A stretch of DNA of 64,000 nt from Neophaeotheca triangularis (taxonomy: Eukaryota), in NCBI GenBank assembly GCA_054600435.1, contig BAAIJX010000006.1, positions 682,001 through 746,000 on the forward strand, given 5' to 3'. The translations under genes and the position numbers were made by a program. The notes beneath the pieces are model-generated. The model worked only from the letters and a program-made list of their open reading frames with translations, did not search any database and was not told where the DNA came from. Positions 1 to 64,000 of this stretch are shown piece after piece; position 1 is the stretch's first letter, and each line of letters begins with the position of its first letter.

Positions 1-1722
1 TTGGGTTTGCCGGGTTGTAGGCTTTGGACTTTGGGATTTTGGTGCTTGAGCTTTTCGTGTAGTCTGTGGGTTTCTTATGTTTTTCTATGTCCGATAGTGC
101 TGACGATTCCACCCTAACTTTCAGATTATTCGCTTGTATAATTCATTAACAAGACTGAACACCTTCACTGTATGGTTGATATTTCGTTCACTTTGTGAAA
201 TCGGTGTTTTGAGTTCCTAGTGGAAACGCCTCACTTCATAAACTTAAACCGGACATTATTGTCCATGTTCGCCGGGGACACACTACTAGTGCTCCTGGTT
301 TCTAACTCCCTTGTAGGCTGTCAATTGACTCATACCTAGCTACATGCATGCACACCGGCGGGCCATTCATTCGACAAGAAGGCTTTGACACGCCATGATA
401 CGTTTCATGTTCACTTGGCTGTTATCAACACGCCAAACTCTAACCCTATGGTATTGGCTAGAATACAGACAAGAGCTCGCTGAGACTCACACTGAGCAAG
501 GATGACATTCAGAGTCTCTGGGAAAGTCTTGATGCTCAATCTTTCACGCATTTGTCGATCGTCTTTCATCGCCGCAAAGAGCCAGCCATTGCTGCAGTAC
601 TCTGCTGAGCGTCAACGTCTCCCTTCGCAAGGCATCGATCGACGACCAGGCAGCAACAAAGAATGTACCAATGGAAGTCACACTTTGCTGTCTCGCATGA
701 GGCCATGTCACTACTGGCGCGATTTGTGTATATTGACAATGGCAGAAGCATACTCGGCCGCTTAGCCTGGCGGGTGCAGTGGGTGAATCTTTAAAGGTAG
801 GGGTTTCGTAGACAGCATTACGTCGCCATAGTACAGTGCACAACCATTGTCTGTGATGGCGAACCTATCATGGCGGAAGAAATTGATGTACGTATCTTGA
901 CGAGGTGATGTTGCCGCCAAAGGTGGCTCCAGCGCGCGCTCCAGCTGAACACCCCGCCACGTCCGGTCAATATGACCCTGCGTAACGATATGAATCATTC
1001 ACAACCTACCTTTCCTGGAATGTTGCCTCATTGCCTCAGTTTACGTCAAACGTCAAGCGAGGTAGAGAACAGATAAGCGACGTTGGAAATTCTTTGGCTC
1101 ATCTGACGGGGACATGTGATTGGCAGGGCATTCCGCGGTAGTCAGGATTGATGATGACTTTCCATGCCCAGCAGCGCAGGGTTAAGGTAAGTTCCTATGT
1201 AGCAGTCAGCAGTCTGTCAGTACCTTAGTACCTTAGTACATACCTTAGTACCTCATGCTGAGCAGCGATAGTCGCCATGATTGCCTCACTGGGTCAGCTC
1301 GCCCTGGCAGTGTTGCGCCCGCGCCCTGGCCTGACTGACGAGACTGACCAACGAGGACGAGGTGCTGTTGCCATGATCCATCCCATCCATGCATCCATCT
1401 GTGGGTCCTGCGACACAGCCCGCCATCGCTGAGGCGCACCACCTGTGCTTGTCACTCCCATTCTCTTAAGTACTACCTGCTACTACTCTACCTTTCATGC
1501 CTACCTCTCCGGTGAGTGAGCCGTTTATGCTCTTTCCCCTTGTGAGAGCAGATACCTCTCGCGTTTGCCTTCTCTTCGCCCCACCGTGAAACGCACAGCC
1601 TTGCCTCGAGAGCAACATAAAAGACGAGGGGGTTTGCCCATCGCGATAGCCTACTGGAAACCATTTCTCGATTGCGAGCCTCCAGAGAAACGGAATATTC
1701 AAGACCACTTCGACCACAAACC

Positions 1723-2346
1723 ATGGCAAACTATAACCCAGCGGCTTATCAACCCACCGCGCCACAACCCATCCCTCAACGATCAAATAGGAGCTCAAGC
1801 GCCTCTCTGCGCTACGATCCAAACCTCGCCATGGGACCACAGCAAGCAGGCCAATCCCCCCAAGGACACCCAGCATACGGCTCCACGCCCCCGAACCATG
1901 GCGCAACACCGCCCTACGCCGACAACCACTACACGACGCGAGGCTCCTACAGCCAACCGCCGCCTCCCAGCGTCCCCGCAATCCCGGAGCAAGCGCAACC
2001 GCGAAGCTACCCGCACGCACACTTCACCCCTGCCCTCGACGACGGCTCCCACAGGCGATCGCAAGAGGACCCACGCCGCAGCAGCCACGGCAGCCACCCT
2101 TCGCGCCCTTCGCACGACTCGCGACGGCATTCAAACTCCACGCGCCACAGGCACAGTGAGGAGCACCGACACCATCATCCCCGCCACAGTCACGATGATC
2201 GCTATGACGGAGAGGAGCAGGAGGAGGGGCAACGGCATCGCAAGCGTAAGCGAAAGGATAAGGAGAGGAGACCGACGATTGGCGATACTTTGTACTCTGT
2301 CTTTGGGACTATAAAGGATGCGTTGGGGCCGAGGGATAAGTATTGA
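1723..2346 (+). CDS. Hypothetical 207-aa low-complexity protein (Pro/Gln-rich N-terminus, His/Arg-rich middle, short ordered C-terminus)
   Basis: First ATG (ACCATGG context) at 1723 inside the 1672-2346 ORF. Coding-like composition, C-terminal RRPTIGDTLYSVFGTIKDALG, followed by a T-rich 3' region. Confidence 0.75.
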   Translation: MANYNPAAYQPTAPQPIPQRSNRSSSASLRYDPNLAMGPQQAGQSPQGHPAYGSTPPNHGATPPYADNHYTTRGSYSQPPPPSVPAIPEQAQPRSYPHAHFTPALDDGSHRRSQEDPRRSSHGSHPSRPSHDSRRHSNSTRHRHSEEHRHHHPRHSHDDRYDGEEQEEGQRHRKRKRKDKERRPTIGDTLYSVFGTIKDALGPRDKY

Positions 2347-3260
2347 AGTCGAATTTGAATGAGAATCTGGGAATCAATGCGGTTTGATTGATGGCTTTGC
2401 GTTCTTTGAAGATACAAGATACCCGGATCGGCGCTTTGGTTTGTGGCGCATGTTGGTTTCTACCTTATACCCTGCGGCGCAGTCGCTATCAGTATCTCGT
2501 GTAAAGTTTATTTAGAGATGGATTATCAATCGTTTTTACATCATTTTTACAAATATGGTCATCTTAATACTTCTGTTGTTGTTGTTGTTGGGATGGCAGA
2601 CTTGACTAGCCCACAAGCCCAAGACGCATCATTCATCCTTCATCATTCAAGGTTCCGGATCACAGTATTACTACAAACATTATGCACGGTAATGGTGAGA
2701 GTTCAACATCATACGTGAAAGGCAGACAGGCTAGGTGGTAGACGAAAGGAAGGTAAGAGCCTTCGACCTTTATCATGAATTCGTAATGCTACCTCCTACG
2801 GCTCCGACCTCTCTAAAAGAGACGATGAGCCGTACCGATCTCTCAGATGAAACCCGTGGATTCCTCGCTGCTTGAATGCTCCTTCTCCTCGTCTCGGCCC
2901 ACCATAACTATATCCCTCAGTCGGATCCGGTCACTCCGATCAAAGCTGTGAGGCGTGCCGACTTCCCCGAGCCGGCGTGGTCCAAGCTGCTAGCCGCGAC
3001 GACACAGCAGCAGCAGCAGAACTGATGACTAGACGACGACACCGCGAGCCCCTGATCTCCAGGCGGCAATGATCGCAAGCCCTCCCCCGGCAAGCCCAGT
3101 CCAGTCCCGTGCCATCCCTCTCACTAACCCTCAACCCTCAAGACCCCGAGTGAAAAGTCGCAAAGACCAAAGCAGAGAGAGAGCAAAACCAAAGCAAAGG
3201 AGAGAGACATGCCCGCCCAAAGGCGCTTCTCCCAAACCGCGCTCGCTGTGACTCTCCCCT

Positions 3261-3608
3261 CTACTTGCCCCTCTCAAGGAGGCCTCTGACGGTTTCGCGC
3301 ACACTGATGCCGCCGAAGAGCCACTCGTTGCTGTGTCGGCCGCCGTCGATGTAGCGGCCGCTGTTGGCACGGCTCTTGCGCTTGAGAATGGGCTCGCGGC
3401 GGGGTTTGCGGCATGTTGTTGGGGTTGTTGGGGTTGGGCTACCGCTACCGCTACCGCTGCTGCTGCTGCTGCGGGTGCGGTGTCGCTGTTGCTGCTGCTG
3501 TTGCTGCTTTTCGTCCACGAGTGTTGACGACGAGGAGTGGGTTGAGTGGGAATACATGCGGTTTTGGTGGGTGGTGGTTGTGGTTTGTTGGAGGGGGAAG
3601 ATAGACAT
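3261..3608 (-). CDS. Hypothetical 115-aa protein, poly-Q/T/S N-terminus and C-terminal GRHSNEWLFGG motif
   Basis: ATG-initiated ORF with a C/A-rich 5' leader. The ordered C-terminus YIDGGRHSNEWLFGGISVRETVRGLL resembles small Pezizomycotina hypothetical proteins (from recollection, not searched). Confidence 0.65.
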   Translation of the reverse strand: MSIFPLQQTTTTTHQNRMYSHSTHSSSSTLVDEKQQQQQQQRHRTRSSSSSGSGSGSPTPTTPTTCRKPRREPILKRKSRANSGRYIDGGRHSNEWLFGGISVRETVRGLLERGK

Positions 3609-4465
3609 TCGGCAGGGCGAGGTGCTCGCGTTGTGTGTGGTTGGTTGGTTGGATGGCTAGGGAGTTGTCGTGGGTATTCCTGGTTCGGTGTGATTTGGAG
3701 GGTTGATTACTTGATTGGCTTGTTGGTGAAGAAGGAGGGAGTGAAGGGTTTGGGGAGGGGGGTGGTCAACCTAGGTATCTTAACTCCTTACCTAGACGGA
3801 GATGCGTATCCCAGGTCTGGGCATTGAGTCAATTGACTTGTCGCTAAGAGCTACACATGACTGCCAAGTATCACGAAGAAGCCGGCGAACCGGTGGAAGC
3901 AGTCGACGCACAGTAGTAGTGGTGCGAGTCTGCCTCTGCGAGCGAACAGAACAGCAGCCCGAGGCGGACGACGACGACGACGACGCCCAGTTTGCCCATT
4001 AGGGCTGATATCGGTGGGCGTGATTGGGCGGGATAGCCTTATTAGCCTTTCTCGCCAGGGAAGCTGATCCGCTAGCGTGCGATAGTGCTTGGTAGGATCA
4101 CGCACGTGATGATGAATCTCCACGGGCATGGCATGGATAAACGGCAGCGATAGCATTGACATTTTGTGGGGAGCGCCTTGTAGGGCTGCTGGACACAGTC
4201 ACACAACACAGGACACAGCTGCGGAGAAAATGTACAGGGGCCTACGTATACATCCACATCCTTACGCAAGCCACAGCAACCTTCCAAGGTTCGCCAAGAC
4301 GGCTCCAATACTGTCCAGTGTCGTGTCGTGTGGGCGTCCAGGGCTGAAATGAATGCAACACAGGCTGTACGGCTGCCAGCAACACTACCTTACTGCTGAG
4401 AGATAGCTTTTGGTAGACATCCATGGATCCCAAGATACACCAGACTCCAAATCCCATCAGCCGCA

Positions 4466-7400
4466 TCACCTCCCCCTGCCCCCACCCCTCTGCACACAAT
4501 CCCACTCCCAGACCCTGCCCTCTTCATCCCCTGTATAAACCGCCAAACCCATGGGCAAAACGCTGGTAACCGCCGCCTCAACATTCCCTCCATCTTCGCG
4601 ATTCGCATCGGTGTGATTCAACCGCTTCACGAGCAGCAACTCCCAAGCCCCCTCGGGCGAGCTCGTGACAGCCCACACGTTTACAACACCATGCGCGTGC
4701 CCTGTAAACACCAATTCACGCTCCAGCCACTCGTTGCTCGTGCCTTCGTAAAAGGCGAGAGTAGTCGTCACCGAGTGTGGGAGGGGTTGCGAGAAGAGCA
4801 AGTGTCCGTTGAGAGTGTAGAGGTTGAGAGTGTTGGCGATGCAAAGAGCAATGTGGCCGTTGGTATTGTTGATCTTGGCCGCTTGTACGGGAGGACCGCC
4901 CGAGGGCAGCAGAATGCGGATGCTGTCGTGGCGGTTGAGGTCCCAGAGGAGGGCTTGCCCGTCTGCTGAGACGGAAAGTAGCGTGCTGAACACTCTGCTG
5001 GCCGCGAGGAGTGTTACGGGCGCGCGGTGCCCGAAGAGGTAGGTTTTGGGTTGCAAGTCTATCGCGTCGCGGGTTGCTGTTATGTTCCAAAGGCCGATGG
5101 TGCAGTCTTTGCCCGCGGTTACGAGCGTCTTGCTGTCCGCAAATGTGGCCGTGGAGACGGCGCCGATGTGGGTGTTCTCATACAGGCCGAGGAGTCTCTT
5201 GGTGTTGGACGAAAAGAAACGTATGCTATTGTCTGCAAAACCCCACTGTAAGAAGCGATCGCAGTTGGGGAGTATGTTAAGTTTGCATGGCCCGGAACAA
5301 AGCAGCCGCTCTTGGGTGGGTGAGAATGTCAACCCGGCGATCTTTTCGTCGCTTTCGAAAAGTGGAGACGGTAAGCGGATGAGAGACTCTGCTGTAGTGT
5401 CTAGCCTCGAAGTCTTATGCTTCGCTTCTTCTCGAGCTGGGTGGGGGCGTTGGAACGTCTGATGAGGGGTTTGGCCAAAGTTGTGAATTATGCCAATGGT
5501 AGCCAGGCGTTCGACAGGGTCTTGAATGGTGTCAAGGTCTTTTGCACCGTGGTAGGACAGATGCTGGAAGACATTTGTAGCCTCCTCTGCAGCCTCCCCT
5601 CTCTGCTTATATCCAAAGATCAAGTCAACCCACTGGTGTAGACGCTCGCTCACATAGGGGCTCTCGAGTGCTTCACGGTGCTTCGCAATAAATATGTGAG
5701 GGTCGCCCTTCGCCCACTTGGGTAGGTGAACGTTGTTGATGGCCTCTCCGCTACCTTGCTTGGCGCCGAAATCGTATCCGTTAACGTTGCTGAGGAATTC
5801 AGGCAAGTAGAAAAACTCGGGTGTGAGCTCTCGAACATCCGTCATGTTCTCCTTGGAGGCCGAAAGCCATGCGCTTTCGATCGAGTCGAAAAGGCGGTCG
5901 GCATGGTCGAAGACGCCGCCTTGTAGCAGAAGGTATGATTGTACAAAGGGCTGTAGGCGGATGAGGTAGGACGTGACAATCATTGCGGAGGAGTAGTGAG
6001 TTCCATAGTGAAATGGCGGTGCATTGTGGTCTCCCATCTCCGCAAATTGCTTGTACCTTTCCCGGTACTCTGCTTCTCTCAACGCATTCTGACAACCCAT
6101 GGGTTTGGAGAAATCTCGGAAGCTCTTGGGGTCGGTAAGATCCAACTCGTCACTAGTGTAGTCGGCCAGTACCCAAGGGAAGACAGGGTACTGTGTCAGA
6201 TCGTTGAAAGTGCGGCCAGCCATTGTATTGACGAGCATCAGGTATTGGAAGTTGGACATGTCACCCTTGACCCACTTTTTAGTCGCTGTGTGGGAAGGTC
6301 CATTGTTGAAGACGTTTGCAAACTTGAGGCCGAGTGATTGAGGCACTTCTTCCGGATTCCGCAGGGTGTCGAGCCGCCATGAGTCCTCGCTAGCAACCGT
6401 GGCAGTACTGTGTACATGCGGCGCTCTAGAGACGATGCCGTTGTAGAGATCGTCCCGAGTCTTTGCGCTCATCGAGGTAAGAAGATAGCTGCGGCCATCG
6501 GTGAAGAAGACTTCAACCGAGACATCACGGAAGAGGAATCGTCGCTTGGAGATGCTCAGTACTTCTGTCCAGGTCCAATGTCTCGTAGCGTGATCCCCTA
6601 TGCTGTGCTTCGTTCGCTGTGCCCCGACGTCTTTGCCTGATATAAGCTGCACGTAAGGGTCCCGTTCGTCGTCCGGCGCTTGACCAACACTAACAATCTC
6701 GCCGTCCGATCTCTGGAAATAGTTGTCCTGGAGGTAAAGGCACTTCTTGCCCACCACCAGTAGACCCTCACATGCTTCCAAGCCCACGATGCGAGAGACG
6801 TTGTAGAGGTGTTGCACCACATCGCCGCGCTGGAGGCTCGTCATCACTTTGCGATTCTTGTCTTCCACCAGGCCATCCTCGTCTTCTCGCGGGTCGTCAA
6901 CCATCTCAAAGCCTCCTTCTAGGAGCTGTGAATTTGAAGCAGACTCCGCACGAGCCCTGCCTCCCCCGGACACCTCAACTGTGGCATCCGCGCCATCTCC
7001 CACCGGTGTATTAGGCCTGGGCGACATGATATTTTCTGACAATTCTCTAGAAGCTTGCGTACGAAGGGCAAGCTTACCGCCACTGACTGCGCGCTCAGAG
7101 AATTTGCGCTTTGGTTGGTACGCAGCCTTTTGCGCGCTGGTGTCAGGGACAGTCCGCATGCGCATCCGGTTCACAGCCTCAGTCTCGTCGAGTTGCCACT
7201 TAGTATCAGCAGACTCAGCATCCATGCCGCAGGGCTGCCTCGATACCGTGTCAAGCCTGCTAAGCACTGTGAAGAGGTGGCTGACACTTTCCTGATGGTC
7301 CTGCGCTGAGGCTTGGAGCTTCAAGCGCTCTTGCGAATGGACGTTGGCTCTCCAGTGGTTGGTGGTGACTTCGTATTGCTGCATCGTCCTATCGATGGCG

Positions 7401-10400
7401 GCTTCCTCGCTCTGCCATAAACGAAGCTTTTCTCTCCGTTTCAACAGTCTCGATTTTGCTGACTCCTCGCTTCGCCGATTCTCGTCTGCAACAAACTCGT
7501 CCCATGGTTTGGACAAAGCATCGACAAAAATGACATCTAGGCTTTCACGGTTCTCGTCGACCCAAGCAAGGAACTCGTCATCATCCAGTGATACCAATTT
7601 CATAAAGCCCGTTGAAAGATGACGCCGGTCCGAGCCCATAGCATAGGTCAATAGGGTCGCACTTTCGGTGGGCTTCTGCACTAGTACCGTCCTCCACAAG
7701 CTGGCGGCAGCCAGGCGGACAGGACGGACGTTAGCAACCAGCTTGTGGTAGAGTAAGTAGCAGATGAGCCGTATAAACGGCGTCTCTTGATTCTCCGTGG
7801 AGAAGAGGATCGTCTGCCAATAGTTCATGTTGTCGAGGAAGGCTTTTGTCTCATTCTCCGCAACGCGCTCGTCCAGCTCAGATAGCCTCCACAGAGTGAC
7901 GCGGAGAAACACCGTGCGCATTGTATTGGTTGCTTGAGCGCACAGCCTGACACTTTTGACCGAGGCAACATCTGGCTGCTGTAGGTAATCGAGAACCTTG
8001 CCAGTGAACTCTTGCAGTGGCGCTGCTCCGTCAATGAACCAGCCTTCAAAGACAGCCTCAGCCATGTGTAAGCTATACCGAGCGAGGTTGGTGAGCACGC
8101 GAGTCTCGAGAAAAAGGCCTTGATCGAGCTGCAGCTGGTGCCAGAGCTGCTGCATAGTGTGTACAAGGACGTACGACTCGAAGTACGCTTGATACTCTTT
8201 GAAACCCGGGGGCACCTTCAGGAACAGCCCCAACCCAGCGAACTTCTCTCTATTGCAGATTTGATCAAGGAAGATGCTGACGATGAGCTCGAGTAGAGAT
8301 TCTACCAGAGAATTGCCGACATTCAGCTTAATGGGTTCCTTTGTCTTTGGGGCCATAATGGGCGTAAATTGAGCAGGCGAATGGCTTGGTCGGGGTGCAT
8401 CGGGCTTCACAAGCACGAATGATGACAATCTTCGAGGTGGTTCTACTCGTTTGCGAGGTCCAGGAGATGGAGTTTGCTTGCTGCGATCAATCTCTATGCT
8501 CCGCACGGAGGGAGGCCTTTCGCCCAAAGAGTTCGAATGCGGCCTCATGGCAACTTCCTCGCCTTTGAATGTGAGTTGGCCCTTCTCCGATTCAAGCTCC
8601 ATTTCGGCTGGCAATCTGTCGGTACCCGCGATGAGAGGAAAGAGGACAAAGAGAAGCTCTTGTAGATATCGAGAGCTCAAGGCCAAGTCCCGAAAAGCAG
8701 GGCTTCTGTTGTACAGCTCGCTCAGGAACTGCATTACAGTTTTCACGACATGAAAATCTGCTTCGGGTGTCTGCTCATCACGAGTGATGCTACGGAGACC
8801 AGCTTCTAGCATGGCCAGTACTGCTGGCATGATCTCCGAATTTGCCATAACAGTGCGGTCACCAGGCGCAAAGACTTCGATCAACGCGAAAAGGCTGAAA
8901 TTTTCAGCTGCTACGTTGGCCGGCACGTTGTTGCCCAACAAGATAGCGAAGGAGGCCACCCAGATGGTAGGAGATTTCCAGAGCGTTTTGAGCTTAGCTC
9001 TTAGAGTTGTGAAGCCGCCGTTCTTCTCAGCAAAAGGCTTCTTGAAGTCTTGACCTAGGGCGTTGAGACAGCGGGAGATGATGCGCAAAAGTAAGCTGTG
9101 GACTTTCACGTCTGATTCTGACATAACGTGAAGCATCCATCTGTTGGGCACCGATCTTGCAAACCTTCGAATGGCTGCTGTAGAAGTTGTGTCACAGACG
9201 AGGTCGGCTAGTAATTCCAAAGCCATTACAGCAAGATCTGATCGTGCAAGACCGGCGCTCATTTGTAAAGGTGCTCCACTTGGCGTATCCGGGCGAGAAG
9301 CTTTCGCGCTGCGAGCCCACGAGATCGTCCGCTTCCTCAATCTCACGACGCTGGCGACATTCTTGGCAGCTGGCATGGCATTTGACCGCTCATCTTGCAG
9401 ACCAAAGGCCACGAATATCGCAAGATCGCGGTAAAGGGTTTGAGTGCTAGCTTGGTCCATCATGCTTTTGATTGCCTTCATGATGGACTCGGCGACTTGA
9501 GCGTCAATCTCTTCTATTTTGAGCGCCTCGATCAACTTCTTGACTACGCGCATGCGTGTCAATCGCTTGCAATTGAACGCTTGATGTTTGTTGCGAGTTG
9601 TAAAGTGGATGAACTGGGCGTAGTAGCTTTTCTGTGTGGCAACATCACACCTTCGCCAGGTGTCGAAGTCGATCAACAAGACACGGTAAGCCATGGGATT
9701 GACAATGATGGAATCCTCGGGGGCTTCCTTGTTGTATCCCACAAAATCAAGGATAAGGTGTAGGAGCTCGCATGGCAGACCTTGGCGCTGCTCTGGTGCA
9801 AGAGGTGCTGATGCCTTCTTGGTAAGCACCTGCGTAGAAGCACCAAGTTCGAAGCCAAGCTTCTCCCTTATGAGCAGCGCCAATATTCCGAAGCCGTTTC
9901 CCTTCTCCATTGCCTCGCTTATGCGCCAATTGTCCTTGACGCATACGAAAAAGAGCTCGAGCGATTCGAGGAAAGCCGACTTGGTGTTTGCGCACTCCAG
10001 TATGCGTATCAAAGCTGGGAGGCTGCCTGCTAAGCGCCAGGTCGCATCGTCGAGAGCGTGAGATATCGCAACAATCGGTTCACCGGTGAGTATGGCTGCT
10101 CCATAAGACTGTCCAATAGCTTCGCTGACGGTGGGTATTGCAGCGTTTAAGGCTACGAAATCGGCGTTCTGAGCAAGTTGTTTTATTCTGGTGAGAGCTT
10201 TACGAGGGAGCTCGCGTTGCTTCAGGTCTTCGAGCGAAACGACGGCGCTTGGTATGATGCTGAGTAGCAGACGACTTTCTGGTACTACATCGCTTCCACG
10301 TCCTTCGGTAGCTGCTATAATATCGGACTTGTCCGTTTTGTCCGGATGTAGCAGCTCGTTGTATCTGTTGAGCTCGGCCGACGCTCGGTAAGTGAGCAAA

Positions 10401-12007
10401 GGGCCTAGGCAGTCCTGTGAGTTACCAGTGTAGCGAGGTCCGAGCCTGTGCTGTACAGCGATGAACTCGTCGCTGAGCGGTGCCTGGTATAGCTGGGCGC
10501 TTCCCAAAGACCAGCATGATGCCACCTTGTCACGGCCATGACGGAGAGCTAAGTCGTGTGGGGTACCAAAGAATGCTTGAACTGGCCTCACACGTCGAGT
10601 ACCCCCCGATCCTAGCGAGAGCGTTGCCTGCTGTTCTTGTGCTTCTGGCGGCGATTCTGGATAAGCGCATTTGACCTGTTCGGCAAAATTGCCATTGACA
10701 AACAGCATTGCTGGACTCTGGCGAGAATCGCTGGTGCCCTTCCGATGGACAACGGTGACGTGATACCATCTACCCTGCTTGAACCGAGTCGATTTGAAAC
10801 GTACGCTTGGCCTAGCCGATTTGACTGAGGTTTGAAGAATGAGCTGTTGGCTTTCCTTCTCAATATACGCAAGCACGAAGCATGTCTGACTCGCATCGAA
10901 AGCGCCAAAGACCGTGGTGTGGCAGTCTAAGTCGATGGTGTCCAGCCGAATCCAGCAGGCCAAAGAGTAAGCGTTATTTGGTGGAAATGTTCGAGGTAAG
11001 GTAGGGAGTTCAAGTGACGAGTATCCATGCTGCCTCAAGTCGAACTGGATCACGCTTGGTGTTTTCGACTCTTCGGACAAGCGTAGCAGAAGGCGACGAG
11101 CATCGTCTCTTTCGCTCGCTTTCCGTACCAGAGCCTGTACACTCTCAAGTCTTTCCAACCCTAACTTCCCGATGATTGACAGCGCTGAAAATATTGCTTT
11201 CTGCAGTGGCTCGGGATCGTTGTCTCTGAGAAAGACGTCAAGCAAGATTGACATGGCGTCAACTCTTTGCAGCGCTACATTATTGCCCAAGCTTAAAGCA
11301 GCCGTTTGTCCTATTCTGGCGATGGCGATGCTTGATATTCGTATATCAAGCCCAGTTGATTCCCGATACTGGGCATTATAACAGGCTAGACGAAGAAGAA
11401 CGTGGATGGCGCGAGGATTGAACACGACATGTTTCCCATTCATTCGGGTATCCGACGCATCCTCGTCAAGCAATTGAGGCAGCCCAAAGGTGCTATCGCC
11501 CAGTGCCAGGGCTAGAAGACTGCTGTAGAGAGTCGCCAACCATTCATCCATGGTTTCGCTGCTGCTCGAGAGCTCCTGCAGATTCGAGCGCATGTGCCCG
11601 AGACTTTCCTCGATGACAGCCCACCCTTCCAGTCGCGTCGTGAAATAGCGCTCATTGCCGCTGTGTTCTCTGAATGCTTCTGCAAGCACGGAGAAAACTG
11701 GACGAAGTGCCACGAGACTCCGCCGCAATTCATCTTGCTCAGTGGATACACCGAATCGCTTAATCCAGTCGAGCAAGACCTGAAAGCCACCGCCACGTCT
11801 AAAGACATCTTTTGAGCCACGCTTCGAGACAAGCGTGGTTTCTAAATGCTGTAGGTCCAGCGCATCTGGCAGATTGGATTCTTCAGGGAGTTGTGAGAGC
11901 TGTCGAATGAGCTTTGCTGTCTCGTGTTCACTCTCATGGCGATCAAGGCCGGTCGAAGCAGCTGTAGACGATCTATGCCTCAGCGTCTGGCCTGAATCTA
12001 AGGCCAT
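4466..12007 (-). CDS. BPH1: Beige/BEACH domain protein (ConA-like lectin region, PH-BEACH, WD40), 2513 aa, apparently intronless
   Basis: BEACH signatures [75 protein letters not shown] and [8 protein letters not shown]. PH domain ([16 protein letters not shown]) and C-terminal WD repeats are present. Confidence 0.95.
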   Translation of the reverse strand: [2513 protein letters not shown]

Positions 12008-12911
12008 TCTCTGCGGCAGGTTAGATCAAGATGGGACTGGCTAGTAGGAAGCATTCTGTGACGGCAACTTGGCAAGAGTTTGGTATGGATGAGCAGATGA
12101 CTTGTTGGCCCGCCCTCTCACGAGACATCGAAGCCAAAAGGGGTGGGTGCAAAAGCTTGGCGTAGAATCTGAAGTGAAGTAGGTACCTTAGCATTTAGGT
12201 AGGAAAGAGCAGGTGATGACGGAGATGGGATAGCTCGGAATGGATACCTGAGGTATGAGGAGCTAGCCCTCTACCTAAGCCCTTCCTGCTCTTTTTATTG
12301 TCGGGATGAATAATGTACGTACACTTAGTAATAACAGCGTGAATAGTATGGACAGTATGTAGTGTAGTAGAGGAGCAGCTTTGTAGCCTCTTGAACATAA
12401 GTCGTCCCTAGTAGTATGTGTGCACGCGACCTGCTGTTTCAGAGAGAGAGAGAGAGAGGGAGAGACACTCCGAGAGCTAGGTACCTTACCTGCCCTGCTT
12501 GGACTTGGTGGAGCGTCCACCCGACTTCAGTGTTCAGCTGATGCCTGCAGGTGCGGTATCGGTGGCCAGTGCACTATCATGACGCAGCAATCCATGACCG
12601 CGATTGGCCCGGTGAGGTTGCCAGGCACCCACCTGCACCTGGGCACTCCCGTCTCGAGCCACTTCTCCAGATGGAGCTAATCTGGGAGCAGCAGGACGCA
12701 GCAGGTAAGGTACCTCTCTTATCTCGAGCTCCCAGAGCCTCGACACCCTCCTTCCCTCTTCCTACCCTCCTAGCTACCTTACCCTACTTCACTTACCACT
12801 TCGACCCTCCTCCATTCCCATTGCTTCTCTCCAACCTCTCACAGCTATCATCCCATCGCTCGCCATCGCTTCCATCCCAAAACTCGACATCGGGAGGAAA
12901 CAAACGCCATC

Positions 12912-14542
12912 ATGAGGAACCTCATCGCCTTATCGCTGCCGTTGTTGGCATCTGCGTCACCAGTCATGGTTGACTCGATCCACAACGATGCCGCTCCCAT
13001 CATCTCCTCCTCCAACGCCCAGGAGATCCCCAACGGCTACATCATCCAGTTCAAGGATCACGTCAAGCATGCCGATGCCGCTGCCCACCACGAATGGGTC
13101 CAGGAGCTGCACCTGTCGTCGCAGGACATGGCCAAGACGGAGCTCAAGAAGAGAGGTCAGACACCCATGGTTGATGAAGTCCTCGCTGGCTTGAAGCACA
13201 CCTACAACCTCGCTGGTTCCTTCATGGGATACAGTGGTCATTTTGATGAAGACGTGATCGAGCAGATCCGGAGACACCCCGACGTAAGTTCACCCGTTCA
13301 CTTGGTGCACTTTCGCTATCCGCTACCGGCGGCAAATGCGGCGTTTCATCAATATGTAGCCTCCAAGAGTTTCAGCTAACCTTGACATGCCAGGTCGAAC
13401 TCATCGAACGCGACCAACAAGTCCACACCCTCAAGCACCACAGCTCCGACGAGGCCGAGCTCGAGAAGAACGCACCCTGGGGCTTGGCCCGTATCTCTCA
13501 CCGTGAGGCCCTCGGCTTCGGCACCTTCAACAAGTACTACTACGCTGAGGGTGCTGGTGAGGGTGTTGACGTCTACATCATTGACACTGGCACCAACGTT
13601 GACCACGATGACTTTGAGGGCCGTGCCTCTTGGGGCCAGACCATCCCTGAAGGCGACCCCGACGAGGATGGAAATGGTCATGGAACTCACTGCTCCGGCA
13701 CGGTAGCCGGCAGGAAGTACGGTGTGGCCAAGAGCGCCAATATCAAGGCTGTCAAAGTTCTCCGTTCCAACGGCTCCGGCACTATGTCCGACGTTGTCAA
13801 GGGAGTCGAATACGCTGCTCAAGCTCACCGCGAAAGTGTCTCTGCTGCTGAGGACGGCAAGAAGCCTGGCTTCAAGGGCTCCGCCGCCAACATGAGCTTG
13901 GGTGGTGGCAAGTCGACTCTTCTCGACAGGGCTGTCAACGCTGCCGTCGAGGCTGGCATTCACTTCGCAGTCGCAGCCGGCAACGACAACGCCGATTCCT
14001 GCAACTACTCCCCTGCCGCCGCTGACAAGGCTGTCACTGTCGGTGCTAGCACTCTCGCTGACGAGCGCGCGTACTTCTCCAACTACGGCACCTGCAACGA
14101 CATCTTCGCCCCTGGCCTCAACATCCTCTCCACCTGGATTGGCAGCAACACTTCAACCAATACCATCTCTGGTACTTCCATGGCCTCGCCTCACATTGCT
14201 GGTCTCTTGGCCTACCTGCTGTCTCTTCAGCCAGCCAAGGACTCTGCCTACGCTGTCGCCGACATCTCCCCCAAGAAGTTGAAGGCCAACCTTATCTCCA
14301 TCGCTACCGAGGGCGCCCTCACTGACGTCCCAAGCAACACTGCCAACATCCTCGCCTGGAACGGTGGTGGTGAGTCCAACTACACCACTATCGTTGAGAA
14401 CGGTGGATACGAGGTTGAGTTGAGCAAGGCTCCTACCGAGCTGAGCGAGATGGAGCAAAAGATTGAGGCCATGACCAAGAAGGTTGAGGACATGGTTCAT
14501 GAGGAGCTCAAGGACTTCTTGCATGTGCTCAAGAGCGAGTAA
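12912..14542 (+). CDS. PRB1: Vacuolar subtilisin-like serine protease (proteinase B / PepC / Alp2 family), 506 aa
   Basis: Exons 12912-13283 and 13394-14542; intron GTAAGT...GCTAAC...CAG, phase 0. Signal peptide, I9 propeptide, and S8 triad motifs IDTG, HGTH, GTSMASPH. Confidence 0.95.
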
Positions 14543-15099
14543 AGGAGCAAGGGGATCCTTGTGAAATATGGGACACCCAGTAATGAGAGGTGGCTGTGCT
14601 GCCAGGCGAAGCATTCTGTTGCTGCCTGTGTGAGATAGAACAAGTGAGGTGCATTTTGACATAGTAGTGCACACGCTGATGATGGGTTGTGTTTTACTGT
14701 CTTGGATCAAAGGTTGCATACCGGAGAAAGGGTTGCATGGCGCGGTTCGCCGACAAGCACTCTGTACAGACGTGATCAATTAGAGAATTTTATCAACCAA
14801 TCTAAGCATAGTTGTCCCCATATCTCATTTGTCTTCGTCAACAATTCAATGTAATGCTCAGCGTCTATCGAATCATTGAGGCTGTTCACGTCTTACGAGC
14901 CACCCGACCTCTGTAGGACTGTGCTCGGTGACGTCTTTTCCCCAGACTGCTTCGAGTTTCGAAACAATTTCTAAGCATAGGGCTCAGACTCACGACAAAT
15001 CGCGAATACATAGCTGAATCTTCCGCTGCACTCTGCGCTCACAACCCATCCTGCCGCATACCGATTAATTCACTACGACACATCTACGAATCAAACGCA

Positions 15100-16662
15100 A
15101 TGGCAGACAGAAATCCCCACCGAGAGGGGCAGAGAGAAGAGGAGGATGAGGCAATGTTCGATCCGACTGAGGCGGAAGAAGTGGTCGAACAAGGCGAAGA
15201 CGCGGCCATGGACTCTGGGGAAGAGGATGAAGCAGACGGCACTCTGGAAGAAATTGCCCTGCAAAACGATAGCTCCGCGCATTTCGACCACCACAAGGAC
15301 AGCATCTTCTGCATAGCGCAACACCCCACCCGACCTGAGCTCGTAGCAACAGGCGGCGGCGATGACATAGCTTACCTCTGGGACTGCACGCCTCCTGATG
15401 GACCTCTACTTCCCGCGAGCTACGAAAGTAATCCGCAGCCTGTCGAGCGCGAAGGGCAACAAATCTTGGCCAGCCTTGACGGCCACGAGGAATCCGTCAA
15501 CGCCATCGCGTTCACCCAACCCGCCGGCGAGTACGTGGTCACCGGCACCCTCGACGGGCGACTCAGCGCTTTCGCCACTCCTCCACCTTCCACCACGCCT
15601 GCATCCCCACCCGCTTCCGCGAAACTCGTGGGCTTTGCGAAGGAAGTCGAGGAAATAAACTGGATCCAGGCCTGCCCGCACCCCGACTATCCCAACACCA
15701 TCGCCTTTGGTGCCTCTGACGGTTCCGTCTGGGTCTACACCATCAACGCCGCCGACCCCAGCTCGCCCGTGACCATCGTGCAGACTTTCTTCCTCCACCA
15801 AGCCCCCTGCACCGCGGGCGCCTGGACGCCTGATGGCAAACTGCTCGCCACGGTCGCCGAAGACAGCTCGCTATTCGTTTGGGATGTCTTCGGGGACGCC
15901 GCGGCAGCCGGGCTAGTGGATCCAACTGCCTCGAGCCAAGCCGTCGTCAGCAAGACGGGCGAGGACGAGCGCTTCTTCATCGAGGGCGGTCTGTACAGTG
16001 TTGCCATCTCCCCCGGTGGCGGTATTGTGGCCGTGGGCGGCGCGGGCGGGTGCATACGCATTGTAGGACTGCCGCGGTTGTCGCTGCCGCCGGGCTCGGT
16101 GGGCGCGAATTCCGGCGCCAAGGGCGCTGGAGCCAAAAGCAAGACGGGCGGGGCAAAGCAGGCCGGTGGGCCCATCTCTGCCGCGGCGGGACAGGCGGGA
16201 GTCACACTGGCGAGCCTGCAAGCGCAGAGCGATGGTATTGAGACCTTGGACTTTTCGCACCCGCCCATGACCTTGCTGGCGGCTGGCAGTGTGGACGGCA
16301 GTGTGGCGCTTTACGACGCGGCGCACAATTTCGCCGTGAGGAGGCATATCAAGGAGGCGCATGAGGAGGAAGCGGTAATCAAGGTGGAGTTTGTGAAGAG
16401 TAAGGCGCAGCAGGGGAACACCGGGCCCGGGGTGGAGAACAGGAATTGGTTGCTTACAACTTGTGGAAATGATGGAGTCGTCAGGAGGTGGGATGCTAGG
16501 GGTGGCACTGCGGCCGCTGGGAGAGGTCTGCTCGGTGAGTGGAAGGGGCACAGGGGCGGTGGAGAGGGAGGCGGTATCCTCGGGTTCGTGCAGGGGGAGT
16601 TGGGCAGAAAAATGGTCACTGCGGGAGACGATGCCGTGGCTCTGGTTTTCAAGGGCGAGTAA
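15100..16662 (+). CDS. SQT1: WD40 60S ribosome assembly chaperone Sqt1/AAMP-like, 520 aa
   Basis: Acidic N-terminus followed by IALQNDSSAHFDHHKDSIFCIAQHP, ATGGGDD and multiple WD repeats. Single ORF. Confidence 0.85.
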   Translation: MADRNPHREGQREEEDEAMFDPTEAEEVVEQGEDAAMDSGEEDEADGTLEEIALQNDSSAHFDHHKDSIFCIAQHPTRPELVATGGGDDIAYLWDCTPPDGPLLPASYESNPQPVEREGQQILASLDGHEESVNAIAFTQPAGEYVVTGTLDGRLSAFATPPPSTTPASPPASAKLVGFAKEVEEINWIQACPHPDYPNTIAFGASDGSVWVYTINAADPSSPVTIVQTFFLHQAPCTAGAWTPDGKLLATVAEDSSLFVWDVFGDAAAAGLVDPTASSQAVVSKTGEDERFFIEGGLYSVAISPGGGIVAVGGAGGCIRIVGLPRLSLPPGSVGANSGAKGAGAKSKTGGAKQAGGPISAAAGQAGVTLASLQAQSDGIETLDFSHPPMTLLAAGSVDGSVALYDAAHNFAVRRHIKEAHEEEAVIKVEFVKSKAQQGNTGPGVENRNWLLTTCGNDGVVRRWDARGGTAAAGRGLLGEWKGHRGGGEGGGILGFVQGELGRKMVTAGDDAVALVFKGE

Positions 16663-16808
16663 ACAAACGATAGAGGGACTTTTATACCCACGAAGCCTCA
16701 TGGCGAAAAGTTGAAATGAAAGCTCTTTGTGTTCATACCTCCTCCCTTCACCTACTGGAAGGCTACCTACAAACTTGATATCTACTTTCAAGCCTTCCGA
16801 CTGTGGCT

Positions 16809-18272
16809 TCACGCCCCTGCTAACCTACCCCTGTCCATCTCCGCCCAGTCCTTATGATCAACAGACTCCTCACCCATAGCCTTCTCAATCCGCCTCTGAG
16901 TCACCAGATACGACTTGGGCAGCCCCGTCTCGCTCCTAGCAGCCTCCAAAGCCTCAGCCTCCGCCGCACCGCCAGTAGCCTCTCGGACCATAACTGCAAC
17001 CGCCTTCCCGCTAAGCCACGTATTTGGCATTCCATGGCCAGTAAAGCCCGCGGCGATAAAAAGCCCCTTCTGTTCCGGCAGCGGCCCAACCCACGGGTGC
17101 TCATCGCGCGAGAAGCCCATGATACCAGACCAATACATATCCGTCTCAGGCTTCTCGGGCCTCTCGGAATCGTCATCGGGACCGTTCGGCGGCGTCAAGA
17201 CTTTTACGAGCCGCGAGCTCAGGTACGCGGCCGTCTTGTCGTCGATGACTGAGTCGTCGGTGACGCCTATGCTGGGGCCGTGTTGTCGGCCGCCGCCGAA
17301 CATGAGATGTCCGCCTCGGGAGTTGGGGCGTTGAATGAGGTAGTCGTCTAGCCCGTCGCCTAGGAAGCCGAAGGATGTTGTGAGTCGGTTTTCGCCTGCG
17401 AGCTTGTCCGGTGGGGCGAGAGCGCTCATTTGGCCGCGGCAGGGCACTATAAGGTCTGAGAAGGAGGGCAGGAGGTGCGAGGTGTAAGCGTTGGTGGCGA
17501 GGATGACTTGACTCGTGGTGATTTCGCCGCGAGGAGTGCTGACGGACCAGCTTTTGCCGTCGGTCGATTGCTTGGTGCTGGTAACTGGGGTGAGGGTTTG
17601 CAGGTTGAAGGTGCCTGATAGGTTTGTGGCGCTGATTAGTTGTTCCAGGATGTGCGCAACGAGCTTGTAAGGCCAGAGGCGTGCTGCTAGGTCCGTTACG
17701 ACTGCGCCCGTGGCGGTTGGGATGCGGAGACGCCGCAGGGCTTCTTTGCTCGTTTCGATCTTGACGTGTTTTGCTAGATCGGGGGCTGTGTCTTCCAGGC
17801 ATTCTACGGCCAGCTCAGCGTCGTTCAAGTGGTGCTTGGAGTAGATTGCCCTGACGCCCGGCTGAGTACTCCACTCGCAGTCGACATTGTGATCATCGAT
17901 GAGCTTCTTCAGCGTGTGGAAGTTGTCGAGCTCGAAACGTCCAATCTCCGGGTCGTTGGGGTACTCGAAAAGCAAAGGTTGGCAATGCCCGCCATTGCGT
18001 CCCGTGGCCCCCCAGCAGGCTTCCCTCGCTTCCAACATTACAACGTTCAGATCGGCCGCGACCTTCGAGTTGAACAGGTGGTGGGCGACACTTGCTCCTG
18101 TGATACCGCTGCCGACGATGACGACGTCAGCAGTGGAAGGCAAGTCGCGGGTAGAGCGATGAGCTGTGAGAAGTGGCGAGGGCTCTGTATGCCAGAAAGA
18201 CGAGGTTGATTTTTGGCTCGGAAGAGCGCAAGGCTCTCTGTTTTTAGGGAGGTCAGGCTGCTCGCGGGACAT
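16809..18272 (-). CDS. FAD-dependent oxidoreductase, DAO family (PuuB-like), 487 aa
   Basis: Rossmann motif VVIVGSGITG, LEAREACWGATGRNGGH, and C-terminal WSGIMGFSRD and AAGFTGHGM. Confidence 0.9.
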   Translation of the reverse strand: MSREQPDLPKNREPCALPSQKSTSSFWHTEPSPLLTAHRSTRDLPSTADVVIVGSGITGASVAHHLFNSKVAADLNVVMLEAREACWGATGRNGGHCQPLLFEYPNDPEIGRFELDNFHTLKKLIDDHNVDCEWSTQPGVRAIYSKHHLNDAELAVECLEDTAPDLAKHVKIETSKEALRRLRIPTATGAVVTDLAARLWPYKLVAHILEQLISATNLSGTFNLQTLTPVTSTKQSTDGKSWSVSTPRGEITTSQVILATNAYTSHLLPSFSDLIVPCRGQMSALAPPDKLAGENRLTTSFGFLGDGLDDYLIQRPNSRGGHLMFGGGRQHGPSIGVTDDSVIDDKTAAYLSSRLVKVLTPPNGPDDDSERPEKPETDMYWSGIMGFSRDEHPWVGPLPEQKGLFIAAGFTGHGMPNTWLSGKAVAVMVREATGGAAEAEALEAARSETGLPKSYLVTQRRIEKAMGEESVDHKDWAEMDRGRLAGA

Positions 18273-19039
18273 TGTGGCGTTGGGGGAAGTTGGTTCGTCG
18301 GTGAATCAGTAGCGATTGTTCAGACGCAAAAGAAACGGGTACGCTGATTTGTTAGGTAAGTCGTAGATAGATAATCTTGAGATACAGGAAAAGGCTGCTA
18401 GCGAGATCAAGGTGACAAGATACAGCGGTATGTAAGCGTACAGAAGGAGGATGAAGTCACGGGTACGTGGAGCTCGGTGCTTGGGAACTATCTCAGGTAC
18501 CTTACTACTTGTAATATACCTGCCTTTTTACCGCCAAGTCAGCTCTTCTCAGATAGTTGCAAACCTCCATTGTCGAACTCGAGCGATTAGTTCAGTAAAT
18601 TTTGCACCGAGTCTTTTAGCGACAATGGATGTCTTCCACTCGGCAATGCACCTAGGAATGTTTTCATCACGAAGAACCGAAATTTGGAAGTAAGGTAAGG
18701 TAGTAGTCGACGACGGGAGCTGGAGGGGTCGAAGCCCCACGCTGATACTTATGTCAGCAGGGCAGCAAGCCCTCACCCCCAGGTATCTTACGTCTATTGT
18801 ACATCTTACCTACTGTAGGTTAGGGTGGTCAGGCACGGTTAACTTAGTTAGGTACACCTAGAAGAGCTAAAGGTCGGCGCTTTGCTTGCCGAGACCGCGC
18901 TCGAATTGACTTCATCTATTTGACCAGCTGGCCGGCCCATAAGGTACTTCACACAAAGCTTCCCATACCTACCTTAGCTGCCTCTCCCACTTCCTCACGT
19001 CAACGATAATAGTTGACCAAAGGATCCGCATACCAGGAC

Positions 19040-20469
19040 ATGGCCGACTACGTCAAAGGTCTCTTCGGAGGCGCAAAAGCTTCCGTCTCGTCTGCAGCGC
19101 CTGATGCAGGTACGCCAAATGCATTGGCTGTGTCTACCATCACAAAGTACTGACACGTCTCTCAGACTTCGCAGATTTCGCGACCGCAGCTTCGCCCACA
19201 GCTGTTGAACATGCCGCCTCCTCCGTCTTCTCCGATGCTGGCGCGACTGCCGAGGCTGTTGTGCGGTCCACGGCCAAACTCACCTCAGAAGGCCGCCCAT
19301 ACACCAAATGGTACAGAATATGGGAGCGCACAACCTACAGCGACTTCTACCAGGAGATGGTCATCATTCCCTTCCTCTTGCTGAGCGTACTCGTCATGAT
19401 GTGGGGCACCAGTGCCAACAGGAAAAGGGCGAAACAGTGGATGGCCTCGCATATGCCTGTGCTTGAGTCTGAGTTTGCAAAAGTAGGCTTTGGAGAGGAG
19501 AGGAAGGGCCCAGAAGTACCGGACAATGTTTTCAAGGAGAAAAGCAAGTTCGAGTACACAACGTACTGCACTGGCCGCCAGAACGTTGCCGGTTTGGACA
19601 TCAAGCTCACCTTGTTCAAACGCTACAACCCTTTGGCATGGTTTGGTGAGACAATTGCTGCATTCTTCTTCGACAGCTTCCCGGCTCCAGTCGAGCGCGT
19701 CGAGGCTACTGCGTGGTGCTTCGACGGTAGGGAAAAGAGCTTGGTGCCTGCGCAATTGCAAGGAGGCAGCGGTCAAAGCATCAAGGACTCGACCTTTGAT
19801 GGCTTCGTTTGGGCGATCGTGCATAAAGACAAGATGAGGTCTTTGCGCGAGGGACGCTACGATCTGAGCTTGACTTCCACCAAGGACCACGCTAAGTTGC
19901 CTTTCTGGGCGACTGTCATGTCTGAGAGCGCAGAGGTCACAGAGGCCATGTTGACCCCTGAGCTTGTCAAGGCTGTTGAGCAAGTGGGTGAAGATCTTGA
20001 GGCTCTCGTAATCACTGACCAGCCCATGGATCACCCGAGGAAGTAAGTTTGGACAATCAAGGTTGTATTCGTACGTGGCATTTAGCTGACCCTTACGGAA
20101 TATAGGCTCGACGACACCGTTCCAAAGAAGCGTGTCTCTCTCGCAATGACGCTTGAATCCCGTCCCGCCTCTGTCGAGCTCTTTTCACAGTTCCTACGCC
20201 TCCCAGACCACCTTGTCAACATTGGCCACTTTAGGCCTGAAGCGCTGCGTAAGGTGAAAGCTACTCGTGACGAGGAGATCCGCCGTCTTCGCAGGCTAGA
20301 CGAGGATGAGAAGGCTGAGGAAAGGCGCACTCAAAGCGATAAGCTCAAGAAAGAGGAGCGTGAGAGAAGGCTTGGCCGCATGAGCGCGGACGAGCAGAGG
20401 AAGTTTTTAGAGAAGGAGCGCAAGGATCAGCAGAAGAAGGGGCAAAAAAAGCAGACCATGAAGGGCTGA
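19040..20469 (+). CDS. CCDC47/DUF1682 family ER membrane protein (PAT complex subunit), 436 aa
   Basis: Exons 19040-19109, 19166-20042 and 20106-20469; GT-AG introns with CTGAC branch points, frame checked. One TM helix, YCTGRQNV and VMSESAE motifs, and a basic coiled-coil tail ADEQRKFLEKE. Confidence 0.88.
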
Positions 20470-21134
20470 GATGTGATTTGTTTAGAATGCGAACCAGAAG
20501 GGGGGTTCAGCTATGCCAGTAGGGCCAGCATTGAATCCTCAGGGGCCTTGGAAAGATACGGTGATTTGTATGTAGTGTATAGACCGTGCAAATGTGTATA
20601 TAGTCGTCTTGGACTTCATGCGATTACTAGTACCCGGGAGCTTCGCCACCTTCCCCCACGGTCACAATACTGTATGCTCCCCTCCTACCGCCTGACAAGA
20701 TGAATCGTGATGCGTCTGAAAGTGCTTCTCAAAAGTAGGCGCCGAACATGTTTTTAACCAGCATCTACGATGAAAGACTTGCGTTTTGCGTGGACAGGTT
20801 CGTTACAAAGGGGATCAGTGAATGAAGAGACCTAGGTACACATGGGACGTGTATGGCAGCTCCCAGGTAGGGCAAGTGTTTGCGGTTCTCGCTCGGCCGT
20901 TCACTAGCGCGGCTGACGACAAACGAATTAAACGCGTTCCGCTGGAACCCCTCTATGGAACGCGAGACGCGTCTCGGACTGCATTGCTTCAGACGACAAC
21001 GACAACCGTCCGTCAACCACGCACTATTTGACTCAATTCCCCAAAACAGAGGAGAACGCAACGTCCGGAATCGACAAGACTGAGCACGCGGGAACAGTGT
21101 ACAGCGACGCCTCTGCAGGCGCAAGGTAAACGCC

Positions 21135-24100
21135 ATGTACATCAAACAGATCATCATTCAAGGCTTCAAGTCGTACGTATTTGCCGCGATAAACCCCAAA
21201 GCTGATCTGTTGTAGCTAATAGTGTCACAGCTACAAGGACCAGACCGTGACCGAAGAGTTCTCCCCGAAGCACAATGTCATCGTCGGCCGCAATGGATCG
21301 GGCAAGTCTAACTTTTTCGCGGCCATCCGGTTTGTCCTCAGCGATGCCTACACGCAAATGGGCCGCGAGGAGCGTCAGGCTTTGCTACACGAAGGTGCAG
21401 GCTCAGCAGTCATGTCTGCCTATGTTGAGCTTATCTTTGACAACAGCGACGAGCGGTTTCCCACTGGCACCGACGAGGTCATCCTAAGGCGTACTATCGG
21501 GCAGAAAAAGGACGAGTACTCTTTGAACCGCAAGAACAGCACCAAAAATGAAGTCATGAACCTGCTGGAGTCGGCTGGGTTCTCGCGCAGCAACCCTTAC
21601 TATATCGTCCCGCAAGGCCGTGTGACGAGACTCACCAACATGAAGGACGCAGAACGCCTGGATATGTTGAAGGAAGTGGCTGGCACACATGTCTACGAGG
21701 ATAAGAGGGCGGAGAGTCTGCGCATCATGGACGACTCGGACAACAAGCGTGCCAAGATCGACGAGTACCTAGACCACATCCGCGGTAGACTCAGCGAGCT
21801 GGAAGAGGAGAAGGAGGAGCTGCGGGCTTATCAAGACAAGGACCGTGAGAGGAGATGCTTGGAATACACCATCCACCACAAGGAGCAGGAAGCCGTTCAG
21901 GAGGCGATCGAAAAGCTCGATGGGGAACGCGAAGACGGCGTTGAGCAATCTGATGACAACAGAGAAGCCCTCAAACAGAGTGAAGCCGAACTGGAAGCTA
22001 TCGACGTCGAGACTGGTAGGCTCCAGCAAGAGATCCAACTTCTGCAGGATGAGAAAGTCCAGCTTGAAGAGGAGCGAAAGGAGACCGCAAAGGAGAAAGC
22101 CAAGGTCGAGCTCGATGTGCAGGCTATCACAGATGGACAAAACACTGCTCAGCAAGCCCGAGCTCAACATGAGGCAGACCTCAACGATGTCCAAAAGGCT
22201 ATTCAAGAGCGAGAAACTGAGCTCGCGAGTCTGATACCGGAATTCAACACCAAAAGGGAGCAGGAACAAGCTGTCTACCAACAAGTCCGTGAAACGGAGT
22301 CCACCAGACAGAGACTGTACGCCAAACAAGGGCGGCAAGCGCAGTACAAATCAAAGAAGGACCGCGATCAGTTCTTGCGTAAAGAGATCAACGACGTGAA
22401 CGTGCTACTTGCCACTCGAAAGGCTGTTGCTATGCAGACGACGGAGGAGATTGCACAGCTCGAATCCGAGATCAAGCAGCTTGAAACAGACACCACCGAC
22501 ATGAGGGATCGCATCGAAAACCGTGGCGACGAGCAGCAAACCATCTCCTCCGAGGTGCAGAAAGCAAAGGAGGAGCAAGTCAGGCTCATGGACGAGCGCA
22601 AGGAGCTCTGGCGTGAAGAAGCAAAGCTCGACTCGGTCATTCAGAATGCCCGCCAGGAGCTCGAGAAGTCAGAACGCTTTTTGAGCCAGATGATGGACCG
22701 CAATACTAGCAATGGTTTGGCAGCCGTTCGACGCATTGTCAAGCAAAACAACATTCAGGGCGCATATGGGCCGTTGGGCGAGCTGTTCGCCTTCAACGAT
22801 AAGTACCAGACCGCCATCGAAGTCACAGCTGGAACTTCACTTTTTCATTACGTTGTTGACACGGATGAGACCGCAACGCGCATTCTGAGCATGCTGCAAG
22901 CAGAGAAGCTCGGGCGCATCACCTTCGTCCCACTCAATCGCACCAAGGTCCAGACTGCCAACATTCCCAAGGCAAGCGATGCAGTGCCTTTGATTTCGAA
23001 GCTCAAGTACAACCCCATCTACGAGAACGCATTCCGCCAAGTCTTCGGTAAGACTATTGTCTGCCCAAACCTTAACACAGCCTCGCAATACGCACGTAGC
23101 CACGGCGTGACTGCAATCACGCCCGATGGCGATCGTTCCGACAAAAAGGGTGCTTTGACTGGTGGATGGCATGACACCCGCAACTCTCGCATGGACTGCA
23201 TGAAGAGGGCTTCAGCCGCTCGTGACGAGTTCGACCGGGTTCAAAGCCGCAAAAATGCCATTCGCAACGAGCTTGACGCCTTGAACCAGCGTGTCACTCA
23301 AGCCATGAGTGTGCTGCGGAAGATTGAACAACGCCGTATGCAACTGGAAGACGGCTATGGTCCTCTACGTGAAGAGTTGAGCCGTCGGATCAGGGAGCTG
23401 CAGATTAAGCGCGATGAAGTCGAGAAGAAGCAGCGCGCTCACGAGAATGTGCAAAGCCTAGTGCATGAATTGGGCGAGCAAGTCAGCGCATACGAAGTCG
23501 AGTTGGCCAGCGACTTTAAGAAAGCGTTGTCCAGCGCGGAAGAGCAGCAGCTTGAGAAGCTGAGCGCTGAGCTGCCAGATCTGAGAAAACAGCATGCTGA
23601 TCTCCGGTCTGAACGCTCCGATCTCGAGTCACGCAAGGACACCATTGAGCTCGAATTGCGTGAAAACTTACGCTTAAGACTAGACCAGCTACAGGCCACG
23701 GACGCCCAAGCTGGCGGCTCTCGATCTGGCAGTGACAATACCCGTCTCAACGAGCGCCAACGCGACCTGAAGCGCATTTCAGACGCTCTGTCAGCCCTCG
23801 AGCAGAAGCTGCAAGAGAACGTAGGCTCGATCGAGGAGGCACAGCAAGCTCTACAAACGAACGAGACCTCTCGCGCCACCAAGCAAAAGCAGACCGAAGA
23901 CCTCTCCCGCGCAATTCGCAATTACCAGAAGTCCATGGAAAAAGGGGCAGCCAAGCGTGCCTTCCTCGGCAACCGTCTCACAGATGTTCAGGCTCAGATC
24001 CGTAACCTTGGGGTCTTGCCTGATGCGGCTTTTTCCGCCCAATACTCCAACATGCAATCCAATGTGGCGACCAACAAGCTTCACAAAGTCCAAGATGCTC

Positions 24101-24884
24101 TTAAGAAATACGGCCACGTCAACAAAAAGGCTTTTGAGCAGTTCGCGCAGTTTGAACGCCAGCGGGATGTCCTTGAGAATAGGCGGGAGGAGCTTGACAG
24201 CAGTGACGCTAGCATTCGCGAGCTCATCGATGTGCTGGACCAGCGTAAAGACGAGGCCATCGAGCGCACATTCCGCCAAGTCAGCCGAGAATTTGCCAAC
24301 GTCTTCTCGCAGCTCGTACCCGCCGGCAAAGGGAGGCTGGTGATTCAGCGACGTAGCGACCAGCAGGCTAGAGGTGCTGTAGGCGAGGACGACGAAAGCG
24401 ACGAAGAAGGTGCGGGCAAAGACAAGACCAAAGGTGTCGAAAACTACACGGGCGTTGGCATCAGCGTCAGCTTCAACAGCCGCCACGACGAACAACAGCG
24501 TATCCAGCAGTTGTCCGGTGGACAGAAAAGTAAGCCTCCAAAATCACCCATCATTATAAGCACAGCTCAGCTAACAAAACCGTGTGACCAGGTCTCTGCG
24601 CCCTCGCCTTGGTCTTCGCAATCCAACAATCCGACCCAGCGCCCTTCTACCTCTTCGACGAAATCGATGCCAACCTCGACGCCCAGTACCGCACGGCTGT
24701 CGCGCAGCTTTTGCAGACTTCGTCGCAATCGGGCCAGTTCATTTGCACCACCTTCCGCCCGGAGATGTTGCGTGTCGCTGAGAAGTGCTATGGCGTTAGT
24801 TACTTGGGTAAGGCGAGTACGATTGATGTTGTCAGTCGGGAGCAGGCGCTTGGCTTTGTTGAGGGCCAGATGGGGGGGAAGTGA
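21135..24884 (+). CDS. SMC3: Cohesin subunit Smc3 (SudA/Psm3), 1209 aa
   Basis: Exons 21135-21172, 21231-24529 and 24592-24884. N-terminus MYIKQIIIQGFKSYK, Walker A GRNGSGKSN, hinge (GALTGG), signature LSGGQKS, Walker B FYLFDEIDANLD. Confidence 0.97.
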
Positions 24885-25594
24885 GGGAGGCGAGTTGGGA
24901 GTGAGTGGGAGGGATGCTGCGTGATGTTTGTTCATGCTTATGTGAATCTGCTAATGGCTTTGGGGGCCTAGTATGGACCTGCTTCACTAGCCATGTCAAC
25001 TTCGCTTTATTGATTTCGCTTTCTGCTTTCTGCTCCTGACTTTTGGCGATGTAGACTCAAAGAATCTGCGTAGGATTGAGCCTCCTAAGCCCACTGCTGC
25101 CTTTAGTCAACACTCTAGTCTTGTCGCTGAAGCAAGCCATGGAGATGACCCGTCAGCCTCCCTGGCTCGCGAACGCATATCTGCTTCTGTTCGTCATCAG
25201 CACATCGCATCCTAGAAACGTGGTACTCTAAAAGCATCTTCTCACGGTGTTCAAAAAATTCAGTGCTCTCTTTGAAGTCTCCATGCACCGGTTCAAAGCC
25301 CGAACAATGAGTGAGTAGACAGCGATGACCGGCTGTGAGAAGTGTCCCTGCCATAGCCAACGGGTTTGACACCACGACGTGCGCCAGACCACAATCGACT
25401 AGACATGTATGGGATGGTGGGTTTGCATCATAGGCCGACGACGGGTACGTGGAAAAAGCGACTTACCATGACTTTGATCACGCGCACCAAATCATCGCGC
25501 AGTATCATGACTTTCATAAGATCTTTTCTGGGTATCAATTCTTCTCTCTCTCTGTGGCTACGGAGAGCCTTGCTTCCTTCCCTGTCCCCCATCT

Positions 25595-27301
25595 TTACTT
25601 TTTCCCCCTACTGCTCGAGTTGATCATCTTCTTCTTGACATGCTTGGGCATCTTGTCCTTGCGCTTCTCGCGCTTTTCCTCTTTCACCAGAGCCTTGTGC
25701 GCTTTCTTCTCGTCCTTGTCCTCGAACCTCTTGCCTCGGGGCTTGTCGTCGCCGTCTCGTTTGCCCCGGCGCGCACTGGTGTCGAGCGGGTCGCCGTTCT
25801 CGTCGAGCTCATCCACTCCGCCATCGGGGTCTGAGGAAGACTCGTCGCTCACGTCGTCAGTGCCGGCTTCCTCGTCGGGTTTGGGAGCAGCATTGTTAGC
25901 GAGAAGGTCCTTGTACGGTAGCGATTCGCCCTGCCCATGCTGTATACGCTCGGCGTCGCGCTCGATGTCGTAGACCTGCTCCAGGTTCTGCGGGATGTAT
26001 TGTTGTCGGAAGACCTCGTCGTCGACCTCTCTACCCTCCTGGTCAACCCCATCCCCGTCCTCCTGTGTCCTCAGCTCTTGCAGTCGCTCCAGGGCCTCCT
26101 TCATCCCTGCTTCCTCCGTCGAACCTTCCGTCGCTGTCACGAAACCAAAAATTGTCCGATCCGGCAACGTATCGACGCCCTTGCGCCGGAAGAAATCAGA
26201 CACGTTCTTGATATCCATGCGCAAAAACTCCAGCGAGCGCGGGTGGTCGTGCTCCACGCTTTGGCTCACATCTATAACCTGCAATTCCCCGTCGTGGTAG
26301 AGGAGGTTGTACTCGGACAGATCCGCGTGCACGAGACGGCAGGTCTGATACATTTTGCGCATGTAGCCTAGCAGCTGAAGGTACACTTCGCGCCACTTGT
26401 TGGCCGCCTGCTCGGCATCCTCGCCGTTAAACTCAACGTCCCGTAGCCGGGGGGCCGGCCAGCCTTTGTTGTTTCCGAGGAATGACATGACGAGCACATG
26501 TGCTTTGAGGGACACGGGTTCTGGGCACGGGATGCCGGCGGCGTACAGGCGACGCAGGTTGCGGAACTCCTTCTCGGCCCAGACTTTAACCATGGCGCGG
26601 TTGGAGCCCTTGTTGTAGCCTTGACGGAAGCGAAACTCGCCCGAGACGTACTTGTCACGGTCTTTGAAGACGAGAATGCTGGTCTTGTATATTTTGATGG
26701 CACGGTGGAGGGCTTTAGCGGGTGCTTCGCCTTCGACTTCGGCGGGAATAGTGACGGCATGGTAGACGTTTGCTTCCTTGCCCGTGGACAGAACACCATT
26801 GATCTCGCTGACGACGTTGCGGTTGAGGAGTTGCAGCAGGATCATGCGGGTTCGCGGGTCGAGGACTTGTTCGCTTGTTGCCCGGTCGCTCTTCTCAGCA
26901 CCGCCATGACCCCTTCCCCCTAACCCAGCCTCGGCATTGTTGAGTTTCAGTTTCGCAGTATGCGCGGAGAGGGTTTTTATGTGGTCGTCGACGGCGGCGC
27001 GAGTGTTGAGTTGGGGGTTCGTTTTTCGCTTTTCTGACTCGGGGATTGTTGGGTCGTTTTGTCTGCGTTGACGGTTGAAGGATTTTGTGAGGTCGCCAGG
27101 ATTGGATGCTCCCAAGTCTGTGTCTGACAAGTCGTCCTCGAGAAAGTCGTCGTCGTCGTCGTACTCATCCTCCGGGTCAGCAGCCTCGGGGCCTGCCGGT
27201 TGCTCGTCGCTGTGACCGTTTGGTTGCTGGTAGCCCTCGTTTGGTACAAAAGTATGCGGTGGCACATGACCCTGCGCTGGACTCGCTGTGGTGTCGTCCA
27301 T
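25595..27301 (-). CDS. RIO1: RIO1 atypical Ser/Thr kinase (40S maturation), 568 aa
   Basis: DRATSEQVLDPRTR, STGKEANVY, LVHADLSEYN, IDVSQSVEHDHP and a Lys-rich C-terminus KMPKHVKKK. Confidence 0.97.
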   Translation of the reverse strand: MDDTTASPAQGHVPPHTFVPNEGYQQPNGHSDEQPAGPEAADPEDEYDDDDDFLEDDLSDTDLGASNPGDLTKSFNRQRRQNDPTIPESEKRKTNPQLNTRAAVDDHIKTLSAHTAKLKLNNAEAGLGGRGHGGAEKSDRATSEQVLDPRTRMILLQLLNRNVVSEINGVLSTGKEANVYHAVTIPAEVEGEAPAKALHRAIKIYKTSILVFKDRDKYVSGEFRFRQGYNKGSNRAMVKVWAEKEFRNLRRLYAAGIPCPEPVSLKAHVLVMSFLGNNKGWPAPRLRDVEFNGEDAEQAANKWREVYLQLLGYMRKMYQTCRLVHADLSEYNLLYHDGELQVIDVSQSVEHDHPRSLEFLRMDIKNVSDFFRRKGVDTLPDRTIFGFVTATEGSTEEAGMKEALERLQELRTQEDGDGVDQEGREVDDEVFRQQYIPQNLEQVYDIERDAERIQHGQGESLPYKDLLANNAAPKPDEEAGTDDVSDESSSDPDGGVDELDENGDPLDTSARRGKRDGDDKPRGKRFEDKDEKKAHKALVKEEKREKRKDKMPKHVKKKMINSSSRGKK

Positions 27302-27566
27302 AGTATTGCCAAAGAGTTGTAAGTGTTTTAGCGACGACCTTCGACTTGAGGGCGAAGAAACGGCAGCGATGAAATAAATTCATTTTGACGTCTACCAAGT
27401 GGGGGCCCCGCGAGGGTCCACGCTCCACTTTCGTGAGTGATGGTTCGGGAGTGCCGCGCTAGTATAGCTCAGGCCTCACCGCAACCGCCAACTCCTTTGC
27501 CACAAACACAACACATTCGCTACACTCATACTCGCCATTCATACCAGCTGATCACGCACAGGTGAT

Positions 27567-29207
27567 ATGGCGGCTCGCAGGCCGAGCTCAGTATGCCTTG
27601 CTTGCCAGCCCCGCCAGAGCATCATCAGTCGTCGGCGTCTCCGCCTCACGCGGAGCCCCATACACCGCCTGGAAGCTGTAGCCCTAAGACCGGAGGATGA
27701 TGGTTTTGTGTTTGGACGGGACATCGAGGGGAGAGCGAAGGGTGCAAAATTGCATGGAATCGATGGGGGAGGCGGCGGACCTATACGAAAACCAGCGAAA
27801 CGGCAGATGCACGACGACGTCGAGCGCGAATCACTGCTATCCTTCGAAGCCTTGTATCAAACCCGCGACGTACGCCTCAAAGTCCTACGTAGCTTGAGCA
27901 ATCCATGGCCTATGTTTCCTTCAAAACATAACAAGACGGCAGCCGAAAACCCCCTCCCAGCACCATCGCCAGCTATCACAGATATCCCCACCGCCACCTC
28001 TCCGTCCCAATCCCTCCCCCACGCCGCCCTCAAACGCCTCATCCCCCCAGAAGCCAGCGCAGGCCCAATCCCACACTCAGATTTTCGCCGCAACATCCGC
28101 CTCGCGAGCGGCGACAAAGCCATCCGCTCCGTGCTCCGCGCCCAACTTCTCCGCGCCTCGCACCCCCACGAAATACTCAAAATCGTCGCAACCGCCATGC
28201 AGCTCCCCATCCTAGCAGGCCAACTCGCGATCCTCTCCGAACCCATTATGCGCGCCCTCTACCGCTGCCGCCGCAACGTCTCCGACCCAGCCGTGCTGCG
28301 CTGCTTAACTCAGATACTGACGCGGTTCCGCTGGGCGGGCGTAGACGGTGGCCCGCAGCTCGTGCAGATGGGGCTGAAGTTCGCAGCGCGCTCGCGACAG
28401 AAGGAGGCCATGCGGGCGTATCTGCGCATGTACAAGGACATGGGCGGGGGCATGAGCTCGAATATTTTTCGATCCGTGATTGCGAAGTTCAGCATTGGAC
28501 ACAGGGGTTTGGGGGAGATTCGGAACGGGCGATGGAAGCGGCGGGATCTAATGCAGGTGCTTGTTGGGTTTGAGGAGGAAGAGCGATTGCCTGAGGAGGA
28601 GAAGTGTCATTTCGGCACTTTTTTGCAAGCGGATGATTGGCAGTATCTTCATGGATGGATTGCGGTGTTGGCGCGTTGCAAGGCGGACGAGGTTATATGG
28701 GGCGAGTGGCAGGCGTGGAAGCAATCCGAGGCCAGGCTGCGGCCCAAGCGGCTGGCATCTATCGGGAGCCATGTCACTAGCAAGGTCAGGGGGGATTATT
28801 GGTTCCTGGAGCAAATGACTTATACGGGTGACTTGCAAAGGGCGTGGCAGCTGTTTTCCGAAGCTGATCTGGAGTTCTCCAAGGTCAAGCCGAAAGTGAG
28901 AGACAAACTGTTAGATGGGGTGCAGCACGCCACTCTCTGGACTGAAGACGTCCGCGCAGCCATGGTTCAAAAGTGGGATAATGACCTTGCTAGTATCGAG
29001 GGGGCTCTGGGCGTGCGTTGGGAATCTGACGAGCGAGGAGAGGATGGCGAGGGGCGGCACGTGCTTATTGGGAATCAAGAAGAGGCGCTCGCAAAGCTGG
29101 CGGCTCAACCGGAGACGGAGTATGGCTTCCCATATGCGGACTCCCCAATCGTGTCCGAGCAGGACAAGGAATTGCACTCTGCAGCTGAGGCTGGCGAAGC
29201 GGCTTGA
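27567..29207 (+). CDS. Hypothetical 546-aa protein, probable mitochondrial presequence, helical
   Basis: Long single ORF with coding-like composition. The N-terminus is Arg/Ser-rich with a CLAC motif. No domain recognised. Confidence 0.8.
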   Translation: MAARRPSSVCLACQPRQSIISRRRLRLTRSPIHRLEAVALRPEDDGFVFGRDIEGRAKGAKLHGIDGGGGGPIRKPAKRQMHDDVERESLLSFEALYQTRDVRLKVLRSLSNPWPMFPSKHNKTAAENPLPAPSPAITDIPTATSPSQSLPHAALKRLIPPEASAGPIPHSDFRRNIRLASGDKAIRSVLRAQLLRASHPHEILKIVATAMQLPILAGQLAILSEPIMRALYRCRRNVSDPAVLRCLTQILTRFRWAGVDGGPQLVQMGLKFAARSRQKEAMRAYLRMYKDMGGGMSSNIFRSVIAKFSIGHRGLGEIRNGRWKRRDLMQVLVGFEEEERLPEEEKCHFGTFLQADDWQYLHGWIAVLARCKADEVIWGEWQAWKQSEARLRPKRLASIGSHVTSKVRGDYWFLEQMTYTGDLQRAWQLFSEADLEFSKVKPKVRDKLLDGVQHATLWTEDVRAAMVQKWDNDLASIEGALGVRWESDERGEDGEGRHVLIGNQEEALAKLAAQPETEYGFPYADSPIVSEQDKELHSAAEAGEAA

Positions 29208-29471
29208 GACGCTGCTAGAAGGTATACCTAGATTTGATGACTTACGATAAAACGACGTTATGACCCTGCCTATATGCGACAATATCCATCTTGTGTGCAA
29301 GTGTAGAAAGTAACGATCTGCCGTGTATTGATGAGAAATGCACTGGATGTAGTGCTATCCAGTGCTCGCATCTACTGTAAGCTCTTCCGGCCCTCCGCCG
29401 TTGGCTTTGACCGCGGCGGCCAGCATCCTCGACAAAACCCAGGCTAACTTCACTCAAAGCTGTAATCCGTC

Positions 29472-30690
29472 CTCATTGGCCAGGCAGCAATCCGCGCTAG
29501 TCAAAGTACGTTTTCCATATTTTGGGGCCCAGGCCTTGCTCGTCTCTGAAGAAACTCGCCGGGATGTTTTGACATTCAAGCCTCGCCAGGGACGTGACTG
29601 GCAGAGAACTTTGATAGACTTAGGCTAGTTCCTGACCGTCCCCGGCGAACATCCTGCAAGGGCTCCGCGAACCAAATGTGAAGGGTGGGTTAGGCGGCCT
29701 TCCTTTCGGTCCTCTGGTACGTGGGCACGACGTGTGAAAATGCAAACGGGCCGGGAGTCTGTTGGAGAGATAAATTGATCTGTTTTCCTCTTGTCCGACC
29801 ACGGTGCCCCAGCCTCGATGGACGAAATCTGAGCTCTCTGGCAATAAAGCCCAATCAGAATATCCCGGCGAGTTTTGCGAGAACAGGAGCCATAGGCATG
29901 CCCGAAAAGTGAAAAACAGCCATCGGCTAGCGGGGTTTCTACGAAGCCAATGACAAGAGAGCTTTGTTAGTGGGCCTAGCTCATTGGCTCATTGAGTTCC
30001 GCGCTAGTGAGCGGCTGTTTTTCAGATTTCGAGCCAGCCTTCGTGGGCTTCCTCAGTTGCTCGCCGGGATATTTTAGCTGGCCAAATCCGCCGAGGACGA
30101 GTAGAGATGTCCGAGAAGTATGGAACATCTAGCGTCCTTGGGCCTGACTCGGAGGTTCCACCTTCTTCCCGGCGCGAGCGGTTTTGATGTTCAGCCTCCT
30201 GGTGACGGACGGCCCTCATACGTCTTCCTCTCGTGGAGCTCACATCGAGCTGTTGAAACTGACCAGGGAGGTGCGAGGACAGTGTGAAGCTTCAACCATC
30301 CGCTCTCAACGCGACTGGCCAGCTCGTGGAAAGGCACTGTCCTTGTCGTCTCCGGCGATTCTGAATGATTTGAGTATCTCGGCGAGTTTGGACAGAAAGC
30401 GACAAGGAGCCAGTGCCAAGATCAAAAAAACAGTCCGCAGCTAGCGTGGTTTCTTGGGACCAATGAGAAGTGCACCGCCGGTGAGTGCCAGCCCCGACGA
30501 GTATCTGAAGGTTCTCTCGAGCAGCGCTTGAGATGACGGACATGGAGCAGGCAGTTGGTTTCAAAGGCAGAAGGCTTCCATCATTTCGCTTCTGTAGGCT
30601 TGCTGGCCCTCTGCCTTCGATCGATGGAACATTTGCATATCCTTGACGCTGGCTTGGAGACGGATCTGGGCTCCCGGCGCTTCCTCGAGC
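29472..30690 (+). repeat. Diverged tandem array (~508-nt period) of foldback units; candidate structured ncRNA or non-autonomous element
   Basis: Unit 1 is 29472-29953, unit 2 is 29980-30467, and a remnant lies at ~30600-30690. Shared blocks occur at +505 to +514 offsets (CTCATTGGC, TCCGCGCTAGT, CTCGCCGGGATRTTTT, GARTATCYCGGCGAGTTT, GCTAGCGKGGTTTCT, CCAATGA). The 5' and 3' arms of each full unit are complementary. Confidence 0.8.
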
Positions 30691-30965
30691 GCTTTCTGGT
30701 AAATTGCCGGTCGTCCTTTAGATTCGAATGCAGTCGTCTTGCTCTTCACACCTGAACCCCTCGCTAGGAGTGGTGTATAGCTCGCCCAGTATGTGAAAAG
30801 AATTGATAGATTGGTGTGGCCGTTCTCAGGCGACGAAGAAAGGCCCTCCATACGCTTGAGCGTTGAAGTACATTTCAAGACAGTCATCGTCGGCTACGGC
30901 CTCAGCAAGTATAAGAGTCGCGCTACCAACAAGCGCCCCCATGTCCGGCCTTCAGATACCTCCAA

Positions 30966-32639
30966 CTACCGCTCAATCTCCGCGCTCCCCCCTTCGCGGG
31001 CCATCTCCTCCCCTTCTCCCTCCGCTCCTTCTCCCTCCGCTCCTTCTCCCTCCGCTCCTTCTCCATTCTCATCCCCAACAAGCCCAATCACCCACCTTCT
31101 CCCCTCCCTCCCCAACTCCGGCCATAGATCCCTAGGCAAGAACCTCCCAGCTTCCTCAACAAACTCCTCCCGCCTCTCGCGATCACCCTCCCACAACCTC
31201 TCCAGCTCCATCCGGGCCCGGCTCGCGACCTTTTCCATCTGTGCCTCCACAGCTTTCCTCCGCTCGACCTCCTTCAGCAGCGCTTTGTATGAAGCGCCAA
31301 AATGGGCGTAAAAAGCCGTGAGCTCGGAGAGCTGGGTAGATTTCTCTTGCATGCCGGTCGTGAGGGAGACGACCGTGGAGTGGAAAGTGGAGGTGGTGAT
31401 GAGGATGTCGGGGAGCCTCGAGCGCAGGGGTTGCAGGTGTGTAATTAGGAGGCGCTGGAGCTGAGAACGTGTGTTGCGCGCTCGGAGCGCGTGGGTCTCG
31501 AGCAGCGTGAAGTTTTCTTCCAGAGAGTCCGCGAGGTCGCGGAGCTCGGTCACGACGTCTTCGAGCTCGGTGGCGTCATTTTCGAGTACGGAGAGCATTT
31601 CGCTTCGCTCTTCGTGGGAGATCGGCGCCGGGTGTTTGTTTTCAGCGTAGAGGCTGCTCTCGCCATCGCCAGCTTTGGCTCCCGAGCGGGTCAGGGCTCC
31701 TTGTTCTTGTTCGCGTTGTATGGCGGCTTTGGCTGCTTCACCACCGCCTTCGGTGTGTTTGAGGGCTGTTACGCAGAGATCGTGGTGGGAGATGAGGGAA
31801 TGTAGGAGGGAAGCGGTCTCGGCGGCTTGAGACTCGAGAGTGCGGAAGACGCCAGGGAGAGAGGGGGGTTGGGCGGCGCGGTTGCGGGTCGAGGGGAGCG
31901 TGGGGTTGCTATCGTCGGAGTTGTAGGCTTCGTCGGTTGGGGGTGCTGGACGACTAGTCTTATGTAGAACTTGCTCGATTGCTTGTGTGGTGTCTGATAG
32001 AGACGTTAGAGCGGTATTCAATATAGATTTGGAGTCTTGGAAAGTGTCGAGTAGGACGCGCAGCTCGCCCAACAGGTCTGTATGCGTAGAGTCGTCGATG
32101 AAGTCGTAGAGATTCTTTGGCTCGTCTGATGCCGCTTCGTCTGGCTCACCACTCTCTTGCATCGACTCCATGTCATTTCGACCGAGGTGTCTGTCTCTCT
32201 CAGAGCCTTTGGTGTGCAAGGCGGCATCCACAACAACTTTCCTCAGTCCGTCCAGAGTCTTTTCCAGCCTTACGTGTTTTCCGTCAAGCTCCGCGATCAT
32301 CTTCTCAAGGTCGTGATCCGCCTCGTCCCCAGCCTCAGTAACACCATCTCTTACCGCGTTGAGAGTGTCGACTTGCCGTGCGATGCCTCTGTGGGCACTC
32401 ACATTTTGCGCATTCAAGATGGCGACTTCTTCAATTAAACGTCGCGAGCTCGTTACTATCTCGTTGGCTCGTAGAACTAGGTTTGTCGAGCTGAGAGAGC
32501 GTTTTGCGGCGACAAAATGCACGACTAGACGCTCCAGAGTGGGTGGGCCATGGACACTGGCTTCAGGTGATTGCGATGGAGAAGGGGATTCAGAGCGCTC
32601 GGATGAGCTGTCTGATGCCGAGGAGCTGACTGTAGCCAT
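30966..32639 (-). CDS. ATG17: Autophagy scaffold Atg17, 557 aa
   Basis: LVVHFVAAKRSLSS...RANEIV N-terminus, KNLYDFIDD, LISHHDLCVTALKHTEGG, and C-terminal GRFLPRDLWP. Coiled-coil character. Confidence 0.88.
   Translation of the reverse strand: MATVSSSASDSSSERSESPSPSQSPEASVHGPPTLERLVVHFVAAKRSLSSTNLVLRANEIVTSSRRLIEEVAILNAQNVSAHRGIARQVDTLNAVRDGVTEAGDEADHDLEKMIAELDGKHVRLEKTLDGLRKVVVDAALHTKGSERDRHLGRNDMESMQESGEPDEAASDEPKNLYDFIDDSTHTDLLGELRVLLDTFQDSKSILNTALTSLSDTTQAIEQVLHKTSRPAPPTDEAYNSDDSNPTLPSTRNRAAQPPSLPGVFRTLESQAAETASLLHSLISHHDLCVTALKHTEGGGEAAKAAIQREQEQGALTRSGAKAGDGESSLYAENKHPAPISHEERSEMLSVLENDATELEDVVTELRDLADSLEENFTLLETHALRARNTRSQLQRLLITHLQPLRSRLPDILITTSTFHSTVVSLTTGMQEKSTQLSELTAFYAHFGASYKALLKEVERRKAVEAQMEKVASRARMELERLWEGDRERREEFVEEAGRFLPRDLWPELGREGRRWVIGLVGDENGEGAEGEGAEGEGAEGEGEEMAREGGSAEIER
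31012..31064. repeat. 15-bp tandem repeat x3.5 encoding GEGAE in the Atg17 tail
   Basis: (CCTTCTCCCTCCGCT)3 followed by CCTTCTCC. Confidence 0.9.
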
Positions 32640-33554
32640 ATTACCTCAATCGACGGATTCTGAGAAGTATGTCAATCAGCCACAAGAGGCGTGTGTGTAC
32701 AGCATCGTCCATACAAGTTGCTGGTGATCTCAAAGTAGCGTAGAGAGAGTACCTGAATGTTTGTTGCTTGACGATGTTGTAGAGCTCGGCCCAGACAGGC
32801 GGGATGCGGGAATTGAAGCTAAACCTACTTAGGTCAGATAACTTCCCGACCGCAACGTGGGCGCACGGTGTGGCGTAACCCCCCCAGCTTTCGGCAAGGT
32901 TGCAGGCGACTCCCGGAACTGCCCATTCCGATTATTCAGCTTGCCGATCTTGGCACGTCGAAGCTACAGAGCGCTATACCACGCCATCTGGTACGATAAG
33001 GTACCTCAATGGGCAATGATTGCTACCGATAGCCTACCATCTACACACTCGTCGCTATGCAGCGTATGTTTAAGAGGTAGACTGATCCAGAGGGTTTTGT
33101 CCGGAAAATATAACGAACACATTGTTCCAGAACGTTGGAACTTATTAAGGCACGTGCCCTTTACGACCGACCTCAAAACGGCGACTTTGAGCTTGGCGCC
33201 GGATAACGTGATCCGCCTTCTTGTTGCGTCTTCTTGCGTCTTCTTGCGACACCGACTGAACATTTCCAAAACCTTTGAAAGCCTCTTGACATCCTCCTCG
33301 CCACACAACATCTTCCCCGAGCACGCACATACTGTCCTTATCGCGACACCTCAAATCGGCCCAAATACCCGGAGCCAAGAACAGCAGCTAAGCTAGAGAC
33401 TTGATAACAGGCGGTCAACTGCGGAGAAGGAAGGCTTCAACCAACCAACCTTGCCCGACCGCGGGTCCAAAGCTGAACTGCTCTCCTTCTTCTCGCCATT
33501 CGCTTCTGCCTCCCCCTCTTCCTTCATGTAAAGATTGAATAAGAGCTCGCCATC

Positions 33555-35909
33555 ATGGCAGACGCATCGCGCAACCACATGCCTTCGGAGGCGCAAGAGG
33601 CGAAGCACTACCTCCCCTCTTCAATGGACCAGTACACGCCCTCAAGGCTTCACCAGCAGCAACCAACACCAGGCGCCGAGGACGAGACTACCACCAGCGC
33701 AGAGCATGACGACCTCTGTCGCCACGATCACGAACACGAAGGCCTGAGAAATCGCTATCGGCAAGACGTCGACTCCGCCGACCAGAACATCTCCATACCC
33801 GCGAGCTCGAAGCACGCAGAGCAAACTGTAGCTCCATTTCTCGCCGAGCACATACCGATGCAGTACAATCCTGGTAGCAATCAGATGCCGCGACAGTTGC
33901 AGGCTGGAGAGCAGGAGGATGCGCAGTCCCAGCCGAGCAATACAAAGTTTTGCTACAGGCACCGTCCTGATTTGAAGTGTAGACGACAGGCAAACGAGCC
34001 TTCCATGGAACAACTGCAGAATGAGCTGGGTACTTTATCACAATCAGATCAGCAGGCCATTTCACACGTCTGGTCGCTGTTCTCTGCTGCCCCCTCGAAA
34101 CACCGCAATCTCATGCTCCAGGGCATACTCACTCAATGCTGTTTCCCCCAGCTATCCTACGTCTCCGCCACCGTGCGAGACTTGATCAAAATCGACTTCC
34201 TTTCCGCCCTGCCACCAGAACTCGGCTTCAAGATTTTGTGCTATCTTGATACCACCTCGCTCTGCAAAGCAGCGCAGGTGAGTCAGCGATGGAGGAGTTT
34301 GGCAGACGATGATGTGGTCTGGCACAAGATGTGCGAGCAGCACATAGACAGAAAGTGCATAAAATGCGGATGGGGCTTGCCACTGCTGGAGAGGAAGAGA
34401 TTGAGGACGGAGAAGCGACAAATACAATTGAGAGCCACTGGTCGAGGTTTGAATCAATGGTCTCCTGCAATCACCCCGATACCGGAAGACGGCACTGCCG
34501 TACCAAGTGTGAATCTGGCATCGTCAAGTGACAACCGTACGCCTATCGCAAGCGGATCGGCAAAGCGGCCCATCGAAGACGCGACATCATCCTCTGCTGT
34601 TAAGAAGCAATGTACAATGCCACTGAGAGAGCAAGCAGCAGCGCATAATTCCGAGGACTCTTACTTTACGCCACGCAAGCGACCTTGGAAGGACGTTTAC
34701 AAGGACCGTTTCAAAGTCGGTACAGCATGGAAGTACGGTCGTTGCACTACAAAAGTGTTCAAAGGACACACCAACGGCGTCATGTGCCTGCAATTTGATG
34801 AGAGCGTACTCATAACTGGATCCTACGACGCAACCGCGAAAGTGTGGGACATTGAGACGGGCAATGAGCTGCGGTCGTTGGCTGGTCACACCAGCGGGAT
34901 AAGGTGTCTGCAGTTTGATGACAGCAAGTTGATGACCGGCAGTCTGGACCACACAATCAAGTTGTGGAACTGGCGAACCGGACAATGCCTGCGGACGTTC
35001 AATGCTCACACTGAGGGCGTACTCTCTCTGCACTTTGTCGGTCGTTACGTGGCTTCGGGCTCGATGGACAAGACTGTTCGCGTTTGGGACTCTAGTGAGC
35101 GAGAAACATTTCTCCTGCGTGGCCATCAAGACTGGGTCAACAGTGTCAAGATCGACGAACCATCACGTACGCTTTTCTCCGCCTCCGACGACCTTACAAT
35201 CCGTCTTTGGGACCTGGACACTCGCCAATGTATCAAAGTTTTCGAAGGGCACGTCGGTCAAGTGCAGCAAATTTTACCCATGCCCGCCGAGTTCGAACTT
35301 GACGAGCACAACCTCCACCCTGGCGATAAAGATGACGACGCCAGCAGCGTAGACTCAACTCAACACTCCAATCACCTCGACCGAGAGACGCCAGTTCCGA
35401 CATCCGCTCCCTTCTGGCCCTCCAACCCTGACCGTCCGGCGCCGCCTCGCTACATGCTCAGTGCCGCTCTAGACAGCACCATCCGCATCTGGGACGTCCA
35501 CGCCTCGCCTTCGCACCCGCACCTCTCCCAGGATCCCCAACCGCTACCAACAACAACACCATTCCCTTCAACCCCCATAATCACCACCGACCACGCCAAC
35601 ACCAACCCAGCCACCCTAGTCATCCCAACAGATCCCCTAACAAACTCCCACATCCCTCGCAACCAAGCCTGCGTGCGCACCTTCTTCGGTCACGTTGAGG
35701 GCATCTGGGCGCTCGCCGCCGACCATTTGCGCCTCGTGAGCGGTAGCGAGGACCGCATGATGAAAGTTTGGGATCCGCGGACGGGCAAGTGCGAGCGCAC
35801 TTTCACCGGCCATGCTGGCCCTGTGACTTGTGCGTGGTTGAGTGATCGTAGGGTGGCGAGTGGGAGTGAGGATTGTGAGGTCAGGGTGCTGGATTTCGGG
35901 GATGGGTAG
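33555..35909 (+). CDS. sconB: F-box/WD40 sulfur controller SconB/Scon-2/Met30, 784 aa
   Basis: [10 protein letters not shown], dimerisation region [15 protein letters not shown]-box [38 protein letters not shown], and WD40 repeats. Confidence 0.95.
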
Positions 35910-36582
35910 GCGGGCATTCAGCGGGTTTGGTTTTGGCCCCTCCCTCGTTCTTCTTGGTTTAGCGATGGCGTTGCGGAAACTGGGCTATGTTCTCAGAGAG
36001 TGTGATTTTGGGCTTTCAGCGAGGAGTTTGGGCGTTTTTGCTTCTTCTCGATGTAGTAATGGATGAGCTTGTAGAGATATTGTACGATAACCCCTTTTTC
36101 GGCTTTCAATCGCTCTATGCCTTGACATGCTTCTCATTATTCGCGGTAAGCATGAAGCCATCGCAACGCTACGAACCAATATATTCTTTCCGGCCCTCTG
36201 ATCACTAGGCGTTCAATGGCTGTACCCATGTGTTCAGCTTTCCACAAGAGGCCGAGATGCTTTCCCAATAAGCCACGACACTTTTCGATCGCTACGCGAG
36301 CAAAGAGTGCCGTCTGTTCGATTAGCCCAAAGCCCAACCACGACTCGACCTGCGAATCGTAACTGACAGCACTACACAATACGCCAGGGCTCTAAAACTC
36401 CAGGAAAGAGCTACCGCCAACTTTTTCTCTCAAACTGTATATTCTACAAGCCCTTCAAGAAACGACGAGACCTCGACCGGCCGCAAATCATCACACAGCC
36501 GTCCGTCCGTCGGTCCGTCGGTCCATGCACAACCCTCGAAGGAATGGAAGCATTGCCTTGGTGCGGCAACCTGCGATGCCCC

Positions 36583-36963
36583 CTAAGTTAGCCATCCGCG
36601 CGATGAGACCGACCGCCATGGCGCTGGAAGCCGCAGCACGAGCGCGCTGGCTTCGAGATCGTCACGCGCTACTGTGGGCGGGGCGAGCGGAGAAGGAAGT
36701 GAAGATATGAAGGCAACCGCCGACTCGGCGGTAGAGGAAAGCAGCCAGCCGGACCGGTCAGCGGCGATGGGCGAAGGGGAAACCAGGCTCTTGCCGTCGT
36801 ATCCTTGGGCTAGGGTGGAATGAGGACTCGTCGGGTACATGGGCGGGTTGGAGGGCGAGCTCGTGGTCGGTTCGCGTGGCTGCTTGAAAGGTCGCCTGCC
36901 CCTGACTGCAAACGTCGGAGGCCTGGGTGCTGGCGGACTCGGCGGGTTGGTGGCTTGCGCCAT
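36583..36963 (-). CDS. Possible small Pro/Ser-rich orphan ORF (126 aa)
   Basis: ATG-initiated ORF in a GC-rich island between convergent genes. No recognisable motif. Confidence 0.22.
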   Translation of the reverse strand: MAQATNPPSPPAPRPPTFAVRGRRPFKQPREPTTSSPSNPPMYPTSPHSTLAQGYDGKSLVSPSPIAADRSGWLLSSTAESAVAFISSLPSPLAPPTVARDDLEASALVLRLPAPWRSVSSRGWLT

Positions 36964-37043
36964 CGCGTCTGATTGGTGAAGCTTTTACAACCGGTGAGAG
37001 AGCGCAGTGTCGATCTGGGGATCTTGGAATGCAGCGCTTCGGA

Positions 37044-37064
37044 GGGGGGGGGGGGGGGGGGGGG
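37044..37064. repeat. G21 homopolymer (G-quadruplex-prone)
   Basis: 21 consecutive G. Shorter G11-12 runs occur near 45945, 48229 and 55186. Confidence 0.9.
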
Positions 37065-38417
37065 CATGGCTGGAGCTCTGGCTTGTTGGTTGGCTGGCTA
37101 TTGGACTTGTGTGAGAAGGAATATTTGGCGGGGGAGGTCTGGAGCTGATGAGAGAGATTCTGGACCTGGCTGAACAAGGCAGCGTTCGATCCTTCGACGA
37201 CCTGGAGCTTCCAGAAGGGGGAAACCACATCAGGCGAGATGAAGGAAGCTTTCCGGTGTTCTTTCCGAAGCCGCGTCTCCCTCGACAGCCAAAGATGGGG
37301 GGGCGTCCTCAGCGTTCAAAGAGCTGGCTCGCACGCTACAACTGACCTGTCCACACGCTCCAAGCCTTTCCACGGCCTTCTGGCGTGACCCTGTTAAATC
37401 CACAACGTACGTACGTACCTGACAGTGCAAGCTTTCTCAAGCGTTGTATTTGGAACTCCCACGAGATGCCCATCACGTGCTCGCCCGGCATCCAATGGCC
37501 GCGCACCAAGGCTTCACCGGTGAACGAGGCTGCGCTCAGCCAGTCAGCAGCATTGCATAACATTGGTGTGATGTCCAGGAAGCAGGCGTTGTAACTGCGC
37601 GTACAGCATGCAGCGTTCACCGTTTCTGTCAAGATTACAGAGGTCCCATGGGCCGGGTACTCGACACGGCGTCTGCACTCTGCTGGAGGTGCATCTGCAC
37701 GTGCAAGTTTGCAGTTAGTTGCGAAGTATGCCTAGCAGTCAATTGGATACAGGAGAAGGGGTTGACATGGGTCAAGGATGTTGATTTTCCTGGAGATGTG
37801 GAAAGTAGTGATTGATCGAGTAAATGCTAGATTGGGTATCATACGGCGCTCTCCTCCAGCCGTTTTTCTGCTCTGGCTAGGAAACCCATGCCATGAATTT
37901 TCAACGCTCCCAGTCCGAAAGTAAAAGCAATAGGTAGGGTGAAAGTAAAGCTACCAACCCTTCGAGCGCTATGGGTAGGAAGTCGGCCTTCCCTTCCGTG
38001 TTTGGTCTCAGTTTGCAGAGATTGTTGTTTTGCCGTAGTCTTCTGATGTGTCGACAGTACGTGAACAGCAAATCGCGAAGACTAGAAGGTTCGCCCGCAA
38101 AGTGAAAGCTCGGTAGCTTCCCTGGGTGCCGGCGGTAGTTTCACGCTTCCGGTGGCCGAGGAAACGAGACGGGATCGTCCAACATTGATGCCATTGCAAG
38201 TAGCGGTGGGCGACGATGCCATGGCTTTGACAGCTTCAACAGCTTTGATCATAGCTATAGCTTCGTTGTCGATTCGCGGATAACTGCATGATCTGAAACT
38301 TCCCACCTGCAAGGCAGCTCAACCATCTCGGAGTCCGATAGATTGGGGACGCGTACGCTGCTCGCGGGCGATCGGGCGATCGCAGTGAATGGTTATACCC
38401 TCTTCTTTGAGCCTCAT

Positions 38418-39514
38418 TCATATCGGCAATCCACGTTCCAGCTTGAACAGTTCCGCAGCCAAGCATGGCGTCGACTTGATAACGCTGTATACATCTTGAG
38501 TATTGGCCAGCTGGGGGTGCATCTTGAAAGCCTGGAGCACAATGTTTCTGAGGCCGCGGTCTGAGTCGGGGGTTGAGTCGTAGACTTCTTCGATAGCGTC
38601 GGCGAATTCAGGAGAATCGTAATAGCATGCCATTGCCATTTCGAACTTTCTTTTCGCGAGGGGCTTCAGCGAGGGAATGTCGTATTTTTCGGCGAGGGCG
38701 TAGACTTTGGTATGTAGAAGGAGGTGCGATTCGGCTTCGGTGTCTTCTTCCTCGTCATCGACGGACTCGTACTCATCGCTGTCGGAGTCTACGTCAAGGG
38801 GCGGGGTGCGGTTTCGCTGTTTTGGCGACCTGGGCGATTGCGGGCCCTTTCCTGCGAAATCGTAGCCATTGCTGGTATGTGGGGGAGTCAATGGGCCCTG
38901 TGGTTGTTGCGGGCCACAGTAGCCGGCTTGAGCGAGCAGCGGGTCTTCAACTTGCGAGAGGTCAAGCTTCTTCCGGAGGTCGCGACGACGATTGCTGTAT
39001 GCGCGATGGCGGAAGATGGCTGACGGTGCGGTTGTCGGTTCGGTCAAGTAGTCAAGGTGGTAGAAGTCTGGCAAGCAGCGTTAGCCAGATTGTTCAAAAA
39101 TCCGAAGGGCTCACGCGACCGTGTCGAGGCACTGTAGAGGCCGCGCGCTGCGACCCTCCTAGCATCGTACGGTTCCTGTCGATATAAGACTTACAGTGAA
39201 TCATTTGCTCGACAGCCTCTTCGTCATCATCGCTGAGGTCGATAACGCCAGTGCTGGCTTCGCGGAACTGGCTGCTACAGGCACCATCGAAGAAGCCACT
39301 CCGGGAGCACAGGATCGCTCGATGGACGGCCCATTGCTTGTAGTTGCAGGTGACGGTCAAATCAGAGTACTTTCCTCCCAAATGAAGCCTGCGACGAGCG
39401 TAAGCACCACCCATGATTTGAATATAGCGCGACAAGGAGTGGATAGGATTGTACGAAAAGGGACGATACTGACGTTGACAAGGCAGTCATCAATTCATTC
39501 TGCGGAGAGTCCAT
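38418..39514 (-). CDS. BTB/POZ domain protein, 294 aa
   Basis: Exons 39514-39474, 39388-39195 and 39067-38418 (introns GTCAGT...CAG and GTAAGT...GCTAAC...CAG, frame checked). KYSDLTVTC...VHRAILCSRSGFF...EASTGVIDL...MIHYFYHLDY; second half HTKVYALAEKYDIPSL. Confidence 0.9.
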
Positions 39515-42500
39515 TGCAAGAAATGGGCGACGCGACGGTGATTGCAGTAGTGAATGGGGAGCCGAGGGTGCAGACGGACTCGGCTGACGGACAGCTACAA
39601 GCTCGAGAAGTGCGACAGGTGGGTGGGTCCTGGGTTGATGTGCGAGGGTGAAGATCAGTAGTGACGTTGGCGCCGGCAGGTTATGGTGTTGGTTGTTATT
39701 ATTGTAGGTGATGAGTGGCTTCAACGCGATCGCTTTTCTGTGGATAGTCGAAAGATGGTCAGTAGTGGTAGTGGTAGTAGTAGTATGAGCTGGGAATGGA
39801 TGGCGAAGAAGGCGAGGTCGGCGGATGGCGAGCGACAGTCATATATCAAAAGGGTATTGATTAGCATCGTGGGCCCTAGCCCTCTCCCTTCCCTTCCCTT
39901 CCCTTCCCTTCCCCCCCACCACCCCCCTCCTCTCTCATTCAGGCTCTCCCTTCTTCGCGCGGCGTACGGCGGGCAGGCCAAGTGCAGCGTGACCTGCAGA
40001 CACGCGAGAGTGACGAGCGGAGCGTCGCCGAGTCTAGTCGCCTAGCCTTTGGTGAAGTGTGCACCAACCTACCTTGAGGCCTGTATGCTCGACTTGGCAC
40101 TGACGCGTAGCTCGACTGGGCTGAGGGACCTAAGGTACTACTGTACTGTACTTACCTACCTCAGCGCAACACCCAAGCTGGAAGAGACCTCTCTGGTCAG
40201 AAGCTTATTAATGCGAGATTATTATTACTGCCTACCCGCCCTGCTACCCCTGCACAAGTGCAACCATAGCGGAGCGGATGCAAGTACTGTATACAGTATG
40301 CTGCCTACTAGGTACATACGTTACGTTACTACTCAGTAGTCTTTGCACGTTTTGCCTTCCCGCCGTGCTGTGTTTGCAAGGGCCCGCAGCCCGAAATTGT
40401 GCACGTCCTTGACAGCCACGTGTTTAGGCCTCCCCTCTTGAACCCTAACGTTAAGACTTTTAACCTCATTTCCTAACGCCGATAGACGGGGCTTGGACAG
40501 CTTTGGCTTTGACCATATGTGGTTGGTTGGTAGCCTCACGCCGGCGACAAACGGAGAGTTTAGTTCGTCAAATCAAAAAGTGGCTCCTGTACCGCACCGG
40601 CTGTTGAGCTCCAGGGAACAAAAGATCGTCTTCCGACCGAACAGCTGAGAAGAGAACATCGTCGAGGTAACGTTAGCCGGGGCAGACCATTCTCCGTCGC
40701 ACAGTGTGTTGTTGTGGTTGTATGTACGTTCAATCCATGCGGCTGTGCAAGATACCTCTTGCCACAATACAGCTGTCTAGACTCGAGTGTTCCGAAGACA
40801 GGCGTTAGAACCGTTGCGTCCCAAGCATTGGGGAAATGCAATTTTGTTAAGATCTATCTCGCATCTCGTGTTCCAAAATGACTCGTGAGGTGAGGCTCAG
40901 TCATGTCATATAAGATACACATGGACACATTGTGGGGCATCACCGATCAGGAGAGATGATCGCAACGGTAGTGACATCAGATCAAAAATGCTGACTCGCT
41001 CCGCTCATGTCCGCTCAAGAGGTCACAATCCCCGGCGAAAGGACCAAGTGTTGTTGCCCGAAGTTCAAGGAGAAATTGCCATAGCCCTACCAGGCTACCA
41101 AGATGCGTTCTACATATTCGGAAAGGTCGGGCGCTTCAGAGCGCTTTCGCCAAGAGCCCTAATCCTCCTAGTCGGGAAAAAAACAATGAAAGCAGCCTAG
41201 CAGTCTCGCCTTATAGAGAGAGCCCTACCTATCTCGAAATGATGTGCTTTAAGATGCCCGAGTCCGCTACAAGGCAACGGCGGCAACGGCTTGTTTGCTA
41301 GGCCTTTGAGGCACAGTTGACAGGCACCTTGTCGTGGGTACTCGGTTTGAGCGGCTACCGATTTGCCGTGGTTGGCCAAACTGCTACCAATGCCATGCTC
41401 CCGCACGCTCCATTTCAAGATATGCATCGAATCGAATGGTGCGCTCTGAAAGTATTATGGTACAGTACCTTCAGCTTTCGCGGCATCAGTGGTCGCACAG
41501 ATTGGCGAGCCTTCTTCGTTCGAGACCTCAGCTGACGCTGGAACCGAGACATGATGGAGATATCTACCGGCAACGCCCTTCATAGATTGTTCCTCTCGCC
41601 TCGGGATCCAGAATACTTTTTGTCGTCCGAGACGGAGAGAAACCGCTGTTGGCTCGATTAGGGCTGCCCTATAGGGCATCGTGAGGTGATGGAGCATGGC
41701 GTCTGCTGAATTCCTCGGTTCGATGCGGACCCAGCAGTCCACAACTTTAGTTACAAAAGCCGCTGCGGCCAAACTGTGCAAAAAGCTTAAGCAATACGTT
41801 TTCCGGACAAACGTCGCTCCGTGTTATCATTGGTCGAGGGCCGAAAAGACGCACGACGCTCCCTCCAATCGCGCATCTTGCGACCAGGTAGCTCGCGGTA
41901 GTACTAGTATTGTCGGATTTGAACAATTTTACCGGGTAACAATCTGTATAACTTGAAATGCCAATGTCAATAATACTGCGTAGGTATTGTCAACAATTGC
42001 CAATGCTGCATCGCTGTTGACATCTTCCCCGCGGATCGCGTCAGTCCAGTTTGCATGCACGCTACACGGGAAGCATCCAGCATGCCATGTGTTTGTAGGT
42101 GGTCTAGAGCTACGACGATGATCAAAGCCAAAAGCATGCGTCGGCGCATGAGCATCCTTGCCTAAACGGCCCGGGGTCAGCTGAACCAAAGAAAGGAGTT
42201 TTTCGGAGTGTTCTAACTTCTTCTAAGGCCCGGTTCGTTTCCGCATTAATTAATAATGTTATGGAGTGAGAAAAGCGTGGCCAGGCAAAAATGATTCCCT
42301 AGCCTCGATAACACCAGCTAATTTTACACAGACTCATGTGGAGGCTTGTTCCGAGCCTCAGTGAAGGCAAAACCATTGATATCGAATTAGTAGGATATCG
42401 GATCTCGTCGCCGCGAGAGGCGGAACACGTTCCTCGTTCCTTATTTAGAGTTGGTGTCCTAAGGCCGGTAGTTGTGACAGGCGGCAAACACTCGAAAGAA

Positions 42501-43092
42501 GTTGCTCCCTTTGGGATGCCTAGGCCCCAGAGGCGTGGCATTTTGTTGGCAAAGCAATAGGCTTTTGCTTTCATGCGGACGACACGACCTCGTCACCTTG
42601 CCCCAGATTTGACCGAGGCCACGACGTGTGAAAACTCTCGTCGCGACGAGGCGTCGCACGTAGCGGGCTGAGCACAGCCTCAGTGAGCCGTGTATTTGGC
42701 ATTGGTTTCTGGACACACCGGTCATTCTCCAGGCATCGTTCCTCGAAAAGGAGAGATGATGTAAGTTAGGCCGCATAACTTAGCAGGATAGACGCGTTCG
42801 AAGCGCTGTCGTGTTCTTAGACTTCGACCGCAGTCCGTCGTGCTGACTACACCTTCTGTAGTAGTAGTCTTGACACGGTTCGTGTTGATACAGTTTCCGC
42901 TGCTGTGCTAAACATGTCACGCGTAGTTTGTACCTTATGGGTGGTCTATCACTCTGAAAGTCAAGTTGCTATGAGCAGCCTAGTGTGCAAAGATGTCGCG
43001 CGTAAGTGAAGGTCTTATCGATAAGATCAGCTCCGACATCAAACGCCAAGACTTGGGGATAAGGTGACGTAGCGTTTCGATGTTCCAACCTC

Positions 43093-43135
43093 TAGGTAAC
43101 ACCTACCTACCTAAGGTACCTTACCTATACCTACC
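43093..43135. promoter_or_regulatory. TAAGGTACCTTA / TACC-rich palindromic promoter element (representative copy)
   Basis: 12-bp palindrome at 43112-43123, about 200 bp upstream of the DOA1 ATG. The same AGGTACCT core recurs upstream of several other genes. Confidence 0.45.
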
Positions 43136-43323
43136 GATGCAGGTGAAGAGAAATTATCTTACACCTCGTCAACCACCAACACCCAGTCTGCCTCGCCAAA
43201 GAAATCTACAGCGCCTGCTATATCACACGCGACCCTTGCCGAGCCATCCACAATTACCGACACCTCCCGGCTTCGCAGAGACAGTCCCTACCAACCGACA
43301 GCCAGAGGCGCAGAGAGGACGTC

Positions 43324-45847
43324 ATGTCGGGCGACTTCAAGCTCTCTGCTTCCCTGAGAGGCCATGAAGACGATGTTCGTAAGCTCCTCAGAATCAACAC
43401 CTCTTTTCCCTCAACACTTGTCTGCATGAACATGTGTAGTGTTTGCATCCAACCCGCGCCATGTCTTCCTTTTGTCCAAAACGACAAACTTTGGCCAGCT
43501 CGACTAACCCACCTTAGGTTCGGGGAGTTGCCTTTCCCAGTGCAAGCACGATCTATTCGGCTTCGAGAGACACCACTGTTAAGCAGTGGAAGCTCACAGC
43601 CCCGAAACCTCCCGTATTCGATGATACCATCACTTTGCAGGGATCCAATTGGTTCAACTCCCTAGCTTACTCGTCACCCTCGAAACTCCACCCAGAAGGA
43701 TTGGTTGCAGCAGGTGGCCGTGAAACATTTGTATTTGTCAAAAAAGCTGGGTCGGCGCCGGAGGAAGATCCATATCGAATGCTCATCGGACATGCTGGGA
43801 ACGTCTCGTGTTTGGCCTTCAATCATGACGGCAGTAAGATCATTAGCGGAGGTTGGGACAGTCAAGTCTTCGTGTGGGATGTTGAGGGTGGGAACGTAAC
43901 TGCGGCACTTGAGGGCCACCAGGGCAACGTCTGGGGTGTTTTCGTCTACGACGAGCAGCTGGTCTTGACAGGTATGGCACGATTGATTCGATCAGAGATA
44001 AGAAAACGCTGACGACCACTTTAGCATGCGCAGATAAGATGATCAGGCTCTTCGACATGGACGGCAAGATGCTCAGAACCATCAAGGGGCACACAGATGT
44101 AGTGAGATGCTTCTGCAAGCTTCCAGAGGGCCACTGGTCCGGTGCCGCTTTCGCTTCGGCTGGAAACGATCAAGTCATTCGCTTCTGGTCACTTGAAGGT
44201 GCCCCAATGGGAGAAATGGACGGCCATACGGAGTACATCTATGGACTTGCGATTTTGCCCAACGGCGACATTGTGAGCTCCTCAGAGGACCGAACGGTCA
44301 AGATCTGGCGACATGGCGCATGCATACAGACTATCACCCACCCTGCGATCAGCATGTGGACGGTCGCGGCCTGTCAAGAGACGGGGGATATTGTGAGTGG
44401 AGGAAGTGACAAAATCCTGCGCGTCTTCTCGAGAGACCCGGAGAGACAAGGTGATGCCGAGACCCTCCGATCATTCGATGAAGCGAACCGTCAGTACGCT
44501 ATTCCCGCAGAAACGGCAAGTCAGGATCAACCATTTCAGAAGGAGAACTTGCCTGGCCCAGAAGCTCTGCAAACTCAGACAGGCCAGCGCGACGGACAGC
44601 AGCTTTTCATCCGCGAAAATGACGGCAGTGTGACTGCACACTTGTGGTCGAGTTCGAAGAGCCAATGGGACCTGATAGGAACGGTCGTCTCTGGTGAAGG
44701 CTCGGGAACTCAGAAGAAGATGTACAATGGTCAAGAATACGACTACGTCTTTGACATCGACATTGAGGACGGCAAGCCACCGCTCAAGCTACCCTACAAC
44801 CTCAGCCAAGATAACTGGACGGTGGCACAAAAATTCCTTGCGGATAATGAGCTCCCCATGACATATTACGAGCAGGTTGCAAACTGGATCGCGGACAACA
44901 CCAAAGGCGCTAGGTTAGGTCGTAGCGAGCCGGCTCCACAAGCGAGAGATCCTTGGGGCTCAGACAAGCGGTATCGTCCGGGTGACGCTGCTTCGTCTTC
45001 GACAGCTGGGACGAAGAAACTGCCACAGCGAAGCTTCATTCAAATCATCGAAGGCAACCCCGCGAACGCGATTTCTATCTTGCTGGAGAAGGGCAAAGTC
45101 GGTGATCTCCCACTCGATTCTGCCGACCTCAGCGCGCTGGAGAATCTGACGCCTCAAATGTCCAACAAGCAAGATCCACACCCTACTTCAAACCAAGTAT
45201 CGGCTCTGATGAAAGTCATTACGAAAGCTCAGGGCAAGCAACGAGTGCCCGCAGTCGGCGTGTTGGCTCTTTGTGCGGTCTCGCCATCCTTCGTCAGCAT
45301 CACCAGCGCCGGCGAGCAAACTATTGTCGATCAGCTCGCCGCTGCGAATCTATTCCAGCAACGGCAAGAATCCGCAAACAACGTCGTCCATGGGCTGCGA
45401 ACATTGGCCAATCTCTTCGCCTCTGAGGAAGGTCGTCTGATTGCCGATGGATGTTTTGATTCCGTCCTCGAGCTGGTGCGACCTTTCGCCACGGAACCAG
45501 AGTCTCCGGCTCAATTCAAAGCACTCGCAACCCTCTACCTAAACTATGCCGTTCTACTCACTTCGGGAGCACCAGCTTCGGAATCGAAATCCAGAGAAGC
45601 CCGTGCCGAGGCACTCCTCATCGACACGGCACGCATGCTCGAGTGCGAAAGCCCAGCCGCGAGCGACGCGGACGCAATGTTCCGCACTCTCTGCGCTTTC
45701 GGCACGTTGTTCACGCTTGGTCAAGATTTCCGGATGAAGCTCAAAGGAGCGGCTTCTGGGTCTTTGCACTTTGCCGCTAAGAACCCGGGCGCTCAGGGTT
45801 ACGAGACGCAACAGCTATTGCAGGAAATTAAGGACGAGCTGCGTTGA
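43324..45847 (+). CDS. DOA1: Ubiquitin homeostasis protein Doa1/Ufd3/Lub1 (WD40-PFU-PUL), 775 aa
   Basis: Exons 43324-43374, 43518-43971 and 44025-45847. FKLSASLRGHEDDVR N-terminus, WD40 repeats, PFU motif YDYVFDIDIEDGKPPLKLPYN, and C-terminal PUL helices. Confidence 0.95.
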
Positions 45848-46548
45848 AGCGAGCAAGCGAACATTCCAGCCGGGGCGTCTTTGCTAGCGTTTCTTTTCTC
45901 CAGTCACCAAAAGCGTCAGCATAATACATTCGTAGCGGTATTCTGGGGGGGGGGGGCTTTTATCATGGTGCATGGCTAAGCGACATAGACGAAGCACATG
46001 AGACATTGAGCGACGGAGGGCAAGGATATGTGGCTCAGAGAGGGCCGATTATGCCAAACAAGAGACAAACTTCAAGCTAGCTACTACTGTAACGTACGTA
46101 CACACGAGAATTGTTACTAGACACAGCTCTCCTCGACGTTGCACCACAGCCACCGAACAATGTTTTAGGGGAAAGCAGTCAACGTCTGCATGTCATGGTA
46201 TACCTCCTATTGGATACTCGTCTAATCATGGGTAATCCGCAAGAGCGCACCACAGCTCAACCGCTTTTGACTGCACAAGGCGAGCGACGGTCCCGTTCAG
46301 CCCGCCCAACGCCCCTTCAAACTCCTCGACTCCCAAACAAACGCTAGAGATACTCGTGATTCGTGAGAGCGCAGATGCGTCGTCTCGAAAACGCCTTGCC
46401 GTGTCCCCCCTCCCCCCACTCCTGGCAAAAATGCTTGCTTGGAAGAATCCAGTTCAAAGCCAGGACCCTAAGCCCCAGACAGGAGAACGAGAGAAAAAGG
46501 AAAAAAAAAAAGAAACTCAAAACAAATGTCCTGCGTCCGTCCGAGGCA

Positions 46549-47328
46549 TCACCGCGCACGCCCGGGGTGCAGGACTCTCCTCTCGACTCGAATGGGGTCG
46601 CTGTCGACGGCGACGAGGCTCGAAGCGCCGCTACTGGTGCCGGGGCCGCCCATTTTGATCAGCGTGACGCGCACGCGGTAGCTGCCGGCCTGTCTGATGA
46701 GCAGGGCGGGGAAGGAGAAGTAGCCCAGGGCCAGGCGGCAGGGGTGGCTGCGGGCCAGCGGGCTCGCGCACTCGGCCGGGATGGCGTGGATTGAGTCGAA
46801 CATTTTCTGGCCCGTGAGATTGCCGGCTTCGATGGGGATGCGGTCGCCGCTGCGCGTGTCGGCGACCAGGCTGGCGACGGCCAGGAGCCTTGAAGTGTCG
46901 ATTGTGCTGCTCGCGGGTTGCGTGTCGGGCGACGGCAGGAGGATGCTGATCATGGCTGAGGTGTCGATTGCCGTGCCCAGGGCTATGGAGCGCGGTGGGG
47001 GTTCGATGATGTCCATGACGAAGTTGAGAGGGTCGGGCATTGTGGCGAGGGGCTTGACGCCGTTGTCTTCGCGGCGGTGGCTGCGCTTGCGGCGGTCTTT
47101 GCGGTCCGGGGAGCTGTCCTGGCGCGGAGGGTTTGAGGATGGTGGCGGTGGCCGTTTGCTTGTTGCGTGGTGGTGGTGGTGGTTGCTGTGCTGCTTGTCC
47201 CGGCCATCTTTGTCGTCACGGTGGTGACTGCGGCGTGTCGAGGACGTCTTGGGGGAGCCGTAGCTGGTGTCGACTATGGTCGGTCCATTGGCGCTTCTCA
47301 GCAGGGTGCGTTGGGTGTATTCTGCCAT
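46549..47328 (-). CDS. Divergent velvet-domain-like protein, 259 aa
   Basis: First ATG at 47328. The C-terminal half has IEPPP, NLTG, GYFSFPALLIRQAGSYRVRVTL and SDPIRV in the velvet-domain order. The N-terminus is His/Arg-rich with an NLS-like RKDRRKRSHRR. Confidence 0.72.
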   Translation of the reverse strand: MAEYTQRTLLRSANGPTIVDTSYGSPKTSSTRRSHHRDDKDGRDKQHSNHHHHHATSKRPPPPSSNPPRQDSSPDRKDRRKRSHRREDNGVKPLATMPDPLNFVMDIIEPPPRSIALGTAIDTSAMISILLPSPDTQPASSTIDTSRLLAVASLVADTRSGDRIPIEAGNLTGQKMFDSIHAIPAECASPLARSHPCRLALGYFSFPALLIRQAGSYRVRVTLIKMGGPGTSSGASSLVAVDSDPIRVERRVLHPGRAR

Positions 47329-49460
47329 GACTAGTAGTCGTCGGTATGGGACCAAGGTTTGGTCTATTGACGGGCCGTTCCTGTCTAATGGATCTCCGTC
47401 GCTCCGAGTTGTGGACTTGTGGTTCAGAGTTGAAGCTTCTTGCTGCTGGCTCGAACTGTAAACCAAACGCACGGTACTATAAGAGACCTCATGTCAGCTC
47501 TTGCACTTGCACTTGCATTTGCATTTGCAGTATTTGGGGGTGGGGGAACTTGGAGTCATGACATATTCGTCGAGTTCGACTTACATGGTGGAGTTTGTTT
47601 TCTTTTGACAGGACGTTGATACCTGAATCGCGGGACGACTTGGCTGAACTTTGGTCGTTGGGTACGGAAGTGGGCTTGACGATCGAGACGATGGGGCGAT
47701 ATATGATGGGAGCAGGCTCTGAAGATGCGAGTGAAGGATTGGCTTATCCTCTAGCCGTCGATCCCGGGCATACCTTTTTATACAGGCCGGTAACCACTCG
47801 ATTGCCATCTTGCTAGCCAAGGCTGCTCCCGCCCTATCAAGCCATCGGGGAGGTCGATGCCGCAACACGCAATGTCTCGCGCCAGGGCATGGATGCCTCG
47901 AATCTTCCTCCGAGGGCGATCATCTGCTTCAGGGCCGAAGCCAACGGCGCAGAACATGTCCACTTGTGTCCTTTGGCATTTGAAATTGCACCCCTGCTCA
48001 AGACTAAAAGAGGCAAGGCAAGATGTTTGTCCCTCGGCCGTCCAGATGGCATCTCCCTCCTGTTTGATCTCGCAGGCCTTTTGAGTTAGGGCTGTTACGC
48101 GGCAACATGTCGCCACGAATACCACGCCGCCGTATCGGGATGGGTACAGAGTCGAGTGGCGCCGGTGCTGCGCGATTGGGACGTCGGGCAAACCAGCAAG
48201 AAGCACATGCCGGGGCGACATGGATGATGGGGGGGGGGGAGAAGATGAGGGAGGGGGGCACCGGGGGCTCGAGGCGCGGGCACGGTGGACAGTGACTGGC
48301 TTGATCGAGGGAAACGAGTCAAACGACGCAATGCTCATCCATTGTGTCGGAGAGGCACGTAGATCAGCCTTGACCCGTCATGCCGAACCACCGATCGACC
48401 GTCCCGAGCATCTGAGTTCCGCCTCGCTGGAATCCGAAATGGCCCTGGGCAGTGGACATGGATATGGACATGGGTGATGCTGGCACGAATTACTGCGCCC
48501 AATACAGACACTGCCCCACCAGTACAGTGCGACAGGCATAGTACCCGGGCAACTTGTCTTGACTCTTCACACGGTCCCCACCCCTTCCAGCCCACAGCAA
48601 TAGCAGCAGCCAGTGCTTGCCTATTAGCGAAGTGATTGCAGCGCTTTAAGCGACTGGGCGACCCAATAGCGTTGCTCGCGCATGCTTTTGTCGTGCTCCT
48701 CCCACATGACGATGCGCCACACATGGAAGATACGTAGCTTAAGGTACCAGGTACCTGACCATTCACTCACGCACCGAGCACATCCGCGACTGGGGCCACA
48801 GCAATGAAGCCGCGCCATAGGCCATCAGAGAGAGTTGCCCGGACCAAGACGTCCACCGTGAACGGTGAAGAGACTAGGTAAGGTACGAGTTGGGGTTGGG
48901 CATTGGGCATTGGGCATTACATCATAGACAATAACAATAATACCTACCTACCTACTAGGTATGTAGGTAAACGAATAAAGTCATGGACTAAAAAAGAAAG
49001 GCATGTATACACCTAGGTAGCTACTTATTATTACATGGCTAGTAACTGCATCATCATGTGCGTCCCGGGGAAGGATCCGCTTGACTCAGGTCCGCCAGAT
49101 TTGGTATCACACCCCGACGTAGTACTTGGCAATAATGCATTACTGTACCTAGGTAGGTCTATATACAGTAGAATGTACGTTAGATGCCGTGTAACAACAT
49201 GGCCCTACTCGCACCCCGTTTTGGGCCAAATTACTGACCTGTCACTTTCCAACTTGGTCTATCCGACCGCGCGTCACTAGCACTCCTATTCTAACCCAAA
49301 AGCCACGGCTTGTTATTGTTGTTGTTGTTGCTGTTCTTCTGCTTCTTCTTCTGCTTTAAGAGTATGTACCCTTATTAACGACAACTTACATAACCTTGAA
49401 CCTCTTACTATTAACGCCTTCTGTACCTCTTTATCATCTTGCCTGATATAGTGAAAAGTC

Positions 49461-49462
<2 letters not shown>

Positions 49463-49492
<30 letters not shown>
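49463..49492. repeat. (CT)15 microsatellite
   Basis: Direct reading. Confidence 0.95.
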
Positions 49493-49494
<2 letters not shown>

Positions 49495-51566
49495 AAGACT
49501 CTACTTGGCCCACTCACCGCAAGCAGCCGAACATCTCACACGCGACAAGGCATGTAATCCACGTCTAGGTAACCAGTGCAGGTATCCGCTGCACTTCGCC
49601 TCGACATTCCGACGAGACATCTCACAAGGTCACGATTCACGATCTACCTGATACGTCCGAGGTAAAGGGTTCATGTATCTATCCATTTGCCAAAGCTGTA
49701 AGGCTAGATGAAGCCCTACAAGCAAGTACTGTATATACAGCAGTGGATTGATGCACTGCTGAGCCTCGGTAGACGGTAGCATCTCATCTCATCTCATCTC
49801 ATCTAATACCCATCAAACATCAAACGCCTGTGCGAGTGCGTGTGCGATGCTGTGACATAGCTACAGCACCTACCTTAGGTAGCTTCCATCAAGTGCGACT
49901 CTTCTCATGCAGGTACGGAATCTCATCTGATCGTATATAGAAGGTAACCGACCAGGTCACTACCCGGGCCGATCGACCACTGTCACGGGACCGTGTCCCA
50001 TCCATGTCCCATACTACATGCGTCGTCCCAGCCTCTCGGGTTCACAACTAATAAGGTACCCCCGATAGCGATCAGCCCTAGATCTGGAATCTGCTATCAA
50101 AACGACAAGGATACCAAAACACCCCTGCGGCGGAACCCGCTGGATCAGGTGTACGATACATCGCTTAGATGCATTGCGCAGGTAATCATTCATGAGCTAC
50201 CTTAGCATCCAGCCGTTCAACCAACGACGGTGCTTCGATCTTCCCGGCTCCCTCTCGATCGAAGCATGACGGCGGCGCCCTGTGTTCGCAGCACGATACC
50301 GACCGCCTGCACACCCCAGATTGCAACTTGCTGGGTCCCAAGTGTCGCTCGAGCACGAAGGATCCGATCAGCGCTGCCTTGCTGACCCCAGCCTGGCAGC
50401 CAGCCCCTGTCCCCAACTTACCCAGCAGCAGCAGCCCCAACAATTCCAGTCCAAGTAGACCCTTTCAAAACGATCGTCCAAATCAACCGACCGACAAGAG
50501 ATCTGCTCGAATCTCTTACCGCTCGAGACGAGTTTCATCTCAACGTGCACAGTCCAGTCCACGCTTGACTCGCCATAGAACCAACCACTCGCCATCAAGG
50601 ACCGCCTCGAAACTCCTCGGTCTTCACTCTCTCGGAAACAAATCCGCCTCCGCCCATGCCTCTTGTGCTGCACACTGGAGGCGAGCATACCTCTTACAAT
50701 AGTACTTCCAAAAGGGCAACGGAAAAGCCCCGCACGCTCTCTCTCTCTGTCCAGAAAGCGGCGCCCAAACTCCCCCCTCCATCACGATGCCCTTCCCACC
50801 TCGTTAGGCCTCGTCGCCGGAACTTTTGTGACAGATGCTCACACGAACGACAGCCCTAAAGCCAACACCCGCCTGCCTCCCCGGCGAGATGAAAGTCCCC
50901 CCCTTGGTCTCCAAGCTAAAACACCCAAAGTCGGCCGGCACGATGCCCTCCACTTCCCCTTCCCCCAATTTCTCACCTCCCCTCCCCTCCTCGAAATGCC
51001 CTCGCTTAGAACCCAAGTAAGCAGACAACGCGCATAGGTAGTAATATCCCAGCCCAAGCCAAGCCAAGCCAACCAGCGACAGATAACTACCAGATAGCGC
51101 TGAGCAAAGCAGAGCGCCTCGTCCAGCAAGCCAGCCAGCCAGCCAGCCAGCGCTCGCCCTAAAACTGGGGGAAAATTCCTCCTCTTCACTGAGTCTGCAA
51201 GCGCGGCCGCCGCCGCTGTAACAGCAGAAAAGTTGAAATGCGTCGAACGGTCTGCGCGCTGGAGCTGCCGAGTCCGAGCCTCAGGTCGTTTGGCGAGGAA
51301 GCGGCATGGCTCTAGCGGTGCGGTTGGGTAGGGCTGTTTTCTTTTTTTTTCTCCTTTTTTTTTTTTTTTGGCGGGCAGGCTCTACAGAGCTGGAGCTGAA
51401 GATGTGCGAAAGTTCCATGGTGGGGCTTGCGGTGGGTTGTTTTGGTGATACCCATGTCACGATCTATATTTTGGTTTTGGTTTTAGTGGGGGAGGGGGGT
51501 TTCTTTAATGTCGGAGCCTGTGGGCAAGGGGTTGGCATCTTTTCTTGCTTGTTTTACTTATCTCCC

Positions 51567-51625
51567 TACTTACTTACTTACCTACCTACCTACCTACCTA
51601 CCTACCTACCTACCTACCTACCTAC
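51567..51625. repeat. Compound (TACT)3(TACC)11 microsatellite
   Basis: Direct reading. An imperfect (CATC)n run follows at ~51788-51823. Confidence 0.95.
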
Positions 51626-52854
51626 ACATCTACAAAACAGAGACAGGGGACACACCTATGCCAGTAGAGTGTAGACTAATCGATTGTATACATTTCCGGC
51701 CAGTTTGCTCGGTCGAGTAACTACTACTGCGTGGGTAGCCGATACGTATCGTAACTCCAAGGTACGGGAGTTCGAGAGGCGGAGGATCCATCCATTCATC
51801 CATCCATCCATCCATCCATCCATCCCCCATCCTCTGATGTTTTTAGATAGAAAATCATTTGCCGACTCGTCGAGGCTCTCGCGGGAATCCCGTAACAACC
51901 TGTCCTGCTTCCCCCATTTCCCCCTTTGGCAGCTAGCTATCCTCTCCCCTTGCAGTCTTTTGACCTATCAACGTACAGACTCCACCAAAGAATAAAGAAG
52001 GGAAACAAAAACACAACCAACATACCATCACAACAGGAAGAGAGTAGCATACGAAAAAATCCCGCTAGAAGCAAAAAACAAAAAGAGGGTCACAGCAGTA
52101 CACAGAATCTAATAGACCTAAGATAACACACCCAAGTAGTCCTAACCCCCCTCCCATTCATCATCAAAATCTCAGCACCAAGAAGAAAGAAAACACGCAA
52201 AAGGCCGTTACTCGTACAAAAAAAGGGTAATTCGTAAAACCCTCCAAACACAATGTTGTTCATCGTCTGAAATTTTCCCTCGTCGCAGAGTTAGGGAAAC
52301 TCTGTAGATGGTCTCAGCCCCAGCACAATCGATTCGTCCGTTTATTACATCCATAGCATCGTTGCCCGAGGACTTTCTTGTTGCCTTTTGAGCAGAGAGA
52401 GGGAGAGAGACAGAGAAGAGGAACCTCGCTTCCTCTTTTTTTTTTCTTCTTCTCGTCCAACCCCCGATTCCCCGTCATGACACCGTGAGAACGCTCGAAA
52501 GGGGAAGTGCGCACGTCTCGAGAAGTGAAGAAAAACGGAGAAGCACGCCGTGTCCGTCATGTGCGCTGCGAGGAGAGCGGCGGCCGCTTCTAGTGCCGTC
52601 GAAAGCAGCAGTTTGGCGTTCAAGACTGCGGTGTCCCAAACGCGACACAAGCAAAGCGAGACAATGCTCGGTGAAATGCAAGCACGACCGAAAAAAAAGA
52701 GAGAAAAAAAAAAAAGAAAAGAGAAGAAAAAAGAAGAGAAAAAAACCCCCCAACAACGCGAGCGCGTGCCTCTGCAAAACAGGCTCCAACCAAACCAAAC
52801 CGTGGTGAAAATCAAGGCCCCCCTCCCCCCGGCTTCCCCTTTCATAGTCTCCGC

Positions 52855-54822
52855 TCATACCCGCCCCTCCTCTTGAACCGCCCTTCCCAAATCACTCCCA
52901 TGTCTGCTCCTCCCCACCCGACTCCCCGAGCTCTTGCTCCCATGATAACTCCTCTCCCTCCCGCTCGAGCCCCCGATAACCAACTGCGGCGGCCCTCCAT
53001 CCTCACCAGCTCGAAACTGGATATTGGCTTCGCCGTGAATATACAGTGTCGTGTCGCCTGAACGTATCTGTATGCCCTCGCCGCCACCACCGTTGTTGGT
53101 GCTGGACGACTTGCGCGAGTGGCCGGACTTGCGGCTGTGGGCGGAAGCGTGGGATTTGCTGTCGGAGGAGCGGCGCAGGTTCTGCGCTTGAGAATGAGCC
53201 ATGCTCTCGGCCGTACGCGTAGCGTTGGTCGCGCCACCGCGCGAGCTGGTTTGATAGGCTTCGACTTCTTCGAGCTTCTGCGTTTGTTGTAAACGGCGGA
53301 TGTGTTCTTTATCGACTTGTCCGTCTGCGTTCTCGATGACGACTTTAGAGAGGCCTGAGCCGGAGCATGAAGATAGCGTGGTTGCTCCCGTCCGGCCCGA
53401 GGCGTTTGTAGAGACTGAGGGTTGTCTGCTGATGGAGGAGTGGTGGCTCGAGTGTTGCTTGACGATCGGCCGAGTGGTGGGACGATGGCCTCGGTCCGAT
53501 GAAGGGTGATGGTCCTTGTTGCGACCATGGTCTGAGTGAGGTGCGCGAGGCAACCGTTCGCGCGAGCGTGTGGGTTGAAACACCACGGGATCGGTTTGAC
53601 GCGTGTTGAATGATGGACGCCGGGGTCGTGAGTCATGAAGGTTGTGTTCATTCCTAGACATGCGTCGAGTGGGTACCTTGAGAATCGGAGGTGGCATTTC
53701 CCTGCTGTCATGGCGGCCACGAGGTCGTCGTGTTTGTCGCCGTCGTCCATCTCCCGAAGACTCCGACGACGAAGAGATGTATGATTCGGAACCGGATGAG
53801 TAGCCTGATGATTCTGCTTCCATCGGAAAGGTGCCTGGCATATCGGGATATCTTGCTGATACCGGATTCGTGGAGCTTGCCCGATTTGCGCTGGGCTTGA
53901 AGCTCCTTTGGTGGTGATAGTGGTCGTAGCCAGCGAGGGGCGGTGCCGTTGGTTGTCGCGCCGATATAGTTGGTTGATCCGCGCGGTACTGAGGGGACGG
54001 AGGCGTGTATTGTGGGACTGACGGTTGCGGATAGCCAGGGAAGGTCGTGTTTGGGGGGGTGGTGCCAATGTAGCAACCTTGAGGGTGATACTGGCCGTAT
54101 TGCTGTCCGAAGGATCCATATGGGAGATTTTGATAAGCCGAGGGCGAAGGAGGTGGACCATGTTGGGCTGGAACACCGGCGTAATTCTGGGGTACACTAT
54201 ATCCAGGCACCATACCTGCATGGTAGCTTTGGGGTCTTGCTACATACGGTTTGGAGGCAGACGTTGCTCGAGGTCTCGCTGTAGTGGTCGGGGCAGGCAT
54301 TTGTTGCGGTGGCGGCACTGGCTGGTATTGCGAGGGCTGAGCCATGTACTGCTGTGTTTGTCCCGTATGTTGTGCCCATTGATGCTGTGGTCGCAAAGGC
54401 ACCTGCTGCTCCCACATAGTATACCTCCGCTCGGGATTCCTTGCGACCATACATGCTGTATGACTGCAATTAATATCAGCGCAAGGAGACTTGGACACAG
54501 AAGGCGATCTCGAAGGCACGGAAGGTCTGCTTTGGGAAGCTTCGCGCATTCTCGCAACAGGCTTCTTCTGCGTTGGGCTCGACGGCGCAGACTGCCTCGG
54601 TACAGGGGCCACTGCCATGTAACCCTGGCCCGGAGAAGCAGTTGCCGATGTGGCACTCGCGCGTGACGAGTAGCCAGAGTCGCTGGCCGCAGTTCGACCG
54701 TTCGCATGCTGGGCAACGAGTTTGGAGTAGGAGGCCGGTCTCTTGGTGGCATCGAGTCGAGTATTGGGCTTGACGGTATTCTTGTCGTCGTCGAAGTCCT
54801 CGGAAAACGCAGGCTGAGCCAT
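52855..54822 (-). CDS. Hypothetical 655-aa Pro/Ser/Arg-rich disordered protein
   Basis: Long ATG-initiated ORF with SDSGYSS motif, Cys motif CADINCSHTAC, and a small beta-like C-terminal segment GIQIRSGDTTLYIHG...PQLVIGG. Confidence 0.8.
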   Translation of the reverse strand: MAQPAFSEDFDDDKNTVKPNTRLDATKRPASYSKLVAQHANGRTAASDSGYSSRASATSATASPGQGYMAVAPVPRQSAPSSPTQKKPVARMREASQSRPSVPSRSPSVSKSPCADINCSHTACMVARNPERRYTMWEQQVPLRPQHQWAQHTGQTQQYMAQPSQYQPVPPPQQMPAPTTTARPRATSASKPYVARPQSYHAGMVPGYSVPQNYAGVPAQHGPPPSPSAYQNLPYGSFGQQYGQYHPQGCYIGTTPPNTTFPGYPQPSVPQYTPPSPQYRADQPTISARQPTAPPLAGYDHYHHQRSFKPSANRASSTNPVSARYPDMPGTFPMEAESSGYSSGSESYISSSSESSGDGRRRQTRRPRGRHDSREMPPPILKVPTRRMSRNEHNLHDSRPRRPSFNTRQTDPVVFQPTRSRERLPRAPHSDHGRNKDHHPSSDRGHRPTTRPIVKQHSSHHSSISRQPSVSTNASGRTGATTLSSCSGSGLSKVVIENADGQVDKEHIRRLQQTQKLEEVEAYQTSSRGGATNATRTAESMAHSQAQNLRRSSDSKSHASAHSRKSGHSRKSSSTNNGGGGEGIQIRSGDTTLYIHGEANIQFRAGEDGGPPQLVIGGSSGRERSYHGSKSSGSRVGRSRHGSDLGRAVQEEGRV

Positions 54823-57102
54823 CTCGAGGCTAGACCAGCCTCGAAGGCGGATTGGTCCTGAAGAGGAGAGAAGCCTTGCTAGTCCTTGTACAGCGCGAGT
54901 AGGCTGCTACAGTAGTGGGGCGGAAGGGCCCGCTTCGTGAGCAGGGTTGATGGAAGGACTAGAAGTTCTACGTCTCCCACTGGTGGTCACCGTTCGTGTA
55001 GAGCCTTGTGTGGTAATCCCAAGGCGGCTGTTCGTTTCATGGCAAGATGTCTCGGGTGAGCCAGGAGCATTGTCGCGTGGATTACAGCGACATGAAAGAG
55101 AGAAGTCAACCCGAGACAAGTTTGACTGTTTGAGCAAGCAGATGATGAGTCGCGCTGCCCGCGTCTTCTTCACCGGTTTGCAGGCGGGGGGGGGGGCGAG
55201 CTACCGAGAGCTTCCTGAGGGCTGCCGCCTCCCAACAGCGTCGAGCGCAGAGCGAGCGGGTAGAGTGGTTGTTCTGCCAGGATACTAGTATGGCCAAGTT
55301 AGCTAGCTACCTAGCTATTGAGCGGGTGCTTTGAAGAGAGAGGGTGGTGATTGTGAGACATTTTGCCACGGCTGATTGTGAACAGCAACAATAAAAGGTC
55401 TTCTCATTATTGCATTTCCCACTTGCACTCCCACTCGCGATTGGTGATTGGTGATTGGTGCTGATGTGTGGTAATAATGGCATCGCTAACCTAGTAGACA
55501 TGCACGTCTGCTAGCTGCAGCTTTGGGAGCGGCGAGCTGCCACTTGCCAACGGTCCAACCCAGCTGGACTGGAGTACTTTCACCACGCGATTCTAGCTTG
55601 CCTTGCCCGTGCTTGCCCTACCTGTTGTTTGTTGGTCTGTCAGATAATGTCATGATGGTATATACCGTAGGTACTACCTAGGTAGTAACAGTATAGGCGG
55701 CATCGTAGCGAAAGGGGCCGATAGTCTGGATGCTTCTCTTCCAAAGTGGGTGCTCCTCTAGAGAATAAATCTGATAATGAACGGGGAGGGGAACTGTCGA
55801 TAACCGACGTACGTATGTAGGTCTGGAGTCATTGACCCACGTGCTCACGCAGAGGCATCTGTCTACAGAAGTCAGAGTGAGGTTGGCCTTGGTCGCCTTC
55901 TTCCAATGCTGATGATCATGTCCACTACATAATAGCCCGAGTACTGTAGTGAGGTAAGTAAGGTATGCTTGCTTGCTTCCATGCAGTCTCCGAAGCCGAG
56001 AAGTCACATCCCGCAAAAAGCCGCACGGCCATCCTCAGAACATTCATCAACCACTCCACCCACGACCACGCTTCTTCCCGACTGAAGAAGATTGGGCTTC
56101 CAAAACCACATGCTCAGCTTCTGCTGAATAACTAACACTTGCCCTTCCATTCCATCCCAGGTCCCATCGCCATCCGGTCTTGTAATGCAAAGCACAAGTT
56201 ACGGACATTCACTCTCGACAGCGCCGTCGCGGAAGACTCCCCTTCTGCTTGGTTGGTCTAGCAGAGCTTGACGGAAGTCAATGTACAAGCAGAAGCTCGG
56301 CTGACTGCTGCTGCTGCTGCTGCTGCTGTCTCTCTTTCTTCACCGCCATTTCAGATTGTATGGTGGAAATGTACGCAATCGGGCCAATGAATGACGCACG
56401 CGGCGTGCTCGCTGCGAGTGATGCGGGAGCCGCTCGTTGCTGTTGATCCGGATGGTGTGCATGACGGTGTGCCCTCTGGGTGTAGATATTAGATACCTCT
56501 TGAGGTACAAGATACGTACTTTGAACTGAGGGTGACGATGGCAGAGATACTGGTAGTCCATGCCAGACTCTCGTGCCTACAACGGCCGTCGATGAGTTCT
56601 GGCCGGCATGGAGCATCGCTCCGTAATTGACAGTGCTGGCGGCCTTATCTACATGGTGGACTGGGTTAGAGGACGTCGAGATAGGCTTAGAAGATTCCAC
56701 GTATCTCAAGCATGCCGTGTAACAGTCGCCTAGGGTACAGTGCTCGAGCCACACCATCGTGGCATACTGAACACCAAAGAAAGCGCAGAGAGGTTTGCAT
56801 ACTTGACCGGAGGTGTTTTGTGCACACCAGCGCCATCATTATGCGCAATCCGCGCTCTGCCTATTTGCCCCCGATTCGGCGTCTGGAGGCCGTCAGTCTG
56901 ATATCTGTAGGCCCCGAGTCTGGTATTTGTAGGCTTTCAGCCTTACGTAGGATCGCAGCTGGATCAGAATGAACCAGGCTGAACCAGGTCGCGTTATTAA
57001 AAATGCTCAACGTTGGAACTATACATTGCTTTGTTAAAATGCCAGAGGTAGCGAAGAAGAAAACGACAACCCCACCTTCTCGTTCCCACAAAACGTCAAA
57101 AG

Positions 57103-57721
57103 ATGCCGTTTGACGACGAAGACGACTGGTACGATGGCCGACACCATAAAGAGGCCGAACAAGACCTGTACGAGGAAGCAGACTGCTACGACGCAGAAGC
57201 GGACTATGATCAGCGCAAAGACACGTTGAACCGGATGATGGGTAACGTTGGCGAGTATGCAATCCCGACCTAAAGGCGAAAAGCCGTTCGAGGTCGTACT
57301 GATCGCTCCCGCCCCTCTTATCAGAGCCGTTGAGAGCCGTCAAACCGAGAACGAGCGTATTGGCGACAGGGACGGCCGGCTTGAGGAGCATAAGGAACGT
57401 ATCGCAGTCCTGGAGGCGGACCGGGATGCTCTGAGGCTGGAGCGTCTGCATGCTGCTGAGGAAGCTGCTGGGCGGGGGAGTAGTGCGTGGGATGAAGAGA
57501 GAGGAGATTGGGGCGAGTTTGTGGAGGCGGATTATGAAGCTGAAGGGGCTGAGGGAGGAGAGGGTGACAGTGATAGCGGAAGTGGAAGCGATATGGATGT
57601 TGAAAGCGGGGATGAGGACGAAAGGCCACGGAGAGTTGGAAGTGATGCTCGAAGTGACGATGAAGAAGTTGATATGGATGTCGAGAGCGATGGTGGGAGC
57701 GACGTTGAGGATGAGGATTGA
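57103..57721 (+). CDS. Hypothetical highly acidic 182-aa protein (two exons)
   Basis: Exons 57103-57254 and 57325-57721. The 70-nt intron GTATGC...ACTGAT...CAG is phase 2 and joins MPFDDEDDWY...NVGE to AVESRQ...DVEDED in frame. Confidence 0.65.
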
Positions 57722-58145
57722 GGATGAGCATTGAAGATTCCCACGGAGTCTTACCTTCGTAGTGTTAATATCGTGGGTTGAGCCCTTGTAATTCGTCAAG
57801 TTAACGATGCAAATGTCATTGAATTGCGTGCATCGGTTCTCGCTCCGTCAACATCCTTAGCACAGTTTCTACTCGAGTCACCCAACATAAGTCCTTGTCC
57901 TCGACTCAGCGAGATCAGCAAGATCCGAAAAGTCTAAGATGTGGTGTCAAGATTCGAATTGAGCATTTAGGGGAATAAACATCGCTTGATACCATGTGAT
58001 GATCCTCTCAATGCATGTAGAAATGCAACAAAGGTGTACTTGCCCCCGGCTAATCTTAACTGCTTTGAGGGATCCATGTCCGCGTCTGTCTGCCGTCGAG
58101 ATTTCGAGTGCGCGCCGACTTTGCTGCGTCGGCGTTGGATATGAT

Positions 58146-59453
58146 CTACCCGTCTTCGCCACGGCCACCCGACCTTCCCGCAAAACGCCTACCCATGTCC
58201 ACACCCTCGGCCTTTTTCCTCACATCGCCTACAAACTTTCCACGATCTGTTCGCTTGGCATCGTCTGCCTCCCGCTTGCGTGCTTCTGCTTCGTCAATGT
58301 TCGCTAAGCGCGACTTGCGCTCGCTCTCAAGATCTGAAGCAGCTGACTGCATCAACGCGAGCTTACGTGCTTTCTCTGCTTCGGCATCTGCGTCATTTCC
58401 GGGTTTCTTTTCGCTAGGTGGATTTGCATCAGGGGGGCTTGATGCCTTCTCACGATATCTAGAAGGCGGAGAACGAGAGCGCATTCTGTCTCTTCGCTGT
58501 TCCCGGCGCGGTGAGCGTGGTCGAGAATCAGAAGATCCAGTGCGACGAGGGCTGGGGTAAGAGCGGCGCCGGTAGGAGCGTGGATCTGGATCGCCGCGGC
58601 GAGGAGGTGAGCGCGAATAGTCTGCTCTCTTCGCCTTGCGCGGTGGACTACGAGAAGGAGAAAGCGAATTTCTTCGGTGGCGGTCTGACTCGTGGCGCCC
58701 TTGATCCCTGTCGCGACGACTTCGACGAGGTGGTGATCTGGACCTGGAACGCGAGTCGGAAGGAGAGCGTCTGCTGCGGCGATGATGGCGATGCCGACTG
58801 TCGCGCTCTTCGTCGTCGTCACGGCGTCGTCGCTTTCTCTCCCGTCGATCGTCGTCATAGTCGTCGTCTCTGTGCTTACGGTGGTGATGCCTATGGCGGT
58901 GTCTGTGCTTCCTCTCACCCTTCCCATCGTCTTCGTCTTTCCCAGCCGCAGCCATCAATGCTTTCCTTTTGTTGGGATCGCTCATCATCGCCTGGTAAGC
59001 GGCCTGCTCTTGCTTCTTCATCATCAACATAGGGTCGTTCGCGATCTTGTTCGCCGTGTCGCGCATGCTGTTGGGGTCTTGCGCAGCCATGAAACCCTCC
59101 TGACCAGCGTCCTTCTTCAAGTCCTCGCCTTCGTCCCTCTTTACTAGCCCGTCGAGTCTGCGTTTCCCTAGAAGATAGCCCTCCATCTCCTCAGTGACAC
59201 CACCTCCGCCTGGACCGCTGGAGCCAGGACCATTGTACATCCAGTCCACCCTGTCAACCCGCTTCTTCCCACCAGCTGCTTCCTGCATGCGCTCCAAGTC
59301 CTGAATCTGGCGCTCCTCAGCCCGTTCCTTGATGAGTTGCTCGGTCTTTTTGCGCTCTTCCAACGCCTGCTTCTCTGCCTGCCAGACCCGCGTCTGGTTT
59401 GACATGAGGTTGGGATGCCATGATTTCTTGAGATTGAGATCGCCACCACCCAT
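58146..59453 (-). CDS. CWC25: Pre-mRNA splicing factor Cwc25, 435 aa
   Basis: True start [14 protein letters not shown] at 59453 (Cir_N), [19 protein letters not shown], and an RS-rich C-terminal half. Confidence 0.95.
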
Positions 59454-59821
59454 GTTGCCGGTTGGAGTCTGATGTTGCCGAGTGGCTTGTGTGTGTAGGA
59501 GATGTATGTGGCAGAAGGTAACTGGAAGGTGTTGTTTCATAGGTTGGCAGGCATCTCTCGAGCGGCGGGTGCTGCCGCAACTCTGATAAGGGCTCTTATC
59601 GGTGAGCTTCCTCTTGGCGTGCTGCCTGGAGCTCTCCGTCACCTACCTTACTAGGTCCAGTTCAGTCGACCTCTAACTTTCGCGAACGCATAACAAACAC
59701 CCTATACACTCTTGTCACATTCACTCACTTCCATATCACGCAGAGAATCGCTGCTAATATCAACTGAGATCAACTTTCCCCTCCTTGATCGCCAACCCTA
59801 CCCAAAGACTGTCAGTCCACA

Positions 59822-61597
59822 ATGTCCGACGACGATGACTTCATGCAAGCGTCTGATGAGGAAGAGTAAATGACACGCCAATTTATATCGAACTTTGAGC
59901 AACCCAGGCTGACCCTTTCTCAGCTACGACTTCGAATACGAGGATGACGACGATGCCGAGCAAGGTGGCGATGTCGACGTAGAAAACAAATACTACAATG
60001 CGAAGCAGATGAAGGCGGATGCTCCTCAAGAAGCCATCGGAGAGTTTCTCGGAGTCCTGGCGTTAGAGCAAGAGAAGGGCGATTGGTAGGCATTCTCATA
60101 CTCGTGGATCATTCGGATGTCGACTGACTTCGTCCAGGGGATTCAAGGCACTGAAGCAGGCGATCAAGCTCGAGTTCAAGCTCGGCCGATACGATGATGT
60201 ATGTTCATACCACCCTCGTTTGAACTCGAAGAAGATACTAACAGTCTAAGGCCGTCGAACACTATACCGAACTCCTGACATACGTCAAATCCGCCGTCAC
60301 ACGAAACTATTCAGAAAAGTCAATCAACAACATGCTTGACTTCATCGAGAAAAACGCCGAGGATAAAGCCGCGAATGAGTGCATGGAACACTTCTACTCC
60401 AAGACCCTTGAATCTTTCCAGGCCACCAACAACGAGCGGTTATGGCTGTCAACCAACACCAAGCTTGCGCGCCTCTGGCTCGCTCAGCAAGACTACGAGC
60501 GTCTGACCGGGAAGGTCCGCGAACTCCACAAGGCTTGCCAAAAAGAAGACGGTTCCGACGATCCGAGTAAAGGCACATACTCGCTGGAGGCGTACGCGCT
60601 TGAGATTCAGATGTACGCGGAAACGAGGAACAACAAGCGTTTGAAAGTAGGTTGCAGGCCGCCTGTTGACGGGACCTAACTTTGTGGCTAATGGCTTCTA
60701 GGGACTGTATCAACGAGCTCTTCGTGTCCGTTCGGCTGTACCACACCCCAAGATCATGGGCACAATCCGAGAGTGTGGCGGCAAGATGCACATGAGTGAA
60801 GGTAAGCAAGGACTTGGACGTAGCCAGAGCACCGCAATGACTGACCATTGTGACCAGAGAACTGGAAGGAAGCTCAGAGCGACTTCTTCGAATCCTTCAG
60901 AAACTACGACGAGGCTGGTTCGATGCAACGGATCCAAGTGCTCAAATACCTGGTACTCACGACGATGCTCATGGGCTCCGACATCAATCCATTCGACTCG
61001 CAAGAAACAAAGCCATACCAAAACGACCCAAGGATTTCCGCCATGACCGAGCTTGTCGACTGCTACCAACGCGACGAGATCCACCGATATGAGACTGTTT
61101 TACAGAAGAACAAGGATCTGCTTGCCGACCCTTACATTGCAGAGAATATTGACGAGGTTACCCGCAACATGCGCACCAAGGCTGTCGTCAAGCTCGTTGC
61201 GCCCTACACTCGTTTCCGTCTCGACTTCATCGCCAAAAGGCTCAGTATTGCGATACCAGAAGTGCAGGACATTGTTGGCTTTTTGATCATGGACGGGAAA
61301 CTATGTGGCAAGATCAACCAAGCTGCTGGGACCGTCGAGATTGAGAATAGGGCGGACGCAGATCGCATGCAAGCCGTCGATGACTGGACGGGCGCCATTC
61401 GCAACATGGCTTCTTTCGTGCTCAACGAGACCGACGGTTTCAAGTCTGATGATTCAGGTGCCAGAGACCCCTCGAGCATGGTGGGCAATTCAGACATCTT
61501 CTCTGGTGGTGCTGGCGCAATGGCGGGCTCCAAAGGTGCCGGGGCATCGGGCACAGGTGGGAAACGGAAGCAAAACCGAGTACCGGGTTTGAAGTGA
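59822..61597 (+). CDS. CSN2: COP9 signalosome subunit 2 (CsnB), 500 aa
   Basis: Exons 59822-59865, 59924-60085, 60138-60198, 60251-60646, 60702-60801 and 60858-61597, frame checked. [61 protein letters not shown] and PCI domain. Confidence 0.96.
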
Positions 61598-64000
61598 CGC
61601 GCATGCCTTCGCACTACATCCTGTACTTAGGTAGTGGTAAAGAGAGGCGTGATGGCAGCGTGGTGTTTCTGTGTCCAGCTCTTGGGTGCCCGTTGCGACA
61701 CCGACGAGAGAGAGCCAAGGCAAGAGGAGCCGTGTGCGGCCTATCGACAAGCAGAGAAGCGTGCCACCTGTCTGCACGCTCCCTTGTCTCTGGTAGCTGG
61801 GACAGAAAATGGCTGCGCTAGAAATATTTGGAAGCGCTTTCCCTTCTCGACATGCGCCCAACACCTACGTCCCGGCTCCATTCCATTGGCGACTCGGTCT
61901 CCCTTTTCTTTGCCAAACAAATTGTGCGTTGAAAGCGACTAAGAAGACTTGCTACTTGAGCCGTCGCACCGGATCTCGCTTGGTTTTATCGGGCTGGCGC
62001 AAGCGGTATGCTGTGCCTGATAATGTGGATCCTCTTCTGTCCTGCCGTGTGTTTCTGTCTTGCGCAAGGTGGCCAGCGGAGGAACAGACGGACTTCTTCG
62101 GCGCGCCTTTTGCCGGCAACACCGTCGCCGGTTGCACAAGACAAGCTGCGCGGTTAGGTGTCAAACTGGAGAGAAGGAGATCCAGTCAGCTGATGTTGCT
62201 TGAAATTGCTCGCAACTCCACCAGCTACGTAGTAAACGAATGAATTTCCAGACCGACATCAACGCTCCATCTTGTTACAAATACAGGCGAAGATGGCGGT
62301 TTTCCACTCAATCATGATGTCGTTCTAGTCTCGCCCCCATGTCAGACTCGCACAAGTCACCTGATCCCCGCGAGCCTGGTGGCTTGGTGGCTTGGTGGCT
62401 TGACGAGATCACAACCCTTCCCTTTCGCTTCGTCTCAAGTTCAAGATCGGTGGGAACCGATACTTCTTGGCCATCTACATGACTTCTTCACAACCCACAT
62501 CGCTGGAACCTCGGCGGCGTAATGGGCACGCCGGTCGCCGCGACTTAGATCGATCTATCCGATACTGTGTAAAGCGTCTCCTCTTTTGCTGCACCTAGCC
62601 AAATCCACAATAATGGCCAAAGACCTCATCCTTGTCCGGTGATTCGTCCAGCTGTCGTACACACACCCGAGCTGCAAGCCTGCACTTTCTGTAGCCTTGC
62701 CGCCTTGTCGGGACACTGCTCGACTGGGGTCGACATGAAGAAGCGTGGGATGAGGTGTGAGGAGTAAATGTGATATATCGGTTATCGGGAACAACTCGAT
62801 CAACCGACCAGCACCCTTGTACGTTTTGAAAAAATTCTCACACCTCATCTTGCACGGGAAATGTTATCGATTCGACCTTTCAATCAGGCATGTTGTCACG
62901 GAGCTAGACGGCGAGGTACAGAATGTGACTGATTTCAAATCCCTGCCAATGATTGATTAAGCGAAGGAGGATACAGGTGTGAAATGGTAGGTTAGGTCTC
63001 ATCTCTCGAGTCAAAGCTGAGCGCGTGAGGCTCGGCCGTCGCTGCGATACCGCCCGTCTTGTTCAAATGCTCGGTCAATCAAACAGCCCCGGTGCGGCGT
63101 CGCTGGTGCTACTGTGGCACTCGATAGTCCACTGTCTACTTGTGAGATCGCACACGAACGAACCCTCTCACCACTTGCCTTTACATCACACAAGCAAGCA
63201 CCCACGCCCAGAGGGCAATGATCCCGCCCTGTCGGTACAGGCGCAGGAAGCACATCCCTCCAATCCCCTCCCCTCGTTTCACCGCGAGGGCTCACCTTGA
63301 TATTCTGCTTTGCATGAGCTGGCTTGCCCTAGCGCTGGGAGCAACACGAGCTGTTGGGAGAGCTGTACCTGTCGTTCGGACAGGGTTTCCAGTCTTCGCC
63401 CTGCTCGGCCCGCGGAGTGGTTTTGGATGGCATATTTTTGATACAAGGGCCTGGGCGGTGCCGCGATTGCGTAGAGTTCCGTGCGGAGCGCCCTGCTCGC
63501 TCCCTGTTGCGTCCCCGTGGCCTGGCTGGCAGATTAGTTTAGTTCCGATCGGAAGCAGGTGATGTCGGCCGCGGTGCCCGTAGCGCGCACTCTGTAGCGA
63601 TGCCTGCCCTTTTGCGTAAGAAGGTCTTCCCGGCAAAACGCCATATCGGGCGTTTTGGTGTTTGGGGAGTGGATCCTCCCTTGACTGATCTTGGTTGTAT
63701 CGTTGTCAGGGCGAGAGTAGTGGCATTCTGTCGCTTCCGGTACCTGACATGAAGGGAGATCTCGTACCCACCGGCGTGGACGCCCCCGGCTTGTCGTAGT
63801 GCGTAATTGTGTGCAGATGGACGGAGTAGATGGGGCAGGGCCACACACGCGCGCTGTGTATAACTTGACAAGAGCTGCGCTGCTTCTGCTCCTCTCCTGC
63901 TGGCTGGTAATGCGCACCCCGGTCGTCTTCGACGTTACTCTACAGCAAGGAAGAGCACACTCTTTGTTTCGATCGAATCCGCCACGCATCTACGCCGTTG

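What the first reader, a model, noticed from the sequence alone, without database searches (positions are those of the whole stretch)
29472..30467. Tandem pair of diverged ~490-nt foldback units with strand-asymmetric G-U-preserved helices: candidate novel structured RNA or element
Seen: the 1.75-kb gap between convergent genes has no credible ORF and holds two homologous units about 508 nt apart. Unit 1 (29472-29953) pairs 29473-29480/29946-29953, 29492-29501/29926-29935 and a 22-bp helix 29551-29572/29855-29876 (3 G-U, no mismatch). Unit 2 (29980-30467) pairs 29980-29987/30460-30467, 29999-30008/30440-30449, 30011-30022/30426-30438 and a 16-bp helix 30059-30074/30372-30387 (4 G-U, no mismatch). 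Differences between the copies in the main helix (GAATATCCCGGCGAGTTT vs GAGTATCTCGGCGAGTTT; GGGATG vs GGGATA) remain pairable on the + strand but would be A-C mismatches on the - strand. This points to selection on an RNA rather than a DNA cruciform. The ~290-nt interiors are more diverged but share islands (CGCC..GGACG, CCCGGCG, CCAGC(C)TCG(A)TGGA) and internal hairpins. By eye it matches no rRNA, tRNA, snRNA, SRP or RNase P/MRP motif, and I see no TSD. Inference: a duplicated unknown ncRNA, a small-RNA (milRNA) precursor cluster, a structured 3'UTR, or an old MITE/foldback element.
Basis: partly seen in the sequence, partly recalled or inferred. Interest (0 to 1): 0.85.

Follow-up and report, generated by a model that had tools for sequence, protein, structure and literature searches.

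The report
Four-armed inverted-repeat DNA relic
The gap downstream of a fungal ATG17 gene holds four diverged copies of a ~125-base module in alternating orientation, which looks like an old inverted-repeat DNA element and shows no sign of being a strand-specific structured RNA.

Summary
What is repeated is four ~125-nt arms in the order forward, reverse, forward, reverse (29472-29594, 29834-29954, 29980-30100, 30347-30467).

- **Arms:** All arm pairs are about equally alike, at 55-60% identity. Short blocks are invariant in all four: TCATTGG, CGCTAG, GTTTT and CTCGCCG.
- **Interiors:** The two ~240-nt interiors are not alignable with each other (z about 0).
- **RNA argument fails:**
  - Both strands fold equally well (unit z -3.8/-3.7 and -3.5/-3.35).
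  - Over the whole arms, G-U-compatible transitions number 23 on the + strand and 28 on the - strand.
  - Arms match their own unit's partner no better than the other unit's (137 against 137 identical columns).
  - The full 1-kb fold pairs the two inner arms with each other, and likewise the two outer arms.
- **Searches:** There is no Rfam match and no other copy in the 64 kb. Neither the arms nor a comparable repeat array turned up in 34 distant ATG17 loci. Expression and genome-wide copy number could not be tested.

My best reading, at about 0.45, is a relic of non-autonomous inverted-repeat transposon(s) whose conserved blocks are protein-binding sites. No target-site duplication was found, so membership is unproven. 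Interest is modest.

The parts
29472..29594 (+). Arm A1_L (module in forward orientation)
   Evidence: nhmmer hit of the 4-arm profile, 102 bits (matches by construction). Alignment A3.
29595..29833 (.). Interior 1 (~239 nt). It is not alignable with interior 2. It holds one inverted copy of the motif, read as CCCGGCG at 29641-29647.
29834..29954 (-). Arm A1_R (module in reverse orientation)
   Evidence: nhmmer 101.8 bits; alignment A3
29955..29979 (.). Short spacer between the back-to-back inner arms. It forms the loop of the central hairpin in the 1-kb fold.
29980..30100 (+). Arm A2_L (forward)
   Evidence: nhmmer 96 bits; alignment A3
30101..30346 (.). Interior 2 (~246 nt). It is not alignable with interior 1. 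It holds an inverted motif copy, TCCCGGCG at 30167-30174.
30347..30467 (-). Arm A2_R (reverse)
   Evidence: nhmmer 101.1 bits; alignment A3
30672..30679 (-). Extra copy of the 8-mer CGCCGGGA, 205 nt beyond the array
27567..29207 (+). Flanking gene: a 546-aa ORF with no Pfam family. An atlas lead points to a mitochondrial PPR / ATPase-expression-protein-like protein.
30966..32639 (-). Flanking gene ATG17, convergent with the 546-aa ORF
   Evidence: Pfam PF04108, E 1.8e-73

Best explanation
The region is a DNA-level repeat. It is most likely the relic of one or two non-autonomous transposable elements of the terminal-inverted-repeat type (MITE-like, ~480 bp each, with ~125-bp arms) lying side by side in an enlarged gap between two convergent genes.

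- **What the blocks are (inferred):** The invariant blocks and the repeated 8-mer CGCCGGGA would be the sites that a transposase, or another sequence-specific DNA-binding protein, recognised. That would explain why they are kept as sequence in both orientations, while the rest of the arms has drifted to about 46% identity and the interiors are unrelated.
- **What the fold is (inferred):** The ability to fold back is a by-product of the inverted arms, not a selected RNA structure.
- **Shown here:** four homologous arms, block conservation, unrelated interiors, strand symmetry, and no unit-specific compensation.
- **Inferred only:** mobility, a transposase, and the age of the element.
For: - **Four homologous arms in alternating orientation**.
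- **Near-equal pairwise identity:** 0.55-0.60 over 124 columns.
- **Strong rate heterogeneity:**
  - 42 of 124 columns are invariant, and 25 of them lie in runs of 5 or more.
  - None of 20,000 column permutations reaches that figure.
  - Identity outside the blocks is 0.44-0.49, against 0.255 at random.
- **Unrelated interiors** of similar length.
- **Motif enrichment:**
  - The 8-mer CGCCGGGA occurs 5 times in 29400-30750 and once in the other 62.6 kb.
  - One inverted copy of its 7-mer core lies in each interior.
  - Degenerate second copies lie about 27 nt further into each arm.
  - From my own knowledge, this resembles the subterminal binding-site repeats of DNA transposons.
- **Symmetric between strands:** fold z is -3.77/-3.69, -3.49/-3.35 and -7.20/-7.39 for the + and - strands.
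- **Lineage-specific as far as could be seen:**
  - None of 34 ATG17 loci from metagenomes holds an arm relative (best E 1.6).
  - None of 23 loci checked has a comparable repeat pair downstream of ATG17.
- **Precedent in a related fungus:** passages of PMC4522978 describe Zymoseptoria MITE families that share TIR and TSD but have different internal sequences. They also report that MITEs prevail in gene-rich regions.
- **No coding capacity**.
- **No RIP signature:** GC is 0.544, against 0.545 for the window. Within units there are 51 transitions against 55 transversions.
Against: - **No target-site duplication:** the best flanking direct repeats are 2-3 nt, which is the mode of the null distribution.
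- **No further copy** in the 64-kb window (next best nhmmer hit E 0.042).
- **Dispersal untested:** no whole genome is held, so dispersed copies, the defining trait, could not be checked.
- **Block conservation is awkward for a dead element:** if the two units arose by duplication in place, a dead element would not keep perfect blocks while the rest decays. The transposon reading therefore needs either two separate insertions of diverged family members or some continuing constraint.
- **Unexplained coincidences:** the near-equal unit lengths (about 482 and 487 nt) and the adjacency.
- **No transposase or known TIR family** was identified.
Confidence: 0.45

Rival explanations
1. A host-maintained array of four composite protein-binding DNA modules. 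Each module would carry a CCAAT-containing block, CGCTAG, a T-run and CTCGCCGGGAT, plus extra CGCCGGGA sites. It would act on DNA, for example as a boundary element, a recombination or replication-related site, or promoters of unannotated transcripts.
For: - The blocks are invariant as sequence in all four arms, in both orientations, with fixed spacing, while the flanking columns have drifted.
- CGCCGGGA sites form a homotypic cluster, about 150-fold enriched.
- This is the simplest way to explain conservation in place if the units are an old local duplication.
Against: - The array lies between two 3' ends, with no gene to regulate and no ORF.
- It was not found next to ATG17 in 34 other fungal loci, although those are distant at 28-47% ATG17 identity.
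- No known binding protein was identified. A full-text search for the motifs returned only unrelated papers.
Confidence: 0.2
2. A locus for hairpin RNA. Transcripts through the array would fold into long imperfect hairpins and be processed into small RNAs (milRNA or siRNA), or act as a structured 3' UTR or terminator element for the convergent genes.
For: - Folds are significantly more stable than shuffles: z -3.5 to -3.8 for the units and -7.2 for the central 283-nt hairpin.
- There are helices of 22 and 16 bp without mismatch.
- Two compensatory changes occur among the 46 long-range pairs.
Against: - The same stability is seen on the - strand.
- There is no strand bias in G-U against A-C (23 against 28).
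- Arms are no more complementary within a unit than across units, both for identical columns and with G-U counted:

| Count | Within unit | Across units |
|---|---|---|
| Identical columns | 137 | 137 |
| + strand, G-U counted | 160 | 160 |
| - strand, G-U counted | 165 | 164 |

- Arms are only 55-57% complementary overall, so no long perfect duplex exists.
- There is no Rfam match at E up to 10.
- Single arms have no conserved fold of their own.
Confidence: 0.15
3. A purely local, non-mobile rearrangement: an inverted duplication followed by a tandem duplication, now decaying neutrally. The conserved blocks would reflect uneven mutation or chance.
For: - Same-side arms are marginally the most alike (L-L 0.59, R-R 0.60, against L-R 0.55-0.57).
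- Unit lengths are nearly equal.
- There is no TSD.
Against: - Neutral decay does not predict 25 invariant columns in runs of 5 or more (0 of 20,000 permutations).
- It also does not predict arms at 46% identity outside the blocks next to interiors with no similarity at all.
Confidence: 0.12

Closest known systems
MITEs / non-autonomous TIR DNA transposons of Dothideomycetes (for example the Zymoseptoria tritici MITE families in PMC4522978; passages read)
   Same: - Small size (~480 bp) and no coding capacity.
- Inverted arms around an unrelated interior.
- Families that share ends but differ inside are described for Zymoseptoria.
- Located in a gene-rich region.
- Too short or too diverged to carry a RIP signature.
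   Different: - No TSD.
- No second locus could be shown.
- The arms are long (~125 nt), only 55-57% alike and mosaic: perfect blocks within drifted sequence.
- Two units sit head to tail.
DNA transposons with long TIRs and subterminal binding-site repeats (Mutator-like, CACTA/En-Spm-like, hAT-like; recalled, not tested)
   Same: - Arm length is of the order of 100 nt or more.
- A short motif is repeated in direct and inverted orientation near the ends.
   Different: - No transposase gene, no family-typical terminal sequence and no TSD length could be matched.
- No sequence library of such elements was available to test against.
Fungal hairpin small-RNA (milRNA-type) loci (PMC9757828 and others; search listing only)
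   Same: An intergenic inverted repeat that can fold into a hairpin.
   Different: - The arms are far from a continuous duplex.
- No strandedness and no expression data.
- Not tested with small-RNA reads.

Membership tests
MITE / non-autonomous TIR transposon | Terminal inverted repeats | tested here: met
   Arms pair as inverted repeats. They are imperfect, at 55-57% identity with perfect blocks.
MITE / non-autonomous TIR transposon | Target-site duplication flanking the element | tested here: not met
   The best direct repeats are 2-3 nt for unit 1, unit 2, the outer pair and the central pair, the same as the null mode. Decay with age could have erased one.
MITE / non-autonomous TIR transposon | Several dispersed copies in the genome | not testable with these tools
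   No whole genome is held. In the 64-kb window there is no copy beyond the four arms.
MITE / non-autonomous TIR transposon | Small, non-coding | tested here: met
   Units are about 482 and 487 nt. None of 12 gap ORFs has a Pfam family above threshold.
Foldback (FB-type) element | Long inverted arms built of tandem subrepeats | tested here: not met
   The repeat finder lists no tandem subrepeats within the arms. Only a degenerate second motif copy lies about 27 nt away. Tandem Repeats Finder was not run.
Known structured RNA family (Rfam) | Match to a covariance model | tested here: not met
   0 matches at E up to 10 in 29000-31200. 0 at gathering score in the whole window. No tRNA found by ARAGORN.
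Novel structured RNA | Helices supported by compensatory change and strand specificity | tested here: not met
   - Of the 46 long-range pairs, 39 are invariant, 5 changed on one side and 2 are compensatory.
- Identical columns are 137 within units and 137 across units.
- z-scores are equal on both strands.
- Only two paralogous units were available, so power is low.
Novel structured RNA / hairpin small-RNA locus | Transcription and processing | not testable with these tools
   No usable RNA data for this organism.

The most novel reading that the evidence does not exclude
The array is not junk. It would be a host-retained set of four orientation-independent, ~125-bp composite binding modules with extra CGCCGGGA sites, kept in place by selection in the gap between two convergent genes. 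It could act as a chromatin boundary, a recombination or replication element, or a pair of convergent promoters that make double-stranded RNA from the two interiors. The perfect blocks amid drifted sequence, in both orientations, are what such a reading predicts.
Probability: 0.15. Interest if true: 0.6.

Novelty: new member of a known kind. Interest (0 to 1): 0.3.

Why it matters
If it is a transposon relic, it is an ordinary piece of fungal genome history. Its main value is as a caution: G-U-preserving differences picked out of the best helices do not show RNA selection. If the conserved blocks prove to be maintained in place, they would define a new cis-acting DNA module and the recognition site of an unknown binding protein in a poorly sampled Dothideomycete lineage.

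Tried and rejected
- **Own genome:** the search was not possible because no genome is held.
- **Public RNA runs:**
  - Only two marine metatranscriptome runs (one study) hold a small share of the 5.2-kb stretch.
  - When laid, their contigs cover only pieces of the two flanking genes and a low-complexity repeat.
  - This says nothing about transcription of the array.
- **Metagenome scan:** a scan for the three-block arm pattern gave 0 matches.
- **Prokaryote and virus scans:**
  - A two-block pattern gave 119 or more hits in prokaryote genomes and 75 in viral contigs.
  - These are chance matches. Only 1 of the 194 fetched loci scored at all with the arm profile, at 17.9 bits against about 100 for the real arms.
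- **Larger metagenome contigs:** searching the contigs behind five ATG17 loci was not possible.
- **Earlier findings of this scan:** four look-ups by place, relatives, sequence and words returned nothing.
- **Literature search for the motifs:** it returned only unrelated primer or oligo hits.
- **Arms extending outward:** I looked for about 20 more nt with a shared CACT-containing end. The four flanks do not align convincingly, so I dropped the idea.
- **Each arm as its own small RNA:** the consensus folds are only -8.0 and -3.6 kcal/mol, so this was rejected.
- **Hidden protein gene in the gap:** rejected.
- **RIP-mutated duplicate:** rejected.

Full report
**Context.** The window comes from a Dothideomycete fungus. 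The ORF 30966-32639 (-) is ATG17 (PF04108, E 1.8e-73). Its nearest relatives are one unnamed protein at 70% identity, then Zymoseptoria, Friedmanniomyces and similar genera at about 45%. The convergent ORF 27567-29207 (+) has no Pfam family. A language-model look-up gives only a lead, to mitochondrial PPR / ATPase-expression-type proteins. The 1.76-kb gap between them contains no credible ORF: none of 12 ORFs of 50 aa or more reaches a Pfam threshold. No whole genome is held for this window.

- The coordinates and helices are as described. The 22-bp helix in unit 1 has 3 G-U and the 16-bp helix in unit 2 has 4 G-U, neither with a mismatch.
- What is repeated is not a ~490-nt unit. It is a ~125-nt arm present four times in alternating orientation: A1_L 29472-29594 (+), A1_R 29834-29954 (-), A2_L 29980-30100 (+) and A2_R 30347-30467 (-).
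- Local alignment of the six arm pairs gives z of 13.2, 9.0, 5.1, 9.5, 12.6 and 3.5 against 300 dinucleotide shuffles. Four of the six exceed every shuffle. The other two do not, including unit 2's own pair.
- The two-block pattern TCATTGG-N(8-16)-CCNCGCTAG occurs exactly four times in 64 kb, against none in 100 shuffles.
- A profile of the arms finds nothing else in the window (next best E 0.042).
- Apart from low-complexity runs, this is the only complex inverted repeat in the window.

**Anatomy.**
- All six arm pairs are about equally alike, at 0.55-0.60 over 124 columns.
- Conservation is mosaic:
  - 42 of 124 columns are invariant in all four arms.
  - 25 of them lie in runs of 5-7 (TCATTGG, CGCTAG, GTTTT, CTCGCCG).
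  - None of 20,000 column permutations reaches that figure.
  - Outside these blocks the identity is 0.44-0.49, against 0.255 at random.
- The two interiors (about 239 and 246 nt) show no similarity to each other in either orientation, nor to their own reverse complements (z -0.1, -0.9, 0.3, 1.2).
- The 8-mer CGCCGGGA occurs five times in 29400-30750 and once in the remaining 62.6 kb:
  - Three copies are at the homologous arm position.
  - One is inverted in interior 2, and interior 1 has the 7-mer core at a similar place.
  - One lies 205 nt beyond the array.
  - Each arm also carries a degenerate second copy about 27 nt further in.
- GC content equals that of the window (0.544 against 0.545).
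- Transitions do not dominate (51 against 55 transversions within units), so there is no RIP signature.

**Testing the RNA inference.**
- MFE z-scores are the same on both strands:

| Fold | + strand | - strand |
|---|---|---|
| Unit 1 | -3.77 | -3.69 |
| Unit 2 | -3.49 | -3.35 |
| Central 283-nt hairpin (A1_R with A2_L) | -7.20 | -7.39 |

- The consensus fold of the two units is -81.3 kcal/mol on the + strand and -70.1 on the - strand, with covariation terms of -14.25 and -13.0.
  - The + strand advantage comes from the extension of one helix.
  - Most pairs counted as changed on both sides lie in the unalignable interiors and mean nothing.
- Of the 46 long-range arm-arm pairs, 39 are identical in both units, 5 differ on one side and 2 are compensatory.
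- Counting every transition between partner arms gives 23 that would be G-U on the + strand and 28 on the - strand.
That helix was delimited by allowing G-U on the + strand.
  - By my count from the positions listed, columns 85-112 hold 10 plus against 4 minus, while the outer columns hold 11 plus against 18 minus.
  - Some of these differences are shared by both units, so they are not independent events.
- Arms are no more complementary to their own unit's partner than to the other unit's:

| Count | Within unit | Across units |
|---|---|---|
| Identical columns | 69+68 = 137 | 70+67 = 137 |
| + strand, G-U counted | 160 | 160 |
| - strand, G-U counted | 165 | 164 |

- Single arms have no conserved fold of their own.
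- Rfam gives nothing at E up to 10 in the region, nothing at gathering score in the window, and there is no tRNA.

So the foldback potential follows from the inverted arms. Nothing here shows selection on an RNA. With only two paralogous units, the test has limited power.

**Relatives elsewhere.**
- A three-block arm pattern found nothing in the metagenome contigs.
- Thirty-four ATG17 loci from metagenomes (28-47% identity) hold no arm relative (best E 1.6).
- In the 23 of those loci with enough downstream DNA, none has a comparable repeat pair.
- These relatives are distant, so this shows only that the array is not an ancient feature of the ATG17 neighbourhood.
- In 6 of the 34 loci RIO1 follows ATG17 directly. 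In the window, the 546-aa gene and the array lie between them.

**What it most likely is.** The constraint acts on sequence blocks in both orientations, not on pairing. That points to recognition of double-stranded DNA by a protein. Inverted arms of about 125 nt, a short motif repeated in direct and inverted orientation, unrelated interiors, small size and no coding capacity together fit a non-autonomous TIR transposon best.
- Passages of PMC4522978 describe MITE families in Zymoseptoria that share ends but differ inside and that sit in gene-rich regions.
- Two diverged family members inserted side by side would explain the conserved blocks without any selection in place.
- Against this reading:
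  - No TSD is visible; the 2-3 nt matches equal the null mode.
  - There is no second locus in the window, and genome-wide copies could not be tested.
  - The near-equal unit lengths and the adjacency are unexplained.
- I put this reading at about 0.45.

**Rivals.** A host-kept array of binding modules is at 0.2, a hairpin-RNA locus at 0.15, and a purely local duplication decaying neutrally at about 0.12.

**Verdict.** The repeat structure is real and accurately located. The headline inference of a strand-specific structured RNA is not supported. The likeliest reading is an ordinary kind of element whose membership remains unproven. The perfectly kept blocks are the one feature worth a follow-up once a whole genome and RNA data are at hand.

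Noticed in passing
window 25595-32639; loci L011, L023, L025, L027, L028, L029: In 6 of 34 fungal ATG17 loci the RIO1 kinase gene lies directly after ATG17. In the window a 546-aa gene without a Pfam family (PPR / ATPase-expression-like by an atlas lead) and the repeat array sit between ATG17 and RIO1. This suggests a lineage-specific rearrangement or insertion.
   Followed up: partly
window 31005-31064: A 15-nt tandem repeat (3-4 copies) lies inside the 3' end of the ATG17 coding region. The low-complexity matches of metatranscriptome contigs fall here.
   Followed up: no
L022 about 3530-4310: A near-perfect inverted repeat (95 nt, 99%) with arms about 590 nt apart lies downstream of ATG17 in another fungal metagenome contig. 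It looks like a young TIR element unrelated to the arms studied here.
   Followed up: no
window 51309-51369 / 52705-52765 and 51555-51634: Long poly-T and poly-A tracts face each other about 1.3 kb apart, beside a TACC/TACT microsatellite.
   Followed up: no
window 27772-28007, 31554-32140: Contigs from two marine metatranscriptome runs match pieces of the flanking genes at 99% or more. This fungus or a very close strain therefore occurs in marine samples. The shares are small and come from one study only.
   Followed up: no
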